Of a stretch of 64,000 bases of DNA, positions 1 through 64,000 are shown one piece after another (the first letter of the stretch is position 1; every line of letters starts with the position of its first letter). The notes beneath the pieces were generated by a model. The model saw only the letters and a program-made list of their open reading frames with translations, was not told the origin of the DNA and did not search any database. The position numbers were made by a program, and so were the translations under genes. This DNA is from Giardia intestinalis. Taxonomy: Eukaryota. The stretch lies in the NCBI GenBank assembly GCA_000002435.2, contig CM018789.1. One strand, written 5' to 3'.

Positions 1-592
1 AGTGCCTAACTGTCCTTGCCGGTGGCATTGCACAGCGAGTGCCCTGGAGGCGCCATCATGACTACGCTTTTCTGCTCTTTTGCTTACAGAGGCCATTACT
101 GTCTGTCCGCTCATGACACCATAAACACACAAGGTCAATCCCCCTGGCACTTTACTCAGAGGTGCGCCGGCTCTTTCGGAGAAGCGCTTCTCTGTGTAGC
201 TGTCTAGTGAACAGACCAGACACGGTGGTGCTATCAGCCAAGCCACTGCTGGGCAGAGCACACGGCCTGTATCTGCTCGTCTCGTGCTCTAGCCAGCCAC
301 CCCGCGTGAGCATCTGGAGGCGTGCCTGGACATATGCGTGGTATTCTGCGGTGTGCACGGTCTCGTGTCCGCACAGTAGGCCAGCCAGGGAGCGTGTGCA
401 GGCACGTCATGTGGCACCACGTCCTTTGTGGAATGCTGGAGGACCACACAGGCGAGGGTCTACCATCAAGATACGGACACGTTGCTTCCTGACATGGAAG
501 GTCAATGAGGCTATCCAGATGGCCCAGCCACGGTAGAAGGCTAGCAGATGTGATCGTATTGGCCACCAGCACTGTCACTAATACCAACATGC

Positions 593-3400
593 ATGATTAA
601 TAGATCTAGCAGGGCCGCAATGTTGCTACTAGTTCTTTGCTTTTTGATGAGCGCTCTCGCTGCACAATGCAAGGGGCACCAGCACTCCAACTGCGCAACC
701 GGCTGGTGCAGGGCGGTCCGTGGCGTCGAGGTCTGTATGAGGTGCAAAGCGGGCCACGTGCTGATCGACGGAGTGTGCGCTGATAACTCTGTTGTCTACG
801 GCGCGGGGTCCGCCTGCCAGATTCTAAACTGCAAGCAGTGTAACGCGGACAACACGCAGTGCGAGCAGTGCGAGGACGGATACACGCCGAGCGCCGGGAA
901 TACCCAGTGCAACGAGGACGCCGCGTCCGCCTGCCAGATTCTAAACTGCAAGCAGTGTAACGCGGACAACACGCAGTGCGAGCAGTGCGAGGACGGATAC
1001 ACGCCGAGCGCCGGGAATACCCAGTGCAACGAGGACGCCGCGTCCGCCTGCCAGATTCTAAACTGCAAGCAGTGTAACGCGGACAACACGCAGTGCGAGC
1101 AGTGCGAGGACGGATACACGCCGAGCGCCGGGAATACCCAGTGCAACGAGGACGCCGCGTCCGCCTGCCAGATTCTAAACTGCAAGCAGTGTAACGCGGA
1201 CAACACGCAGTGCGAGCAGTGCGAGGACGGATACACGCCGAGCGCCGGGAATACCCAGTGCAACGAGGACGCCGCGTCCGCCTGCCAGATTCTAAACTGC
1301 AAGCAGTGTAACGCGGACAACACGCAGTGCGAGCAGTGCGAGGACGGATACACGCCGAGCGCCGGGAATACCCAGTGCAACGAGGACGCCGCGTCCGCCT
1401 GCCAGATTCTAAACTGCAAGCAGTGTAACGCGGACAACACGCAGTGCGAGCAGTGCGAGGACGGATACACGCCGAGCGCCGGGAATACCCAGTGCAACGA
1501 GGACGCCGCGTCCGCCTGCCAGATTCTAAACTGCAAGCAGTGTAACGCGGACAACACGCAGTGCGAGCAGTGCGAGGACGGATACACGCCGAGCGCCGGG
1601 AATACCCAGTGCAACGAGGACGCCGCGTCCGCCTGCCAGATTCTAAACTGCAAGCAGTGTAACGCGGACAACACGCAGTGCGAGCAGTGCGAGGACGGAT
1701 ACACGCCGAGCGCCGGGAATACCCAGTGCAACGAGGACGCCGCGTCCGCCTGCCAGATTCTAAACTGCAAGCAGTGTAACGCGGACAACACGCAGTGCGA
1801 GCAGTGCGAGGACGGATACACGCCGAGCGCCGGGAATACCCAGTGCAACGAGGACGCCGCGTCCGCCTGCCAGATTCTAAACTGCAAGCAGTGTAACGCG
1901 GACAACACGCAGTGCGAGCAGTGCGAGGACGGATACACGCCGAGCGCCGGGAATACCCAGTGCAACGAGGACGCCGCGTCCGCCTGCCAGATTCTAAACT
2001 GCAAGCAGTGTAACGCGGACAACACGCAGTGCGAGCAGTGCGAGGACGGATACACGCCGAGCGCCGGGAATACCCAGTGCAACGAGGACGCCGCGTCCGC
2101 CTGCCAGATTCTAAACTGCAAGCAGTGTAACGCGGACAACACGCAGTGCGAGCAGTGCGAGGACGGATACACGCCGAGCGCCGGGAATACCCAGTGCAAC
2201 GAGGACGCCGCGTCCGCCTGCCAGATTCTAAACTGCAAGCAGTGTAACGCGGACAACACGCAGTGCGAGCAGTGCGAGGACGGATACACGCCGAGCGCCG
2301 GGAATACCCAGTGCAACGAGGACGCCGCGTCCGCCTGCCAGATTCTAAACTGCAAGCAGTGTAACGCGGACAACACGCAGTGCGAGCAGTGCGAGGACGG
2401 ATACACGCCGAGCGCCGGGAATACCCAGTGCAACGAGAACCCAGAAGCGCGGTGCAATACTCCCAACTGTAAGACCTGTGACAACCCCAAAACAGGCAAT
2501 GAAATCTGCACTAAATGTAATGATGGCGACTACCTCACCCCTACAAACCAGTGCGCACATGACTGCACAGCCATCAGCGGATACTACGGAGATACTGACA
2601 AGAAGTGTAAGCCATGCAGCCCTGAGTGCGCTGAGTGCGTTGGGCCAGCCAACAATCAGTGTAGTGCTTGTCCTGCAGGCAAGGCATTAACATATGGAGG
2701 TGGTGATCCTGCCCAAGGGGGCACCTGCGGGGATGCGTGTACGGCGGACAAGAACGGATGTAAGGTCTGTGGGGCAAGGATCGGCGGGACAGACTACTGC
2801 TCCCAGTGCTCAGTGGGTACTCAGGCTCCTCTGAACGGGGTCTGTACGGCCAACGCGCGTGCTCAGTTCTGCACACAAGTTACCAGTGGATCCTGCACGT
2901 CTTGTAGTGGGGGCTACTTCCTCAAGAATGGTGGCTGTTACCAGGCAGATAGACAGCCAGGCAAACAGATATGTACACTAGCTGATAGCAATGGTGGATG
3001 TCAGGCGTGTGCCAATGGTCTTCCTCCTAGTTCTTCTGACGTATGCCCCTCGTGTCATTTCACCTGCAAGACATGCTCGACCGCAGACATTGCAAATACT
3101 TGTACAACGTGTGCAACTGGGTACTACATGGTCGGATCAGGGCCAAACACATGTATTTCGTGTGAAAGTGACAGTGGAAGTGTCAAGGGAGTTGCTGGCT
3201 GCATGAGCTGCGCTCCTCCATCTAGCAATACTGGCTCCGTTCTCTGCTACCTCATGAACGGTGACAGTGCCGGCGGGAGCACGAATAAGAGCGGCCTTAG
3301 CACAGGTGCCATCGCTGGCATCTCTGTGGCTGTCATCGTCGTCGTCGGGGGACTCGTCGGCTTCCTCTGCTGGTGGTTCATCTGCAGGGGCAAAGCGTAG
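593..3400 (+). CDS. vsp: Variant-specific surface protein (VSP), long form with 14 x 39-aa tandem repeats
   Basis: 935-aa ORF. It has a hydrophobic signal-like N-terminus; MLLLVLCFLMSALAAQC from the second in-frame ATG at 620 may be the real start. It is Cys-rich with many CXXC motifs and a GGCY motif (FLKNGGCYQ). A C-terminal TM helix (GAIAGISVAVIVVVGGLVGFLCWWFI) is followed by CRGKA-stop. An AGTAAAC poly(A) signal lies just downstream. Confidence 0.95.
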   Translation: MINRSSRAAMLLLVLCFLMSALAAQCKGHQHSNCATGWCRAVRGVEVCMRCKAGHVLIDGVCADNSVVYGAGSACQILNCKQCNADNTQCEQCEDGYTPSAGNTQCNEDAASACQILNCKQCNADNTQCEQCEDGYTPSAGNTQCNEDAASACQILNCKQCNADNTQCEQCEDGYTPSAGNTQCNEDAASACQILNCKQCNADNTQCEQCEDGYTPSAGNTQCNEDAASACQILNCKQCNADNTQCEQCEDGYTPSAGNTQCNEDAASACQILNCKQCNADNTQCEQCEDGYTPSAGNTQCNEDAASACQILNCKQCNADNTQCEQCEDGYTPSAGNTQCNEDAASACQILNCKQCNADNTQCEQCEDGYTPSAGNTQCNEDAASACQILNCKQCNADNTQCEQCEDGYTPSAGNTQCNEDAASACQILNCKQCNADNTQCEQCEDGYTPSAGNTQCNEDAASACQILNCKQCNADNTQCEQCEDGYTPSAGNTQCNEDAASACQILNCKQCNADNTQCEQCEDGYTPSAGNTQCNEDAASACQILNCKQCNADNTQCEQCEDGYTPSAGNTQCNEDAASACQILNCKQCNADNTQCEQCEDGYTPSAGNTQCNENPEARCNTPNCKTCDNPKTGNEICTKCNDGDYLTPTNQCAHDCTAISGYYGDTDKKCKPCSPECAECVGPANNQCSACPAGKALTYGGGDPAQGGTCGDACTADKNGCKVCGARIGGTDYCSQCSVGTQAPLNGVCTANARAQFCTQVTSGSCTSCSGGYFLKNGGCYQADRQPGKQICTLADSNGGCQACANGLPPSSSDVCPSCHFTCKTCSTADIANTCTTCATGYYMVGSGPNTCISCESDSGSVKGVAGCMSCAPPSSNTGSVLCYLMNGDSAGGSTNKSGLSTGAIAGISVAVIVVVGGLVGFLCWWFICRGKA
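808..2437 (+). repeat. Perfect 117-bp tandem array, about 13.9 units, in frame within the VSP CDS
   Basis: The period was measured directly: cgcctgccag at 811 recurs at 928. The unit encodes SACQILNCKQCNADNTQCEQCEDGYTPSAGNTQCNEDAA (6 Cys, two CXXC). Units look nucleotide-identical by eye across lines 781-2460. 1630 bp / 117 = 13.9. Confidence 0.95.
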
Positions 3401-3412
3401 ATGTACTTAGAT

Positions 3413-3419
3413 AGTAAAC
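3413..3419 (+). promoter_or_regulatory. Giardia-type polyadenylation signal AGTAAAC for the left VSP
   Basis: AGTAAAC matches the AGTRAAY consensus and starts 13 nt after the TAG stop codon at 3398-3400. Confidence 0.7.
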
Positions 3420-3912
3420 GCGTCACTGTATAAAGCATATTATACTGTGATGGGGCCCTGCCTGTGGGAGCGTCCAGAAATCCCACGAGTAAGTCTCGCC
3501 CACGTCTTGGCCAATCTGAGAGCGAGAACTGGTTGTAGACAGCAAGCAGGGACTCCTCTTTATTAGTGTATCTAAAACTTGGCACCTTCTCCGGTCGCTC
3601 TGTGGGTGTGTGCTCAGTCTGGGTGTGCACGTCGGCCGTTTCGGGGTTCAGGCCTTCTCGCAGACTCTCTGGTCCACCAGTGGCGCCTCTCCTTGGTCTT
3701 CCTTCACGGTGAGTGAAGCCCGGGCCGCTGTCTTTTTTAGATGCCCCCGTCTGTCAGGGGCTGCCATCGGGCTCTCCGCTGGCTGGGCCCCTCGGTGTCC
3801 GTCCGGCTGTGGTTCTGGGTCAGCGCTTCCACAGTCGCGGTCACTTGGGTCTCAGTGGGCCGGCTGGTGGGTGGGGCGGGGGTATGGGCGGTGAGGACTG
3901 GTGGGACCGGGT

Positions 3913-5580
3913 GGGGGCTGAGATTGGTGTCCGTATGTGCTCCTGGGTTCGGTGGGCCATTGCGGCGGTGGGTGATCCCCTCTCTGTTTGCCAAGGTGGT
4001 TGTGTCTGATCCCCAGCCTTCGTTGCACTCCCGAGACACAGGCACCGACGATCGTGTCGTGTCCCCTGACTGAGCGCCTCCCTTGGCCCCTGCATGCCTC
4101 GGGCAGTACTGCTGCTCTGGTTGACTGGTACATGAGGGATGAGGCAGGCCATCGCAGCCTCTCCTGCTACTCGCTGATGCTCTGTGCGGGTCTGCTGGGC
4201 CCCTGGCATGCCCTGTCCAGTGCCTCGACGTAGTTCACCTCGGCCAGCAGGGGTGTGGATGAGCCGGTGGATGGGATGGGTTCTCTCAGGCCTCTAGTGT
4301 GATGGCCCAGAAGACTGGCACGGTGGGGCACTGGTGGCTGCACTGTCCCCGTGGTCAGCTGTGCTGCTCCTGGTGGGTCCTTGTCATGGAGCGCTGTGTG
4401 TTGTTCATAGGCAGAGGTGAGCCTCCTTGGTTTCAAGATGCTCTACCATGCAGAGAGGAGCACGCTGAGGGTCACCCATACCTCACATCTGCTGTGCCCG
4501 TTCGGGAGTTCCCGGTGTGGTCCACCAGGACCTTGACACCTCTCGTGGCTCTGATGACCCCTCGAGGAGAGCCGGGGTGTCCTATGCCAGGGGAGGCGTG
4601 CACCCTCCTGCATGAGCTGGGACCCACTGCACTGCCCTCAAGGAGGTCTGCTATGAGAGGCAGTGGGATGATTGACGGCCCCAGAGTGCGGTGGAGGGTG
4701 CTCGTGGTCATCTCTTGTGATCGGGCATCACTCTGATGGCCAGCTCTGTGCCTGTGTGGTGCTCAGAGGCCACCTGTCTGCCTCATCGCCTGCTGGACAG
4801 CCGGGTCTCTTGTGGTGTCCGAAGGCCTCCTCACTCCTCTGGCTGCTGCCCCCTCGGGTCATCAATGAAGACAGTCGAGGCCAGCGGAGTCTTCGGTGAG
4901 TCTGGTGCCTGCCTGGGTGTCATGGGGGCTGGCAGCTGTCAGGGCTCTGCCACTGCTCACCTGCCTGGAGTGTGCCTCCCTTGGACCTACTGTGCTGCGT
5001 GAGTCCTCTGGCTTCCTATCAGGCCCTGACTGTGAGGGTGACCCCACCTGGTCCTCTGATGCCCCTGTGGATGAGCATAGCAATGTGTCTGATTGAGGAT
5101 CTCTGGTGCCCGTGTCTGTTGCTGCCTCTCGGGTGCTCGGGTAGTTGCCTGGCACTCTCGTATGGGGGCACAGTCAGCGTGTCCCGAGCAGACTCCAGTC
5201 CTCTCTGGGTCCACACAGTCTGTTCGTGTGTGGATGATCCTCCTGCACTCAGGTCCATCTGTGCACACTATCACTCAGCCTCGAGAGCAGGCCAGTGCAG
5301 TCGCCAGGGTTGCTGTCAGAGGGAGTCGTCTGCCACTACATCGCTCGAGCAGACTCTACAGATCAGGCTGGCTGCTGTGCACCCTCATGGCAGGGCTGCC
5401 TGACTCCCCTTGGTCATCCTCTCTGTCCCGGTGTGCACGGCTCCTGAGGGTTGTCTGGGTGGAGGCACTCACAGACCACGAGCACACAGAGGGGTGAGTC
5501 ATAGATGGACAGCCATCAGTCACCACAGCTGCGATCACCCCAGTCTATCGAGGGACCAGGGGCACATACAGACACCCACC
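3913..5580. other. Unique GC-rich core of the inter-VSP spacer; no credible CDS
   Basis: This is the only part of 1-7971 without a mirror copy. Many overlapping 60-145 aa ORFs occur on both strands in several frames, as expected from stop-poor GC-rich DNA. I recognise no motif in any of them. Confidence 0.6.
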
Positions 5581-6073
5581 ACCCGGTCCCACCAGTCCTC
5601 ACCGCCCATACCCCCGCCCCACCCACCAGCCGGCCCACTGAGACCCAAGTGACCGCGACTGTGGAAGCGCTGACCCAGAACCACAGCCGGACGGACACCG
5701 AGGGGCCCAGCCAGCGGAGAGCCCGATGGCAGCCCCTGACAGACGGGGGCATCTAAAAAAGACAGCGGCCCGGGCTTCACTCACCGTGAAGGAAGACCAA
5801 GGAGAGGCGCCACTGGTGGACCAGAGAGTCTGCGAGAAGGCCTGAACCCCGAAACGGCCGACGTGCACACCCAGACTGAGCACACACCCACAGAGCGACC
5901 GGAGAAGGTGCCAAGTTTTAGATACACTAATAAAGAGGAGTCCCTGCTTGCTGTCTACAACCAGTTCTCGCTCTCAGATTGGCCAAGACGTGGGCGAGAC
6001 TTACTCGTGGGATTTCTGGACGCTCCCACAGGCAGGGCCCCATCACAGTATAATATGCTTTATACAGTGACGC

Positions 6074-6080
6074 GTTTACT
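6074..6080 (-). promoter_or_regulatory. Polyadenylation signal AGTAAAC for the right VSP (mirror of 3413-3419)
   Basis: The plus strand reads gtttact, whose reverse complement is AGTAAAC. Spacing from the stop codon is the same as on the left. Confidence 0.7.
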
Positions 6081-6092
6081 ATCTAAGTACAT

Positions 6093-7379
6093 CTACGCTT
6101 TGCCCCTGCAGATGAACCACCAGCAGAGGAAGCCGACGAGTCCCCCGACGACGACGATGACAGCCACAGAGATGCCAGCGATGGCACCTGTGCTAAGGCC
6201 GCTCTTATTCGTGCTCCCGCCGGCACTGTCACCGTTCATGAGGTAGCAGAGAACGGAGCCAGTATTGCTAGATGGAGGAGCGCAGCTCATGCAGCCAGCA
6301 ACTCCCTTGACACTTCCACTGTCACTTTCACACGAAATACATGTGTTTGGCCCTGATCCGACCATGTAGTACCCAGTTGCACACGTTGTACAAGTATTTG
6401 CAATGTCTGCGGTCGAGCATGTCTTGCAGGTGAAATGACACGAGGGGCATACGTCAGAAGAACTAGGAGGAAGACCATTGGCACACGCCTGACATCCACC
6501 ATTGCTATCAGCTAGTGTACATATCTGTTTGCCTGGCTGTCTATCTGCCTGGTAACAGCCACCATTCTTGAGGAAGTAGCCCCCACTACAAGACGTGCAG
6601 GATCCACTGGTAACTTGTGTGCAGAACTGAGCACGCGCGTTGGCCGTACAGACCCCGTTCAGAGGAGCCTGAGTACCCACTGAGCACTGGGAGCAGTAGT
6701 CTGTCCCGCCGATCCTTGCCCCACAGACCTTACATCCGTTCTTGTCCGCCGTACACGCATCCCCGCAGGTGCCCCCTTGGGCAGGATCACCACCTCCATA
6801 TGTTAATGCCTTGCCTGCAGGACAAGCACTACACTGATTGTTGGCTGGCCCAACGCACTCAGCGCACTCAGGGCTGCATGGCTTACACTTCTTGTCAGTA
6901 TCTCCGTAGTATCCGCTGATGGCTGTGCAGTCATGTGCGCACTGGTTTGTAGGGGTGAGGTAGTCGCCATCATTACATTTAGTGCAGATTTCATTGCCTG
7001 TTTTGGGGTTGTCACAGGTCTTACAGTTGGGAGTATTGCACCGCGCTTCTGGGTTCTCGTTGCACTGGGTATTCCCGGCGCTCGGCGTGTATCCGTCCTC
7101 GCACTGCTCGCACTGCGTGTTGTCCGCGTTACACTGCTTGCAGTTTAGAATCTGGCAGGCGGACCCCGCGCCGTAGACAACAGAGTTATCAGCGCACACT
7201 CCGTCGATCAGCACGTGGCCCGCTTTGCACCTCATACAGACCTCGACGCCACGGACCGCCCTGCACCAGCCGGTTGCGCAGTTGGAGTGCTGGTGCCCCT
7301 TGCATTGTGCAGCGAGAGCGCTCATCAAAAAGCAAAGAACTAGTAGCAACATTGCGGCCCTGCTAGATCTATTAATCAT
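6093..7379 (-). CDS. vsp: Variant-specific surface protein (VSP), short form with a single repeat unit
   Basis: 428-aa ORF. It is amino-acid-identical to the left VSP at the N-terminus (first ~110 aa) and C-terminus (last ~318 aa, including GGCY, the TM helix and CRGKA). It lacks 507 aa, which equals 13 repeat units. An alternative start at 7352 mirrors 620. Confidence 0.95.
   Translation of the reverse strand: MINRSSRAAMLLLVLCFLMSALAAQCKGHQHSNCATGWCRAVRGVEVCMRCKAGHVLIDGVCADNSVVYGAGSACQILNCKQCNADNTQCEQCEDGYTPSAGNTQCNENPEARCNTPNCKTCDNPKTGNEICTKCNDGDYLTPTNQCAHDCTAISGYYGDTDKKCKPCSPECAECVGPANNQCSACPAGKALTYGGGDPAQGGTCGDACTADKNGCKVCGARIGGTDYCSQCSVGTQAPLNGVCTANARAQFCTQVTSGSCTSCSGGYFLKNGGCYQADRQPGKQICTLADSNGGCQACANGLPPSSSDVCPSCHFTCKTCSTADIANTCTTCATGYYMVGSGPNTCISCESDSGSVKGVAGCMSCAPPSSNTGSVLCYLMNGDSAGGSTNKSGLSTGAIAGISVAVIVVVGGLVGFLCWWFICRGKA
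7056..7164 (-). repeat. Single copy of the 117-bp repeat unit in the short VSP
   Basis: The mirror coordinates of 808-2437 collapse to 109 bp (1630-1521). The protein reads ...GSACQILNCKQCNADNTQCEQCEDGYTPSAGNTQCNENPEA... only once. Confidence 0.9.
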
Positions 7380-8049
7380 GCATGTTGGTATTAGTGACAG
7401 TGCTGGTGGCCAATACGATCACATCTGCTAGCCTTCTACCGTGGCTGGGCCATCTGGATAGCCTCATTGACCTTCCATGTCAGGAAGCAACGTGTCCGTA
7501 TCTTGATGGTAGACCCTCGCCTGTGTGGTCCTCCAGCATTCCACAAAGGACGTGGTGCCACATGACGTGCCTGCACACGCTCCCTGGCTGGCCTACTGTG
7601 CGGACACGAGACCGTGCACACCGCAGAATACCACGCATATGTCCAGGCACGCCTCCAGATGCTCACGCGGGGTGGCTGGCTAGAGCACGAGACGAGCAGA
7701 TACAGGCCGTGTGCTCTGCCCAGCAGTGGCTTGGCTGATAGCACCACCGTGTCTGGTCTGTTCACTAGACAGCTACACAGAGAAGCGCTTCTCCGAAAGA
7801 GCCGGCGCACCTCTGAGTAAAGTGCCAGGGGGATTGACCTTGTGTGTTTATGGTGTCATGAGCGGACAGACAGTAATGGCCTCTGTAAGCAAAAGAGCAG
7901 AAAAGCGTAGTCATGATGGCGCCTCCAGGGCACTCGCTGTGCAATGCCACCGGCAAGGACAGTTAGGCACTGCCAATAGGCCAGTCTGCGTCAGTAAACA
8001 CGCAGTGTTCGCAGGCCGAACCATGTACCTTTGCAAGCGGGCAGTGTAA

Positions 8050-11000
8050 CCATTTCAACTTTTAATGCTGTTAAGCGATCTGTATAGTCCGCTTCATCTG
8101 GACGCCTCACGTGCCTTCGCCGCAACCACTGCTTCCATCTCGCAAGCCAACCATGCTATTGATGGAATGAGGCAGCAATACATCCGCCGCCCTTAATTCG
8201 CCCAGGCTGCCAATTCCACCCTGCAAGCTGCCCGCCACCTACCGTAGATCGATGTGGATGCATACTGCGGTGTGGTTGGGCCTGGAATAAGCAGATCTCA
8301 ACTGGGAGTCAGTCTCCTACTCTCCGTCGTCTGGCTCTGTCTCTGGTGTGAGCAGGACCATGCAACCACGAAAGACATCAGCTCCCTGCCAGTAGACAAT
8401 ATGCGCTGCAGAATAGGAGAACGTAGTGGGCCCCTAAGCTGCCCCGCTCGAGGAGCCGCTGCTTCTTTAACAGGGTTGCCCGACGACAGCAGGCACCAGT
8501 ATGGCTACCAGGCCCTTCTGGCTCTGACTTGCAGAGCATCCCCAGCACCGCTCCGGTAAGAGCTGTCTTTCCTATTGGCTTCTGCCGTCCGGGCGTCAGT
8601 TATGGCGAGAATTAACCCTTGCCCATTGGTACTGGTCGAACACTCACTACGTGTTGCTCGTCTAGGAAAGATTGATCTTGCCGCTCCACGGGCTATTCGC
8701 CATGCTGGATGACGAACATATGTGCCACTCAGCCCCTAGTCTTTATTGGATGCAAGGCCAGCTATGCAGGGTTACAGGGCCGCCTCGCCATCCTTAAGTT
8801 GAGCTCTTAGAAGTGTCCTACGTTTTACTAGACGCAACCTAGGTCCGTCCAACTCTATGCTTTATACTAATTCTAGATTGGGTTAAGCGTGCCTGGTAGT
8901 GAAGGTATCTACGGTACTTCCACTCACCGTGAGCAGTTCATAGAAGCCCCTGTGGCTCATCGCCTTCAATACTTGTGCGTTCACTCATCGATACCTCCGC
9001 GTTATTCAGCATAACTATAGTATGTCACCTGTATGCGTCAAGCTACAGCTCCTAAGTGTCTTACAGCAAATACCTTGCGTCTGAGCACCTGGTTAATTCA
9101 GCATCCACGCGTATAAAACATGATAGAAGTCTGTGGAGTATGGTGGCTTCCATTTTCTCTTTCCCCTTTTCTGACTCTGGTTGACTTTATCTTTGCTGGG
9201 TCAAATATGCACTATCTACGCGCACCTTAATGTTAACGGCACTCGTATGTCCTGCCAGGTCATATAAATCTTTATCAGCCGTTGCATGATAATTGTCTGG
9301 CATAATATGCAATCTGGTATTGAATGAAGAATAAAGCGCCCACTTTTGTAATGAGGACTTGTTGTGCTTATGCTGGGAAATAATAGATGGTCAAGTATAA
9401 CCGTACAAGGCTGTAGGACACTCTGCTGGACGATTTTATGAGTATAGGAAGCTGCCTGCTTTAACCTACAGCTCATTTCATTCACGTCATAAGCATTTTG
9501 CCACACAAGATCACTTTAAAAGCATTCTGTGATTACCAGACATCTTTTGATACCAGTCCCGGGTCAACAAAGCAAGCTGCTTATTGTAATTTGGAAAATT
9601 GGGTAACGGCTCCATGGATTCTTGGGTATCATGCCCACTAATCAGCAACTACCAAATATCCTACTTCGCATCTACTTTTTGCAATCTGTTTTTTGTAAGA
9701 CGGCGACTGAAGCGCTAATGGCTCAGTTTCCTAGACCATCCATATCTCTACATAAAGGTTGCCATCGGAAGTCTCCATAAATAGAACATGCAAACTCGAC
9801 AGACAAGCTTCTAGTATCAGCCTTCTCACAATGTATCTATGACAACGGGTCTGTCTTTAGTCAATCGATACTTATCCAGAGAACAGTAGCGCGGCAGTAG
9901 TATAGATGATTATTACGTAGCTTATGCAGGGGCTTGTTGTCAGCAACAAGAGATAAAACAACCTTAGCCTTACAAGATTAAAAGTTCCACATTAGCTAAA
10001 AACGATAGGCTCAGTGACCATTTTTCATGCCACTCACCAAACTTAAGCCGTTTACAGATTTGACGTTTAGTTGCTCTTACAATCTTTACTCTGCTGGTTG
10101 TCTGTTTGTTTGGATCTCTAGTTAAGGTTGGGCCAGTCTGCAATCTTACTCGTGCTCAATTGCGTGACACGCCATAACCATAATATCATTTATGATCTAG
10201 CCATCTATTGCAGGCGCTACTTGCTACATCAGAAACAATGACCGTGGATCCATTACCTTCCCTTTGGTGGTCAAAGTATCATAAGGGACAGACTCTTCTC
10301 ATGTGCTGGTTGGGCCGCTTAATCTTGTCAGTACAAACTTCTCTCACGATTCAAGCTAGTTGTGATAGTGATGGCATAATTTCCCTAGCAATCAGTTACT
10401 CAGTTCAATCCTTGCCTCAATATTATAACGAGTTGGACGCCTTGAGTCACAACGAGTCGGTGAAATTAGTATCTCAAAGCTTGCACGGATGTAAAGCATC
10501 GCGTTGGACATCACTGGATAAAGGCATGTACCAGTTGAGAATTGGTGCAACTTCTGGCTAACTCTTGAAGGCCCACGCTCCCTAACATGAACGTGGACAA
10601 GGCCAATCCCAGGCTCTGCGCCATATGGGTTTGTCACGAAGTCCTTGCCAGTAGGCACACAAAGCGACTGTTCTTGTCGCTTTTCTCGTGCTGTCGGTCT
10701 TGATTTGTCCTCTATGCGGCGTGGTGCAGTAGACAACCTCACCCCCTATGACCTTCCGTTGCGCAGCTCGTAACTGCTGTACACAATGCGTCTGCAAAGA
10801 GCCGACATGACAACGGCCCTATTTGGATGCTGCCCATGCAGAACCAGGCTTACGACTGCGTCTTGCAGCTATTAGCCGTGTATTCCATTTACTGCTGATT
10901 GCCTGGTCTATTATCACATATCTATGTATTGGCAAAGCAAGGCCCGTCCTTTTCTCGAAGGCAATAAAGCAATCTATTTGATCTACACCTTGCGCCCTTA

Positions 11001-11899
11001 AGCATATATCGGAAGACTACAATCAGCTCGTTCTGACTAGACTACATCATGGAAGGCATGAAAGGTCAGTTGGGTTTGTAACATACAGTGACGTAAAGTC
11101 ATTCGCGTCTCTTCAAAGCACCAAAGCAGCCCGCAAAAGTGTTCATTCAGATGGCTTTCTATCTCCATGTGACGATGCTCATGTGGATTTTCAGTACATT
11201 TACAGTGGTATTTCTGTGCGGCTCACATGTCTTATGAAAGTCTATGTTACCGATAGCTGGATGCAGATCTTCCTATTCTGTAAGATATTCATCGTCGTTC
11301 AACGTGTTCATAGCATGACATATCTGGCGTTTGCCTAGTTTGCCAATGCAAGTGCTTTCACTCTATGCTTACAAAAAGCACGAAGCCCAAGGGAGGATGG
11401 CCACAACCCCGAGGAGCGTGTATACAGCTGGCGACTTTAAGGGCCTACGTGAAAAGTACTAATATCCGTCCATGATTGCTCTTACAGTACTTTAATAATA
11501 GGCTAATAATAGATTCCCTGATGGCTATGCAGGATGGTATGTACCACCTGCAATGTTGAAAGATGTCCCAGCATGTACAGAAACACGTTGTGTACCCTAG
11601 AATCTACCAGTGATACTGGTGTGTAGAAGCAATTCATATATAAGAAGCGGTGTGCACAGACTCACTAAGAATGAGGAGGATAATTGGCAAGCAAAATAAG
11701 CTCTTACATTATTTCAAGAAGCATGCATTCACGACTTGGAGCTAAGAATGACGTATAAGTTATTTGAAAGCATAACACACTTAGAGGCAGAGCTGCAAAT
11801 CGCCTTTATCATATACAGGCAGTCACGTGGAACCATGCATGAAGATTCATGTTGTGGCACACCTTCACAGCTTCGTGGTTGGCGTCACGCCCAAGACCT
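8050..11899. other. ORF-free stretch (gene desert) between the VSP palindrome and the core genes
   Basis: The longest track ORFs here (8254-8559, 9216-9506, 10208-10561, 10392-10742) are 96-117 aa. All four start at non-ATG codons (GTG/TTG, checked in the sequence), they overlap each other, and they carry no motif I recognise. Stop codons are frequent in all six frames. Confidence 0.7.
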
Positions 11900-12424
11900 C
11901 TAATCATCGGTGAGATCAATAGTGCTATTGCTAAGATCAATGACTGGAACCCGCTTCAGAGCCCGTTGGTGCGCAATGTATCTTACCTCTTGGTAGTAGT
12001 TGTGGCAGGCACGGATTGTAAGTCCAGCGGCCTGGTTAATTCGGTGCGCTTGTGCGTGCCAGACGGGCCCGTGATGCACTCGCTCGAACACCTTCAGTCT
12101 GAAAAGGTAGGCGTGGATCATCTCATGCACCAGCACGTCGAGCAGGTCGTGTTGTGAACGATATTGGAGTAGAGGTGCAGATAGGATAATTACAATAGGA
12201 CTATGCTCTTCTGTTCGCGTCCCTCTGTATTTGCATAGACCTGCAGAACGTGTTAGCCTATTGCTCCAATGAACCACAACATCTCTCAGGCAATTGTCGA
12301 AAAAAGCCTCGTTGAAATGCCTAAAGAGCGCGTGCACATCACCAAAAGGCCAGTGTTGTGTTTCTAGTTCCTGAGAGGTAGGTGGTGGGGCAGCAAAAAA
12401 GTCCAGGAGGGGGTTGCTATCCAT
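11900..12424 (-). CDS. SprT-like zinc metalloprotease, SPRTN/Spartan-type (DNA-protein crosslink repair) ortholog
   Basis: 174 aa from the ATG at 12424 (context CATAAAAATG). The longer track ORF would run into the neighbouring gene. Motifs: FRHFNEAFFDN...VHWSNRLTRSAGLC, HExxH in LLDVLVHEMIHAYLF, then HGPVWHAQAHRIN. These are colinear with the human SPRTN block LLHEMIHAYLF...HGPEF...HRIN as I recall it. Confidence 0.85.
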   Translation of the reverse strand: MDSNPLLDFFAAPPPTSQELETQHWPFGDVHALFRHFNEAFFDNCLRDVVVHWSNRLTRSAGLCKYRGTRTEEHSPIVIILSAPLLQYRSQHDLLDVLVHEMIHAYLFRLKVFERVHHGPVWHAQAHRINQAAGLTIRACHNYYQEVRYIAHQRALKRVPVIDLSNSTIDLTDD

Positions 12425-12428
12425 TTTT
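12425..12428. promoter_or_regulatory. 4-bp spacer (TTTT) between two divergent start codons; minimal bidirectional initiator
   Basis: The plus strand reads CAT-TTTT-ATG at 12422-12431. CAT is the SPRTN-like start codon on the minus strand, and ATG is the Nei-like start codon. Confidence 0.6.
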
Positions 12429-13847
12429 ATGCCAGAGCATCCTGAGGTTCGAGCCTTCGCAGAACGCATAACGTTTGAGGCAGAGCACACTCTCTTTACT
12501 AACGTCTCTACTTCGAGGGCGTGTGTGTATAAGGCCCTCCCACCTTTGTTCCTTGATGATTCCATAAAAGTAGCATTTACCATAAGGTGCGAATCTCGAG
12601 GCAAGCAGCTCCGAGTTGACCTGGCTCGGGCAGCTGATCCACCTAGGAATGAGGCAAAGAGTATTTTTGTGCGTCTGAAAAGAAATACATCTGACACCTC
12701 AGAGACACCCTATGATTTGTGCAAAACAACCGCTTTAAGCCGCCCCTGGGAACACTCAGATCACGCTGTGGCGCTTACCATACCAACCAGTATCGTGATT
12801 GGCCTGGGATTAGCAGGCTGTATCAACACCTTCTTAACCCCAGAGGAAGCTTTGAAGTCTAACGCACATCTCTTGTTTGAGGCATCTGATGCTGTGTTAG
12901 CAGTATGCTCGCCACGGCCAGAGACCATGTACTGGCGAGTAGGAGACTTCGACCATGCACGGTCCCCTGATCCTGTGGCACAGTACCTAGACTATGTGTC
13001 CAAGATACTGTCCAAACTGTCACATATTCCTATAGGTCTTGACGGGTCTTTCATTGTGCCACCCAAGTCGATATTTTCACAACCCATATGCCGGCTTCTT
13101 TTGTCTCAGGAATTGTTCAACGGAGTAGGGAATTACCTACGAGCAGAGGCCATGCACCGACTTCTTATTCACCCTTTCACCCCAAGCGTCTATGTGTTTG
13201 AAGAGCTTATCCATTGGGTTCATGACACCGTGCGAGAAACCCCTCGATTCCACAACTTGAGTAACAAGTGGAGAAGTCTTGCCGAAAAGAATGTCTCTAT
13301 TATCGAGACCAAGTGCCCACTCATCCCGATGATCAGAAGGCTATGTGAGGAGGCCTATGCTGTTCTGGATGATCACAGACTCTTTTCGGAGTGGCTTTTA
13401 TGCTATAAGAAAGCAACTAATTGCATTCTTGATTCCGGGGGCAGAGAAGTTTGGTTCTTCGAAAAGCTAGTCGCAAACAAATCCAGTCATGCAAGTGAGC
13501 ACGGCGATAAGAAGAATTCTGCTGAGAAGCCAGATGCATGTACCCTGTCAGAGCTCATACTGTCCTCTGAACCTAGTCTTAAAAAGGTTGCAGTACAGCA
13601 ACTGGCTACGTCAAACGCAGAAAATGTCATTCTTAATAGCACGGAGAATGATGCTGATGTCAGCCAGCTAGACATCTTGGAATACTCTCGCAAAGACCTC
13701 CTTCGACGAGGCACGGTACTCGACAATCTTCCAATTGATTCTAGAAACGAGTCAGCTAGTCGATGGCAGGACAAGATTGTTCGGAAGAGTACTGTCCAAC
13801 AATTACATGACGCTCGAACGTTTCAAGCAAGCCTCCAGTCGAAGTAA
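12429..13847 (+). CDS. Fpg/Nei-family DNA glycosylase, NEIL1-like
   Basis: 472 aa from the ATG at 12429; the track start at 12414 is TTG. The N-terminus MPEHPEV matches the catalytic Pro2-Glu3 signature of Fpg/Nei. An H2TH motif LLLSQELFNGVGNYLRAEAMHRLLIHPF resembles E. coli Nei [20 protein letters not shown] and NEIL1 FFNGIGNYLRAEIL. AGTAAAG overlaps the TAA stop. Confidence 0.88.
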   Translation: MPEHPEVRAFAERITFEAEHTLFTNVSTSRACVYKALPPLFLDDSIKVAFTIRCESRGKQLRVDLARAADPPRNEAKSIFVRLKRNTSDTSETPYDLCKTTALSRPWEHSDHAVALTIPTSIVIGLGLAGCINTFLTPEEALKSNAHLLFEASDAVLAVCSPRPETMYWRVGDFDHARSPDPVAQYLDYVSKILSKLSHIPIGLDGSFIVPPKSIFSQPICRLLLSQELFNGVGNYLRAEAMHRLLIHPFTPSVYVFEELIHWVHDTVRETPRFHNLSNKWRSLAEKNVSIIETKCPLIPMIRRLCEEAYAVLDDHRLFSEWLLCYKKATNCILDSGGREVWFFEKLVANKSSHASEHGDKKNSAEKPDACTLSELILSSEPSLKKVAVQQLATSNAENVILNSTENDADVSQLDILEYSRKDLLRRGTVLDNLPIDSRNESASRWQDKIVRKSTVQQLHDARTFQASLQSK

Positions 13848-13865
13848 AGCAGAGAGTCCGCGGGC

Positions 13866-14399
13866 CTATATCTGCCTGACCATTATCTTATCATCCAAGG
13901 AGTACAGAAGGTGGTCGCTATACAGCTGTACAATGGGAGGCGGCTCTGTTTCAGAGATGGGCATTGTGCTTCTACAATACTGGTCTACAATCTCTAACTG
14001 ATCAGATACCTTCATGATCGTGTAGTGGTTTGCAAGAAAGAGGGCAGAACGGGCGTTGAGTAATCGTGTAAACGGGGGTTGGTGACACAGCTGGCTGTTC
14101 AACTGTTCAACCCTCTGCACCCTCAGCGGCTGCAGGCTGCCTCTCATGGCCAAGAGGTTGAGCCCGTCGGTTCCGACGGTGTAGAGCACTTGCTTGCAGG
14201 TGAGCGCGGAGTCGAAAATGGGATACGAGGGGGCCAGCTGGGCGTGTGTGTGAAGAAGGGCGTTCCTTATCAGATCCCAGACCTTCACAGACCCGTCGAT
14301 GCTGGTGGAAACCAGCGCGCTGTCGGCGACGTGCAGCGACGTCACCGCGTGGCTGTGAGAAAGGGTCGTGGCGGGGTGGGGCGGAAAAGCGTGCACCAT
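13866..14399 (-). CDS. Hypothetical protein with WD40-like repeats (short)
   Basis: 177-aa ATG-initiated ORF with a WD-type blade HSHAVTSLHVADSALVSTSIDGSVKVWDL. It is too short for a full propeller, and the ATG context is GC-rich (GACTCCCGCATGG), which is atypical for this locus. Confidence 0.55.
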   Translation of the reverse strand: MVHAFPPHPATTLSHSHAVTSLHVADSALVSTSIDGSVKVWDLIRNALLHTHAQLAPSYPIFDSALTCKQVLYTVGTDGLNLLAMRGSLQPLRVQRVEQLNSQLCHQPPFTRLLNARSALFLANHYTIMKVSDQLEIVDQYCRSTMPISETEPPPIVQLYSDHLLYSLDDKIMVRQI

Positions 14400-14523
14400 G
14401 CGGGAGTCGGACCCGCCCCAACAGCTTGGAAGGCTGTCATGCTAGCCGATACACCAATGGTGCCCGGCGCGCCGCATAAACAGCGGATAAATTAGTATGT
14501 GCTTTGAATGGTCTGGTTCAGAT

Positions 14524-15072
14524 TTACTCGGGATTGGCGGTGCGGATGAACTCGTCGAGGAGGTTCTCCTCTGGGAGCGCACGCCACCGGGTCCGCTCGG
14601 TCCCCCGCAGTGCTTCTTGCTGCCGCTGGAGCCGCTCGATGGTCTCTCGCTCACGAGCTTTGTGTACTCTTGCTTCCTCTGCGTAATTTGTAACGGCATC
14701 GATGAATTGTTTAACACCAGCAAAGGCGGTGCGGATCAGCCGCATCTCTGCAGAATCAGATGGAGGCGCAGGAGTGGTTATGTGACCCTTCTCTAGGAGC
14801 TCTCGCCGCTCTATGGAAATAGCATCCTGCAGGCGGCGCTCATACTTCTCACGCTCAACAGCCTTTTCTCGCCCTTCGCGATTGAGCATAACAGGACCGT
14901 GATCCGTTGTATTCAGGTTCTTGTTGACGATACGGCCAACTGCACTCGTAAGTTGCTCCGCGTCGTTATAGCCTAGATGCTTGCGCTTTGGCTCCCCTTC
15001 ATGTGCTGATGGTTCTGATGCAGAGTCACTGATGCTATCTGGGAGGTAGGAGATGTCTGTGTCCGATGACAT
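14524..15072 (-). CDS. Hypothetical protein, tentatively RRP15-like (rRNA processing)
   Basis: 182 aa from the ATG at 15072; the track start at 15102 is GTG. The upstream context is A/T-rich (TCTAAAAATTGTAATAGTATG). EMRLIRTAFAGVKQFIDAV resembles the RRP15 E-LRkvATrGVVqLFNAV block. AGTAAAT overlaps the TAA stop. The functional call is weak. Confidence 0.7.
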   Translation of the reverse strand: MSSDTDISYLPDSISDSASEPSAHEGEPKRKHLGYNDAEQLTSAVGRIVNKNLNTTDHGPVMLNREGREKAVEREKYERRLQDAISIERRELLEKGHITTPAPPSDSAEMRLIRTAFAGVKQFIDAVTNYAEEARVHKARERETIERLQRQQEALRGTERTRWRALPEENLLDEFIRTANPE

Positions 15073-15098
15073 ACTATTACAATTTTTAGAAGTGCGTG

Positions 15099-15734
15099 TC
15101 ACCCTACGAGCACAGCAGATCCTTTGATTACATGGTCCTCAACGGCATCGAAGTGGACTGCGAGTTGATCATCTACCGCCACAACAGTCTCTGTATCGAA
15201 AGATGTGATAGTGGTAGCTTGGAGAAAGCGTACAACCACAACCTTGCTACGGAGAAGGATAAGCTGTCGACTAAGGGTTTCGCGGAGCTCCTTTTGGAAG
15301 GAGGCTTCTGGGTCCAATTCTGTTGCATGGTTGGACAGTATGGCTTTAATGGGTTGAAAAATGGTTGTATTGAGCAACTGGTGCGACAACTCAAGAAAGG
15401 CTCTGGCGGCATCCTGCTCATTTTCAGTGAGGTACTTTTGTAGCTCCGTCTGCATATATAGAAATGGCTTATCGCTGAGCTTTGAAAGCCGTAGACGCAC
15501 ATAGTCTTCGAAAATGAAGCGTAGCCGCTCCATGTGTAGGTGAACCATGTCTCTATGAACCTTGTCATACATTGCTATTCTGTCTTGAGATTTCGACAGG
15601 TATTCCTTAACTGTATCAAGCACCTCTTGCTCGCGCGGAAGAACGATGGGACTATAGCGCTCGTTGTTCCACAGCTGCAGAAACCTGTCGTATGCCCGTT
15701 TATTCTGTTCACTGGCCTCAAGTAGCCCGGCCAT
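15099..15734 (-). CDS. SLD5: GINS complex subunit SLD5 (GINS4)
   Basis: 211 aa. LQLWNNERYSPIVLP matches the Sld5 aW-NE-aPelL motif. HMERLRFIFEDYVRLRLSKL matches the ERirFvl-sYlR-Rl-Kie motif. The C-terminal beta domain ends ...AVEDHVIKGSAVLVG. Confidence 0.8.
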   Translation of the reverse strand: MAGLLEASEQNKRAYDRFLQLWNNERYSPIVLPREQEVLDTVKEYLSKSQDRIAMYDKVHRDMVHLHMERLRFIFEDYVRLRLSKLSDKPFLYMQTELQKYLTENEQDAARAFLELSHQLLNTTIFQPIKAILSNHATELDPEASFQKELRETLSRQLILLRSKVVVVRFLQATTITSFDTETVVAVDDQLAVHFDAVEDHVIKGSAVLVG

Positions 15735-15746
15735 GAGGCAGCTAAT

Positions 15747-16964
15747 TTATTTACTGCAGCTGTCATTGACGTCTGGAGACTGGGGTTGCAGATCTTTATA
15801 TGTGTCCTTCGGCAGTACACACACTCCGAGATAAGCTTCCCGCCATAGATTAAGAAGTTGTCGACATATGGGCCGCAATGACCTATCTAGATCATCAAGT
15901 TCAGGGCGGGATACTGCACTGTTCATTAAAAGTAGCTCATGTCCAGCACCCACAGATGTCAGTAGCCCCATTTTTCTGTCGGAGCCGTGGAGCATAAGGC
16001 TTTGTCGAGCACTATGAAACGCGGAGGATAGTTCCCTTGTGCGTAGATGTGCAGCCAATGAATCAAGTCCTTGCATAATCTTCTTTCCAACAAGCCTACT
16101 CTGGCCAGGCCCCATACAGACCAATACACTTGCACCGTGAAATACCATGAGACTTGCAGACGCAAATGGGGCCAGCGTCTTATTTAAAAGTGGGACGAAA
16201 GCCAAAGCTGCATCTGTCTCACGGCCAGGCTGAACAGGAAATGCTAAGACAGTCTCTGGTATGCGTGTATATGGTGAGATGTATGAGTGTATCCTGTTGT
16301 CGAACAAATTAATGTTCAGTCGCGAGACCGGTTGTTGCCAGAAATCAGTGACCTGGGAGATAGATCCGTGAATATTGTTGCCTGAAAGGGTGTCCATTGC
16401 CTTACTAATATCCACGTCATTACCAGATAGAATGTAGACAGCCTTGGCAGGGTCAAGCAGCTTGTCCGTGAACTCCTTGTATGCTCCATTTTTCATTCGT
16501 CCATAAAGACCAATCTCTGCCAGTATCGGATTCGCCAGGGGGCTATCTCTGAAGACATGATGCAAAACAAGTTCCTTTGCATGCTCGTAAGGCGTAGCAA
16601 GGACCATGATGGCTTCGTGTTGAATATCATCGTACTCGTTGAGCAGAAGGGGAAGAGGACGCTGTGCACGCGGCAGGAGGTCACGAAGCTGCTCAAGACA
16701 ATCTGTGAGAGAGGGGCGATGGAGCTGAGTGTCTCGCGCATCTGCGGTAAATGCAACGTAGTTTTTAGCAGTGAACCCGTTGAGCTCAATCCCAGCATCC
16801 TCTGCGGCAGTTAGCCTCTGAGTGCGGGACAGACCTTGACCAAATGCCATGTGCTCAGCCAAGTGGGTGAAACCAGCAGTCATCGTAGACTCTACCAGCG
16901 GACCACCACTGAAGACCACGGTAGCGGAGGGAAGCGCTCCTGGAACTATGTCACGGATAAGCAT
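15747..16964 (-). CDS. M16-family zinc peptidase (inverted HxxEH motif); candidate mitosomal processing peptidase
   Basis: 405 aa. GFTHLAEHMAFGQG contains the H-x-x-E-H of pitrilysin/MPP-beta. The protein is shorter than typical MPP subunits. AGTAAAT overlaps its TAA stop. Confidence 0.8.
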   Translation of the reverse strand: MLIRDIVPGALPSATVVFSGGPLVESTMTAGFTHLAEHMAFGQGLSRTQRLTAAEDAGIELNGFTAKNYVAFTADARDTQLHRPSLTDCLEQLRDLLPRAQRPLPLLLNEYDDIQHEAIMVLATPYEHAKELVLHHVFRDSPLANPILAEIGLYGRMKNGAYKEFTDKLLDPAKAVYILSGNDVDISKAMDTLSGNNIHGSISQVTDFWQQPVSRLNINLFDNRIHSYISPYTRIPETVLAFPVQPGRETDAALAFVPLLNKTLAPFASASLMVFHGASVLVCMGPGQSRLVGKKIMQGLDSLAAHLRTRELSSAFHSARQSLMLHGSDRKMGLLTSVGAGHELLLMNSAVSRPELDDLDRSLRPICRQLLNLWREAYLGVCVLPKDTYKDLQPQSPDVNDSCSK

Positions 16965-17141
16965 GGCTAGAAATCTAAATTACTATACTTGGAGAAGGAG
17001 CTCTATCCCCGATTGACCAAGAAATGAAATCGCTACAAAATAGCAAGGAGCCCGTTTGCGAGTGGATGAGGCTAACAGTCCTTATTGAAGAACTTTTTGC
17101 CGCACAGAGAGATCTTTGGACTTTTTAATTTTGAAATCTCA

Positions 17142-18734
17142 ATGTCGCCACTTGATGCCTTTGAAGTAGTGCTGCGACTCAATGATCTAACCCATTTGGC
17201 GCCCAAATCCACTGGAAGTGTATGCAAGCTGATGTGGTCCGACTATACAGAGAGGGGCAAGCTGTTTTCTGAGGCCGCCGTGACAACTAAGGATGAACTT
17301 ATTTCCTTCTCTCTTTCGTTTCTGCACAACCCCGCTTCTTCGTCCAGTGCTCTCCTTGCAGCAGTCCTCTTCCGCCTTTCAGACTTCTGCCAGTGGTGCT
17401 CCGATTTCGAACAGAGGCTCATTACAAGACTCGATCCCCAGCTATTCAATCAGTTGGTGGCGTCCTTTGAAAAAGAGAGAAACCTCAATCGGCATGTGTT
17501 GTACTATGAGCGCGGAGACGAGGCCTTCTCCTACACACCTCTGGCAAGTGGAGAAAATCCCATATCCCACAAGTTCACTACGGGGTGCTACCTTTGTGCA
17601 TTAGACACGCTGCTGGCACAGTTAGCTCACAGCGTGACAGTAAGCATGCCCCTCTTCTTCAGTGTGTGTAGAACTGCCGATCGCCTTATGGATATCATAG
17701 CAAACTTCAAGCTAGTATACACACCTCTCATTGAGAAGAGTCTGCCTCTCCTGGCAAAGCTCATGATGAACCCCGTTCTCTTTGCCTTTATTCTCACCGC
17801 AGAGACGTTTGACCACGGATCAGTGGACAGAGCTTACATGGATCAATACGCAGACGACTATTACAACGCCCATGCAGACAGCATGATTACCGGGCTTTCT
17901 GGAGAGCAAGAGCGCCAGACGCTTTCTCCAGGTTCCCCACGGACAGTTGCCGGAAGTAAGCTTCTTCCACTCTTCATTAACATGATAGTCAGCCACCTGC
18001 CACGCGTGAGTAACCAGAAGTCGGTTGAGTTTCCAATAATATATGGCTGCCTTCTTTGCATATGGCTCAGCTCCTTCGTCGAAAAGCGCTCCTTGTTAAC
18101 ACAGGGCATCTTTGTCCTTATCGTAAGGATACTGAACTGTACCATCCTTCAGAATGTTGCTAAAATTGTTCGTCTGTCGCTCAAGATCCTTTTGAACGTT
18201 AGCACTCTCCCCGAGGCGGTAGATTTTATGGCAGCATCCCAGCTGGATGCCGTTCTTGTCGTTATGGAAGGCAAAGGATGGCAGGAGTCTAAGGAAAACC
18301 CCTCAGGATGCATATACACCTTACTCAGGGAGCTCCGTGCCATTCTTGAACAAACTATCAAGAAGGTGACAACCTGGGAAACGTACTTGGCGGAACTTAA
18401 GTCAGATCTTCTTGGGAACACTCCTGTGCACACGAGCGAAGCATTTTGGAAGGCCAATTCGCACAGGCTTCTTGATAATTCCGCCTATGCCCTTAACCGC
18501 CTAGAGCAGATTGGCACGAAGGCATACAAGTCTGACACCAATTCGCTACTTGTCTGCTTGAACGACATTGGGATGTTCTGCATAAGCTACAGCAATGGCA
18601 GAAACGTGGTAGCCCAAATGCCCAACATCAAAGCATTTGTTATGTCCTGTCTGCAGCACGAGGCCGAAACCGTTCGTGACGCTGCCATCGTGACCCTTTC
18701 GAAGGTCCTCGTGGACAACTGGCGCAATGTGTGA
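17142..18734 (+). CDS. V-type ATPase subunit H
   Basis: 530 aa from the ATG at 17142; the track start at 17085 is TTG. WETYLAELKSDLLGNTPVHTSEAFWKANSHRL resembles human ATP6V1H ...[29 protein letters not shown]. The C-terminus VMSCLQHEAETVRDAAIVTLSKVLVDNW resembles [28 protein letters not shown]. Confidence 0.9.
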   Translation: MSPLDAFEVVLRLNDLTHLAPKSTGSVCKLMWSDYTERGKLFSEAAVTTKDELISFSLSFLHNPASSSSALLAAVLFRLSDFCQWCSDFEQRLITRLDPQLFNQLVASFEKERNLNRHVLYYERGDEAFSYTPLASGENPISHKFTTGCYLCALDTLLAQLAHSVTVSMPLFFSVCRTADRLMDIIANFKLVYTPLIEKSLPLLAKLMMNPVLFAFILTAETFDHGSVDRAYMDQYADDYYNAHADSMITGLSGEQERQTLSPGSPRTVAGSKLLPLFINMIVSHLPRVSNQKSVEFPIIYGCLLCIWLSSFVEKRSLLTQGIFVLIVRILNCTILQNVAKIVRLSLKILLNVSTLPEAVDFMAASQLDAVLVVMEGKGWQESKENPSGCIYTLLRELRAILEQTIKKVTTWETYLAELKSDLLGNTPVHTSEAFWKANSHRLLDNSAYALNRLEQIGTKAYKSDTNSLLVCLNDIGMFCISYSNGRNVVAQMPNIKAFVMSCLQHEAETVRDAAIVTLSKVLVDNWRNV

Positions 18735-18982
18735 CGCCCTGGTACGGGCCTTTGCGGGGCCCATGTTTAAGTAAAGGACTGCGTGGATGGGATCCTTCCC
18801 CTTGCTTCTGGTGTACCGTGCGGCAGTCTTTGACAGAGACCACTGCGAGAAGAACTGGTGGTGAGGGTTCACGAGACAGAGTAGGGTAATAAAGAACACA
18901 CCAGAGTAACACAAGGGTGCAGTTTTTTCTCGCCAATTGACTTTGCAAAGGTAATTTACTCGTATCAATTTATAGGTATCGG

Positions 18983-19255
18983 ATGTCTCTCGAACTTCAG
19001 ATATCTAAGGTTAAACGGATTACCAAGCTTGCGGCGCCCTCCCATGTAATCAATAAGGACACTATCCGAGCCATTGCATTTGTTGCCCAGCGTGTCACGG
19101 CCCATGCCCTACAGTCGGCTATACAGGAATCGAAGCGGAACAAAAAGAAGATAACCGGATACGAGCATTTAGCTGATGCTGTGATACACGCCCCTGGGTT
19201 GGCCTTCCTTCGTGACACCGTTCCCCATCCCATTCAACTGAATAGGAATGGATAG
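18983..19255 (+). CDS. Histone-fold protein (NC2-alpha/DRAP1 or Pol-epsilon p12/CHRAC-type)
   Basis: 90 aa. ISKVKRITKLAAPSHVINKDTIRAIAFVAQRVTAHALQSAIQESKRNKKKITGYEHLADAV...LAFLRDTVP fits the CBFD_NFYB_HMF histone-fold pattern (arvKkImk-d-dv--is-ea...FL-d-vP). Confidence 0.75.
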   Translation: MSLELQISKVKRITKLAAPSHVINKDTIRAIAFVAQRVTAHALQSAIQESKRNKKKITGYEHLADAVIHAPGLAFLRDTVPHPIQLNRNG

Positions 19256-19387
19256 CTCATTCCGGGATGATCCTTAGTTTCTGTGATTTACATCCCACTT
19301 CTCTTCAGGGCGGTTTGTTATCAAGACCATTGACTATCGCAATCTTCTACAGAATCTGTGAACAGAGAGGTCAGGGAGATTTAAAAA

Positions 19388-19795
19388 ATGGAGTACTTTG
19401 ACCATGTAGGTATTTCCTATGACGGGGATAAAGTTAACGACGAGCCCCACGGCTTCGGTCAGATGACCATGCAGGATGGGTCAAGATACACGGGAAACTT
19501 CCTTAGCGGCCAATTTCACGGAGATGGCGAATTGGTCTTTGAGAGCGGAGGCGTAATGGGCAAGATTGTGGGGAGGTGGGACAATGGAGAACTGCAGGAA
19601 CACAAAATTTTCTTCGGAGATAACCTCCAATTTGAAAGTGACAATTGGAACTATTTGATCCCCAGCGATCGTCGATTTCACAACGAAATCACAGGCGCAG
19701 TCCCTGTTGCGGCCTCGCGAACAGAGCCGTCTCAGTTTCCAGACCTTCTCTCTATCGCAGAATACAAAAGGAACCAGTCTGCAGCAGCGCACTAG
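19388..19795 (+). CDS. MORN-repeat protein, MORN5-like
   Basis: 135 aa with start context TTAAAAAATG. It has MORN-type YTGNFLSGQFHGDGELVF repeats. NWNYLIPSDRRFHNEI resembles human MORN5 NWHYCDGYDRRFYTEI as I recall it. Confidence 0.8.
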   Translation: MEYFDHVGISYDGDKVNDEPHGFGQMTMQDGSRYTGNFLSGQFHGDGELVFESGGVMGKIVGRWDNGELQEHKIFFGDNLQFESDNWNYLIPSDRRFHNEITGAVPVAASRTEPSQFPDLLSIAEYKRNQSAAAH

Positions 19796-19960
19796 CCCTC
19801 TGGCTTGTCAGATGAGTGAATCTCTGACCACGCTTCCCGTTTACTTTCTCATGTCTTTCCCTATCATCGCTTCTCCTTATCATCAACAAACTGCCATCTC
19901 TCAGAGAGTTCAAAGGGGATTCTGACTAAATAACCTGATAAGTGGGCGAGTTCGAGGCCC

Positions 19961-21115
19961 CTAGATGCCATCAAATAGATCAAAGTCTGAGTAAGTATCA
20001 ATGTAGCTGTTGGGGCCCGCACTGAACTGATCTGTGTAATACGATAGCTCCATCCTGACATTCTGTGTGCTGTAGTCACTTTCTCTATCAAATGTGTTGG
20101 AGTCGTCGTATGGCACGCTACTGCTAGAATCTCTAATGGGATAGCCAGTGAAGTTTCTAATGGGAAGCCTCTGGACAGCTGACGAAGTAACCGGTGAGGC
20201 GATTCGCTCAGGGCCGCTGAGCATTATCTCTGAAGTTGAATAAAACTGAACCAGTAAGCGTCGTCTTTCGACGAACTCTGGGACCAGCTCTGGGTAGCGT
20301 AGTGATGAAGATACAAGGAACTCATACTTGAGATCTGGTGCAGACAAGATTATGGTGTAGGGCATGAGCCCATACCTAGTGGGATAGGGAAGGCTATACT
20401 GGTCAGAGTTCGTTAGTCGTGGATCCGTATTTGCAAAGATTCTGTTCACGCCCCGGCTGATGTTTGAAACGCTTATAGCTCTGTGTTGTGTGTCATTGAA
20501 CATAGCCTCTTGTATTTTCACTGCTTCCTCCAATTCTGCGCATTGCTTCGTGAGCAAAGCAAGCCTCTCTTTTAGAGTAGCTACGCCAGGCTTTGTGGAC
20601 CTTGCCTTAGGGTAGCGTGGAAGTAACACGGGCTCGTTTGCGGTGTATACACGTGCTAATTCAGACGTGTGGCGACCAGTTTCCCTTATGGGTATGTCTG
20701 TTCGTTTGCCATATTGACTTAAGAATAACGCGTTACAACCGACAAATTCGGAATTTCTACTAGACGAACTGACAAAGCTAAAGGAGCCTAGACGGGGTCC
20801 AGTCCAAATAATGAAAAGCTTAGTGGTCTGGATAACTCCCATTGCCTCCAGCGGACCTGTCACGTCATACAGCCTCCTTTTGTTTGTAATGGTGAGTAGA
20901 TCATCTTTGGCTATGCATACATATCCCTCTCTTGTGCGAGCCGCACTAGTGGAGAGCTCACAGATCAACCTACGGGCAAGTTCGATTGACCTGGTTGTCG
21001 ATTGCTTTTCCTTTAGATCGGGGCAGCTAATGACAGAAGTTGAGCTAGTCGATGTGGCAGAGGTGGAGGGGGTCTGACGCTTCAGCGGAGGGGAGGACGC
21101 TTCGGAGGGAGTCAT
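19961..21115 (-). CDS. E2F/DP-family winged-helix transcription factor
   Basis: 384 aa. SIELARRLICEL...DDLLTITNKRRLYDVTGPLEAMGVIQTTKLFIIWTG matches the E2F_TDP DNA-binding core (KRRIYDITNVLEGIGLIEK...IQWKG). Confidence 0.85.
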   Translation of the reverse strand: MTPSEASSPPLKRQTPSTSATSTSSTSVISCPDLKEKQSTTRSIELARRLICELSTSAARTREGYVCIAKDDLLTITNKRRLYDVTGPLEAMGVIQTTKLFIIWTGPRLGSFSFVSSSSRNSEFVGCNALFLSQYGKRTDIPIRETGRHTSELARVYTANEPVLLPRYPKARSTKPGVATLKERLALLTKQCAELEEAVKIQEAMFNDTQHRAISVSNISRGVNRIFANTDPRLTNSDQYSLPYPTRYGLMPYTIILSAPDLKYEFLVSSSLRYPELVPEFVERRRLLVQFYSTSEIMLSGPERIASPVTSSAVQRLPIRNFTGYPIRDSSSSVPYDDSNTFDRESDYSTQNVRMELSYYTDQFSAGPNSYIDTYSDFDLFDGI

Positions 21116-21158
21116 AGAATATACCTATAAAACTTGTATTTTTAAGAAATATCCGGGT

Positions 21159-21500
21159 ATGGAACCTCAACAGACCCCGTGCAGATCTCTTGTTCTTCTA
21201 CCATTTACCCTAGAGACCGAACAAGCAGAGATACCCTTTGATATGGAACGGATTGTTCCTGAAGAATTAAAAGCCCCAGAGGCGATTGCGCGAAATGTTA
21301 ACACTCCGCCAAAGCTTATTTTTCGCGGCCATGAGATGCAGGGATCGCCGTTGGAGCTTCCAACCGACTACGTTATTACTTTTCATAAGGACTCGGGTGC
21401 AGTCACTACCCATGACAGATGTACGATGTTCTTAGAGCCTGGCGACCAACCGCAGCCATCCCCCCGCTCTATTATGGGTTTGTATCAGATGATGCTTTAA
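21159..21500 (+). CDS. Hypothetical small protein (weak CTF8-like resemblance)
   Basis: 113-aa ATG ORF, 43 bp from the divergent E2F-like start. PPKLIFRGHEMQGSPLELPTDYVITFHKD loosely resembles the Ctf8 P-L-iG-H-L-G----L-kP block. Function is unassigned. Confidence 0.55.
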   Translation: MEPQQTPCRSLVLLPFTLETEQAEIPFDMERIVPEELKAPEAIARNVNTPPKLIFRGHEMQGSPLELPTDYVITFHKDSGAVTTHDRCTMFLEPGDQPQPSPRSIMGLYQMML

Positions 21501-21650
21501 TGAAGTAAATACAAAGCAGTCTTCAACTCATTGATCTGTGACAAAGGCGTCGAGTAACACACCACTTATGTATTATGAGGATAAAGCTTCAATCCTACAT
21601 TCCAACGGCACAAGCGCTGAACGGAGCATTTAAATCCTTTAGAAAAAGCT

Positions 21651-24263
21651 ATGCCCGGTGATCCATCAAAAACGTATGTCCAGAGGTGGATTCAGGATGC
21701 ACTACCGCCTCTGCAGACTGAGAAGATAGCTATAGAAGTAGATAACCTGGGGTATATGGTGGGGACTAAGGGATCACGGATAGGACTAATTAGGCAGAAT
21801 ACTGGGGCGGCTATTCACTATATGGAAGATCCGCCTGGCTCTAAGCGCTTTTATGCAGTTATTAAGGGAACGACAAAGCAACTGGCCGACGCAAAGGCTG
21901 CGATTTACGCAGACGTCTTAGATTACCATCGGTGGGTTAAAAGGGGAAAGGGCAGTCTCTCCGATGCCCTGGGGAACCGCATGTACCCGTATTCTTTAGT
22001 TCTTCGCCTTCCCCCTGGAGGATCTCGATTCTACTCCGGTCCTGGATATCAGTCGTTCTTAGAGCTTTCGATCCGAAAGGACATATTTATCAATGTCAGC
22101 CAGCAAGACGAGTTGACTGTCCGAGCTGCAAGTACTGAAGCACTGATGGAAGCCGTACAAAAGGTCACAGATATTTTGAACACATTTGTTAGTCTTGCTG
22201 CTCCAATCCCCAATTGGACTGTAGGCCGAGTGATCGGACGCAACGGAGAGGCACTGGCCAAGGTATCAGATATTATTCAAATAAGGACAAATTCCCGGTT
22301 GATTTGCTTCATATCCAACACGCATAAGGCTGAAGGACTGGTATCTTATTTTGTGGTGTTGGCAGATAAGAGGGATGCTGTTACCCTAGCCATGCAGATG
22401 GTCTTTTCCAGGATCTCTTCGATTACTATAGAGGCAGGCCTGTTTGTTCCTGTTATGGAGACCGAGAACGTCATCATGCTCCCGATTGACTCCACATCTT
22501 TGTGTAGCTATGGCCTAAAGGCGCCTCTTGCGAAACTTCAAAGCTCTTCAGGCTCTCATAGCAGGAAATATTCATCTATATCGATGGATGGGTCCTTCTC
22601 GCTACCCCCGGAGATGCTGTCGTTACTACCCACAAGCAGCCCTCCTACCCATGCACGGCACTTTTCTACCGTAGAAGGAGATGTAGTGCCTTGCCACGCC
22701 GTGCAAACCACTACTGCCCACCGGCGTCTTAATAGCTCTATCCCATATAGTGTTAGCAATAGCACACAGTCTGATGGCCAACAGTCATTCCTATTCCAGC
22801 TTTCTTTCCCCAACTCCTCAGTAAGTAACACCACAGATCAGGCGCTCAAGTGCAATTTTTGCTGTGCAAAGAGAAGGTCCCTCTTGCCGTGTTCTGATTT
22901 TCTACGCACACCTTACACAGTTGAGAGCCTCCGCGAATCAACAGTGGCCGTTGATAGGAGGTATCTTGTCATGCATGTTCCAGAGCACTGTGACAATATG
23001 CAGGAGTTTTGGCAATCGTCTCTTCTTGCAGCCCTGGCAACGGTTGGGCGCGAATTTTTCTTTATCGAGGACCCTACCACTGCAGTAGACTTTGTCAAGT
23101 CGGCATTTGACTTCACAGTATCCTGTTCTCCAGGACGATGCTACTACGCTTCTCGAACGGACGAGTTATTCGATACTATATATGATATCTCCGAGGGGCT
23201 CTCCTCACGCAGAGTGCGGCTCTGCTTCGACAGTGGCATGGATGACTGTGACTACACCAAGTTGTTTGCATCTTCAAAAACCCACTATGCGTGGTATACA
23301 AAGCAGCTTATGGATGTAAGTATCTCTGACGCATTGCCCAATGGCCTTGCGCAGCACCTATCAGCCATTAGCGGCGTTGGTGGAATGGACAAACACTATA
23401 GCATGTGGCACTCTTTGAACTTTGACTGCTACGTGCAGCCTCCCGGCCGAAAGTCTGCTTTAGAGCATGACTTCTCCATGTCCCTTAGTGACGAAGACAT
23501 ACCGCAATTACAAGATGCTGCTGACGAGCCTGCGGTTAGCGTATCTGGCTTGGGGATATCATATATTTTGCAGTCTAAAACGGGTTATGATATCTTGGTG
23601 AAGATAACCCTTGTTCCTAAGAGCCTTACTCCCTTGGTATCTGCAACCGATGAGACAGATGTGGATGCACTGTGTAGAGGGGACGCACGCTTGATACTCC
23701 TTAGAAAGTATATCAAGAATCTAAAGACTATATCCAGTAATACTGCGTACACAAGTCCTATTACGACCACCAAATGTTACGAAGTGCAATCCGAACCATC
23801 CCAATTCGGAGAGGCTCTTCCCGTCAAAACACATGTCATAACACTCAACTTACCAGACGTCCCACTTGACGTGGCGACACACATAGATCCCACGCCTCTG
23901 TCACTTGAGGATCTGGCCACGGGGGTGGGGTACTCTACAGCGAAGGGCCTCCTCCCACCCAGCCAAGATTCCAAGTTTCCTATGCCGTCCACCGTTCTTA
24001 TCCAGGACCATCCCAATGCTACCCTGAACCGGGTGGTCTTCGCTGGGCTTGGTGACATAGTTGCAACTTCTTCCTACCTCCAAGAGTTACCCCATGTGGC
24101 CAAGCCTAAATTAGTCGTCGACTTCCGACCCTTTGCTGGGTATCGGTGGAGGAGGAAGGGCCTTATTAACAAGGTGGTTAGCTTCACTGGACTGGTATCT
24201 ATTCTTCCGAGCATTGTAAGCAGAGTCAAGGAGGTCTTAAAGACGTTACCAGATCAGGAGTAA
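21651..24263 (+). CDS. KH-domain RNA-binding protein (large)
   Basis: 870 aa. KH GXXG loops occur in GYMVGTKGSRIGLIRQNTGAAI and VGRVIGRNGEALAKVSDI. The remainder has no motif I recognise. Confidence 0.85.
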   Translation: MPGDPSKTYVQRWIQDALPPLQTEKIAIEVDNLGYMVGTKGSRIGLIRQNTGAAIHYMEDPPGSKRFYAVIKGTTKQLADAKAAIYADVLDYHRWVKRGKGSLSDALGNRMYPYSLVLRLPPGGSRFYSGPGYQSFLELSIRKDIFINVSQQDELTVRAASTEALMEAVQKVTDILNTFVSLAAPIPNWTVGRVIGRNGEALAKVSDIIQIRTNSRLICFISNTHKAEGLVSYFVVLADKRDAVTLAMQMVFSRISSITIEAGLFVPVMETENVIMLPIDSTSLCSYGLKAPLAKLQSSSGSHSRKYSSISMDGSFSLPPEMLSLLPTSSPPTHARHFSTVEGDVVPCHAVQTTTAHRRLNSSIPYSVSNSTQSDGQQSFLFQLSFPNSSVSNTTDQALKCNFCCAKRRSLLPCSDFLRTPYTVESLRESTVAVDRRYLVMHVPEHCDNMQEFWQSSLLAALATVGREFFFIEDPTTAVDFVKSAFDFTVSCSPGRCYYASRTDELFDTIYDISEGLSSRRVRLCFDSGMDDCDYTKLFASSKTHYAWYTKQLMDVSISDALPNGLAQHLSAISGVGGMDKHYSMWHSLNFDCYVQPPGRKSALEHDFSMSLSDEDIPQLQDAADEPAVSVSGLGISYILQSKTGYDILVKITLVPKSLTPLVSATDETDVDALCRGDARLILLRKYIKNLKTISSNTAYTSPITTTKCYEVQSEPSQFGEALPVKTHVITLNLPDVPLDVATHIDPTPLSLEDLATGVGYSTAKGLLPPSQDSKFPMPSTVLIQDHPNATLNRVVFAGLGDIVATSSYLQELPHVAKPKLVVDFRPFAGYRWRRKGLINKVVSFTGLVSILPSIVSRVKEVLKTLPDQE

Positions 24264-24306
24264 AAGATCAGAAGTGAATAAAAATTAAAACTGCCTGAGC
24301 TGTGCG

Positions 24307-27300
24307 ATGACCACGTTTGTGAGTACCTTTCTTCCGGTGGGGGATCGTTTGAGCGACCCGGATTACGCTGATAACGCAGTCCAGACAGTACTGTATTTCC
24401 CCAAGCTGGCAATTTTTGCTGAGACAACAACGATCTATTCTACCTCATACAAGCCCAACGATTCCCATGGGCCCATTGGACTTACGTACCTGAATGAAAG
24501 TGTTAATAACGGCATCATCTTATCCGTTTCAAAGCGGAGCGCGTCCTCATTTCTCTGCCTATCTGCTATTGTAAAGGATAGTGACCCTGACAGTCTCTCT
24601 GCTCTCAAATTCCTCCAGCATAGGATCAGTGTGAGGCGTGATGTTGGTAATCCAGACGTCTCAGCAGATTTACACACTCTGGAATATCTTCTAATCCATA
24701 ACAAGATGTACACCACCTACACGGTGTACAGTGTGACTGATGCTCAGTGCGAATTAAAGTACGTTGCCCCCACGTCAGTACCCTTGATTGGAGCCATCGC
24801 TGTGGAGGGGACGCCATTTATTGCTGCCACTGGTGTTTCAAAAGACGGCTATAACTTTACATTTGATTGTCTTCTTGATGAGGATAATGGGGGGAAGCTT
24901 ATCCCTGTGCGCACCGTTAAACAGAAAACAGGAGACGTCACATCCTTCGTTGACACAGCCCTTTACCCCGCCATCAATATGATATCTGACCGCCCCTCTA
25001 CCGCATGTACTACTCCTGCAACGACAGTCAAAGACTTTGTCCATCAGGTTAGCTCTCGTAACACGCGCGCTGCATCTGATGTTCTGTATAAATTTTCTGC
25101 TGTCCACCTAGATTCTAGTACAAAAACTGTGTACTACAGAGAGTACGATTTGAAATCGACTAACTTACGAGTCATACATGCCCCAGGTACAAAGAAGTCG
25201 GATAAGCACAAGGCAGCAGACTCAGTTGATTATAGTGCGACCATAGAAAGCTTCAAGCCAACTGTCCATTATACCAGGACGCTCATTGTTAACTCTGCGG
25301 TGCCCATTGTTCGTATTGCAGCGCTAGTTATGCCGTATACGCAGAACTCGCTTCTCAATGACAAGTACGCCGTTATCACAGACTGCGGTGACCTTCAACT
25401 TTATTCCAGGAGAGAGCAGGCAGACGGTCCTTCTGCTAGCATCAAAGTGTTTTCTAAAAAGCTAAGACGAGCGTTCCTTGTGCCTCTCAGAGATGGAGTT
25501 ATCATGCTCACCTCTTCTACCGGGGAGTCTGCTTTAGTTGGCATAGATGGCAAGTGGAACTCCGACAAAAATATTGAAGAAATGCGGGGCCATCTCTGCA
25601 AAATCTTTATTGATGAGTTCTTAGCAACTAATCCTAATTACGACCAACAGAATTTGAGACACGAGCTGTCGAAGGACCTTCTCCCGCCTATTGACTCCTT
25701 TTCCAAGTCAGTTCAGGTGAAGAAGCACATAGATAAGCTAGCAATAATAACCACCTTCTCGTACAATTCGACTGTCACCTGTGCCTCCACGGCTCCTGAT
25801 CATAAGCTTGTTTGTTTGGGCTTGACATCCCGAAAGTTCATCTTTGTGCCCACAGAGCCGATCAAGAACAGGGCTCTTTTGTCAAGCTATAGAGGTAAGC
25901 TGAGCCGCGAAACTGCTAATAATCTGCAGGGACAGTACACAAAGTATGATGTAGAGGCTGCAGTGAAGGATACTGTCGCGTACTTGGCCAACCGGGGCCT
26001 TAATGGTCAGCAGCTCATGGAGCGTGTTAGCTTTTTCTTCGCATTTTCAAAGGACGTGGGGCACTCAGACTTTTTGCCTGTGCAAGAAAGTGTTCTAGAT
26101 GTTGCAAATCATAACCACGATGCTCCATCAGATACGATTGAAATGCTCTCCATTCTGGCATCTGTCACTAAGGACGAGGTTCTGGGGAAGTCTAGCTTGG
26201 CGGCCTATGACCCTGATCTCGGGAAATCCATGATAAACGACCTCAGGGAGGTGATGCGCAGTACGTTAAGGACGGTCGCCGTCCCCGGTGTCGGATCCAC
26301 GGCGATCCCAGGAGAAGGAGCCCTTCAGGCTTCCGATCATCATCTTCTTGCAGATCAGCTTTCGGACCATACTGGAACACGCTCTAAACGAGTTGAGTTC
26401 CTGGAGCCAACGCTGCGTGGAGCAAAGCTGTCGACTGCAATTAATTTCACTCTTGCGGATCTGAGTGCCATAGAGACAAGAGGATTAACTGAAGCTAACG
26501 GCTCCCACGTTGCTGCACCGATACACTCTGCCAGCGGACTTTATCAGACAGATCGAAATGTGGTGCAAGAACCCCCAGATCACGCTCATCTAGACTCATT
26601 AATAGAGGAGAATTTTAAGAATCATCTTGTTGATGCAACTCGTAACCTTTTAGAGTCGGGCTTCGACTGTCAGAGACTTTTTAACGCCGTCGAGGAAGAC
26701 GTGAAAACTGCCATACTTAGTATGATGAATGTTTCTGACCTGAATGAGGACTCCAGAACTGCGCGACTGGCAGATCTTCCATTGGTGCCTCATCACGCTG
26801 ATGAGCGTGTCACGTCAGGCAGAGACGCAATGTTAGATGAATATCCGGCTGAGCCAGGGGTTAACGTTCCCGTGTCTCTCTTGTCTGCGGCTTGGCTTGG
26901 AGCAATTAGTAATAGTCTAGCTGTTAGGGATACTACGAGACATCCTGTACAGCTTCCTGTGCTTAGCAACCTAGGCGGCGCCAAGTTGTTGCTAACTCAT
27001 TACAAGGAGATCCAGGAAAAGAAATATACTTTAGTACGGAATAAGTTTACTTTGGCGCTAGAGCTACTATTAGCTGATGATCCTCTTTTTTTGGCAGCCT
27101 CCTGCTCCGCCAGGGGGTTGTCTAGCATGAAGAATTCATATTATTTGACAGACTATATTCGCCGGGAGCATGAAGAGATCTCACAGTGCCCATACTGCTC
27201 CGTTTTTTCCATTCGATGCAATCTTTTCCAGCTCTCTTCGCGTGGAGAGACTGTGTGCAGCACAACTGAGCGCTTGCTGTGCGAGATCTTAGATAGCTCA

Positions 27301-28593
27301 CACGAGATAAGGCAGGACTATGCTGTCCGTATTATTGCAGGAATGGAGGCCTTCTTGACAAGAGTATATCAAGAAGATCTTAATACGGCAATGACTGCCC
27401 CCGGGGAGGAACCGCTGGCATCCTTGCAGTATACACAGTTTCCTCAGCGTCTCATTACATTTGTCCCCGATGGAGGGCTGGTGAATAATTTGACTTTCAT
27501 GCAAGACATTGCAGGACCCAGTGGAGCTCCTCAAAAGGTCAGATATGAGCTTATTGGAACCATATCACAGGACTGCTTGGCTGTTTACAAGCTAGATACT
27601 GTCGGTAGATGGTGTATGCTCGAAGGCAGTGATTCTACCGGGCTCACCATCAGTATCAGGCCCAATGACGTAGCAGATAATAGTTTTTATGCCGTATACA
27701 AGCAAGTCAGTGGCTCAGAAGGTGCAGTAGGAGTGCCCCTGGATTCGTTGCACAACATCATGACACTGGCATACGGTACCGACGATACTCTGCGGCCGTC
27801 TGCAGAGATACCGGATTCTGATCTCAATCCGCTCAGCGATTCGTCCTTGAAGAAAGAAATATCTCTTTTAAAATCTCAGTTGGAGTACCGAACAAGGCGT
27901 GAAGAGAGAGCGACAGAAAAGGCACAAGCATTAAGCGCAGAGAACCATGAACTGAAGAAGAAGATTGAGTCACTGAAAGTTGATTTGAAATTCGAAGAAA
28001 TGCTTACAAAAAGCGAACTTCTTCGTCAGCAGAGTGCAGCGGAAAATGCAGAGCAGGACCGCAGGCTAGATGAGCTCTTGCGTCTTCAAACAGAATTGCG
28101 GCAACGTGAAAGCGAGGAGAAGATCTTGATATTAGAGCTCGAGGAGGCTCGCAGGAGAATCGCAGACTTGGTGCATACCCGCGAGACAGCCGACATAGAT
28201 GAATACGATGTAATACTGAAGCATTGCTACACTACCTTGGGTGGAGATGAGGCAGACGTACCTGAAAAGCGCAAGGAGCTCCTGCTGATGTTACAGAAGC
28301 AGTGCATTGCAGTGTCGACAGAGTATGACTTGAATAACCCCTATCGCAAAGGAAGCATGCGGCTATCATATGGTCCAGCAAGGGCCTCACAAATGCGCAT
28401 GTCAAGAAGCAGGGCCGATGCCCGATCCATAGCTCAGAGCTTGGAAGCGTTCCATGTTTCAGACCTTCAAGACAATGAGTTGGGGAACAGAAAGGTAATA
28501 GCGACTACGCTTCTTCCTGTCATTTGTTTCTTTATTGGAATAGCGATCATTGTTATTTTTGCGATGGCATTCAACAGGAACGACGTCGTATGA
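24307..28593 (+). CDS. Large tail-anchored coiled-coil protein with a degenerate USP-like (pseudo-deubiquitinase) region
   Basis: 1428-aa uninterrupted ORF. A C-terminal coiled coil (LKSQLEYRTRREERATEKAQALSAENHELKKKIESLK...) is followed by a terminal TM helix (VIATTLLPVICFFIGIAIIVIFAMAF). The USP-like blocks are described in the findings. Confidence 0.9.
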   Translation: MTTFVSTFLPVGDRLSDPDYADNAVQTVLYFPKLAIFAETTTIYSTSYKPNDSHGPIGLTYLNESVNNGIILSVSKRSASSFLCLSAIVKDSDPDSLSALKFLQHRISVRRDVGNPDVSADLHTLEYLLIHNKMYTTYTVYSVTDAQCELKYVAPTSVPLIGAIAVEGTPFIAATGVSKDGYNFTFDCLLDEDNGGKLIPVRTVKQKTGDVTSFVDTALYPAINMISDRPSTACTTPATTVKDFVHQVSSRNTRAASDVLYKFSAVHLDSSTKTVYYREYDLKSTNLRVIHAPGTKKSDKHKAADSVDYSATIESFKPTVHYTRTLIVNSAVPIVRIAALVMPYTQNSLLNDKYAVITDCGDLQLYSRREQADGPSASIKVFSKKLRRAFLVPLRDGVIMLTSSTGESALVGIDGKWNSDKNIEEMRGHLCKIFIDEFLATNPNYDQQNLRHELSKDLLPPIDSFSKSVQVKKHIDKLAIITTFSYNSTVTCASTAPDHKLVCLGLTSRKFIFVPTEPIKNRALLSSYRGKLSRETANNLQGQYTKYDVEAAVKDTVAYLANRGLNGQQLMERVSFFFAFSKDVGHSDFLPVQESVLDVANHNHDAPSDTIEMLSILASVTKDEVLGKSSLAAYDPDLGKSMINDLREVMRSTLRTVAVPGVGSTAIPGEGALQASDHHLLADQLSDHTGTRSKRVEFLEPTLRGAKLSTAINFTLADLSAIETRGLTEANGSHVAAPIHSASGLYQTDRNVVQEPPDHAHLDSLIEENFKNHLVDATRNLLESGFDCQRLFNAVEEDVKTAILSMMNVSDLNEDSRTARLADLPLVPHHADERVTSGRDAMLDEYPAEPGVNVPVSLLSAAWLGAISNSLAVRDTTRHPVQLPVLSNLGGAKLLLTHYKEIQEKKYTLVRNKFTLALELLLADDPLFLAASCSARGLSSMKNSYYLTDYIRREHEEISQCPYCSVFSIRCNLFQLSSRGETVCSTTERLLCEILDSSHEIRQDYAVRIIAGMEAFLTRVYQEDLNTAMTAPGEEPLASLQYTQFPQRLITFVPDGGLVNNLTFMQDIAGPSGAPQKVRYELIGTISQDCLAVYKLDTVGRWCMLEGSDSTGLTISIRPNDVADNSFYAVYKQVSGSEGAVGVPLDSLHNIMTLAYGTDDTLRPSAEIPDSDLNPLSDSSLKKEISLLKSQLEYRTRREERATEKAQALSAENHELKKKIESLKVDLKFEEMLTKSELLRQQSAAENAEQDRRLDELLRLQTELRQRESEEKILILELEEARRRIADLVHTRETADIDEYDVILKHCYTTLGGDEADVPEKRKELLLMLQKQCIAVSTEYDLNNPYRKGSMRLSYGPARASQMRMSRSRADARSIAQSLEAFHVSDLQDNELGNRKVIATTLLPVICFFIGIAIIVIFAMAFNRNDVV

Positions 28594-28616
28594 CAAAAAG
28601 CGGGTTCATCCACAAC

Positions 28617-29249
28617 TCAATCAGTGTCCTCTCCGTTACATATGCCCGGATGCTGAAATTGTGGAGCCTTTATTTGGCGATCCATGCGGTGGAGTGCGAC
28701 AGCCAAAGGATAGATCCTTGCGAATGTTAGTTTTGATCCATGAACTATCCCAATCATGTGTGGGCATAGGGGGTCTGGAAGCCGCTGCAGGGTCTGAGAT
28801 ATATTATGTAATGTATTAGGGGTCAGATCTGCTCTGGGGATGAACAAGAGGAAGTCTGGTGGCCCCGTTTGCAGTGTCTTTCGTGTCACTGGGCGGTTGA
28901 ATGCCTGGAATATATGCCAGACGGCATAGCAGTATCGTTGTAACATTGGTGGAGGGCTGTGGAATGTAACAAAGTGACCCTTAGCGCGCAGATTGGCATA
29001 CCCACGCATAACGGCCGTCATCGCTGGTCCATATTCGAAGTTGATCCGCTCCATAGCAATAGCCAAGACGCGAAACATCTCGTCAGAGAGAAGAAGCTTT
29101 CCCTGTGAGTGTAAATGCATAACTTCGATAGCGGTAAGAAACTGCTTCTGATCAGTGATCCACCCCATGCGATCGGACACCCTGCCGCGGGCTTCTATTA
29201 ACCGAAAGGAATAGGGAATAGTATCTGCTGGGAGCGCAGCGACTCGCAT
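28617..29249 (-). CDS. Hypothetical protein, tentatively tRNA-splicing endonuclease Sen54-like
   Basis: 210 aa from the ATG at 29249; the track start at 29399 is GTG. The upstream context is ATTTTAAAATCATCTCCATG. The pattern GWITDQKQFLTAIEVMHLHSQGKLLL ... MRGYANLRAKGHFV ... YAVWHIFQAFNRPVTRKTLQTGPPDFLLFI fits the Sen54 layout (LlpeEalyL-e-G-L; vY--Lr--Gy-v; f-vykp--fkK--pg-PdF). The functional call is weak. Confidence 0.7.
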   Translation of the reverse strand: MRVAALPADTIPYSFRLIEARGRVSDRMGWITDQKQFLTAIEVMHLHSQGKLLLSDEMFRVLAIAMERINFEYGPAMTAVMRGYANLRAKGHFVTFHSPPPMLQRYCYAVWHIFQAFNRPVTRKTLQTGPPDFLLFIPRADLTPNTLHNISQTLQRLPDPLCPHMIGIVHGSKLTFARIYPLAVALHRMDRQIKAPQFQHPGICNGEDTD

Positions 29250-29264
29250 GGAGATGATTTTAAA

Positions 29265-29615
29265 ATGGCCCAACAGGAAGGAAACGATCAGAGCTTTATC
29301 AGGACTAAGAAAGCGCAGGTGGGAGGGATACACTGCCCCATGTTCTTCTTTCCTACTTATAGCATGCCTTCCGAGCCGCCGGGACCTGTTTTGATACACC
29401 CAGAGAGAATACTAAGAAATATTGTGTCAATAAATGAAGCCCAATGCGCATCTCTTGTCCGCTTTCCAGTGCGGCTTCCTTCTTCACTCGCAACTGACTT
29501 GAAGGCACTTTCAGGAGGGTTTGGAGCCGGCACTGGCCAGCAGATCCTAAAGAACTTAAACCAAGAAGAGACCACTCTTTTGTTTACGCTAATGGACAAG
29601 CTAGCGAAAAAGTAG
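29265..29615 (+). CDS. Possible small hypothetical protein
   Basis: 116-aa ORF with a textbook start context (TTTTAAAATGGCC), 15 bp from the divergent 29249 start. It fills an otherwise ~380-bp gap. I recognise no motif, and a minus-strand ORF overlaps it. Confidence 0.4.
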   Translation: MAQQEGNDQSFIRTKKAQVGGIHCPMFFFPTYSMPSEPPGPVLIHPERILRNIVSINEAQCASLVRFPVRLPSSLATDLKALSGGFGAGTGQQILKNLNQEETTLLFTLMDKLAKK

Positions 29616-29632
29616 GACAACGGGCACACCCT

Positions 29633-30367
29633 TTAAGCATCCTCAGGGTCAGCAACTAGGTCTTCCTCCCCGAGAGGCTCGAAGATACTACCCCTGGTAA
29701 ATCCCACGGTGGCCCTTTCCCATTGGTGCAGTGGACAGACGGACTTACAGACTCCGTCCAGCCAGGTGTCAATGGAGCAAAAGTGGAGCTTTTTCAATTC
29801 CCAAACAGTGCTCTTGAACTTGTAGCTATCAAACACACTAACCACTTGCTTGCGAAACCGGCTCCCGAGACAACGTTCAGGGGTTGCTTCCCCGCCAAGA
29901 TAGATCTCCACATGCACCATGTCGTGCTTTTGCGGCCGTTTTTTGTTGTTGAAGTAAACCCCCTCATAGAAAATGAGGTCGCCTTCGCGGATAAGGTCAT
30001 GGGTGTCATAGCGGAGGGGGAGGGTGTCAAATTGATATGCTTGGTTGTAGGGCAGGGGCTCAAAACCAAACTCGTCCTTTAAGTCCATTAGAGCCTGTCT
30101 TATGAGTCCGCAACAGTCAAGCTGAAGGGGGTAGGCAGCCAGTTCGGAGCCTTCTGGATGCTCTTTGCGAGAGTAGGGTGTACCGCAGTAGCCCATGGCT
30201 TTCTCAATGAAGAGCCTGCGAAGTCTATCCTTCTCTGCCTGGGTGCGTTGAATGGGCTTGGCCCGAGCCGCAATCTTTGCCCGTTCGGCTCGCTTCTTTT
30301 CTAGAAACGTTTGGAACGCGTCTTGAAGAGAACAGGTGGTGTCGTGCGTGTCCTCTTGCGCATCCAT
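29633..30367 (-). CDS. NlpC/P60-family (C40) cysteine peptidase-like protein, no signal peptide
   Basis: 244 aa. It carries the canonical blocks AMGYCGTPYS (GtPY-wGG), QLDCCGLIRQAL (fDCSGlv, catalytic Cys) and REGDLIFYEG...HDMVHVEIYLGG (GDLvFf...HVgIY-G, catalytic His). The N-terminus is charged, not hydrophobic. Confidence 0.85.
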   Translation of the reverse strand: MDAQEDTHDTTCSLQDAFQTFLEKKRAERAKIAARAKPIQRTQAEKDRLRRLFIEKAMGYCGTPYSRKEHPEGSELAAYPLQLDCCGLIRQALMDLKDEFGFEPLPYNQAYQFDTLPLRYDTHDLIREGDLIFYEGVYFNNKKRPQKHDMVHVEIYLGGEATPERCLGSRFRKQVVSVFDSYKFKSTVWELKKLHFCSIDTWLDGVCKSVCPLHQWERATVGFTRGSIFEPLGEEDLVADPEDA

Positions 30368-30411
30368 TTAAGATCTTTGCCTAAAAATACCATTTAAAAA
30401 ATCTATAGGAA

Positions 30412-31557
30412 ATGAAGTACACATTGAAAGATGTCTTCAAATTGTTCACGCCACTGGCAGAGATGCCCCCAGAAATTCAGACAATTAAGAATAATTTCCC
30501 ATTGAGGATTTTCTCTGATATCTCCAGCGGTCTTGCCATTTCTGACGTGAGTAATTTGAATTTCTCTGAGTTCATCAAGACTCCTAATCTTCGTCAAAAC
30601 AGAGGTACACAGCCACGTGCAAAACAATATGCATCGAAGTTTGTAACGGATAGCCAACAAAAGACACTAGCGCACCAAAATCAAATGCCCGAAGAGCCTA
30701 TCCATTGGGATAAGCCTGACCCAAGTGATAAGTTTGACGATCTTCTGTGCCCAGACTTCAGGACTGCCGGCGGAAAAGAAAGTATAAGTGATTCGTTTCG
30801 AAGTACCACTGCCTCAGATGCTGTCCTCGATGTGATGGACCTTATTTCTGCACCAGACAGTAGGAAGAACATCTATTCAAATCCAAAGCATCAATCTGCA
30901 TTAACAAGTGATCTGCCAGTAGAGACTGCCAATGAATCAGATAATGCAGGGGACAGGGGTCCTATTGGCCTTGCAGGAGACGACATTGAAGACGTTCTAC
31001 AAAAGTTAGAGCAGGGTCCTGTCACCGGACCCAACACTATCGACTCTTTACCCGAAAGTCAAGGTATTTCTGAACATGGAGTACCGCAGTTCCCTGTCCC
31101 GCCCACTAGTGATCCTGCGATCTTTGGGTTCCCAACACTACCCTACACACAAGTAATTCCGGGTATACAGCCAATCTCAAACCAGCTTGTTTTCCCGGTG
31201 TACCATCCCCAACAGCAGATTGTCGGACTTGCAAATCCAATGGGCGCTGCCCCATCCATGCAGCCTATGCACGGGATACCGGCTATTCCAGCTGTGTATA
31301 CTATGCCTGTGCAACAGACTCCTCAGACGTATGATGTCAGCTGGGAGTATCTGGATCTAAACAACATAATGAGGGGGCCATTTCCCAGCGTAACAATGTG
31401 GAAGTGGTACAAACAGGGCAGTTTGCCCAACACGCTTCGCATCCGCGTTGCTGGTGATACCGGACCATTCCTTCCCCTTTTTAGCAGGTGGGCCAAGTCA
31501 TTAGCACGAGGAGTTGATCCTTTTAGTGTACCTCCATCAGAACTATCTTATCAGTAA
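30412..31557 (+). CDS. GYF-domain protein
   Basis: 381 aa. The C-terminal WEYLDLNNIMRGPFPSVTMWKWYKQGSLPNTLRIRVAGDTGPFLPL matches the GYF pattern W-Y-D--g--qGPF----M--W---GyF. The central part is Pro/Gln-rich. Confidence 0.85.
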   Translation: MKYTLKDVFKLFTPLAEMPPEIQTIKNNFPLRIFSDISSGLAISDVSNLNFSEFIKTPNLRQNRGTQPRAKQYASKFVTDSQQKTLAHQNQMPEEPIHWDKPDPSDKFDDLLCPDFRTAGGKESISDSFRSTTASDAVLDVMDLISAPDSRKNIYSNPKHQSALTSDLPVETANESDNAGDRGPIGLAGDDIEDVLQKLEQGPVTGPNTIDSLPESQGISEHGVPQFPVPPTSDPAIFGFPTLPYTQVIPGIQPISNQLVFPVYHPQQQIVGLANPMGAAPSMQPMHGIPAIPAVYTMPVQQTPQTYDVSWEYLDLNNIMRGPFPSVTMWKWYKQGSLPNTLRIRVAGDTGPFLPLFSRWAKSLARGVDPFSVPPSELSYQ

Positions 31558-31624
31558 ATTCACGCCTTGAGTCTTGGCCCAGAATCCCTCTTTTAAAAAA
31601 ATAAGACGCTTTTGGATCCGGGAA

Positions 31625-33478
31625 ATGGTTCTTCAACTCCGCAGGGTACTTGGATTTTATCCCCATAGAAGACGCACACTTCTCTTCCATCCTGACGGAG
31701 AGAGGTGTATCTATAGTATTGGCTCGACTATAGTGATTTCTTCTTTTACTGATCCCGAGAATCAGACGATTCTCCGTGGCCATGTGGGCACCGTGAGTCA
31801 TATGGCCTTGGACCCTAGTGGTCGCATGCTGATCAGTGCAGAAGACGGAGAGGATTCGGATGTTTGTATCTGGAATTTGGAGACAGATAGCCTGCACTTC
31901 CGCTTTTCCGAGCACGATTTTGGGGTGTCCTCTGCCAATTACAGCGCAGATGGTTTATTTTATGTTTCGTATGGTGCCCGCGACAAGATGATCTTCATCT
32001 CCGAAGCAGCCACTGCTGATATCGTTTGCAAGCGGAAAATTGGTGACCTGGACCTGGCATGTGTCTTGTTCGGTGGGAGAATCAAGGACGAGCGTGGAAG
32101 AAAGCTTGCGCTTTATAATCTATTGGGTTATACCCAGTCAGGGGCTATCGTATCTTTTACATTCGATCCCAAGACCTCAACCATTCAGCCCATTCCTTTA
32201 ACAACTGGCCCGGTGAAACGCGTAATCCGAGACATCGCCCACTGCACTAAGGACAGATCATTGATGATAGCTGGATCCATGTCCGGGGAAATATTGGTCA
32301 TTGATGCGGTGAAAAACACCTTCTTGAGCTTCATCCAATTACCCAATGGCGCACCAATAGAATGCATTGTGGTATTTCCGGGAGAAAGCAAAGACTTAGA
32401 TAGTATACGACCTGTTTATACCACATATGAAAGGTTGGATGCATTTGATGAGACCATTGCTGCAGGTGGTCATGGATTTATATCAATAATTAAAGGCCAG
32501 GGGAAGAACTGGGATGTGTCTTCAACCCTCAGCGTTCCCGGGCGAGTTACGAACCTTGCTGCTGATTCCCTGGGTCGTATTCTCGCAGGGACAGATAACG
32601 GGAGTATCATTTTAATAATTCAAGAAGGCTCTTCTTACAAGGCCGTTCCGGTAAGCGAGAATCACATTGCCCCGGCAACGTCCGCGTGCTTTGCAGGAAA
32701 CGGGGACGCAACGATGCTTATTACCGTTGCGGCGGACAACACCTGCCGTATTTGGGATCTTAAAGATTTCTATCCTGGGTTAACAATAGACGTGTCGCCA
32801 AACTCGCCGTCTGCCGTCTACCTGAACGAGATCCAGATTTTAGTTGGCTGTACAAACGGAGATCTATTAATCTATGACATTGAGAACGGCGATAAATTGC
32901 TGACTATCCAAGGCGCAGATCGGATCGCAGTTACTAGCCTCTACGGTCACAGGACGCGCATTTTGGTGGGAGGGTCTCACGGGGACGTCCGCGAGTGGGA
33001 CCTAAGAAGCAGGAAGATGATTGGTGGTCACAAGGAGCATACACTACGTGTTGCGAATCTTTCTTTAACTGGCGATGGAGTAATCGTTTCGGCAGCAGAG
33101 GACAAGTATATAATTGCATCTAAAAATGGCACTCGTGTCTCCGATTTCCTTGCAGAGGGGCCTATCAGAGGAATGACGTTGATCGGTGACGTATGTGCAA
33201 TATCTTGTGGCCGGATAGTTGCTCTGGTTGACGTCCCCAAGCGGCGTCAATTGAATAAGATAGAGCTAGGGTCAAGAATGACCAGCATAACGCACAATAG
33301 TAAGTACATTTTCGCTGGCAGCGAAGCAGGGACGCTATACGTATTCACACACGGATTAGAGCTGGTTGAGGAAATACCTGCCCATGCTGCAGATAAAGAT
33401 TTGCATCACATGTCATGCACAGAGGAGTGGCTTTGTACCATGGACAATGATGGCTGTGTCATGGTGTGGTCAATGTAG
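31625..33478 (+). CDS. WD40-repeat protein, CFAP52/WDR16-like (axonemal)
   Basis: 617 aa from the ATG at 31625; the track start at 31574 is TTG. WD repeats run throughout (GHVGTVSHMALDPSGRMLISAEDGEDSDVCIWNL, DNTCRIWDL, HGDVREWDL). The N-terminal layout LGFYPHRRRTLLFHPDGERCIYSIGSTIVISSF...ILRGH is colinear with human CFAP52 IGFNGHVPTGLKCHPDQEHMIYPLGCTVLIQAI...FLQGH as I recall it. Confidence 0.85.
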   Translation: MVLQLRRVLGFYPHRRRTLLFHPDGERCIYSIGSTIVISSFTDPENQTILRGHVGTVSHMALDPSGRMLISAEDGEDSDVCIWNLETDSLHFRFSEHDFGVSSANYSADGLFYVSYGARDKMIFISEAATADIVCKRKIGDLDLACVLFGGRIKDERGRKLALYNLLGYTQSGAIVSFTFDPKTSTIQPIPLTTGPVKRVIRDIAHCTKDRSLMIAGSMSGEILVIDAVKNTFLSFIQLPNGAPIECIVVFPGESKDLDSIRPVYTTYERLDAFDETIAAGGHGFISIIKGQGKNWDVSSTLSVPGRVTNLAADSLGRILAGTDNGSIILIIQEGSSYKAVPVSENHIAPATSACFAGNGDATMLITVAADNTCRIWDLKDFYPGLTIDVSPNSPSAVYLNEIQILVGCTNGDLLIYDIENGDKLLTIQGADRIAVTSLYGHRTRILVGGSHGDVREWDLRSRKMIGGHKEHTLRVANLSLTGDGVIVSAAEDKYIIASKNGTRVSDFLAEGPIRGMTLIGDVCAISCGRIVALVDVPKRRQLNKIELGSRMTSITHNSKYIFAGSEAGTLYVFTHGLELVEEIPAHAADKDLHHMSCTEEWLCTMDNDGCVMVWSM

Positions 33479-33552
33479 GTTGACCGGGTTAACATGCCAA
33501 GGTAGTACACTAGATTAATTCATAATCGTTCATTGCAGTGACGCAAGCTGAG

Positions 33553-33960
33553 ATGGATCCATCTATGAGTATGGCATGCCTTAGAGATAGTCAGACATCA
33601 TTTACGTTCTACCAAACCCCATACCAGTCAGGACTTCATGACACTCATGGCACTCACGCCATGTCTGGATCGACAGTGGCTGCTGCCGTTTCTGCTTCTA
33701 TGATTTGGTCGCCCTTCCAGACACCAACACCGGCTGATCGCGCACAGCGAAAGTGGCACGACGATGGACAAGTGAAAATGTCAACGGGAGGGTCTAACTG
33801 GAAGACAAAGCGTGTAACTATTGTGGCCCCAGCTCTTCCGCAGATACCTTCTCTACAGACAACCCTGTACTCAAGGCTTCTCGACGACCCTCCATCAATT
33901 CATCTTGAACTCTCTGACTGCAGTATCTGTACACCAATATTCGAAGACCGTGAAATTTAG
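33553..33960 (+). CDS. Possible hypothetical protein
   Basis: 135 aa from the first ATG; the track start is GTG. No recognisable motif, and the start context is not A/T-rich. An AGTAAAT lies at 34018-34024. Confidence 0.3.
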   Translation: MDPSMSMACLRDSQTSFTFYQTPYQSGLHDTHGTHAMSGSTVAAAVSASMIWSPFQTPTPADRAQRKWHDDGQVKMSTGGSNWKTKRVTIVAPALPQIPSLQTTLYSRLLDDPPSIHLELSDCSICTPIFEDREI

Positions 33961-34055
33961 TTTCGGCTTTAATTTCGGCTTCAGCTGAGAGAAAAAAAGA
34001 GAGGAAGAAAAGAACAAAGTAAATCAGACAAGACACCGGAATATTAAGTCTTAAG

Positions 34056-34571
34056 TCACAGTTCATCTTGATCTGCTGGCGGGTGCGATGGGTCGCTCGC
34101 CTCCTGCTCGATAAGTGTCGGGTCGTCAATTAAGTCGAACGTGATATGGACCGGTTCGCACGGGCCCGACTTGCTCACCTTCTTCTTGCATGAAAACTCA
34201 GCTCCCTCAACTATGTTGTTCTTAGTCACATACTCTACGCTGGGTTCTGCTAGAAATATCATATATTTAATGTCATAGCTAATATTGTGAGATGCTGTGT
34301 CTATAAAGTCTACCAGGACCGTTGCAAACTGGTTTTCTTTATCTGGGGTTACTTGCTTGACCACGCAAATACCTGGAAAGATGTCTAGGTCGCACTGCCG
34401 TCCAAAGATGCGTCGAAAGTTTATCATCAGTTTGTCTCTGCTGGAGCCAGAAGCCCCACCTTCAGCTCCTTCATGGATTTTCCCGTCCTCGTCGCTGTAG
34501 ACACTACGAACCTCACCTCTTATGAGCTCAAAATTGAAGAAGAAAAGTAGAAGAAGCCCCAAGGGATACAT
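34056..34571 (-). CDS. Secretory-pathway protein with signal peptide and C-terminal QDEL (KDEL-type ER retrieval) signal
   Basis: 171 aa. The N-terminus is hydrophobic (MYPLGLLLLFFFNFELIRG) and the C-terminus is ...HPPADQDEL-stop. The start context is A/T-rich. The protein family was not recognised. Confidence 0.7.
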   Translation of the reverse strand: MYPLGLLLLFFFNFELIRGEVRSVYSDEDGKIHEGAEGGASGSSRDKLMINFRRIFGRQCDLDIFPGICVVKQVTPDKENQFATVLVDFIDTASHNISYDIKYMIFLAEPSVEYVTKNNIVEGAEFSCKKKVSKSGPCEPVHITFDLIDDPTLIEQEASDPSHPPADQDEL

Positions 34572-34683
34572 TTACGAATTTATGAATTGAAAGACTTTAA
34601 GAGGTCCAGAAGGGTGCAGGATTACGAGTAGATAAGAAGGCCCATAGAATGTGCTCAGAACAGTTTACATGCACTAGCCGGTG

Positions 34684-34998
34684 CTAGTCAATGATATGTA
34701 ACTCGCTGAGCTTCCAATCCTCGTATGTACCATCTGGCAGGTGTCTGCGGATGATTATGGGGATAGCGTTATTGGCCAGCTCACGGCGCGCCAGTACGAG
34801 GGGGTCCAGGTGGCCGCCTTTGTCTGTGATTGTTATGTGAGCTGGAGCTCCCATTGAGAGCTGGTATGCTCTGGTTCCAAGGATGCGAGCCTGTTCAAAC
34901 TTCGTAAGATACCGCGGGGTGATGCGCTTATCTGGATCTGCAGGCTTAATCTTGCTGATAAACGGCTGATTGCTTTCCACGATCAAGGGCTTGTCCAT
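34684..34998 (-). CDS. RPB6: RNA polymerase I/II/III common subunit RPB6 (RPABC2)
   Basis: 104 aa. RITPRYLTKFEQARILGTRAYQLSMGAPAHI...LDPLVLARRELANNAIPIIIRRHLPDGTYEDWKLSEL matches the RPB6 core (TtpymTKyErARiLGtRAlQi...DPl-IA-kEL----iP--irRylPdGsyEdW). Confidence 0.92.
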   Translation of the reverse strand: MDKPLIVESNQPFISKIKPADPDKRITPRYLTKFEQARILGTRAYQLSMGAPAHITITDKGGHLDPLVLARRELANNAIPIIIRRHLPDGTYEDWKLSELHIID

Positions 34999-35120
34999 GT
35001 GACAATCTTCAATTTTATACTGTTCAATTTTATATGCTTCATTGCTTTCTCAGAAACTGAAATGTTTACATGGTGCCGGGCATTCTTCAGACGGGCAAGT
35101 TTGGGTTCATGCGAGCCAAC

Positions 35121-35690
35121 CTACCTCAAGGTGTAGCTCTCCAGCGGCATGAAAGAGTCGTTTTCTGAAAGAAAGTATTTAAACGCGTTGCTATTAACTA
35201 CAGCCTTATTGGAAAGGAGTCTGTGGAAGTAGTTATTAATCTCTCTTACGCGTTCTTCGACAAAGCCTTTCCGATTTCCTCCGAGATTCCAAGGGCGATC
35301 TCGTGGAAAGGACGGCAAATGTTCTAAACCCTCTTGCAACAGGTCGGCATGAAGACGCTTTATTGTGCTAAAACGTTTTGAAACCTGAACCTGATGCTTC
35401 TTCCTCGGAATCAGAAGGTCGTAGACGATGAAGGGGTGTGAACCTCCATTTGAACAGACTGTGTAATTATCACACACAGAAAGAGGGGGAGGATCATCTG
35501 ACGATTCTTTTGTCTCAGTTATTATAGGGGTTTGTGTCACACAGCCGCCCTCATTCCTAAGCCTCGCAGGTGTGACGACGCCTGTGTAATTTTCTGTGTG
35601 GATTGCGTCTTCCAGAAGAATCTGTATGGTTGGCACCGGATTGCTGCCTGCTGCCGTTGGGTAATATGCAGTCGAAACAACGTGCGTCAT
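35121..35690 (-). CDS. PX (phox homology) domain protein
   Basis: 189 aa with start context TATTTAAAAATG. KRFSTIKRLHADLLQE...LPSFPRDRPW...FVEERVREINNYFHRLLSNKAVVNSNAFKYFL fits the PX pattern RRYsdF--L---L...lP-lP-K...fie-Rr--Le-yl--ll. Confidence 0.85.
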   Translation of the reverse strand: MTHVVSTAYYPTAAGSNPVPTIQILLEDAIHTENYTGVVTPARLRNEGGCVTQTPIITETKESSDDPPPLSVCDNYTVCSNGGSHPFIVYDLLIPRKKHQVQVSKRFSTIKRLHADLLQEGLEHLPSFPRDRPWNLGGNRKGFVEERVREINNYFHRLLSNKAVVNSNAFKYFLSENDSFMPLESYTLR

Positions 35691-35731
35691 TTTTAAATAG
35701 CTTCCCTGCGCCTTTCAACCTAAAAGCTTAG

Positions 35732-35803
35732 TAATCTTAATAAAATAATCTTAATAAAAAAGGAACGAACCTAAAAACTGAACTTAACAACTGAACATAA
35801 CAA
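35732..35803. repeat. Two back-to-back short tandem duplications in an A/T-rich intergenic spacer
   Basis: taatcttaataaaa occurs twice (35732-35745, 35746-35759). ctgaacttaacaa / ctgaacataacaa follow at 35778-35790 and 35791-35803. Confidence 0.8.
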
Positions 35804-35825
35804 CTATAATTTATTAATAAAGGAT

Positions 35826-38039
35826 TTAAGCATCCTCCTGCTCTGTTATCGCCTTTATCATACTGAGGCACTTCGTCAATGAATCCAAAAGAACCGGAGA
35901 TGATACCAGAGGATCATTATCAAGGTTTGCTACAGAGCCCATCTTTGTGTTCAGAGTAGCTTGAACGATTTCTCCCATTCCCGTTTCACCGACCAGTGAC
36001 GTTACATCCCCACCGCCCCGGAGGTACGGCTTCACAGCGGCTACACGTTGCTCTGCCTTGCCTTCCCGTTCCTGGTACTCAATCTGGCGATCTGCGTCTA
36101 CTGTGTGCATTTTGCTAGCTATTGGAAGATCCTTGAATGTCTGATCAGTCATCCCAGCGAACTCTGGTCGCAGCACGCCCTGCTTGACAAGCTTCATATT
36201 GCGTCTCTGTCTCTCATCCATTCTGTAAGGTTCTCCGTCCTTTACGTTCTTAAGATGCTTATTGTAGTAACATACGCCTAGCTGTGCAGTTGCGTCGAGT
36301 ATAGACTCACCGGGCTTGTAGTTGAGCTTTACCTTCGCTGTCTGGGGCTTTCCTGTGCTCTTTGATCGCGCTTCTGCTGCCATTCGCTCCTTGAACTCGT
36401 CCATCATTTCTTCTCTGTACTTTAAACTGGTGTTTGCCCGCAGAGCATGATATGCATCCTCCCAAATGACATGATCGTCAGGAAAATAGGAAAGGATACG
36501 CTGATTCATTGCGTAGAGCTTTAGATCGTATAGGTACTTAGTTATTATTTTTGTATAGTCGTCTAGCTCGTTGAGAGACCGGACCTTAACAGTGTAGTTT
36601 TCGATGCTATTTTCGATGCTTTCCTTCACAGTTGCTGTCCCATCGTATATGCGTTTGCGTGTCGAGAGCTCGATGGACCTATCGTTCAGCTCTGGCCGAA
36701 ACGTGCATCCAGATGTCTCTTCCTCGGCCCGTTGGCGGTCAATCTCCAGTTGTTTGGCTTGCTTCTTTTCATGAAGCGAATAGAGCTTGTTGCAATGGGA
36801 TATCACCTCATCGTAACCCTTGAAAGAGGAGGTGGACGTTGCTGCGGAGCTAAAGCTAGAACTGGTGCTAGAGGGATTGCGCTGGTAACCAGGTTGGTCA
36901 CAGCGCGGGATAGTTGTTAGCCGCCGGGCCTTCAGCTCTTTCTTGAACATGTAGATACACTTAACGAACGGGACCGTAATGGAACTGGAGCTGCGAAGCC
37001 TTTCAATTGCCACAGACGGGTTAACATATTTATTGTATGACTGTACAATCTCCAGTACATGGCGTGCCATCGCAATACAGAAGGGTTCTACTTCCGAAAC
37101 TGTAAGATAGCTGCTGTCTCCCACCAAAAATCCCTGGTCATCTTCTAGCAATCCATCGAATAGGGAATAAAATCCAAAATATACCATGTTATACGTACAC
37201 ATCTTTAACTGATCTGGAAAATCGACCTTCAACACCACCATTGTCTGCGACGAAGACGGCATATGAGGATCTGAGGTTGATTCTGATTCGAGTGGCTGGT
37301 TATCCTCTGCAGAGAATGCTAGAATGCTTTGTGATCCAGATCTGTTTATGTAAAACGTTGATGGGTGACTAAGCTTCAGGCAATTCAGGACGTGGAACAC
37401 CTGTTGGGTTATATCCGCGTCTGTCATTGGCCGTCCTCTCACCGAGGAAGCGCGGAGCCCGTTAGGGTCACTTGAGAGATAAGATGTGGATGCCTCCACT
37501 CGTGTGCCCTGATGGCGCCTGGGGCCGCCTGTGGAAGGGCGCCACCGAATCATGGACCCTGCTGGAGTTCGCATGAATGAACTGGATCGGCTACTCTGCG
37601 AGGACATAAGGAGCTGCTTGGCAGGGAGCTCACCGGAACGGAGGCTGCGGATTCCTGCGAAGCTGGAGTCTTTCCGGGCATTCTCATCAACACTTTTCTG
37701 CTTGAGTGATTGTGACCGAAGAGGAAGATCGCCTACTGTCGAATCTATCAGAAGCCTGCTAAGGTCATCCTCTAGATAATCGATGGGACTCTCTTCGCGG
37801 CCATATTGGAGGTCATTCGCAAAGTTGACTTTATAGGCCGCATATGGAGAAGTACTTCGTATGGAGGCTTCCTTATATGGAGGGATCCCCGAAGTGCTGG
37901 TGTCCGCTGTCATGGCTCTGATAAACTCCAAAGAGATATCCTGAGAGGTATGTGATGGATAGGATGGTTGGGAGAACCCGCTCGTAGCTGCACGGGCCTC
38001 CGAGACATAGATATCGCTCACTATTTGATCAACTTCCAT
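35826..38039 (-). CDS. Hypothetical protein (large, Ser-rich N-terminal half)
   Basis: 737-aa uninterrupted ATG ORF with start context AATAAAAAAGAATG. No family was recognised. Confidence 0.85.
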   Translation of the reverse strand: MEVDQIVSDIYVSEARAATSGFSQPSYPSHTSQDISLEFIRAMTADTSTSGIPPYKEASIRSTSPYAAYKVNFANDLQYGREESPIDYLEDDLSRLLIDSTVGDLPLRSQSLKQKSVDENARKDSSFAGIRSLRSGELPAKQLLMSSQSSRSSSFMRTPAGSMIRWRPSTGGPRRHQGTRVEASTSYLSSDPNGLRASSVRGRPMTDADITQQVFHVLNCLKLSHPSTFYINRSGSQSILAFSAEDNQPLESESTSDPHMPSSSQTMVVLKVDFPDQLKMCTYNMVYFGFYSLFDGLLEDDQGFLVGDSSYLTVSEVEPFCIAMARHVLEIVQSYNKYVNPSVAIERLRSSSSITVPFVKCIYMFKKELKARRLTTIPRCDQPGYQRNPSSTSSSFSSAATSTSSFKGYDEVISHCNKLYSLHEKKQAKQLEIDRQRAEEETSGCTFRPELNDRSIELSTRKRIYDGTATVKESIENSIENYTVKVRSLNELDDYTKIITKYLYDLKLYAMNQRILSYFPDDHVIWEDAYHALRANTSLKYREEMMDEFKERMAAEARSKSTGKPQTAKVKLNYKPGESILDATAQLGVCYYNKHLKNVKDGEPYRMDERQRRNMKLVKQGVLRPEFAGMTDQTFKDLPIASKMHTVDADRQIEYQEREGKAEQRVAAVKPYLRGGGDVTSLVGETGMGEIVQATLNTKMGSVANLDNDPLVSSPVLLDSLTKCLSMIKAITEQEDA

Positions 38040-38156
38040 TCTTTTTTATTACGCGGAATTCCCTCGGGCGGTCTTGACCGGTTTCACTGCAAAAAATCGC
38101 AGCAGTGATCACAGAAGACCACAGGAGCCGCTTGCCACTTACCTGGACGTTAGTGT

Positions 38157-38462
38157 ATGAATATAGAGCTATTACGTAAGCGTCATCCAGCACTCTCTGT
38201 TGCACAAAAGACATCACGACAAGATCTCGACGGTGTCAATGGCCTAGCAGGCACTCCTGACAATGAATGCATAAGCAAACAATCTGATGAACCAGTGCAG
38301 CCATGTCCCAAAGATAGACGTGACTTGCCCGTCATGAGGGAAGGCTTTGGATACGCCCTTCTGTCATCTATGGGCATTACCGAGGAGACACCGCTGATTG
38401 CATACGAGGGTAAGATTTCAAACACAGACTCGTCCTGCTCCTTACCATCTACAGGCAATTAG
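38157..38462 (+). CDS. Possible small ORF in a 483-bp gap
   Basis: 101-aa ATG ORF without an A/T-rich initiator. It has only a vague G-patch-like string (GFGYALLSSMG). The overlapping minus-strand ORF starts at TTG. Confidence 0.25.
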   Translation: MNIELLRKRHPALSVAQKTSRQDLDGVNGLAGTPDNECISKQSDEPVQPCPKDRRDLPVMREGFGYALLSSMGITEETPLIAYEGKISNTDSSCSLPSTGN

Positions 38463-38522
38463 TTTGTATCTCACTGAGTTTACTACATTTACCTATCACC
38501 GCTAGACTGATGAAGATGACAA

Positions 38523-38894
38523 CTACAAAGATGTAATGTTGAATAGCTGGTAGATGCGGCCAACCTCGACTCCCTTGCGCTCTGCTAAAGCCCCTGCCAG
38601 CATGGTACAGACCTCACGAAGGCGCGAGACTTTGAGCTCCAGCTCTGAATTCCCACTGGACGACCGTGGCTTGCGCTGCTTTGCTTGCTTCTCAAGCCTC
38701 TTGATTTCCGCATCCACCTCAGCCGCAGTTGGTCTAGTTCGTAGAATATTGTACTCGTGGCTCAAAGCATCCACATTATCTGCCACGTCCATATCAACAC
38801 GAAATACGTAGCTCACCCCTGCATGCTCAAACACAACCATATCCGCTTCTAGTGTGTCAGCCGCCTTGTCGAAAACCCGTATGCGTTCGCCCAT
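38523..38894 (-). CDS. Hypothetical small protein
   Basis: 123-aa ATG ORF that starts 15 bp downstream of the preceding gene's stop on the same strand. It has a short coiled-coil-like middle. No family was recognised. Confidence 0.65.
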   Translation of the reverse strand: MGERIRVFDKAADTLEADMVVFEHAGVSYVFRVDMDVADNVDALSHEYNILRTRPTAAEVDAEIKRLEKQAKQRKPRSSSGNSELELKVSRLREVCTMLAGALAERKGVEVGRIYQLFNITSL

Positions 38895-38909
38895 GACTTT
38901 GTAAATAGA

Positions 38910-39368
38910 TTAGCTCTTAATTTTACTAACTCTACGATCCTTCATACCCTCGTCCTCGTGGCGTTTTTTCTCTTTGCGTGAGGACTTGGAGGACTTGGAC
39001 CGCTTCTTCTCTGGCTGCTCGAAGTGTACGTGCTTTTCTTGCTTTAGTGAATGCTTGGTCTTCTGATCTTGCTCCCTCCGCAAGTGCGAGGTTACCCAAT
39101 CTACCTGCCTGCTTGTGGGGATGCTATTTTTAGGATTGGGAAGGCTGCTCCGTGCTGCTGCCATGTCACCTGAAAGGAGCGTGAGTGCACTAGTCAGTGT
39201 ATGCTGCGTGTACTCATCCCCCTTGCTGTGCAGTAGAAGGCTGGTGGAGAGTGGAATCTCGATGGCTTGGAAGCCACTAAAGATAAGCTCGCCTTTACTG
39301 CCTAGCCTAGCACCTGTTGAAAAGAGGGCCTCCGCATTTGTCCCGCGAGGCAAGACCAGCAGCTGCAT
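38910..39368 (-). CDS. Hypothetical protein with Lys/Ser-rich basic tail
   Basis: 152-aa ATG ORF. The C-terminus EKKRSKSSKSSRKEKKRHEDEGMKDRRVSKIKS suggests a nuclear or nucleolar protein. No family was assigned. Confidence 0.65.
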   Translation of the reverse strand: MQLLVLPRGTNAEALFSTGARLGSKGELIFSGFQAIEIPLSTSLLLHSKGDEYTQHTLTSALTLLSGDMAAARSSLPNPKNSIPTSRQVDWVTSHLRREQDQKTKHSLKQEKHVHFEQPEKKRSKSSKSSRKEKKRHEDEGMKDRRVSKIKS

Positions 39369-39405
39369 AGTAGAGGGAGGAGGTGCTTTCTTTTAATTAC
39401 CTCTT

Positions 39406-39431
39406 CTTTTAAACCTCTCTTTTAAACCTCT
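39406..39431. repeat. 13-bp tandem duplication (cttttaaacctct x2) in a promoter spacer
   Basis: Read directly from the sequence. It lies 38-63 bp upstream of the minus-strand ATG at 39368. On that strand it reads AGAGGTTTAAAAG twice, an initiator-like A/T patch. Confidence 0.8.
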
Positions 39432-39578
39432 TTAAAAATTCGGCCTGATGCTCAATTAGCTCTTAATGCTACGTCCTGATACTGAACCAAAACATAAATA
39501 CAGCTACTGTTCAACAATCTACAACTGCTAACCGTTCTAGGTACGAACTACAGCGTCGACATTTTAAATTTATCGACG

Positions 39579-41114
39579 ATGGATAGGCTCATCGCCACAT
39601 TTTCTGGGTTACGCTGGATCCATGACGAGCAATCCTTTGGGCGAATTATGTGTTACGTTACCGCATTCGCCAAGGCTCTTCCACAAATGGTAGACAACTG
39701 CTCTACGACGCGCTCAAAGAAGCTTGTGTACGTTGGGCGAGATGGAAGGAACACTGGGGATGAATACCCTAAGTACATTATCGCAGCCCTCCTTCTGGAA
39801 GGTTTTAACGTTAAATACCTTGACATTGTTCCCACCCCTACAGTGCAGCAGTTGGTCCGTAACTCCCAGTGCGCAGGAGGAGTGATCGCGACTGCTTCTC
39901 ACAATCCCCCCAAGTGGAATGGACTTAAGTTTGTTGGGCCCAGTAGCATATTCCTCACCCCAGACGAGTGTACTCGTGTGTATAGTTGTGTCACCGAAGA
40001 TATGCTTCAAAAGGAGTATCACAGCTTCATGACCAAACATCCACATACAGTGCTAGTACAGGAGATCGCCGATTCCATTCAGAATAAAAAGACGTACACC
40101 CACAATAAGGCGAAAATGGAATATGTGGGGTCTGACGATGCCATAGCTGAGCACATAAAGCATGTTCTTGCACAGACTCCTCTAGTTAATGCTGCCTCCA
40201 TCCGTGAATCAAACTTCTCAATAGGTTTCTCTGGGTGCAATGCGTCTGGTGCCATGTATATCGTCTCTCTATGCGAGCACTTGGGCGTCAGTCTCAAGGT
40301 ACCTTACATGATGGAGCCAGGTCCACTTCCGCTACAGCCAGAGCCTATTCCAGAAAACCTTGTCCAGTTTGGACAGGCTATAAAGGACCAAGGAGACGTC
40401 CACGTGGGATTTGCAGTTGACCCCGATGCTGATAGACTGGTTATTCTTACTGAGACGGGCGTGCCGCTGGGAGAGGACTACACCCTTGCTCTGTGTGTTG
40501 ACTACGCCCTTTCTCTTCAGCCTCCGGGCGAGTATCATATAGTGACGAATATCAGTACATCCCTAGTCGTTGCAGATGCGTGCAGAAAGCATGAGGAAAG
40601 GGGCGTCAAGGGTGTACTGCACTACACCGCAGTAGGAGAGGTCAACGTGGCACTCAAGATGCTTGAACTGGGCGATAGGTGTCTTGTTGGCGGTGAGGGG
40701 AACGGCGGCGTGATGCTTCCGTCTGCGCACATAGGCCGTGACAGCATCGTGGCGATTGTCCTTGTTCTCTCATGGCTTGCTAAGATGCGCAAGCTTCACG
40801 GAGAGAGGCCAATTAGCGAGCTTGTTGCAGAACGATTCCAGAAATACTATATTAAGAAGAACAAGTATACCATAGCACCAGAGAAGCGAGCTAAGCTTGA
40901 CAAGAAGCTGCAGGCCTTGGCGCAAGAAGCCTCCGAGTATGACGTTGACACTGTTGATGGGGTAAAGTTCACATCCGTCAGCTCTCGTAAGTGGGTTCAT
41001 ATGCGCTTTAGCAACACTGAGCCTATTATTCGTATAATTTCAGAGGCACCGTCTGAAGACGAGGCGGTCGAACTGATTAAGAATTATGAGAAGGCGCTTT
41101 CTTTGATTACCTAA
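39579..41114 (+). CDS. Alpha-D-phosphohexomutase (phosphoglucomutase/phosphomannomutase family)
   Basis: 511 aa. The active-site loop is IATASHNPPKWNGLKF (TASHNP phosphoserine), the Mg-binding loop is GFAVDPDADRL, and the sugar-binding loop is GGEGNGG. Start context ATTTTAAATTTATCGACGATG. Confidence 0.92.
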   Translation: MDRLIATFSGLRWIHDEQSFGRIMCYVTAFAKALPQMVDNCSTTRSKKLVYVGRDGRNTGDEYPKYIIAALLLEGFNVKYLDIVPTPTVQQLVRNSQCAGGVIATASHNPPKWNGLKFVGPSSIFLTPDECTRVYSCVTEDMLQKEYHSFMTKHPHTVLVQEIADSIQNKKTYTHNKAKMEYVGSDDAIAEHIKHVLAQTPLVNAASIRESNFSIGFSGCNASGAMYIVSLCEHLGVSLKVPYMMEPGPLPLQPEPIPENLVQFGQAIKDQGDVHVGFAVDPDADRLVILTETGVPLGEDYTLALCVDYALSLQPPGEYHIVTNISTSLVVADACRKHEERGVKGVLHYTAVGEVNVALKMLELGDRCLVGGEGNGGVMLPSAHIGRDSIVAIVLVLSWLAKMRKLHGERPISELVAERFQKYYIKKNKYTIAPEKRAKLDKKLQALAQEASEYDVDTVDGVKFTSVSSRKWVHMRFSNTEPIIRIISEAPSEDEAVELIKNYEKALSLIT

Positions 41115-41214
41115 GGTCTAGACTAAGGTCTAGAGATGCACACACCTGTGAAGCAGCTCAAGCTTTTGGTAAATTCTCCTCGTTTTATTTCTGTTTAAAA
41201 AAGGCGAAAATTAG

Positions 41215-42180
41215 ATGCCCAGAGAGCCAGTCTCCACAGCAAAGATCTTTGGCGACCAGCCAGAGCAGGCCAGGGATCATGCAGTGAAAGTACGGAATAA
41301 TCTCCAATGGCTAGAGGCTTTATTAGACGAGCTAGCACATTTTGCTGCCTCTGCCCGCAGGCTCAGTCATATAGCGTCTTCAATTCCGCACCCAAACATT
41401 TTAGGAATGGATATGACTAACTTTTACAACGCATGTCAGGTGCTACAGATGGCAGGAGTGAAGCTTAGCTCTGTAGCCAACACCCAATCCAGAGCTAGGA
41501 TCCACAACGCAGTCGCTAATTTTACCGGCGAGCTGTCTCGTGCATCGTCAAATATATATTTAGAAAGCAAGAGGAGAGCAGGCAATAGGCCATTCCTTAG
41601 CAGCTCCAAGAGCCCTGAGGCGTCCACCAGTGGCAGCAAACATATCATAGACCATATGCCAAGGATTTTGGAAATGCTGGAGGCGGCGGATTGCGAGGCC
41701 TCCAATCTGTTTGAAAGAAACCTTCAGGAACTTATGGAGGCTATGAAATCGTTTACAGAAGTGGCTAGCAAGGCTGCAGAGATTCTCTCCACAGAGGTTA
41801 ACTCTGCTGATTTGGGTGCTGCCATGGAGGGGTTTTTGGTGGCAGGAGAAAGACGCCAGCTTCCAGTGGACTGCCTCGACTACCGAGCCGGGTATGCTCC
41901 GGTGTTGTACAACGATGAAGATAACGATGATTATATCATCAATGCATATAACAGGAACTCTGTGAACCCAGTATCTGCCCTATCTGCGCGTGAGAGCCTG
42001 TCAGGGAGCGGTCTGGGAAGTTCTTACAAAGCACGATCTCCTGCATTCGGTAGCAAGGGGCCACGCTCTCCGTCTTCGAAGACGACATCACTACTTCAGA
42101 TTATCATGCAACGACAACAGAATCCTCACGAGTGCGACGAGTTGGAAGAGGAAGAGGAAGAGAGGTCCAGCAGCGGCTAG
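41215..42180 (+). CDS. Hypothetical protein with acidic C-terminus
   Basis: 321-aa ATG ORF with start context TTTAAAAAAGGCGAAAATTAGATG. No family was recognised. Confidence 0.75.
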   Translation: MPREPVSTAKIFGDQPEQARDHAVKVRNNLQWLEALLDELAHFAASARRLSHIASSIPHPNILGMDMTNFYNACQVLQMAGVKLSSVANTQSRARIHNAVANFTGELSRASSNIYLESKRRAGNRPFLSSSKSPEASTSGSKHIIDHMPRILEMLEAADCEASNLFERNLQELMEAMKSFTEVASKAAEILSTEVNSADLGAAMEGFLVAGERRQLPVDCLDYRAGYAPVLYNDEDNDDYIINAYNRNSVNPVSALSARESLSGSGLGSSYKARSPAFGSKGPRSPSSKTTSLLQIIMQRQQNPHECDELEEEEEERSSSG

Positions 42181-44504
42181 GCGTCTGTCGTTTGCTTGCT
42201 AACAACACTTAGTTTTGCGATTAACCTTTTTGTCACAGCAGTGAGGTTTGCCTTATCATTTTTAAGAGCTTCTATCTCCGATCGCAGTGCAGCTATCTCT
42301 GCAGAAGAGCCAGAGTCCTCTCTTTTCCCGCTACTACTGTGTAAACCTCCTAGCTCGGCTCTCAGTTTGTCATTTTCTTCTTTGTATGCTAGAAGCTTAT
42401 CATTCGTTACTCGTTTCATTGTCTCATATCTCTCTGTAGCTTGTTCAAACATTGTCTTAAATTGCTGCTGCTTGCTTTCGTACTTGTCGAGGCGGTCCAT
42501 CATGGTTCTGTCGCGCTCTTTCAGGGCTTGATATTTTTCTGTCAGTCTGTCGAAGCCACTCTTCAAGGAGTCAAGCTCTCCTTGCAGTGCTAGGTTTTGG
42601 AGATAGAGCTGTGTAGAGGCGCCTGTGGAAACAGACTCTGTCTGCATGTTCAGCAGTGTGTCATTGTAGTTGTTGATCTTCTCCACATATTCCCGAATCT
42701 GTAGTTTGGCGCTATTGAGTTGGGCTTCCAAGTCTTTGTTTGTTTGACGAAGAGCGTTAAGTTCTTCCATGCTAGAATAATTGCTTTGCAAACCCAGTGG
42801 CCTCTGCAGAGACTCACCACGCTCTACCGTGTCCTTCCTATCTATGGAGTAGCCTGTGTAACCAGCGGAGTTGGGGACAGTGCCACCATGGCCTGAAAGA
42901 CCTGCATAGCTCGATATCCCCATGCCTGGAGAGGCCATAGATACCGACTGGGATGGACCTATGGGAGGGACGCCCATCACACCCGTGACGCGCCTGCTTG
43001 CATTAGTCTTGCCCAAGTTGTTGACATAGGAGAGTATATCGTCCATATTCATGGTTTCATTTGCATCTGAGGCATACACGCTCTGTGAAGACACCAGGTT
43101 TCGGGCTTGTTCCAGAAGATTCATAGTTGTATCTGCATCTTGCGGTGCTTGGCTTTCATTGAAGAACGTTGGTCCCAGACTTGCTTCACGTATAAACTGC
43201 TCAAGAGCATCTCCTGGTGTCTTCACTACAGGCTGGGACTTCTTTGCAAAGGGCGGTGTGGATGTATGAATGACTGGTGCAACCTTGTGTGTCGAATTGG
43301 CCACGTTATCAAGTGCTGCGTTCACATCAGCCACTCCAATCATATCTTCGATACTTTCCCGAGCAGATGGTGTCGCGCTCAGGCCACTCATGGCTCCGAT
43401 GATGCTTGCCCCACCAGTGGACCCAAAGGTGACGACAGGATGGGAGTTCATTTCTTCTTGAATGGATGGTCGGAAGGACTGGAGGGAGTGACCAGTCATG
43501 GAGGCACTCTGTGGCGGAAGAAACGTAGAGCCAGACCCTAATTCTGGCTGATGGTGGCGTAGGTCTGGGATGGATGTAGGGGCCTTACCAGGGGTAGAGG
43601 TGATATTGATAGAGTTCTCATCAAATTTGACTGTCTTTGATAGAGTGCCAACAAGCTTCGACGATGTTCCATAGAGAGAGGTGTTGCTATCAGCACCCCT
43701 AACGGAGAACATGCCGCAGAGAATCCTTGCATATGCCTCTACTCCCTTTGCAGAAAATGTCTTTGTGTCGTATCCGCCTGCCGAAACTGCTTGCGCGGCC
43801 ATGGACGAGAGGCCATAATGCACCGTGCTTTCGCAGGCAAGCTCCAGTATCTGCTGCTTCACCTCCAACGGAAGAGGAGACGTGTTTTCTGGTTCGTCAC
43901 AGATCGCCGAGAACTTCTCTTTGAAGAAGTTGGAGTACTGCTGGTCAAAAATGAAGAGTAGTATAGCTTCCCAGGCTGCTTGGGACAGCGGAACCTCTTG
44001 ACAGATTGTATACACACAGTCCATCGCCTGATTCGAACGATCCCGAAGGCAATATGCTAGGATCTCGTGTGCTACCGGTGCAATATGAAGGGGGGAAACT
44101 TTAGAGAATTCTATCAGAATTGAAGACAAGAACGGTGTAAAGGTCTTTCGCTTTTCGTGTAGCTGCTTCATCAGTGGCTGAATTGACCCTGGGACCAGGA
44201 TAGAAATGTACGGCCTCATGTCGTCCTTCGTTAAATGGTCGTTGATATAGATCAAGGCCTGCAGGCGGACAAACCAATGCATTCGGTTGCTGTCAAGGCT
44301 CTGAAACCTCTGTGTAAGGTGAGTAAGCTTATCCCCTGCAATAGCCTTGTCTACAAGGGGCGGAGTGGGAAGAGTCGCCGAAGGAGCTACTGAGAGGTAT
44401 GCACGAGCCTGTGACAAGAGGTCTACCTCAGCAGTTGGCTGCATGTCTACGAGGCTGACCCGGGAGTTGCGTAGAAAGGAGGTTTCGGGCGCCTTTCCAT
44501 CCAT
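42177..44504 (-). CDS. Hypothetical protein with C-terminal coiled coil
   Basis: 775-aa ATG ORF. The C-terminal ~200 aa are heptad-rich (LNALRQTNKDLEAQLNSAKLQIREYVEKINNY...LRSEIEALKNDKANL). The N-terminal part looks helical-repeat-like. Confidence 0.85.
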   Translation of the reverse strand: MDGKAPETSFLRNSRVSLVDMQPTAEVDLLSQARAYLSVAPSATLPTPPLVDKAIAGDKLTHLTQRFQSLDSNRMHWFVRLQALIYINDHLTKDDMRPYISILVPGSIQPLMKQLHEKRKTFTPFLSSILIEFSKVSPLHIAPVAHEILAYCLRDRSNQAMDCVYTICQEVPLSQAAWEAILLFIFDQQYSNFFKEKFSAICDEPENTSPLPLEVKQQILELACESTVHYGLSSMAAQAVSAGGYDTKTFSAKGVEAYARILCGMFSVRGADSNTSLYGTSSKLVGTLSKTVKFDENSINITSTPGKAPTSIPDLRHHQPELGSGSTFLPPQSASMTGHSLQSFRPSIQEEMNSHPVVTFGSTGGASIIGAMSGLSATPSARESIEDMIGVADVNAALDNVANSTHKVAPVIHTSTPPFAKKSQPVVKTPGDALEQFIREASLGPTFFNESQAPQDADTTMNLLEQARNLVSSQSVYASDANETMNMDDILSYVNNLGKTNASRRVTGVMGVPPIGPSQSVSMASPGMGISSYAGLSGHGGTVPNSAGYTGYSIDRKDTVERGESLQRPLGLQSNYSSMEELNALRQTNKDLEAQLNSAKLQIREYVEKINNYNDTLLNMQTESVSTGASTQLYLQNLALQGELDSLKSGFDRLTEKYQALKERDRTMMDRLDKYESKQQQFKTMFEQATERYETMKRVTNDKLLAYKEENDKLRAELGGLHSSSGKREDSGSSAEIAALRSEIEALKNDKANLTAVTKRLIAKLSVVSKQTTDA

Positions 44505-44709
44505 ATCACTAGATATTTTTGAATTTTATTTTCAGGAGAGAGTACCAGGTAGTGCGGCAGCACAGACCGACACTGACACGACGATGCTGCGACCATATGA
44601 CTTTCTTCGTACTTCACGCAACTTCAATGCACTGATTAGTTTCTAAAAAGTTCCACGTATAATTTTATCAAAATATAAAATTATACTTTTACTTCCTGAA
44701 TTAAGAGAT

Positions 44710-45087
44710 ATGGATGCACTGCCGTCCATCTGTACTCTGTCCTACGGGAACACTGTGGTAAACGTGCAGCACTTGCCATTCCACGTGGGGAGCAGCCCAA
44801 ACATGGATCTCCAGATAGGGGAGGACTTTTTTTCCTCACACCAGTTTTCCCTCTCAACAGATATCACAGGAAGGCTCCATGCATGTGTCGTTGATCCCTC
44901 TGGCCTGTACGTTGACGGCGTTTATTACCCCAACAACTCTCCCCGCATTCTCTTGCAGAAGAGTTCCACCGTAGGAACCCAAAAGTTACAGCTCAACGTT
45001 GTCCAAACGGGGTCTCCCTCAGTGATCGAGCGTCCTGTTGGCTTTGTCAGCGAGAAGGTCCTTTCATATGTGGGCTTCAACCAGTGA
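44710..45087 (+). CDS. Hypothetical small protein, possibly FHA-like
   Basis: 125-aa ATG ORF. LPFHVGSSPNMDLQIGEDFFSSHQFSL...VDPSGLYVDGVYY loosely fits the FHA pattern (iGR----di-l-d--iSr-Ha-i ... d-S-nGt-vNG). The call is weak. Confidence 0.55.
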   Translation: MDALPSICTLSYGNTVVNVQHLPFHVGSSPNMDLQIGEDFFSSHQFSLSTDITGRLHACVVDPSGLYVDGVYYPNNSPRILLQKSSTVGTQKLQLNVVQTGSPSVIERPVGFVSEKVLSYVGFNQ

Positions 45088-46024
45088 AGTTTATAGCAAT
45101 CCTATAGATCCAGATGCCCACTATCCCCAAAAGCACGAGTATTATGGTTATCCATACGCATTTTCCGATGCTGGCAACCTTCTTTCTGACGTCAGCGGTT
45201 GACTTATGCAGCTCCTTGACGTCGGTGACTGCGGTTTCCATTTTCTCGTCAACAACCTCAATTACCTCTCCAATTTGATTAAGCTTCTCTTCAATCTGAT
45301 TTGTCTGTGCTTTAGCACGATTAACAGCACCTATTAGTATCTTAAGATCTTCGTTAAACTCTTGCTCCATGCTTGCAAGTTTGTCCCGAGCCTCCTCTGC
45401 GTTAGCATGGACAGGCAGGAGCTCGTCTATCTTGCTCATCTTTGTCCCAGAGCTCCCAAACAATGGGGCAGAAGGAACCATGGGCGAACCAATGTCTGTC
45501 CGTTGGAATGCGCGTTCACGCTCTTCTTCCGTGAAGGCCCTGCAGTAGTCATCTATCAAAGCAGCCATCTCCTTGCATTCCTGGCAGTTCTTTTGGGCGA
45601 GCGCGCGAGCATCACCGGAGCTGCTGTTTAGTTCGCGCTCACATTTTCTTTCTAGCTCTCGGAACTGGTCAACATTTTCCTTAAGCCCCCGAATTTTCTC
45701 TCTTATCTCTTGCGAAAGAAAGGGTATCTTTGTGTTAGATGGGTTCCTCTTGATCATTGCATCACGCTCTTCCAGGGATTTACGTAGTTCATTGATGTGC
45801 AGTTGCGAGATAATGCGAAGGTTCTCTATTATGTCTGCCTCTTTCTGCTCAATCCCCGCATCCCGCTCCTGTAGATCCTTCACACTGCTCTGGTATGGCT
45901 CCCCGGCCGCCTCCTCGTAGATGCGTAAGAGACGTTCTCGAACAGAGTACATCAGCTTTTTTACCAGCTCTGCTTTTTCTTTCTCTTTTGCAAGTATGTT
46001 CAAATATTTATTGCACATTGCCAT
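45077..46024 (-). CDS. Tail-anchored coiled-coil protein, syntaxin-like Qa-SNARE candidate
   Basis: 315 aa from the ATG at 46024 (upstream TTTAGAAAATGGAATAATG). An alternative ATG at 46090 would overlap the divergent neighbour. The SNARE-like heptads NQIGEVIEVVDEKMETAVTDVKELHKSTADVRKK resemble [31 protein letters not shown]. A terminal TM helix follows (CVWITIILVLLGIVGIWIY). Confidence 0.75.
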   Translation of the reverse strand: MAMCNKYLNILAKEKEKAELVKKLMYSVRERLLRIYEEAAGEPYQSSVKDLQERDAGIEQKEADIIENLRIISQLHINELRKSLEERDAMIKRNPSNTKIPFLSQEIREKIRGLKENVDQFRELERKCERELNSSSGDARALAQKNCQECKEMAALIDDYCRAFTEEERERAFQRTDIGSPMVPSAPLFGSSGTKMSKIDELLPVHANAEEARDKLASMEQEFNEDLKILIGAVNRAKAQTNQIEEKLNQIGEVIEVVDEKMETAVTDVKELHKSTADVRKKVASIGKCVWITIILVLLGIVGIWIYRIAINFTG

Positions 46025-46045
46025 TATTCCATTTTCTAAATTGAA
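46025..46045. promoter_or_regulatory. 21-bp A/T-rich spacer between divergent start codons
   Basis: tattccattttctaaattgaa lies between CAT (46022-46024) and ATG (46046). Confidence 0.5.
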
Positions 46046-48370
46046 ATGCCTGAACAAGGCCTGCACCACCAGCACGGGTACTATAGACATACTGCGGTGT
46101 TGAGTAAGTTTTCGTTAGGGAAACTATGCAGGGCACATCGGTCTTCAGATGCTGTGCCCGTTTTAACCTGCAATATAGGTCTAGATGCCTTGCGTCAATC
46201 AGAGCAAGAGGGCTTTGTTCGTGCCGCAAATAACTTTTTAGGGAATCACCATTATAATCTTATTAAATACAACTCTATCATATTAGACGACGAAGGCCGA
46301 CAGGCACACTTGGAAGCAGATCTGTGGAACGGGGAGACACTTGAAAAGTTTGTGTGGGAGACTCGCAAGGCACACAACGGTCTACCAGAGGCTGATGTGT
46401 GGCTCATTATTGCACAGGTAGTGAGTGGGATCCACTTTTTGTGCAGCACACACAACTCTGATGAGGTCTTTGCAATCCTTTCCCCACAGACAATCATCAT
46501 ATGTGATAACTGCTGCCTGAAGCTATGCGTGTATGGTGAGTGGATCAAGTACTGTCACACTCTCTATAACGATAAGACAACCGGGCAATCTCTTATTTTG
46601 GATGAGCTACATAGATTGATATTATATTTGACCGGCAACCTTATTGACACATACAGTGGAGCTCTTCAGGACTTCTATGCTGGCTGCAAGCACCATAGTA
46701 CCTCACTGAGAACCAAGACGCTTGGACTCATAAGGTGCCCGGAGATACAACATGCTCTTGTCGTAGCCAGGAGCAACGCAGGGCTGGTGCTACGCCTACC
46801 ACCCAGGCCTGTGCACCCTCACGCTACGTACCCAACAGAGGAACCGGGTGACGCTAAGGGCAGCAACAGCACATCTCTGCGGAGCCCTTCAAGTTCTGAT
46901 GCAGAAGACGCTGCGTCGATTGCTGAGTTCTGTGGTAATGCAAAAGATGCTTCGATGCTGATAGACATGTATTCGTCACCCGGTTGTGATATCGGGCTTC
47001 TTACTCTTGAGGCCATGGTGTGTGTAGGTGATCTGCAAGGAGTGAGAGATGTCGCTTGGATCATGCTACAGCGTGGTCTGGTATCTGAGGTGTTTCAGCT
47101 AGCACTCTCAATGAAGAATGGAGACATAATTGCTACAATCATAGACTTTGCTGAAGAACACAAACTGCGTCTGCGACTACCTGTGCAACAAGCAGTGTTT
47201 TCTGACAGCCAAACAAACCTCATACGCGCAGCTCAAACTAAGGAGAAGGGCTTTCAGTTATCGCAGGAAGATATGTCGGATATGGGGAAGATATACGGGT
47301 CCAAAACAAGCTGCTACTGTACGGCATTGATGACTGCGGCCTTTTACGGCAATGATGAGGCAGTGGTTCAGCTGCTCGGTGAGCTGGGAATCTATGACTA
47401 CTATGGTCTGACCGCACTTCAATATGGATGCATAAATGCATCGTGGTCTCGCCTACGATACTTGATTCCAGAGATGAAAATGAGCAGGGTGACATGGCTG
47501 ATGGTTTATGCAGCACTGGGAGACGTTGATAACGTACAGAAATGCATCGAAGAACTACATGGCCAAACACACTATGGTTATACTGCACTTATGTTTGCAG
47601 CTAGCAACAATCACATTGATTGCGTGAAGTTACTCCTTCAAGAGGCAGGGTCCAAGACCCAGAGTGGGCGGACAGCACTCATTCTGGCTGCGCTACAAGG
47701 CCACGTGGCATGTGTGCAGGCCCTGTATCCTCTTGAAAAGGATCTTCTGACGAATGGTGGCGGAACCGCCTTGATGGCTGCGGCCGAGGGACAATCTCTG
47801 GAGTGTGGTAGGTGCCTTATTAAACAGGCCGGAATGCGAAGTCGGGATGGATATACGGCTATCATGTGGGCCGCCCAGACCGGCTCTGCAGGGCTTGTGA
47901 AGTTGCTCTTGGAAAACGAGGCTGGTTACCAAAACAAGAGTGGCTGGTCTGCACTGATGCTAGCAACCGTGAATAATCACTGGGAGTGCGTAGAGCTTCT
48001 TGCTCCTCGGGAAGCAGGACTACTACGGCCAGGAAAGCACACGGCTCTTATGCTAGCTGCGGAATGTGGATACCACAAGTGCGTTGAGATCCTCTTACCC
48101 TACGAGAAAAGAATGCAGAACACAGATGGATATACTGCTTTAATGTATGCAGCTGACGGGTGCCACGTAGAGTGTGTTTCGGCCCTTGCAAGGTACGAGT
48201 TTGACATAAAAGACGCTGCTAAAAGAACGGCCCTCATGCGCGTACGTAAGCGCGTAAGTGACCCCTCGTTCGCTAGAAAGGATGATGCTCAAGACTGCCT
48301 TGATATTCTCACTGAGTTACTAAAACCGAAGTCTATGCTTCCAGAGAATTTAATGCCTTTAGCAGATTAA
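46046..48370 (+). CDS. NEK-like pseudokinase fused to ankyrin repeats (Giardia NEK / protein 21.1 type)
   Basis: 774 aa. The N-terminal kinase-like fold has catalytic motifs replaced: FAILSPQTIIICDNCCLKLCVYGEW stands where HRDLKPxN...DFG is expected. The C-terminal half has many ankyrin units (TALMFAASNNHIDCVKLLL, TALILAALQGHVACVQAL, SALMLATVNNHWECVELL, TALMLAAECGYHKCVEILL). Confidence 0.9.
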   Translation: MPEQGLHHQHGYYRHTAVLSKFSLGKLCRAHRSSDAVPVLTCNIGLDALRQSEQEGFVRAANNFLGNHHYNLIKYNSIILDDEGRQAHLEADLWNGETLEKFVWETRKAHNGLPEADVWLIIAQVVSGIHFLCSTHNSDEVFAILSPQTIIICDNCCLKLCVYGEWIKYCHTLYNDKTTGQSLILDELHRLILYLTGNLIDTYSGALQDFYAGCKHHSTSLRTKTLGLIRCPEIQHALVVARSNAGLVLRLPPRPVHPHATYPTEEPGDAKGSNSTSLRSPSSSDAEDAASIAEFCGNAKDASMLIDMYSSPGCDIGLLTLEAMVCVGDLQGVRDVAWIMLQRGLVSEVFQLALSMKNGDIIATIIDFAEEHKLRLRLPVQQAVFSDSQTNLIRAAQTKEKGFQLSQEDMSDMGKIYGSKTSCYCTALMTAAFYGNDEAVVQLLGELGIYDYYGLTALQYGCINASWSRLRYLIPEMKMSRVTWLMVYAALGDVDNVQKCIEELHGQTHYGYTALMFAASNNHIDCVKLLLQEAGSKTQSGRTALILAALQGHVACVQALYPLEKDLLTNGGGTALMAAAEGQSLECGRCLIKQAGMRSRDGYTAIMWAAQTGSAGLVKLLLENEAGYQNKSGWSALMLATVNNHWECVELLAPREAGLLRPGKHTALMLAAECGYHKCVEILLPYEKRMQNTDGYTALMYAADGCHVECVSALARYEFDIKDAAKRTALMRVRKRVSDPSFARKDDAQDCLDILTELLKPKSMLPENLMPLAD

Positions 48371-50978
48371 TTAGGGGCTCAGTAGCTATGGAGGCTACCT
48401 TGTGCCTGACATACTGGCTTGTTTCTCTGGCCAGAGTCTCCTCATTCTCCATTAGAATGCTATATATCCCCGAATACTTCTGGATCAATGCTGCGTAGTC
48501 TGCTTCAGAAAGATCTGGGATTGCTCTGACTATTCTCTTCCTAATGAACTCATCAGAGACAGAAACCATATTTTCTGCATCGGTAGGCTCTAGCTCTGGT
48601 TCTCCGCGATCCATACACGTCATCTTCAACCTCATGAGCAGCGGTGCAAACGTGGTATCAGTCGACCACAACACGCGCATTGATTTGTAGGTTCTTAAGA
48701 GTTTAAACAGTCTTGCAGTGAGACCTAGAGGCTTAGAAGCAGCAATTGTGGTTGACTGATTGCTCTGTGTATCGATTTGTATCATGTCGTGAGACCTTTC
48801 TGATGGTATAGAGCACATCAGGAAGAACGTGGGGAACTGTGCATTTAGTCTCTCTAGCTGGTCCTCAAGGCGATTGTTCCGGAGAGAGGAAATGAGATCT
48901 TGCTCGCTTTTGCGTTCAACTGCGGTCATGGATGACAGGATGTAGTCCCCGAGAGTAAGTTGTCTCACAATGAGTCTTAAACCTTTGGACAGGACAAATA
49001 GCTCTACAGGGACAACGGATCTTAATTCTCTATTGTCTATGTACAGTAGGCGCTGTGGATTCTCAAGCTTGCCAGGACTTTGTTGCTTGGTTTGTATGCC
49101 CGTAAAATCTATCTCTGTGGGCGTGTTATAGTACGAAGAAACAGACATGTGCATTGAGGCCGTATGGAGAACCTTTAATGCCTCCGATTCTACATTGTTA
49201 ACAAGGATAGGGTAATTCGTTGTAAAAGACTGGGCACCTCCCTCAATTACTATGAGGGGTATCTGTATAGGTGTCTGATGAGCCTCCTGTTTGTACCTAA
49301 AGTTGAGACGCTCTAGAACTCGAACTGCTTGGATCGACGCGCCACAGCAGATAATTGACGCAATTGTGCTTATTCCTAGCTGATCCAATCGATCATACAG
49401 GGAGAACGGTGTTGACATAGCCTTTGTAGAGAAGAGGGGATTTGACACAGTTGAGATGATTACCACTTCTGCACCGCTATGGATCCTTCCAGAGATGCTC
49501 TTTGTTAACGCATCTATAACGGCTCCTTTACTTGGAGTAAAAGGAACATATGCATCATCACTTAGCTTTGTTGACTCTTTATCAATGCTTGTCTGTAGGT
49601 AAAGACGTCTGTGGATTGTATTAAGCTCTGGAGCGCTTGCTTCTTGTGAATACTTACTAGGGTCAGACCCCTGAGTAGCAGTATCCGTTGACAGTGCTGA
49701 CCCCTTAGATGGTACAGTCCTTCGTGGTGCTGGCTCTAATGCAATGAGGTCAGCTCCTGGAACTCCATCCTCACTTTGAGAAGAGAGCATCTCTACCTTC
49801 CCACTTAGTACAAGACACTCTTCCAGCTCTCGGGCACCAAAGTATGTACCCAGAAGAACAACAATTCGTGTGGGAGGACCATGAAGGTGCTTTTGCTCCG
49901 TGTACATGTGGGCCTCTATGGAGGCTGCAACATCTTCGCTTGCAGACTCAACGGCTGTGGCCATAGCAGTTATCAAGGTTGTGCCTCCTTGGGCTCCACA
50001 GACCGCCAGCAAAGAATCGTAGTAGCTGCGGATGTCTGCAGGGCGTGTTAATGGATGCTTGAATTGGTCCAGAAATAGTCCGTAACACTTTAGCACCTCT
50101 GTGCGGTGTTGTGGCAGCGCCAACTCCATGTGGTAAAGAAACCAAAGCGCCCAACTAATGTACTCATCTGCGAAAAGCAGGTCTGCATGCTTAATTAGTT
50201 TGGCCTGGGGAAGACGTGCAATTGCCTCGTACCGTGGCTGCTTTCGTGCAAGTAAAAGAGACCATCGACGTATCTCTTGCCATACACGGGGATGCGTGGG
50301 ATGCTCTAAGCCGACATCCACACAAATAACCTCCTCCATGAATAAGTTTGCCCTTCGATGAATCGTATCTAACACAGAAGAGCCTGCAGGCAGAGGAGAT
50401 GCAGGAAGGTCCTTAAGGACTATCTGCATAGACCTGTGTACGACGTTTATTGCTGTTATATGGAAAGCCTCTATCTGCTCCAGATGCACTTGGATTTCAT
50501 AAAGGTTCTGCACAAACGCAAACATTAAAGGCTGATCGGATAGATACTTTACCCAACAACGGTTCTCCCTTAAGGCTGGGGCAAGAGCTTTCAACAACGG
50601 GGCAGGTTTTCCAGCTGTAAGGACAAGGAGTCCATCAAAAGATGATAGACTGAGTTCTCCTCGCACAATCTCTGACACAAAGGTTGCAACTGGAAAGACA
50701 AAGACGTCCGCAGCAGTTGTCGCTTTGAGTTTAGAAGAAGATATGTAAAGATGACCCCTATTGGAAGCTGCAAGGAAGCGGAAGAGAGGCGCTAGGAAAT
50801 GCGATACTCCTTGAGTATATACTACGCCCACTGCACGCCGCCTGATTGTGTAGCTGCGAAGGAAGAGCTCGCAGGCCTTGCAGACCCCCAATCCTGAGCT
50901 GAGTATTATGGCCTCTGATAGGGAAAGGGGGTCATCTGCTGTGTTCGGATCTACCTTGAGGAGTTTTTCATACTGCAT
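48333..50978 (-). CDS. XPF/ERCC4/Rad1-type structure-specific DNA repair endonuclease
   Basis: 881 aa with start context GTTTTAAAATG. The ERCC4 nuclease motif is YIDNRELRSVVPVELF...LTLGDYILSSMTAVERKSEQDLISSLRNNRLEDQ (GDx(n)ERKxxxD). There is a long helicase-like N-terminal region and an HhH-like C-terminus. Confidence 0.88.
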   Translation of the reverse strand: MQYEKLLKVDPNTADDPLSLSEAIILSSGLGVCKACELFLRSYTIRRRAVGVVYTQGVSHFLAPLFRFLAASNRGHLYISSSKLKATTAADVFVFPVATFVSEIVRGELSLSSFDGLLVLTAGKPAPLLKALAPALRENRCWVKYLSDQPLMFAFVQNLYEIQVHLEQIEAFHITAINVVHRSMQIVLKDLPASPLPAGSSVLDTIHRRANLFMEEVICVDVGLEHPTHPRVWQEIRRWSLLLARKQPRYEAIARLPQAKLIKHADLLFADEYISWALWFLYHMELALPQHRTEVLKCYGLFLDQFKHPLTRPADIRSYYDSLLAVCGAQGGTTLITAMATAVESASEDVAASIEAHMYTEQKHLHGPPTRIVVLLGTYFGARELEECLVLSGKVEMLSSQSEDGVPGADLIALEPAPRRTVPSKGSALSTDTATQGSDPSKYSQEASAPELNTIHRRLYLQTSIDKESTKLSDDAYVPFTPSKGAVIDALTKSISGRIHSGAEVVIISTVSNPLFSTKAMSTPFSLYDRLDQLGISTIASIICCGASIQAVRVLERLNFRYKQEAHQTPIQIPLIVIEGGAQSFTTNYPILVNNVESEALKVLHTASMHMSVSSYYNTPTEIDFTGIQTKQQSPGKLENPQRLLYIDNRELRSVVPVELFVLSKGLRLIVRQLTLGDYILSSMTAVERKSEQDLISSLRNNRLEDQLERLNAQFPTFFLMCSIPSERSHDMIQIDTQSNQSTTIAASKPLGLTARLFKLLRTYKSMRVLWSTDTTFAPLLMRLKMTCMDRGEPELEPTDAENMVSVSDEFIRKRIVRAIPDLSEADYAALIQKYSGIYSILMENEETLARETSQYVRHKVASIATEPLINLLKALNSLEA

Positions 50979-51199
50979 TTTAAAACGCCGCAGAAGCCGG
51001 CTCTCCCCGAGAGCCTTAAGTAAAGGAAATCATATAACACTGTCTCAGCAGTCTAAAGATACTGGGTTCTCAGTAGACCGTCGTGTTGGAGTAATCATTT
51101 TTAATTTACTGGTTTTGCTCAAGACCTTTTTACTGATTTTCTAGTTCGTTTCTAGTCCGCACAAAGTATACCTACCAGGGGGGTCGAGGAATCTGGAGG

Positions 51200-54100
51200 C
51201 TATTTGCCTTTCTTAGGAGTAGGGTCCGTGAGCGGAATTGGCGGTTGATACTCAGGTGGGGCTTTGTTCAGCTTATAGAGAGCGACATGGGCGACTTGGG
51301 AGTCATACTGTGGCTGCAAATGGGACAGGACCTGTCCGAATTCGACCACACTAAGGGGCTTGGATCCCAAGGATGCCACGCGTCCAGGTGTGCAGACCAT
51401 GTGTAGAGCCTGTTGTATCTGCCCTGCCGTGAATCCTTCGGTAACCTTGGCAAAAGAACTGAGGTCAAAAGGAATCTTCTCGGTCTCGTTGTTTGTGATT
51501 GCAATTCCCGACGTTAAGTTCATCAGGCCCAGTGCCGTGAACCGTCGAGAATCAAAGGCCCCTGTGCTCAGTTTCGAGGACGTGTACTGACCCACGGGGA
51601 CGTCCTTGGCCACTCCGGTTAGAGCAAATTGCTCCAAACCCATCTTCTCAAAGAAGTGACTGATCAACCTTAGCCTCGTGTTATAGTCAGGCAGTGGTAC
51701 ATATATGTGTCTCTGGAAGAAGTCTGCAAGTGCTTTTTCGCGAGTCATAGTGCGTGTGGCGCATCCTAAAACAAGTACCCCATCATACTCATTAATGGAC
51801 TTCAGCAAGCTAAGGAGTTCTTTACGAAGCCTGTAGGGGTTGTAGTCTGGGTCGCTAAGCTTGGGGTATCCTTCGCAGCACATGGAGTATCCTGGGGTCT
51901 CCACATCGTCTCCAGGCAGCTTTAGCTTACCTTTCCCTTTGCTCCCCTTGTTTCCCTTGCTTCCTTTCTTTCCTTTTTTTTCTTTTGTGTCTGCCAACAC
52001 AAGCTCTGCCTCATCGAAGTATATTATTGCCGGTTGATTGGAGGCTATAACCACCTTGATCAACTTGAAGATCACCCCGATTTCCTGGCCAGGAAACTTG
52101 TTAACAATATTTGCCGGAGACACGTCAATCACAAGAGCACCCGTTTCAGTAGCAATAATTCGCGAAAGAAGGGTCTTCCCCACCCCCGGAGCCCCATATA
52201 TAAGGAGGGTATTGCTGTGAGGAACGGCCCTTGCCATGGGGCACCCCAAAGGGATGATTACGTTGGCTATTATGTCTTGCTTTATCTGGTTGTACGATGG
52301 AAGGTCCGGCAGAAGAGCATAAGCAGGAATAGATGCCTTTGCTGCGGCCAGCTTCTCCTGTTCAACGGGATCGACAATCCCGGCGGCTTTTTTGTCTATA
52401 GCAATTGTGCCCTGCTGTGTAAACTTCTGAAGCGCCTTGACAGCTATTCGTTGCATGAACTCAGTCTCCTGGCTTGAAGGAGCAATGTATGTGTCACATC
52501 CGATAAAATCTCGTATCCGAGCTGGCTTAATCGCTTTTACAAGACCCTCGCTGACCAGTTCTGCATATGCTGCCTCGACAGAGGCGTCACCAACTGGGCC
52601 CACGGGTGGCGGGGGCTCAAGCGCTGGAAGGCTCTTGGATCCCCTACTCCCCTTCTTTCCTTTTTTCCCCTTACTGCCCTTCTTACCCTTCTTACCTTTA
52701 CCGCCCTTCTTGGCCTCGACAAGCTGCTTAGTTGCGTCGGCAATGGTACGCATGTTGTCGAGCTCTGCAGTCACCGTTTCAGCAACGCTGTCGTATACGT
52801 CCTTCAGTATCTGGGGTCTAAGAGTTTCCTTAAGGTATTCAACATCATATGGCTGCTCAGCCAAGTTAGCTGGATCGTGTCGCTGCCACCTGTTGAAGTA
52901 CTCGACTGTTGTATCGACAATATCGTGGAGATATGCAGACAGAAAAGAAACCTTGGCCTTGTCTGGGTCTTCAACTGCCTCCTCAGCTGCCCCCTTCGAA
53001 GGTGCAGCCGTTTTTCCTTTGGATCCTTTGCTTCCCTTCTTCCCTTTTTTCTTCTTCCCCTTCAAGCCTCTCCGCAATAACTCGGCCTCTCGCTCTGCTG
53101 CCACCTTCTCCATCACCAGCTTCTCATCGGGAGAGGCAATGTCTAAGGCACTTGTGGGAATCGCCCCGTCGTTCAGATCTCTGAACTGCGCAATGGCTTT
53201 TTTGTGCCGAGAGTATAGCAGTTTTTCCAGCTCGGTCCCCTCCTTTTCCTTAAGTTCTTGCAGAATGACATCCTCTGCAGATTGCATAACGAGTTCGGCT
53301 TGAATTCGCAGCGCCACATTGCGCTTAGTAATAAGCTCAGCTTGATAGGCCGCCTGGCCAAGCTTTTTAGCATCCGCTAACAAAATCCTATTCCGCACAA
53401 GATCATGCATAAGAGGAAGCCCGGAGTTATACGCATTGGTAACGTGAGTCATATATGGCTGGTTAGAAAGGATGTTAGACTTATCTATATATCTGCTAAG
53501 AGCATAGGTGGACTCCATCCCATCACAGGTAGTAGCAATGATAACTGAGGTTAGAGGAGTAAGAGTTGTGTGCAGATTAGAACTAGCTGCAATGCCAGAG
53601 TCTGGGATTCCAGGCTTACCGACAGAAAGAATGGACTTGTCGAGGACGTCCTTGCGAGCATTGAGCCGCGCCAGGTAATCCGCTTCATATAGCTTCTCGC
53701 GCTTGATGCACTCACTGCTTACCATATCTTGTACGATGGGAAGAATGGATGAACCTGTACCTTGAGCAGCAGATGAGGATGCCAATCCAAGGAAGACTAA
53801 ATCGGCCTGCTTCATGGCATTCACCTTGGACTTTGCGAGGGCTCTTCGCCAATACTTTTGAATGATTACACTAGCCTGTTCTCGTGAGTGAATGCGCCCT
53901 CCTTGTATCTGCCGTCCAGCCGGCTTAACCTTCATGATGTCCTGTACCAGCTTCGCTCGCAGTCTGGCGGCACGTCCTCGCTCAGCGCGCTGAATAAGAA
54001 GTATGGCTTCTTCGAGACTCATGGCTCGCTGCACTTGGGCCTCCGTCTTCTCCTCGAGGATGCCCTTCCCAGGAACATATCCTCGGAGAGAGTGCGTCAG

Positions 54101-54556
54101 ATCAAAGCAGGATCCATTCTGAGAAAGAAGCTCGTACCGCTCGAGTAGAAGGCGCAGCAGATCATTTCGACGGCTCAGAGAGAAGTTATCGCTCACTAGA
54201 AACCTGGGCACATGCAATTCTATATCTGTAGGAAGTAACGTACGATTGTTCATGAGTGCAAAGATATCGGGGCTCCACGTCCCAGTTAAGCAGCAAATAT
54301 TGCGTCTGGACTCAAGCATTCGTCCTATGGTTGCGTCCAGAGACTTCTTGATCACTCTCCGCTTTTGTGGATGGTGCATCTGATCATAACACTCCTCTAA
54401 AAGTACGTAAACATGACGGTATGTGTTATACCAGTTGAGCTGTTGTTGCAAAAGCTGTGAATTTTGTAGCCGTATGACTCTAGGATCTGAAGTGGACTCC
54501 TTATTTATTTGCTCCATGAGAAGCGTCATGGCTTCCCGCCACTGACGATCGCTCAT
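51200..54556 (-). CDS. IQ-motif and AAA-ATPase protein, IQCA1 / DRC11-like (nexin-dynein regulatory complex)
   Basis: 1118 aa. IQ motifs: LLIQRAERGRAARLRAK and VIIQKYWRRALAKSK. The Walker A motif is in LLIYGAPGVGKTLLSRIIA. Three Lys/Gly/Ser-rich inserts are present. Confidence 0.9.
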   Translation of the reverse strand: MSDRQWREAMTLLMEQINKESTSDPRVIRLQNSQLLQQQLNWYNTYRHVYVLLEECYDQMHHPQKRRVIKKSLDATIGRMLESRRNICCLTGTWSPDIFALMNNRTLLPTDIELHVPRFLVSDNFSLSRRNDLLRLLLERYELLSQNGSCFDLTHSLRGYVPGKGILEEKTEAQVQRAMSLEEAILLIQRAERGRAARLRAKLVQDIMKVKPAGRQIQGGRIHSREQASVIIQKYWRRALAKSKVNAMKQADLVFLGLASSSAAQGTGSSILPIVQDMVSSECIKREKLYEADYLARLNARKDVLDKSILSVGKPGIPDSGIAASSNLHTTLTPLTSVIIATTCDGMESTYALSRYIDKSNILSNQPYMTHVTNAYNSGLPLMHDLVRNRILLADAKKLGQAAYQAELITKRNVALRIQAELVMQSAEDVILQELKEKEGTELEKLLYSRHKKAIAQFRDLNDGAIPTSALDIASPDEKLVMEKVAAEREAELLRRGLKGKKKKGKKGSKGSKGKTAAPSKGAAEEAVEDPDKAKVSFLSAYLHDIVDTTVEYFNRWQRHDPANLAEQPYDVEYLKETLRPQILKDVYDSVAETVTAELDNMRTIADATKQLVEAKKGGKGKKGKKGSKGKKGKKGSRGSKSLPALEPPPPVGPVGDASVEAAYAELVSEGLVKAIKPARIRDFIGCDTYIAPSSQETEFMQRIAVKALQKFTQQGTIAIDKKAAGIVDPVEQEKLAAAKASIPAYALLPDLPSYNQIKQDIIANVIIPLGCPMARAVPHSNTLLIYGAPGVGKTLLSRIIATETGALVIDVSPANIVNKFPGQEIGVIFKLIKVVIASNQPAIIYFDEAELVLADTKEKKGKKGSKGNKGSKGKGKLKLPGDDVETPGYSMCCEGYPKLSDPDYNPYRLRKELLSLLKSINEYDGVLVLGCATRTMTREKALADFFQRHIYVPLPDYNTRLRLISHFFEKMGLEQFALTGVAKDVPVGQYTSSKLSTGAFDSRRFTALGLMNLTSGIAITNNETEKIPFDLSSFAKVTEGFTAGQIQQALHMVCTPGRVASLGSKPLSVVEFGQVLSHLQPQYDSQVAHVALYKLNKAPPEYQPPIPLTDPTPKKGK

Positions 54557-54721
54557 TTTGAATAAATTTTTGGGTGCTGGTCAGATTTCGCACGCTGATA
54601 ATAACGGCTTCGCAAACATGTGAAAAACCTACTATCCAAATATAGGATCTTTATATCAGGAGCGTGTGGTTCTAGTGAAACTTAAAAGACCGCCTCACCG
54701 GCCAGTTGTACCATTTTTAAA

Positions 54722-55573
54722 ATGGACGACTTCTTTGGATTCGGCGATAACGTTCCTGACGGTACTGCACAGACATTCGACCCCTTCGCAGGACAGCCAG
54801 CGGCACCAATTCAAAGTGCTGATGACATGTTCGGTTTTGGGGACGTCCCTGCAGCTACCGCGCCCCCTGCCCCTGCAGTGCCCTTTTTCACCGCCCCAGA
54901 GCAGACTGGCCAGCACGGTGTCAATGCATTTGAAAAAGCTGCAACGCTTTCCGCGCCTGTGCCTGTGCCTGTAGAGGCGTATTCCACCTCTTCGTCGGCC
55001 CCTGTAGTCCCATCTTTATCGAGCATTCCGCAGGCTTCCACGACCCAGCAGCCTGCTGCTGTCTCTATTGCACCACCAGTTGTCCCTGCTACGCATGTTT
55101 CAGCGCAACCGGGGCAGCTTCCCCCTGCGCTCACCCCATATGCTCCACTGCCTCCTCCAATACATCTTTCTCCCGAGCACGAGGCCGCCCTCAATGATCC
55201 TGAGATTCTGGTGGCATATCAGCGAGACAATAGCATTGCAAAGACCAATGAGATCAAGTACAAAGCGTTTCAGAACCTTCAAGACAAAAATCACGAGGCC
55301 GCAAAGGCCCTCGTCTATCAGCAAAGCGTTGAGTACAGAAAGGCCTATATGGAGAAGTTCCAGAAGGAGGGAGAAGCCCGTAAGGCTCAGCAGTGTGTCA
55401 AACGCGAGAAGGTCCGTCGTGCCCTCTTGGAGGGAGGTTCTGTCCCGTGGGTACGGGTTAGAAGTCTGGCGCGTGACGATGCAACAGGTTCTGAGCAAGC
55501 CCTTCGTCAGCTAGAGGCGATTAAGGCCAAGAGTACGTTTGATTACCGTGCCAACGAGCTCCTCAACAAATGA
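54722..55573 (+). CDS. Acidic FG/DPF-motif protein with C-terminal helical region; tentatively clathrin-light-chain-like
   Basis: 283 aa with start context TTTTTAAAATGGAC. The N-terminus carries MDDFFGFGD...FDPFAG...DDMFGFGD, which are adaptor/clathrin-type short motifs. The C-terminal SVPWVRVRSLARDD...LRQLEAIKAK loosely resembles the CLC tEWErVa-LcD...sRmr-vL--LK block. The functional call is weak. Confidence 0.8.
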   Translation: MDDFFGFGDNVPDGTAQTFDPFAGQPAAPIQSADDMFGFGDVPAATAPPAPAVPFFTAPEQTGQHGVNAFEKAATLSAPVPVPVEAYSTSSSAPVVPSLSSIPQASTTQQPAAVSIAPPVVPATHVSAQPGQLPPALTPYAPLPPPIHLSPEHEAALNDPEILVAYQRDNSIAKTNEIKYKAFQNLQDKNHEAAKALVYQQSVEYRKAYMEKFQKEGEARKAQQCVKREKVRRALLEGGSVPWVRVRSLARDDATGSEQALRQLEAIKAKSTFDYRANELLNK

Positions 55574-55883
55574 TATAACTAATGCCCTTCCCACTACTCT
55601 AGTCGTTGTAAATTTGTAGTGCCTTGGTTATTTTCGTTTAAATACAAAGACTTCAGGTAAAAGATTTATCTTAAATTGAAGATTCACAAGATTGATTGAC
55701 TGATTTGAAGCCCTCACTAAAGCTGTGGACAAGATGCTCTATGATAACGTGGTGTTAGCAGTGTAGAAACACATGGATTACTAAGGTTGTCAAAGTACAT
55801 CTCAGTGTTGTACTTCCTATTTTTGATAGCTGCAACCCTGTTGTCAACGAGACACTATAGGTACCTGGCAAGATGCCCGAGAC

Positions 55884-58262
55884 TCAGTGTTCACTTTCTT
55901 CCTTAGCTTGAGGTACTATATGTGTAGGGAACGGCTGACTGTTCCATATCCAGCAATCTGAGAGGATGTCATTGACTACGAAGTCCACGTCAGTCTTGGC
56001 CTTTTGCAGAATTGAGTGCATCATAACACCGCTTCCTCGTTGCTCAGCCAGGCTTATCATGACACCTGATAAATCGTTACCCCAATCCTGTCTGACAGCG
56101 GCTTCGACAAGGGGAAAGCCAGGATATGAAGTTAGTGCATCCATGCCTTCAATAATGTGCTGCTTAATGTTTGGAACTAAGTTCTCTGCGTTGTAGAGAG
56201 ATATCTCACTCGATGATATACCCTTTGCAAGCTCCTGCTCTATAAACGTTCTCTCGTCAAGCCCCACGACAGCATCAAAGTCTCCATCTGCCTTTGAATA
56301 TGAGTGCACAGCTGTGAAGGCAGAACCGCTTTCTAGGAGGCGGATCAATTTTCTGATCAATGGATGATAGTGATTGCGAAGCCCCGTGAGCTCAATCAGA
56401 GTTATGCTGGGAACTGAAGTGCCCTCCCACAGCTGTAGGCAGTTTGAAAGTGACAAGGGGGAAGCGTGGAAAGCAGACACATCTGCAGGCTCTTCTTGGC
56501 CTTGATTCTTGAGCAACCAGCGAAGATTTGTGTGTCGCTTCAGTGTGGCTATGATCAACATAACTATGCTTAAAGTAATGTTGCCAGACACACAAAGGGA
56601 CAGAATGGAAAGACGCTTTAGAAGACATGCCTGAATAGCACTAGCAACATATGAAGTCTGTAGACATTTTGCTAAGAGGCGTAGAAGTCGTTGTCTGCAA
56701 CCAGGAATAGAAAATACATTTGGCACGAGAAGGGAAAAAAGATGCTCAAAGAAGTTATTCAGGGGAAGGCTGTTGCTAGTGCAGAGATCGAACATGGCGT
56801 CGGTGACCAAAAGCTTGTATGCCAAAGAAAACCTCCTTGCATAATGTCCTGCCGGAAGCTTAGACCCAGTAACGCTTTCAAGGCTATGTTGGAGATCAGA
56901 GAGCTTTTTCATTGTTGCTATAAGATAGATACTCTGTGAAGAAGAAGTAGCATGCTTTGTGACCTGGTTAGATGTAGATAAAATGGCTATAATGGCATTG
57001 TGAGCAGGCGTAAAGTCCGGCGCGGCAACTGACCGTCGAACAATGCTGCAGGCAATATTGAATAGAAGCTCGCAGATTCCGTAGTAACAAGAGAATAAGA
57101 CGGCCCTGAGTCCCTCTGCATCTTCGAGAGCATAGGCAGGAGTAAACTGCTCTGTCTCTGGAAGGGCTACGTTCTCTCGCTCCAGTCTCTGAACCTCTGC
57201 AAGCATAGAGTTTATCTGTGACAGGTTATGTTTCCGCATAGACACGTTATCTCCTTTTTTCCTATCTTCTGCAGTGCGATCGCGTGGGGTCCTGTGTATT
57301 AACAGCAAATTGACACGGTCCAAAATCCCTCTCGAGAGTCTCCTCTGTGGGATTTTTATGCTAGAGCTAGAAATAACATCAATAAGCCCAGTGATTCCTG
57401 GTATGGATGCTGACCTGGTGCACCCTTTAATACATGTCACTGAGATGGCCAGGTATTCGATGTAGTAATTGATAGCGTTTGCCTTTATATGGTGACTGGC
57501 GGCATCCAAACTTAATTGAAAAAGATTGATGATGGCAGCAGTGGAGATAGAATTGGAAATATCTTCTAGTGGTGTGTGATCTTGAATTTCTTGCACAATG
57601 GCATCTATAGCAGAAAATGTGAAAAAGCACAAGTCGCTATACGTGTCTAGAATGTTGGAGAAAGTCCGCTTAAAACTATCACTAAGGGTCTTGGGTGCCT
57701 CTGGTCTAAGAAGGTAACGGAGAAACAGAGTGTAGGATTGGAGAGGGAAGAGGCCTATGGACCCGTCCTCTGTGGTCTTCCAGGGCTGTGTTTGAGAAAG
57801 CACAACAGAGGAGTCCTGGTGTGCTTCAATAAGTGCTTCCGCGCGTAAAATCTCAAACATGTTGTACAGAGCAGCCTTGCATAGTTTGCCACTAGCGCTT
57901 GACTCTGCGTATTTATACAGAAGAAGCCGGAATAAGGTAGCATGCTTAAGAATGAGGAGATCGTTATCATCCATAGAGAGGCTCTCCTGAGCTGTCTTCA
58001 AATCAGCTGCAATGTTGGCTTCTGGTAAGCCTACCAGTGCTAGTCCAGCCATTACTTTAGGATATCTTGTGAACAATTCCAGAAAGATCTCGGTTGTAAC
58101 GTTGATGGCGGCAACGGTGACCCCTGTATATTCGGGGTCGTCAATCGAGCATATATCTTGACAAAGAGGCCCCAAGAGTTCCAGCTGCTCATTCTCCCCA
58201 AGTATCCGTCTGCGCATCTCGTTGAGAGCAGAGAGGTAGTTGCTTTCGGTTGGTCTCCCCAT
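55884..58262 (-). CDS. CBF/Mak21-family nucleolar complex protein (Noc3/Noc4-like, ribosome biogenesis)
   Basis: 792-aa ATG ORF. ACLLKRLSILSLCVSGNITLSIVMLIIATLKRHTNLRWLL fits the CBF-domain core (a-flKRL-r-sl-ap----il-fi-nLl-rHp). The rest is helical-repeat-like. Confidence 0.85.
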   Translation of the reverse strand: MGRPTESNYLSALNEMRRRILGENEQLELLGPLCQDICSIDDPEYTGVTVAAINVTTEIFLELFTRYPKVMAGLALVGLPEANIAADLKTAQESLSMDDNDLLILKHATLFRLLLYKYAESSASGKLCKAALYNMFEILRAEALIEAHQDSSVVLSQTQPWKTTEDGSIGLFPLQSYTLFLRYLLRPEAPKTLSDSFKRTFSNILDTYSDLCFFTFSAIDAIVQEIQDHTPLEDISNSISTAAIINLFQLSLDAASHHIKANAINYYIEYLAISVTCIKGCTRSASIPGITGLIDVISSSSIKIPQRRLSRGILDRVNLLLIHRTPRDRTAEDRKKGDNVSMRKHNLSQINSMLAEVQRLERENVALPETEQFTPAYALEDAEGLRAVLFSCYYGICELLFNIACSIVRRSVAAPDFTPAHNAIIAILSTSNQVTKHATSSSQSIYLIATMKKLSDLQHSLESVTGSKLPAGHYARRFSLAYKLLVTDAMFDLCTSNSLPLNNFFEHLFSLLVPNVFSIPGCRQRLLRLLAKCLQTSYVASAIQACLLKRLSILSLCVSGNITLSIVMLIIATLKRHTNLRWLLKNQGQEEPADVSAFHASPLSLSNCLQLWEGTSVPSITLIELTGLRNHYHPLIRKLIRLLESGSAFTAVHSYSKADGDFDAVVGLDERTFIEQELAKGISSSEISLYNAENLVPNIKQHIIEGMDALTSYPGFPLVEAAVRQDWGNDLSGVMISLAEQRGSGVMMHSILQKAKTDVDFVVNDILSDCWIWNSQPFPTHIVPQAKEESEH

Positions 58263-58325
58263 GGCTCCTGTGCTGGAATTAATTCATTGATAAATTGTAA
58301 AGAGCATTCACAGAGGAAGAGAGGC

Positions 58326-58526
58326 CTAATTTCCTTCAGTAGAGACCTGAATATTCTGATCAATTGGAACATGATACGGAACAAGTGAGCTCTTCACGGC
58401 CTTCGTTGCCTTCCAGAAGACACTCACCAGCTCATCTGCAAACTTATCAACGGGTTTTTCTCGCCCGCTATCCAGGTTATATTGCTCAGCTGGCGATCCA
58501 TCAGAAAACAAGGACGCATCCGGCAT
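58326..58526 (-). CDS. Possible small protein (66 aa)
   Basis: The first ATG is at 58526 with context GGTTCAAAAATG; the track start is GTG. No motif was recognised. Confidence 0.4.
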   Translation of the reverse strand: MPDASLFSDGSPAEQYNLDSGREKPVDKFADELVSVFWKATKAVKSSLVPYHVPIDQNIQVSTEGN

Positions 58527-58657
58527 TTTTGAACCCACACTTACAGGCTGTAAGCTGTAGATGATTGAATTTCTCAGACATTGGTCTAATTGCTAGATTT
58601 ACGAGTACAGTGTTTCTCCGCAAGATTTCTTCACAAGACCGGCGTGAGATTGGAATA

Positions 58658-59698
58658 CTAAACATGGGCATATAACAAAGCAGTAAATAAACAGGCCAAG
58701 CAGATAGCCAGGATCCCAGAAGTCCCCAGAACATGAAATGTATCGACCAGGATACCTATAGTATTGCGATCACTCATATTAATGTATGCGATAACATCGG
58801 ATGCGACCATACTTTCCCCATAATGCTTGTATGCGGCTCTGGATGCCCTTCTGGTTAGGATTGCAGCCCTCTCACATATAGATAGAGCAGACTCATCGAC
58901 AGACCTAGCCAGAAGAGCAGCTAGGATGCCTGCAAGGATATCTCCCTGGCCTGCAGACCGTTTTGGTTGTCCCCTCTCTGTGACTACACGTGCAGCATCG
59001 CACGGATTCGGAGAAACCACTACGTCCACCACACCCTTGATCAAGATAACAACTCCCAACTTTTTGGATAATTGCGTAGGCTCATTTGTGAGTGCATTGT
59101 AGTACTTTCTCCCTCTTTTGACCAAGCCTTTTAAAGCTATGAACCCCAGTGCAATCCCCGACCAATTGGATGTAAGGCTTTTCCCTAATACACTTATTGT
59201 CTTCTCATACTGTGAAGGATACGAATTAAAGACGCTATGATAGAGGTGCTTAAACTCAGCATAGTTGGGGGTGATTATTGATTGTGCTGCACTGAGCTGA
59301 TTGAGTAAGCCGCTTGTGACAACATCCTGTTGCTTAAGAAGCATGCAAACTATACGAATAGCATCTGCATCCAGTAAGAGCCGTGATGGCTTTGTGGACA
59401 TGACATCCGTGAATAGCGCAACAGACTCCTCCTCTGTGTCCAAGCCGGGACCTATAAGTATATTAGTATAATGAATATCTTTCCAGGTATCTAAGCAACT
59501 AGATACGATAAAGTTTGGAGAGGCTGAAGCAACAATTTGTGAATTGGACCCTCGCACAAGCAAGTAGCAGTAATCTGCCCCTGCCCGAAGACACGACAAC
59601 CCTGCAAGGATTGGAGCCCCGTGATATTTAGGGGAGCCTGCAATTAAAAGCGGCCGCCCACGTTGACCCTTGTGCAAGGTATATCTGAGCCTCTGCAT
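58658..59698 (-). CDS. ATP-dependent NAD(P)H-hydrate dehydratase (CARKD / YjeF C-terminal type) with hydrophobic C-terminal extension
   Basis: 346 aa with start context TTTTAAAATG. KGQRGRPLLIAGSPKYHGAPILAGLSCLRAGADY matches KG--G-vlviGGs--y-GAp-laa-aalr-GaDl. GQGDILAGILAALLA matches the GgGDvLaG motif. An extra tail TFHVLGTSGILAICLACLFTALLYAHV follows. Confidence 0.88.
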   Translation of the reverse strand: MQRLRYTLHKGQRGRPLLIAGSPKYHGAPILAGLSCLRAGADYCYLLVRGSNSQIVASASPNFIVSSCLDTWKDIHYTNILIGPGLDTEEESVALFTDVMSTKPSRLLLDADAIRIVCMLLKQQDVVTSGLLNQLSAAQSIITPNYAEFKHLYHSVFNSYPSQYEKTISVLGKSLTSNWSGIALGFIALKGLVKRGRKYYNALTNEPTQLSKKLGVVILIKGVVDVVVSPNPCDAARVVTERGQPKRSAGQGDILAGILAALLARSVDESALSICERAAILTRRASRAAYKHYGESMVASDVIAYINMSDRNTIGILVDTFHVLGTSGILAICLACLFTALLYAHV

Positions 59699-59710
59699 TT
59701 TAAAATTCTC
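59699..59710. promoter_or_regulatory. 12-bp spacer (tttaaaattctc) between divergent start codons
   Basis: CAT lies at 59696-59698 (minus-strand gene) and ATG at 59711 (plus-strand gene). The track start at 59663 is TTG. Confidence 0.6.
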
Positions 59711-61672
59711 ATGACAGACTTACAGTCCTTTTACCATAGCTCGGTTCAGCCCAAAGGTGGAGACATTGTTGTTGCAACCCTAGGTAATAGCGGGTCTACC
59801 TTTGCTGTTGCCACGGCAAAGCGAATGGTGTCTGTGTATGTTCTTGGCCAATCTGAGCCTACGCTGACATTTAAAGACTTCAACAGTGATGCAACGTCCA
59901 TCCTGTTCAGTTACGATGAGTCTTTATTGGCCCTAGGGACAATGGGAGGTTCTGTCCATGTTTATGATTTGAAAGCAAAGTCATGTTATTGGAGATTTTC
60001 AGCGCACAAGTCATACATTACAGCTATGGCCTTCACACAATCAGGCATGTTTCTCGCGACAGGCAGTATTGACGGGAGCATTCATATTTGGGACACGTCC
60101 AAGCGGGGAAAACTGCAGGATATAGCGAGTTGCAATTCTCAGCCTATTGTTCCTCCAACTGGTATTAAGGGCTCTGCCAGACTAACGTCAGTAGTCAACG
60201 ATCCTGCCATAACAGCCCTGACCTTCCCATCTAGTGGGGCCTTCCTCTTCATTGGGGATGCAGCAGGGCGGATATTTATTTGGAATACAGTTTCTCTTGC
60301 CTTTATCCAAGAGCTGATGGCCACCAGTCGGTCAGGTAATAGTAGCGAAGACCTATCACTTACTAATCCTCATATAAGTCAGAATAGCAACCAACTGCTT
60401 CAAATTACCAAGGTCAGCATAAAGCATATCACTGCTCATGATGAGCACAAGATCATTGCCGTCTGCGACGGAGAGAAGGTAACGTACTGGGATGTAGGAG
60501 CTTTTTCTGAAATCACTAAAGAAAACAGGGCCGGTGGTTGTGATTGGTCCTACTTTATGAATAATTCTGATGTTAGCTTAGTTTTTCATCCTCATGGCAT
60601 GCTCTGTGTGGATTATGAAGCAGAACAGGAGCATGTCTTGAGCTCAGTGCCAGTCAATCTAGACAACCTTTTTTCAGTAGCAATTAGAAGGAGTTCCCGA
60701 TTGCCGCAGGTCGTCATGCTGCTTCTGGAACAATCAACGACACCCAGCGTGAGCATTTGGGTGATTAATTTGAAGTATGTTGAACCATTTAAGACCTTGT
60801 ATGCCCATCTGATAGGTGACAAAGCCACAGAAGGGGGCAAACCCATGAAGAAGTCATCTGACACAGCATCTACAGCGAGCATACAGCAGCCCAAGCCAGC
60901 AGAAAAGCGGCAAAAGCCTCCACAATCAACCTCAGTGGTTCCTGCACCGAACCCCAATGGTAGAAATCGTCCACATGAGAAAGACGACAAAAGGCCTGCA
61001 GAACCCAAGAGGACATCAGCAAGTGCTACGCCAGAGTCGGATACCATAGCTCAGCCAACGGTGTACTCTGTATTTGATTACAACAAAATTCAACGGAAAC
61101 CAGGTGATACAGATGAGATGCTGTCTGTTTTATTAGGCAACACAGAGATAATAGAGTCCATGGAACATAAAAGCATCATTGTGGGAGTGTTTAGTGATTT
61201 GTGGCATGAGGGAAACATTAAGGTGGCCATTGAAACCCTACTCCAAGAAAAGGATATGCGTGTGGTTTGTGACGTTCTTAAGAAAATAGACGCCAGAAAT
61301 GGTATTAGCATAAGCGACATACTTCCAGTCCTTATCCACTTTTCTGCGTCTATCGAACATGCCATTGCATCTAAAGATCCATCTATCACGGCCATTTACA
61401 ATGCCACCGATAGCATGTCTCTATCGGTCAATTATGCAAAGATCTTCTCACAGGTTGTCTTTAGTACAATTCAAGCCTATAGCCGGACCAGTGCCAACGC
61501 CAACGATGTCGCTCTGGAGGATAGGTACGACAACTGCATCAAGTTCTTCGAGTCCATGTGCACAATAAAAGGGCTCTGTGAAGATGCTAGTGTACAGAGC
61601 ACAAGCTCCAAAATTAAAGCTAGTGCAAAGGCTTCTGCAGCTACACTACGCGATCTACGGTTCACCAAGTAA
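59711..61672 (+). CDS. Katanin p80 regulatory subunit (WD40 + con80 domain)
   Basis: 653 aa. The N-terminal WD40 region (LALGTMGGSVHVYDLKAKSCYWRFSAHKSYITAMAFTQSGMFLATGSIDGSIHIWDTSKRG) is colinear with human KATNB1 ([58 protein letters not shown]). The C-terminal VFSDLWHEGNIKVAIETLLQEKDMRVVCDVLKKI fits the con80 pattern. Confidence 0.88.
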   Translation: MTDLQSFYHSSVQPKGGDIVVATLGNSGSTFAVATAKRMVSVYVLGQSEPTLTFKDFNSDATSILFSYDESLLALGTMGGSVHVYDLKAKSCYWRFSAHKSYITAMAFTQSGMFLATGSIDGSIHIWDTSKRGKLQDIASCNSQPIVPPTGIKGSARLTSVVNDPAITALTFPSSGAFLFIGDAAGRIFIWNTVSLAFIQELMATSRSGNSSEDLSLTNPHISQNSNQLLQITKVSIKHITAHDEHKIIAVCDGEKVTYWDVGAFSEITKENRAGGCDWSYFMNNSDVSLVFHPHGMLCVDYEAEQEHVLSSVPVNLDNLFSVAIRRSSRLPQVVMLLLEQSTTPSVSIWVINLKYVEPFKTLYAHLIGDKATEGGKPMKKSSDTASTASIQQPKPAEKRQKPPQSTSVVPAPNPNGRNRPHEKDDKRPAEPKRTSASATPESDTIAQPTVYSVFDYNKIQRKPGDTDEMLSVLLGNTEIIESMEHKSIIVGVFSDLWHEGNIKVAIETLLQEKDMRVVCDVLKKIDARNGISISDILPVLIHFSASIEHAIASKDPSITAIYNATDSMSLSVNYAKIFSQVVFSTIQAYSRTSANANDVALEDRYDNCIKFFESMCTIKGLCEDASVQSTSSKIKASAKASAATLRDLRFTK

Positions 61673-61790
61673 ATTATGCAACCTTACTATGCAGCAATAT
61701 ATGTAATAAATAAGCCTTTTGTTCCTACTGGCTTGCTATGAAACCGGGAAAGCCCAAAATAAAAATACGAAAACTACCGGGATTCACCAA

Positions 61791-64000
61791 ATGAGTAAGA
61801 CCGATCCTGTTATACTCTATGTGGGGGTAGCAGGGCCCTGTCCTAACTACATCAAGGGAAGCTATATACAAATGTATAAGAGGTCCCAAGCTCGAAATTC
61901 ATCGAACCTTCTACCTACGGTTTTAGCGCGATACCCATCCTCTGACTTGTCAGATTTTCCATTCCCACCTTATATCTACAACTATGTATTCCCTATGGGG
62001 GTTCAAATCCTGTCAGAAAAACCGGTTAAGAAACTCGATCATCACTGTTTCACATACACAACTGCACGGGGAAGACTTGTCTGGGGTATATCTCACCAGT
62101 TTGCATTGCCAATGGGCGATGAAATGCGCGGAATCATACAATCGCAATATGAAGACATTAATGTCACGGTCCAATCATACAGTCTGTACTCTATTTTTGC
62201 CCTTATCACAGAGGGCCACTTATCTAAATTTACCACTATTCTAGGCCAGTTTGCAAGAAGCATCCAGTCAGAGAGGGACTTCCAGGGTGTTTGCATGAAA
62301 ATATATGAGCTTTTCCCATCAAAGAAGAAGTTGCCCTACACTGTTATTATCGATACCGACAAGCAAGTCCAGGCATTTCCGACTGTAGCACTGACTTCAG
62401 CACAGTCAACTAGTGCTGGTTTTACACCAATAACTCAAAGAGTGCACCAGACACCCAAGGAAGTATCAGCTCTATCTCAGGCGGTTATCAATGGTGAAGT
62501 GCTAAAACGAAATTCAGGGCAGAAGAACTCTGAAAAGCTAAAGCTGACTTTCGAGAAGCTTTCTAACAACTGCTTTCCGTCAGTTTCTGTTAATTTTCTG
62601 ACCCTTTTTAGCCACGTTTCTCCCAATGCAATTGTGGACACGTTAGAGGCGCTTCTACAATCTCGAACGGTCTTATTTATTGGGAAATCACTCCACAGGG
62701 TGTCTATGTGTGTCATTGAAATGTGGACTCTTCTTTATCCGTTCTCGTATCCCTTTCCATTCCTCCCTGTCATGTCTGGTCTTCAACTGTACATTTTGCA
62801 CTCCCCCTTTCCAGTGCTTGCGGGCGCTTACAGATCCGTTATAACTGGCAATGCAATATCCCCCCTTCTTCACGTAGTCGATGTGGATACTGGCCGTGTT
62901 GTGCCGCCTTACGAGTTGCTCTCTTCGCAGTACGGTGGCAGGCTGCTTCGCTATGCGCTCCCGCGGGCAGTTATTTCTAGATTTCCAATTGCCTTTTACC
63001 TTGGAGAGGATCATAAGCATGAGAGTAAGCACGCCTCTCGTCATGAAGTAATGCCACATGCGGTCGCTCTTCACAATACATTCAATCTGGAGGGCACTGA
63101 TGAGACCTTAACCATCTCAAATCTTTTTCCAATGGAAAAGAAGGCAACAGCAGGGCAACGGAAAAAAGGCAAAGGTGGAGGCCAGTCTTCTCATACTGAT
63201 ATCACCAGTAATGAGCACTCATTGATCCCAACGGTTTCTAAGGCATATCAAAATCTAAGTGATACCTCTAAAGAACTACAGCAGCTGGTTCCTAACTTTT
63301 TCGGAATCTCTCATTTATGTCGTTTAATAACTATGAACTTTCATTTATTCACACTTTCCAAAATCATTCAAATATCATACGATAGCAACACTCTGCAATC
63401 AGGTATTAACACAAGACAACATGCTTTCCCTCCTCCAGTAGGAAAGGGCATTGCCAGCTATGCAACTAAAGCGCCCCCAGACATGCAAGCGAACAAGCGC
63501 CCTCTTTTATCAAAATCTGTCAATAGCATTGCCAGCGTCGCATCTGTTCATATGGTACCAACAGAGTCATCTAATTCGGGTGATAGCTTTCTAGGAGCAA
63601 TGCAATCCTGTGCAGGAAAGGTGAAACGACAAGTGAAGAAGCGCTTAGCCAAAAAGGAGCAGCGGTGGCGCCATGGAGATAGCTTGATCCTAGATCGTGA
63701 TGGAAAGGTATCTAGTTTACTTAGCACACAATTGCCACAAAACAGTTGTCCGAGACCCTCAGATCAGCGAAAATGTGGAGACTTGAATAGTGCAACTGCT
63801 TCGTCTGTATCGTCATCGAATATTTTTCAGGTTCCATCACTTCCTACTATTATAAAAAAGCGACTCCTTTTACTAATTAATCAAGCAGCTCGTATTTATA
63901 TAGACAAGTCCACTAAGGAGAAGCCTTCTAAAGGGGTAGCAGACACATCGACTACATGTAATCTTCCAAAGATGCCGAGTCACTACGAGCAGAAAATTAA
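61791..64000 (+). CDS. DENN-domain protein (Rab GEF family), 5' partial; ORF continues past the window end
   Basis: This ORF is not in the supplied track. I translated from the ATG at 61791 to 64000 (736 codons) and found no stop. A uDENN-like region is present (HHCFTYTTARGRLVWGISHQFALPMGDE). The core DENN region LEALLQSRTVLFIGKSLHRVSMCVIEMWTLLYPFSYPFPFLPVMSGLQLYILHSPFPVLAGAY matches l--aLL-E-kiil-S...c-eal-sLLyPf-W-h-yIPiLP--l-d-l-aP-PfliG. Confidence 0.85.
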   Translation, partial: MSKTDPVILYVGVAGPCPNYIKGSYIQMYKRSQARNSSNLLPTVLARYPSSDLSDFPFPPYIYNYVFPMGVQILSEKPVKKLDHHCFTYTTARGRLVWGISHQFALPMGDEMRGIIQSQYEDINVTVQSYSLYSIFALITEGHLSKFTTILGQFARSIQSERDFQGVCMKIYELFPSKKKLPYTVIIDTDKQVQAFPTVALTSAQSTSAGFTPITQRVHQTPKEVSALSQAVINGEVLKRNSGQKNSEKLKLTFEKLSNNCFPSVSVNFLTLFSHVSPNAIVDTLEALLQSRTVLFIGKSLHRVSMCVIEMWTLLYPFSYPFPFLPVMSGLQLYILHSPFPVLAGAYRSVITGNAISPLLHVVDVDTGRVVPPYELLSSQYGGRLLRYALPRAVISRFPIAFYLGEDHKHESKHASRHEVMPHAVALHNTFNLEGTDETLTISNLFPMEKKATAGQRKKGKGGGQSSHTDITSNEHSLIPTVSKAYQNLSDTSKELQQLVPNFFGISHLCRLITMNFHLFTLSKIIQISYDSNTLQSGINTRQHAFPPPVGKGIASYATKAPPDMQANKRPLLSKSVNSIASVASVHMVPTESSNSGDSFLGAMQSCAGKVKRQVKKRLAKKEQRWRHGDSLILDRDGKVSSLLSTQLPQNSCPRPSDQRKCGDLNSATASSVSSSNIFQVPSLPTIIKKRLLLLINQAARIYIDKSTKEKPSKGVADTSTTCNLPKMPSHYEQKI

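What the first reader, a model, noticed from the sequence alone, without database searches (positions are those of the whole stretch)
29633..30367. Canonical bacterial-type NlpC/P60 peptidase domain in a cytosolic-looking protist protein
The ORF carries the full NlpC/P60 (C40) signature in order: GTPY, LDCCGL with the nucleophile Cys, GDLIFY and HVEIYLGG with the His. This family is best known as bacterial peptidoglycan gamma-D-glutamyl endopeptidases. Trichomonas is reported to have acquired secreted NlpC/P60 enzymes by lateral transfer. This protein instead has a charged, helical N-terminus (KKRAERAKIAARAK...) and no signal peptide. It could therefore be a lateral-transfer candidate repurposed for an intracellular substrate, or a member of an under-described eukaryotic branch of the family.
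Basis: partly seen in the sequence, partly recalled or inferred. Interest (0 to 1): 0.5.

Follow-up and report, generated by a model that had tools for sequence, protein, structure and literature searches.

The report
Giardia homologue of TTLL10's peptidase domain
This Giardia gene encodes a cytosolic cysteine peptidase from an old, eukaryote-wide family that in animals and brown algae forms the unstudied N-terminal half of the tubulin polyglycylase TTLL10, which makes it a candidate for the still-unidentified enzyme that removes glycine (or glutamate) side chains from tubulin.

Summary

It is not a recent bacterial transfer. A signature scan of 185,579 bacterial and archaeal genomes gave one hit, which is a mis-binned ciliate-like contig. 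Homologues at 40-60% identity occur in diplomonads, Carpediemonas, a jakobid, ciliates, a dinoflagellate, stramenopiles, prasinophytes, hemimastigotes, choanoflagellates and animals. A tree follows that taxonomy.

The new point is a domain fusion. In 137 of 410 fetched relatives the domain is fused, always N-terminally, to a tubulin-tyrosine-ligase-like domain. The named ones are TTLL10 polyglycylases from sponges to crocodiles, plus a fusion in Ectocarpus. All nine sampled mammalian TTLL10 and four teleost ones lack it. Cys85, His152 and Glu154 never vary.

I infer an isopeptidase acting on glycyl or glutamyl side chains of tubulin and 14-3-3, probably a deglycylase or debranching enzyme. The activity is untested. 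I found no paper describing the link.

The parts
29633..30367 (-). Complete ORF of 244 aa plus stop: the stand-alone NlpC/P60-like cysteine peptidase, homologous to the TTLL10 N-terminal domain.
   Evidence: ORF listing. An orthologue of the same length lies in conserved synteny on a related Giardia contig, L001. Between the two, pN is 0.065 and pS is 0.81.
30194..30331 (-). N-terminal pair of long helices (aa 13-58). It includes the conserved SLQDAFxxF motif and the invariant R50 and F53.
   Evidence: The AlphaFold secondary structure has helices at 14-36 and 43-58. Conservation in alignment A1. The same motif is present in TTLL10 fusions.
29738..30193 (-). Papain-like NlpC/P60 catalytic core (aa 59-210).
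30110..30115 (-). Codons for Cys85 and Cys86 (LDCCGL). Cys85 is the predicted nucleophile. The adjacent Cys86 replaces the Ser of the canonical DCSG motif.
   Evidence: Cys85 is present in 275 of 275 aligned members and Cys86 in 272 of 275. It aligns to the DCSG Cys of 3npf.
29906..29914 (-). Codons for His152-Val153-Glu154 (HVE). His152 is the predicted general base. The invariant Glu154 replaces the Gly of the canonical HVG.
   Evidence: His152 is present in 289 of 289 members and Glu154 in 289 of 289. It aligns to HVGIYLG of 3npf.
29858..29866 (-). Codons for Gly168-Ser169-Arg170, on the strand where canonical enzymes carry the third catalytic His. Here it reads Gly, then Ala or Ser, then a near-invariant Arg.
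   Evidence: Column counts. The correspondence to MepS His131 comes from a hand alignment and is an inference.
29636..29683 (-). Acidic C-terminal tail (aa 229-244, EPLGEEDLVADPEDA, charge about -7) following the conserved S-I-F motif.
   Evidence: The 25 residues after SIF are 37% Asp or Glu and 4% Lys or Arg, averaged over 255 family members.
30368..30411 (-). A 44-bp AT-rich intergenic stretch shared with the divergently transcribed GYF-domain gene. It is the presumed short Giardia-type promoter and initiator.
   Evidence: Sequence. Neighbouring ORF and its GYF domain. Promoter function is inferred from general knowledge of Giardia genes and was not tested.

Best explanation
The gene encodes a soluble cytosolic Cys-His amidase or isopeptidase with the NlpC/P60 fold. 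It belongs to an ancient, eukaryote-specific family whose members are either stand-alone, as in Giardia, Spironucleus, Carpediemonas, heterotrich ciliates and choanoflagellates, or form the N-terminal domain of the polyglycylase TTLL10, as in sponges through reptiles, Ectocarpus and ochromonad-like stramenopiles.

Proposed mechanism: Cys85, at the N-terminus of the core helix, attacks an amide bond in the amino-acid side chains that TTLL ligases build on the gamma-carboxyl of glutamates in acidic protein tails. In Giardia those tails belong to tubulin and 14-3-3. His152 acts as the general base and is probably oriented by the invariant Glu154, because the canonical third His is a Gly. Invariant arginines (R50, R90, R170) would bind substrate carboxylates.

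The most likely reaction is deglycylation. That means either trimming polyglycine or cutting the gamma-Glu-Gly branch-point isopeptide, which is chemically the same kind of bond (gamma-glutamyl to amine) that bacterial NlpC/P60 enzymes cut in peptidoglycan. The enzyme would be the eraser to the TTLL3/TTLL10 writers.

Shown: the fold, the conserved catalytic residues, the absence of a secretion signal, the eukaryote-wide distribution and the fusion to TTLL10. Inferred: the substrate, the bond cleaved and the role of Glu154.

For: Catalytic residues are never substituted: Cys85 in 275/275, His152 in 289/289, Glu154 in 289/289 aligned members (gaps excluded). N108, Q109, G129, D130, R90 and R170 are all at or above 99%. 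The gene is under strong purifying selection, pN 0.065 against pS 0.81.

Domain fusion:
- Seven of ten long relatives carry a C-terminal Pfam TTL domain, and two of the other three are truncated at the start of that domain.
- Among 410 fetched relatives, 137 carry both domains.
- In the earlier set of 340, all 112 fused proteins had the peptidase domain first.
- The named fused proteins are TTLL10 from Ambystoma, turtles, Crocodylus, Latimeria, sharks, echinoderms, Lingula, molluscs, cnidarians and sponges. Ectocarpus also has a fusion.
- The window protein is 47% identical to the axolotl TTLL10 N-domain, E=2e-55.
- The TTL domains of protist fusions score 110-220 bits against metazoan TTLL10, compared with 79-87 bits against solved TTL and TTLL3.

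The field has a gap that fits. [quoted passage not shown] In Giardia, 14-3-3 keeps a short glycine chain (fewer than ten residues) even when the two known M20 deglycylases are overexpressed (PMC3962474).

Every named organism that carries the family builds cilia or flagella at some life stage.
Against: - No biochemical or localisation data exist for any member.
- The link to glycylation rests on guilt by association through domain fusion.
- The window protein itself is not fused, and no TTL domain lies anywhere in the 64-kb window. I could not determine whether Giardia has a TTLL10-type ligase.
- Giardia already has reported deglycylases of another family, the M20 peptidases gDIP1/2 (Lalle 2011, as cited).
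- The canonical third catalytic residue is missing, and I could not inspect model coordinates to verify the Glu154-His152 geometry.
- All nine sampled mammalian TTLL10 and four teleost ones lack the domain, so it is not required for ligase function. Mouse TTLL10 is an active polyglycylase (from my own knowledge, not checked here).
- The fusion would also be compatible with a deglutamylase, or with some other tail-processing role.
- I did not establish absence from lineages that lack glycylation, such as trypanosomatids and Trichomonas. The searches list only the best 120 hits.
Confidence: 0.45

Rival explanations
1. The enzyme is a deglutamylase rather than a deglycylase. It would cut the gamma-Glu-Glu branch point or glutamate chains on tubulin tails. 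When fused to TTLL10, it would clear glutamylated sites that compete with glycylation.
For: The same fusion and conservation evidence applies. Bacterial NlpC/P60 enzymes act on gamma-glutamyl bonds (family knowledge; descriptions). TTLL10 is recruited and stimulated by glutamylated tubulin (title and text of 10.1101/2024.03.31.587457). Glycylation and glutamylation share sites (general knowledge).
Against: Eukaryotes already have dedicated deglutamylases, the CCP and TMCP families, including a branch-point enzyme. Every named fusion partner is the glycine elongase TTLL10, and none is named as a TTLL4/5/6/7-type glutamylase. Clearing a site would still need an initiating glycylase.
Confidence: 0.2
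2. The protein is a peptidoglycan hydrolase acquired from bacteria, as in Trichomonas or Trepomonas, and is used to digest bacterial cell walls or muropeptides.
For: It has the NlpC/P60 fold, and its best structural matches are peptidoglycan endopeptidases, including T. vaginalis NlpC1. There is a weak Pfam NLPC_P60 hit.
Against: No signal peptide, membrane segment or cell-wall-binding module. No prokaryotic family member in 185,579 genomes. It is present in animals, algae and ciliates with a taxon-congruent tree. It is fused to a cytosolic tubulin-modifying ligase. Diplomonad genomics papers list bacterial-type NlpC/P60 hydrolases as absent from Giardia and Spironucleus, so this protein is not one of that type.
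Confidence: 0.03
3. The domain processes tubulin or other acidic-tail proteins in a different way, for example by removing main-chain C-terminal residues as vasohibin does. Alternatively it acts on a small gamma-glutamyl or glycyl metabolite. In either case the TTLL10 fusion would reflect co-localisation only.
For: Papain-like cysteine peptidases acting on tubulin tails have a precedent in the vasohibins (mentioned). The conserved acidic tail and invariant arginines suggest acidic substrates but do not define the bond. One environmental member is fused to a U-box instead of a TTL domain.
Against: 137 fusions to one ligase type, in one fixed order where this was checked, across at least two supergroups, favour action on that ligase's product. 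The Gsp synthetase/amidase precedent points the same way.
Confidence: 0.2
4. The domain is a non-catalytic reader or adaptor that binds modified tails and targets TTLL10, or another partner in Giardia.
For: The canonical third triad residue is missing. Mammalian TTLL10 works without the domain (plus general knowledge).
Against: Cys85 and His152 are never substituted in the 275 and 289 aligned sequences spanning most of eukaryote diversity. Glu154, N108, Q109 and D130 are equally fixed. Pseudo-enzymes normally lose these residues.
Confidence: 0.07

Closest known systems
N-terminal domain of non-mammalian TTLL10 polyglycylases (e.g. Ambystoma mexicanum, Nematostella, Strongylocentrotus; labelled 'NlpC/P60 domain-containing protein' for some UniProt entries)
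   Same: Same family. 47% identity over 184 residues, E=2e-55. Identical signature residues: GxPY, LDCCGL, NQ, GDL, HxxxHVE, GxR. The same N-terminal SLQxAF helix and acidic tail are present.
   Different: The Giardia protein is stand-alone at 244 aa and has no TTL ligase domain in the same gene or nearby. The function of the domain has not been studied in any organism, as far as the searchable literature shows.
Bacterial NlpC/P60 (MEROPS C40) gamma-D-glutamyl-diamino-acid endopeptidases (LytE, SagA, RipA/B, YkfC, MepS) and the laterally acquired T. vaginalis NlpC_A1/A2
   Different: Only 15-24% identity, and below the Pfam threshold. No signal peptide or SH3b/LysM modules. The third catalytic His is replaced by Gly, HVG becomes HVE, and DCSG becomes DCCG. 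Extra N-terminal helices and C-terminal elements are present. Distribution is eukaryote-only.
Glutathionylspermidine synthetase/amidase and trypanothione synthetase-amidase (CHAP amidase + ATP-grasp ligase)
   Different: A different subfamily (CHAP rather than P60-like), a different ligase family, and small-molecule substrates. This is an analogy, not orthology.
Known erasers of tubulin-type polymodifications: CCP1-6 and TMCP deglutamylases (metallocarboxypeptidases) and Giardia gDIP1/2 (M20 metallopeptidases acting on 14-3-3 polyglycine)
   Same: The proposed role is the same: removal of TTLL-added amino-acid side chains.
   Different: Unrelated folds and chemistry, metallo-exopeptidases against a cysteine amidase. 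Those enzymes are experimentally shown, and this one is not.

Membership tests
NlpC/P60 superfamily, P60-like (Pfam PF00877 / MEROPS C40) | Scores above the curated Pfam gathering threshold | tested here: not met
   18.8 bits against a cut-off of 23. Most family members score 16-23 bits.
NlpC/P60 superfamily, P60-like (Pfam PF00877 / MEROPS C40) | Papain-like alpha+beta fold with a non-permuted order (Cys helix before His strand) | tested here: met
NlpC/P60 superfamily, P60-like (Pfam PF00877 / MEROPS C40) | Nucleophile Cys in D-C-x-G and general-base His in H-V-x-I-Y, aligned with solved enzymes | tested here: met
   Profile alignment to 3npf and 3pvq. Neither residue is ever substituted in the family.
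NlpC/P60 superfamily, P60-like (Pfam PF00877 / MEROPS C40) | Third polar triad residue (His, Glu, Gln or Asn) on the strand after the His strand | tested here: inconclusive
   The equivalent position is Gly168, which is Gly in 255 of 272 members. The equivalence rests on a hand alignment to MepS. Model coordinates could not be inspected. The invariant Glu154 may substitute for the missing residue.
Secreted peptidoglycan hydrolases acquired by lateral transfer (Trichomonas / Trepomonas type) | Bacterial sister group in searches or phylogeny | tested here: not met
   All 89 direct hits look eukaryotic. The GTDB scan found only a mis-binned ciliate-like contig. The tree is congruent with taxonomy.
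Secreted peptidoglycan hydrolases acquired by lateral transfer (Trichomonas / Trepomonas type) | Signal peptide and/or cell-wall-binding modules | tested here: not met
   No hydrophobic segment; maximum Kyte-Doolittle 19-residue mean 0.92. No other Pfam domain. A dedicated SignalP run was not available.
TTLL10 N-terminal peptidase-like domain family (unnamed eukaryotic clade) | Signature motifs LDCCGL(V/I)R, NQxYQ(F/M)DTLP, GDL(I/V)F, HxxxHVE, SI(D/E)TWL | tested here: met
   Alignment A1 and column counts. Family HMM score 370.8 bits, E=5.8e-113, for the window ORF.
TTLL10 N-terminal peptidase-like domain family (unnamed eukaryotic clade) | Strong pairwise similarity to the N-domain of a named TTLL10 | tested here: met
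   BLASTP 178 bits, 47% identity, E=2e-55 against Ambystoma TTLL10 residues 29-209.
TTLL10 N-terminal peptidase-like domain family (unnamed eukaryotic clade) | Covalent fusion to a TTL (ATP-grasp) ligase domain | tested here: not met
   The window protein ends 16 residues after the domain, and there is no TTL domain in the 64-kb window. Stand-alone forms are also found in Stentor, Blepharisma, Carpediemonas and Salpingoeca.
Protein deglycylase / deglutamylase (functional class) | Hydrolysis of TTLL-added Gly or Glu side chains on tubulin or 14-3-3 | not testable with these tools
   Needs enzyme assays. Only domain-fusion and conservation evidence is available.

The most novel reading that the evidence does not exclude
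This family is the long-sought deglycylase of the tubulin code. It would be a cysteine isopeptidase that cuts the gamma-Glu-Gly branch point, or trims polyglycine, on tubulin and other TTLL substrates. It would have been present in the last eukaryotic common ancestor, be built into TTLL10 as a writer-eraser bifunctional enzyme in most animals and in stramenopiles, and be free-standing in Giardia. It would have been overlooked because mammals, and possibly other standard models (the only Xenopus TTLL10 construct studied ends at residue 570, too short to hold the domain), lack it, and because Pfam scores it below threshold.
Probability: 0.3. Interest if true: 0.9.

Novelty: new variant of a known kind. 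Interest (0 to 1): 0.7.

Why it matters
Glycylation of tubulin controls the stability and motility of cilia and flagella. It is the one major tubulin-tail modification whose eraser is still unknown. A conserved cysteine amidase with an intact active site, physically fused to the polyglycylase TTLL10 from sponges to reptiles and in brown algae, is a concrete and cheaply testable candidate.

Giardia offers it as a small, soluble, intron-less 244-aa protein. The organism also has well-characterised polyglycylated substrates in tubulin and 14-3-3.

The result corrects two things in the record. Diplomonad genomics papers list NlpC/P60 cell-wall hydrolases as absent from Giardia and Spironucleus. 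That remains true for the bacterial-type hydrolases, but a distinct NlpC/P60-fold family is present. Also, TTLL10 biochemistry has so far used a truncated Xenopus construct (residues 105-570) and, to my knowledge, mammalian enzymes, which lack the domain.

If the protein is absent from the human host (all nine sampled mammalian TTLL10 lack the domain), it could also be considered as a parasite-specific target.

Tried and rejected
- Pfam, NCBIfam and a PDB sequence search with the single protein gave at best a sub-threshold hit.
- The AFDB Foldseek library was unavailable. Taxon-labelled structural neighbours could not be obtained, and model coordinates are not exposed, so the Glu154-His152 geometry remains unverified.
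- Genomic context in the window is uninformative. The neighbours are KH, GYF, WD40, PX and phosphoglucomutase genes, and there is no TTLL. Giardia has no operons.
- The one 'bacterial' family member, from a Desulfobacterium MAG, was examined and rejected as a mis-binned ciliate-like contig.
- N-terminal extensions of other relatives were scanned for more fusion partners. I found tandem duplicates, an Rdx domain and an MFS transporter fragment (the last probably a merged gene model), and one U-box fusion. None is recurrent.
- Literature searches for NlpC with Giardia, TTLL, tubulin or cilia, and for TTLL10 alone, found no description of this domain or link. Anantharaman & Aravind 2003 and Lalle et al. 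2011 are not held in the library, so an early mention there cannot be excluded.
- I could not determine Giardia's own TTLL repertoire, or establish absence of the family from lineages that do not glycylate.

Full report
**Observation.** The window carries Giardia variant-specific surface protein genes at 593-3400 (+) and 6093-7379 (-) (Pfam VSP, E=1e-100 and 1e-91). It also has about 48% GC and long intron-less ORFs, so it is a Giardia chromosome segment. At 29633..30367 on the minus strand there is one ATG-to-stop ORF of 244 aa. A 44-bp AT-rich spacer, shared with a divergent GYF-domain gene, precedes it. An orthologue of identical length lies in conserved synteny on a related Giardia contig (86% amino-acid and 77.7% nucleotide identity). 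Between the two, pN is 0.065 and pS is 0.81, so this is a functional gene under strong purifying selection. There is no hydrophobic segment: the maximum Kyte-Doolittle 19-residue mean is 0.92, and the first 30 residues average -1.13.

By sequence it is an outlier. Pfam NLPC_P60 gives 18.8 bits against a cut-off of 23. NCBIfam and a single-sequence PDB search give nothing. Three features depart from the canonical pattern:
- DCSG is DCCG.
- HVG is HVE.
- The position of the third catalytic His is Gly168, by hand alignment to MepS His131.

All three features are family-wide.

**Where does it come from?** The direct search found 89 homologues, and a profile search found 685 with E≤1e-8. An exhaustive scan of 1.84 billion cluster representatives found 1065 (337 at E<1e-30). 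Named members come from:
- Metamonads: Giardia muris (68%), Spironucleus salmonicida (61%), Carpediemonas membranifera.
- Discoba: the jakobid Andalucia godoyi.
- Ciliates: Stentor coeruleus and Blepharisma stoltei.
- A dinoflagellate: Prorocentrum.
- Stramenopiles: Ochromonadaceae sp. and Ectocarpus.
- Prasinophytes: Cymbomonas and Pyramimonas.
- Hemimastigotes: the transcriptome sets labelled Hemi2 and Spiro4.
- Choanoflagellates: Salpingoeca rosetta (47%).
- Many animals.

A neighbour-joining tree of the domain (231 columns, 100 bootstraps) recovers diplomonads (100), Giardia (98), choanoflagellates (98), prasinophytes (98), an ochromonad-like group (86-87) and vertebrates (100). Opisthokonts group together with weak support.

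I scanned one genome for each of 185,579 bacterial and archaeal species with the two most conserved family peptides. That gave a single confirmed locus, on a contig labelled as a Desulfobacterium MAG. The locus is 22-30% GC, has almost no ORFs under table 11, and reads through only with TAA/TAG as Gln and with small introns. It is a mis-binned ciliate-like eukaryote. The family therefore looks eukaryote-specific, ancient and mainly vertically inherited. [quoted passage not shown] That is correct for the bacterial-type enzymes, and it shows that this family had not been noticed there.

**The decisive clue is a domain fusion.** Many relatives are 600-2200 aa long with the family domain at the N-terminus. 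Seven of ten such proteins have a C-terminal Pfam TTL (tubulin-tyrosine ligase family) domain, E=1e-33 to 1e-57. Two of the other three are truncated just after the start of the same domain. One of them, P0123, is NCBI's 'inactive polyglycylase TTLL10' of Ambystoma mexicanum. Searching with it returns full-length matches named TTLL10 from newts, turtles, crocodile, caecilians, coelacanth, sturgeon, bichir, lizards, snakes and sharks. It also returns echinoderms, a hemichordate, Lingula, molluscs, annelids, nemerteans, cnidarians and sponges.

Local HMM searches on all fetched proteins show 137 of 410 with both domains. In the earlier set of 340, all 112 fused proteins had the peptidase domain first. 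Ectocarpus and several ochromonad-like environmental proteins have the same architecture. Their TTL domains score 110-220 bits against metazoan TTLL10, compared with 79-87 bits against solved TTL and TTLL3 and 60 bits or less against TTLL6, 7 and 11. The window protein is 47% identical to the axolotl N-domain (E=2e-55).

From sponges to crocodiles, all 19 signature residues are intact. All nine mammalian TTLL10 sampled lack the domain, as do four teleost proteins. One further teleost, Aldrovandia, keeps only a decayed remnant. Across the family:
- Cys85 is present in 275 of 275 aligned sequences.
- His152 in 289 of 289.
- Glu154 in 289 of 289.
- Asp84 in 273 of 274.
- Asn108 in 280 of 282.
- Gln109 in 282 of 282.
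- Gly129 and Asp130 in 286 of 286.
- Arg90 in 277 of 278.
- Arg170 in 269 of 271.

I therefore propose that the family hydrolyses TTLL-made side chains. The most probable reaction is glycine removal, either debranching at gamma-Glu-Gly or trimming of polyglycine. Cys85 would be the nucleophile and His152 the base. Glu154 would be a relocated third residue filling the space left by Gly168. The invariant arginines would bind carboxylates.

This fits a recognised gap. [quoted passage not shown] In Giardia, tubulin and 14-3-3 are polyglycylated. The two reported deglycylases are M20 metallopeptidases, and overexpressing them still leaves a short chain of fewer than ten glycines (PMC3962474). That leaves room for a separate branch-point enzyme. 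The biochemical study of TTLL10 used Xenopus tropicalis residues 105-570. Mammalian TTLL10 lacks the domain, which would explain why it has been overlooked. Searches for NlpC together with TTLL (0 papers) or with tubulin (42 papers, none relevant) found no description of the link. Some UniProt entries do carry the automatic label 'NlpC/P60 domain-containing protein'.

**Caveats and rivals.**
- Everything about substrate and reaction is inference from domain fusion and conservation.
- The Giardia protein is not fused, no TTLL lies in the window, and I could not establish Giardia's TTLL repertoire.
- A deglutamylase role cannot be excluded. TTLL10 is stimulated by glutamylated tubulin, and the two modifications compete for sites.
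- A different tail-processing reaction also remains possible.
- A purely non-catalytic reader is unlikely, given the catalytic residues that are never substituted.
- A peptidoglycan hydrolase of bacterial origin is effectively excluded.
- I could not inspect model coordinates.
- I could not show absence of the family from lineages that lack glycylation.

**Verdict.** The finding gains interest because this branch is the uncharacterised peptidase-like half of TTLL10. That gives a specific, testable candidate for the missing eraser of protein glycylation.

Noticed in passing
window 593-3400 (+) and 6093-7379 (-); GC 55-62% over window 1-8000: There are two Giardia variant-specific surface protein genes (Pfam VSP, E=1e-100 and 1e-91) in a block richer in GC than the rest of the window, which is about 48% GC. 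They identify the organism. A 571-aa antisense ORF at 796-2511 lies inside the first gene and is probably a by-product of the GC-rich composition.
   Followed up: partly
L002 (CAXXVR010000009.1, 1.72-Mb contig titled 'MAG: uncultured Desulfobacterium sp.'), match at 2804-3541: A contig deposited as a bacterial MAG carries a family member that reads only with the ciliate genetic code (TAA/TAG as Gln) and small frame-shifting introns. The surrounding 6.5 kb is 22-30% GC with almost no table-11 ORFs. The contig is very probably a mis-binned eukaryote (ciliate-like).
   Followed up: partly
window 29636-29683 (-), aa 229-244; also relatives in general: After a conserved S-I-F motif, family members carry an acidic tail. 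It is 37% Asp or Glu and 4% Lys or Arg over 25 residues in 255 proteins, and reads EPLGEEDLVADPEDA here. It resembles the acidic tails that TTLL enzymes modify. It could be a pseudo-substrate or autoinhibitory segment, or be modified itself.
   Followed up: partly
relatives P0284-P0326 (mammals), P0304/P0312/P0327 (teleosts), P0281 (Aldrovandia affinis): All nine sampled mammalian TTLL10 and four teleost proteins lack the N-terminal peptidase-like domain. Mammals have Arg/Pro-rich low-complexity sequence in its place. Aldrovandia keeps a decayed fragment (…GDLVFTSGTYF… without the Cys or His motifs). The tarpon Megalops cyprinoides keeps an intact copy. The domain seems to have been lost repeatedly in vertebrates.
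   Followed up: partly
relative P0366 (environmental, 694 aa): One family member is fused to a U-box (ubiquitin-ligase) domain at residues 492-559 instead of a TTL domain. It is a single case of unknown organism.
   Followed up: no
window 30110-30115 (-), Cys85-Cys86: The nucleophile is followed by a second, almost invariant Cys (272 of 275), where bacterial enzymes have Ser. A vicinal Cys pair next to the active site could be a redox switch. The amidase Cys of E. coli Gsp synthetase/amidase is known to be regulated by oxidation (my own knowledge, not checked here).
   Followed up: no
window 24307-28593 (+): A 1428-aa protein with no Pfam match has a coiled-coil-like, Glu/Arg/Lys-rich region near its C-terminus and a single hydrophobic segment at the extreme C-terminus (…LLPVICFFIGIAIIVIFAMAF…), which suggests a tail-anchored protein. 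It is conserved in synteny in the related Giardia contig L001.
   Followed up: no
family-wide: Pfam NLPC_P60 scores almost every member of this eukaryotic family at 16-23 bits, at or just under the 23-bit gathering cut-off. Most are therefore left unannotated, and the precomputed Pfam column is '-' for most hits.
   Followed up: yes
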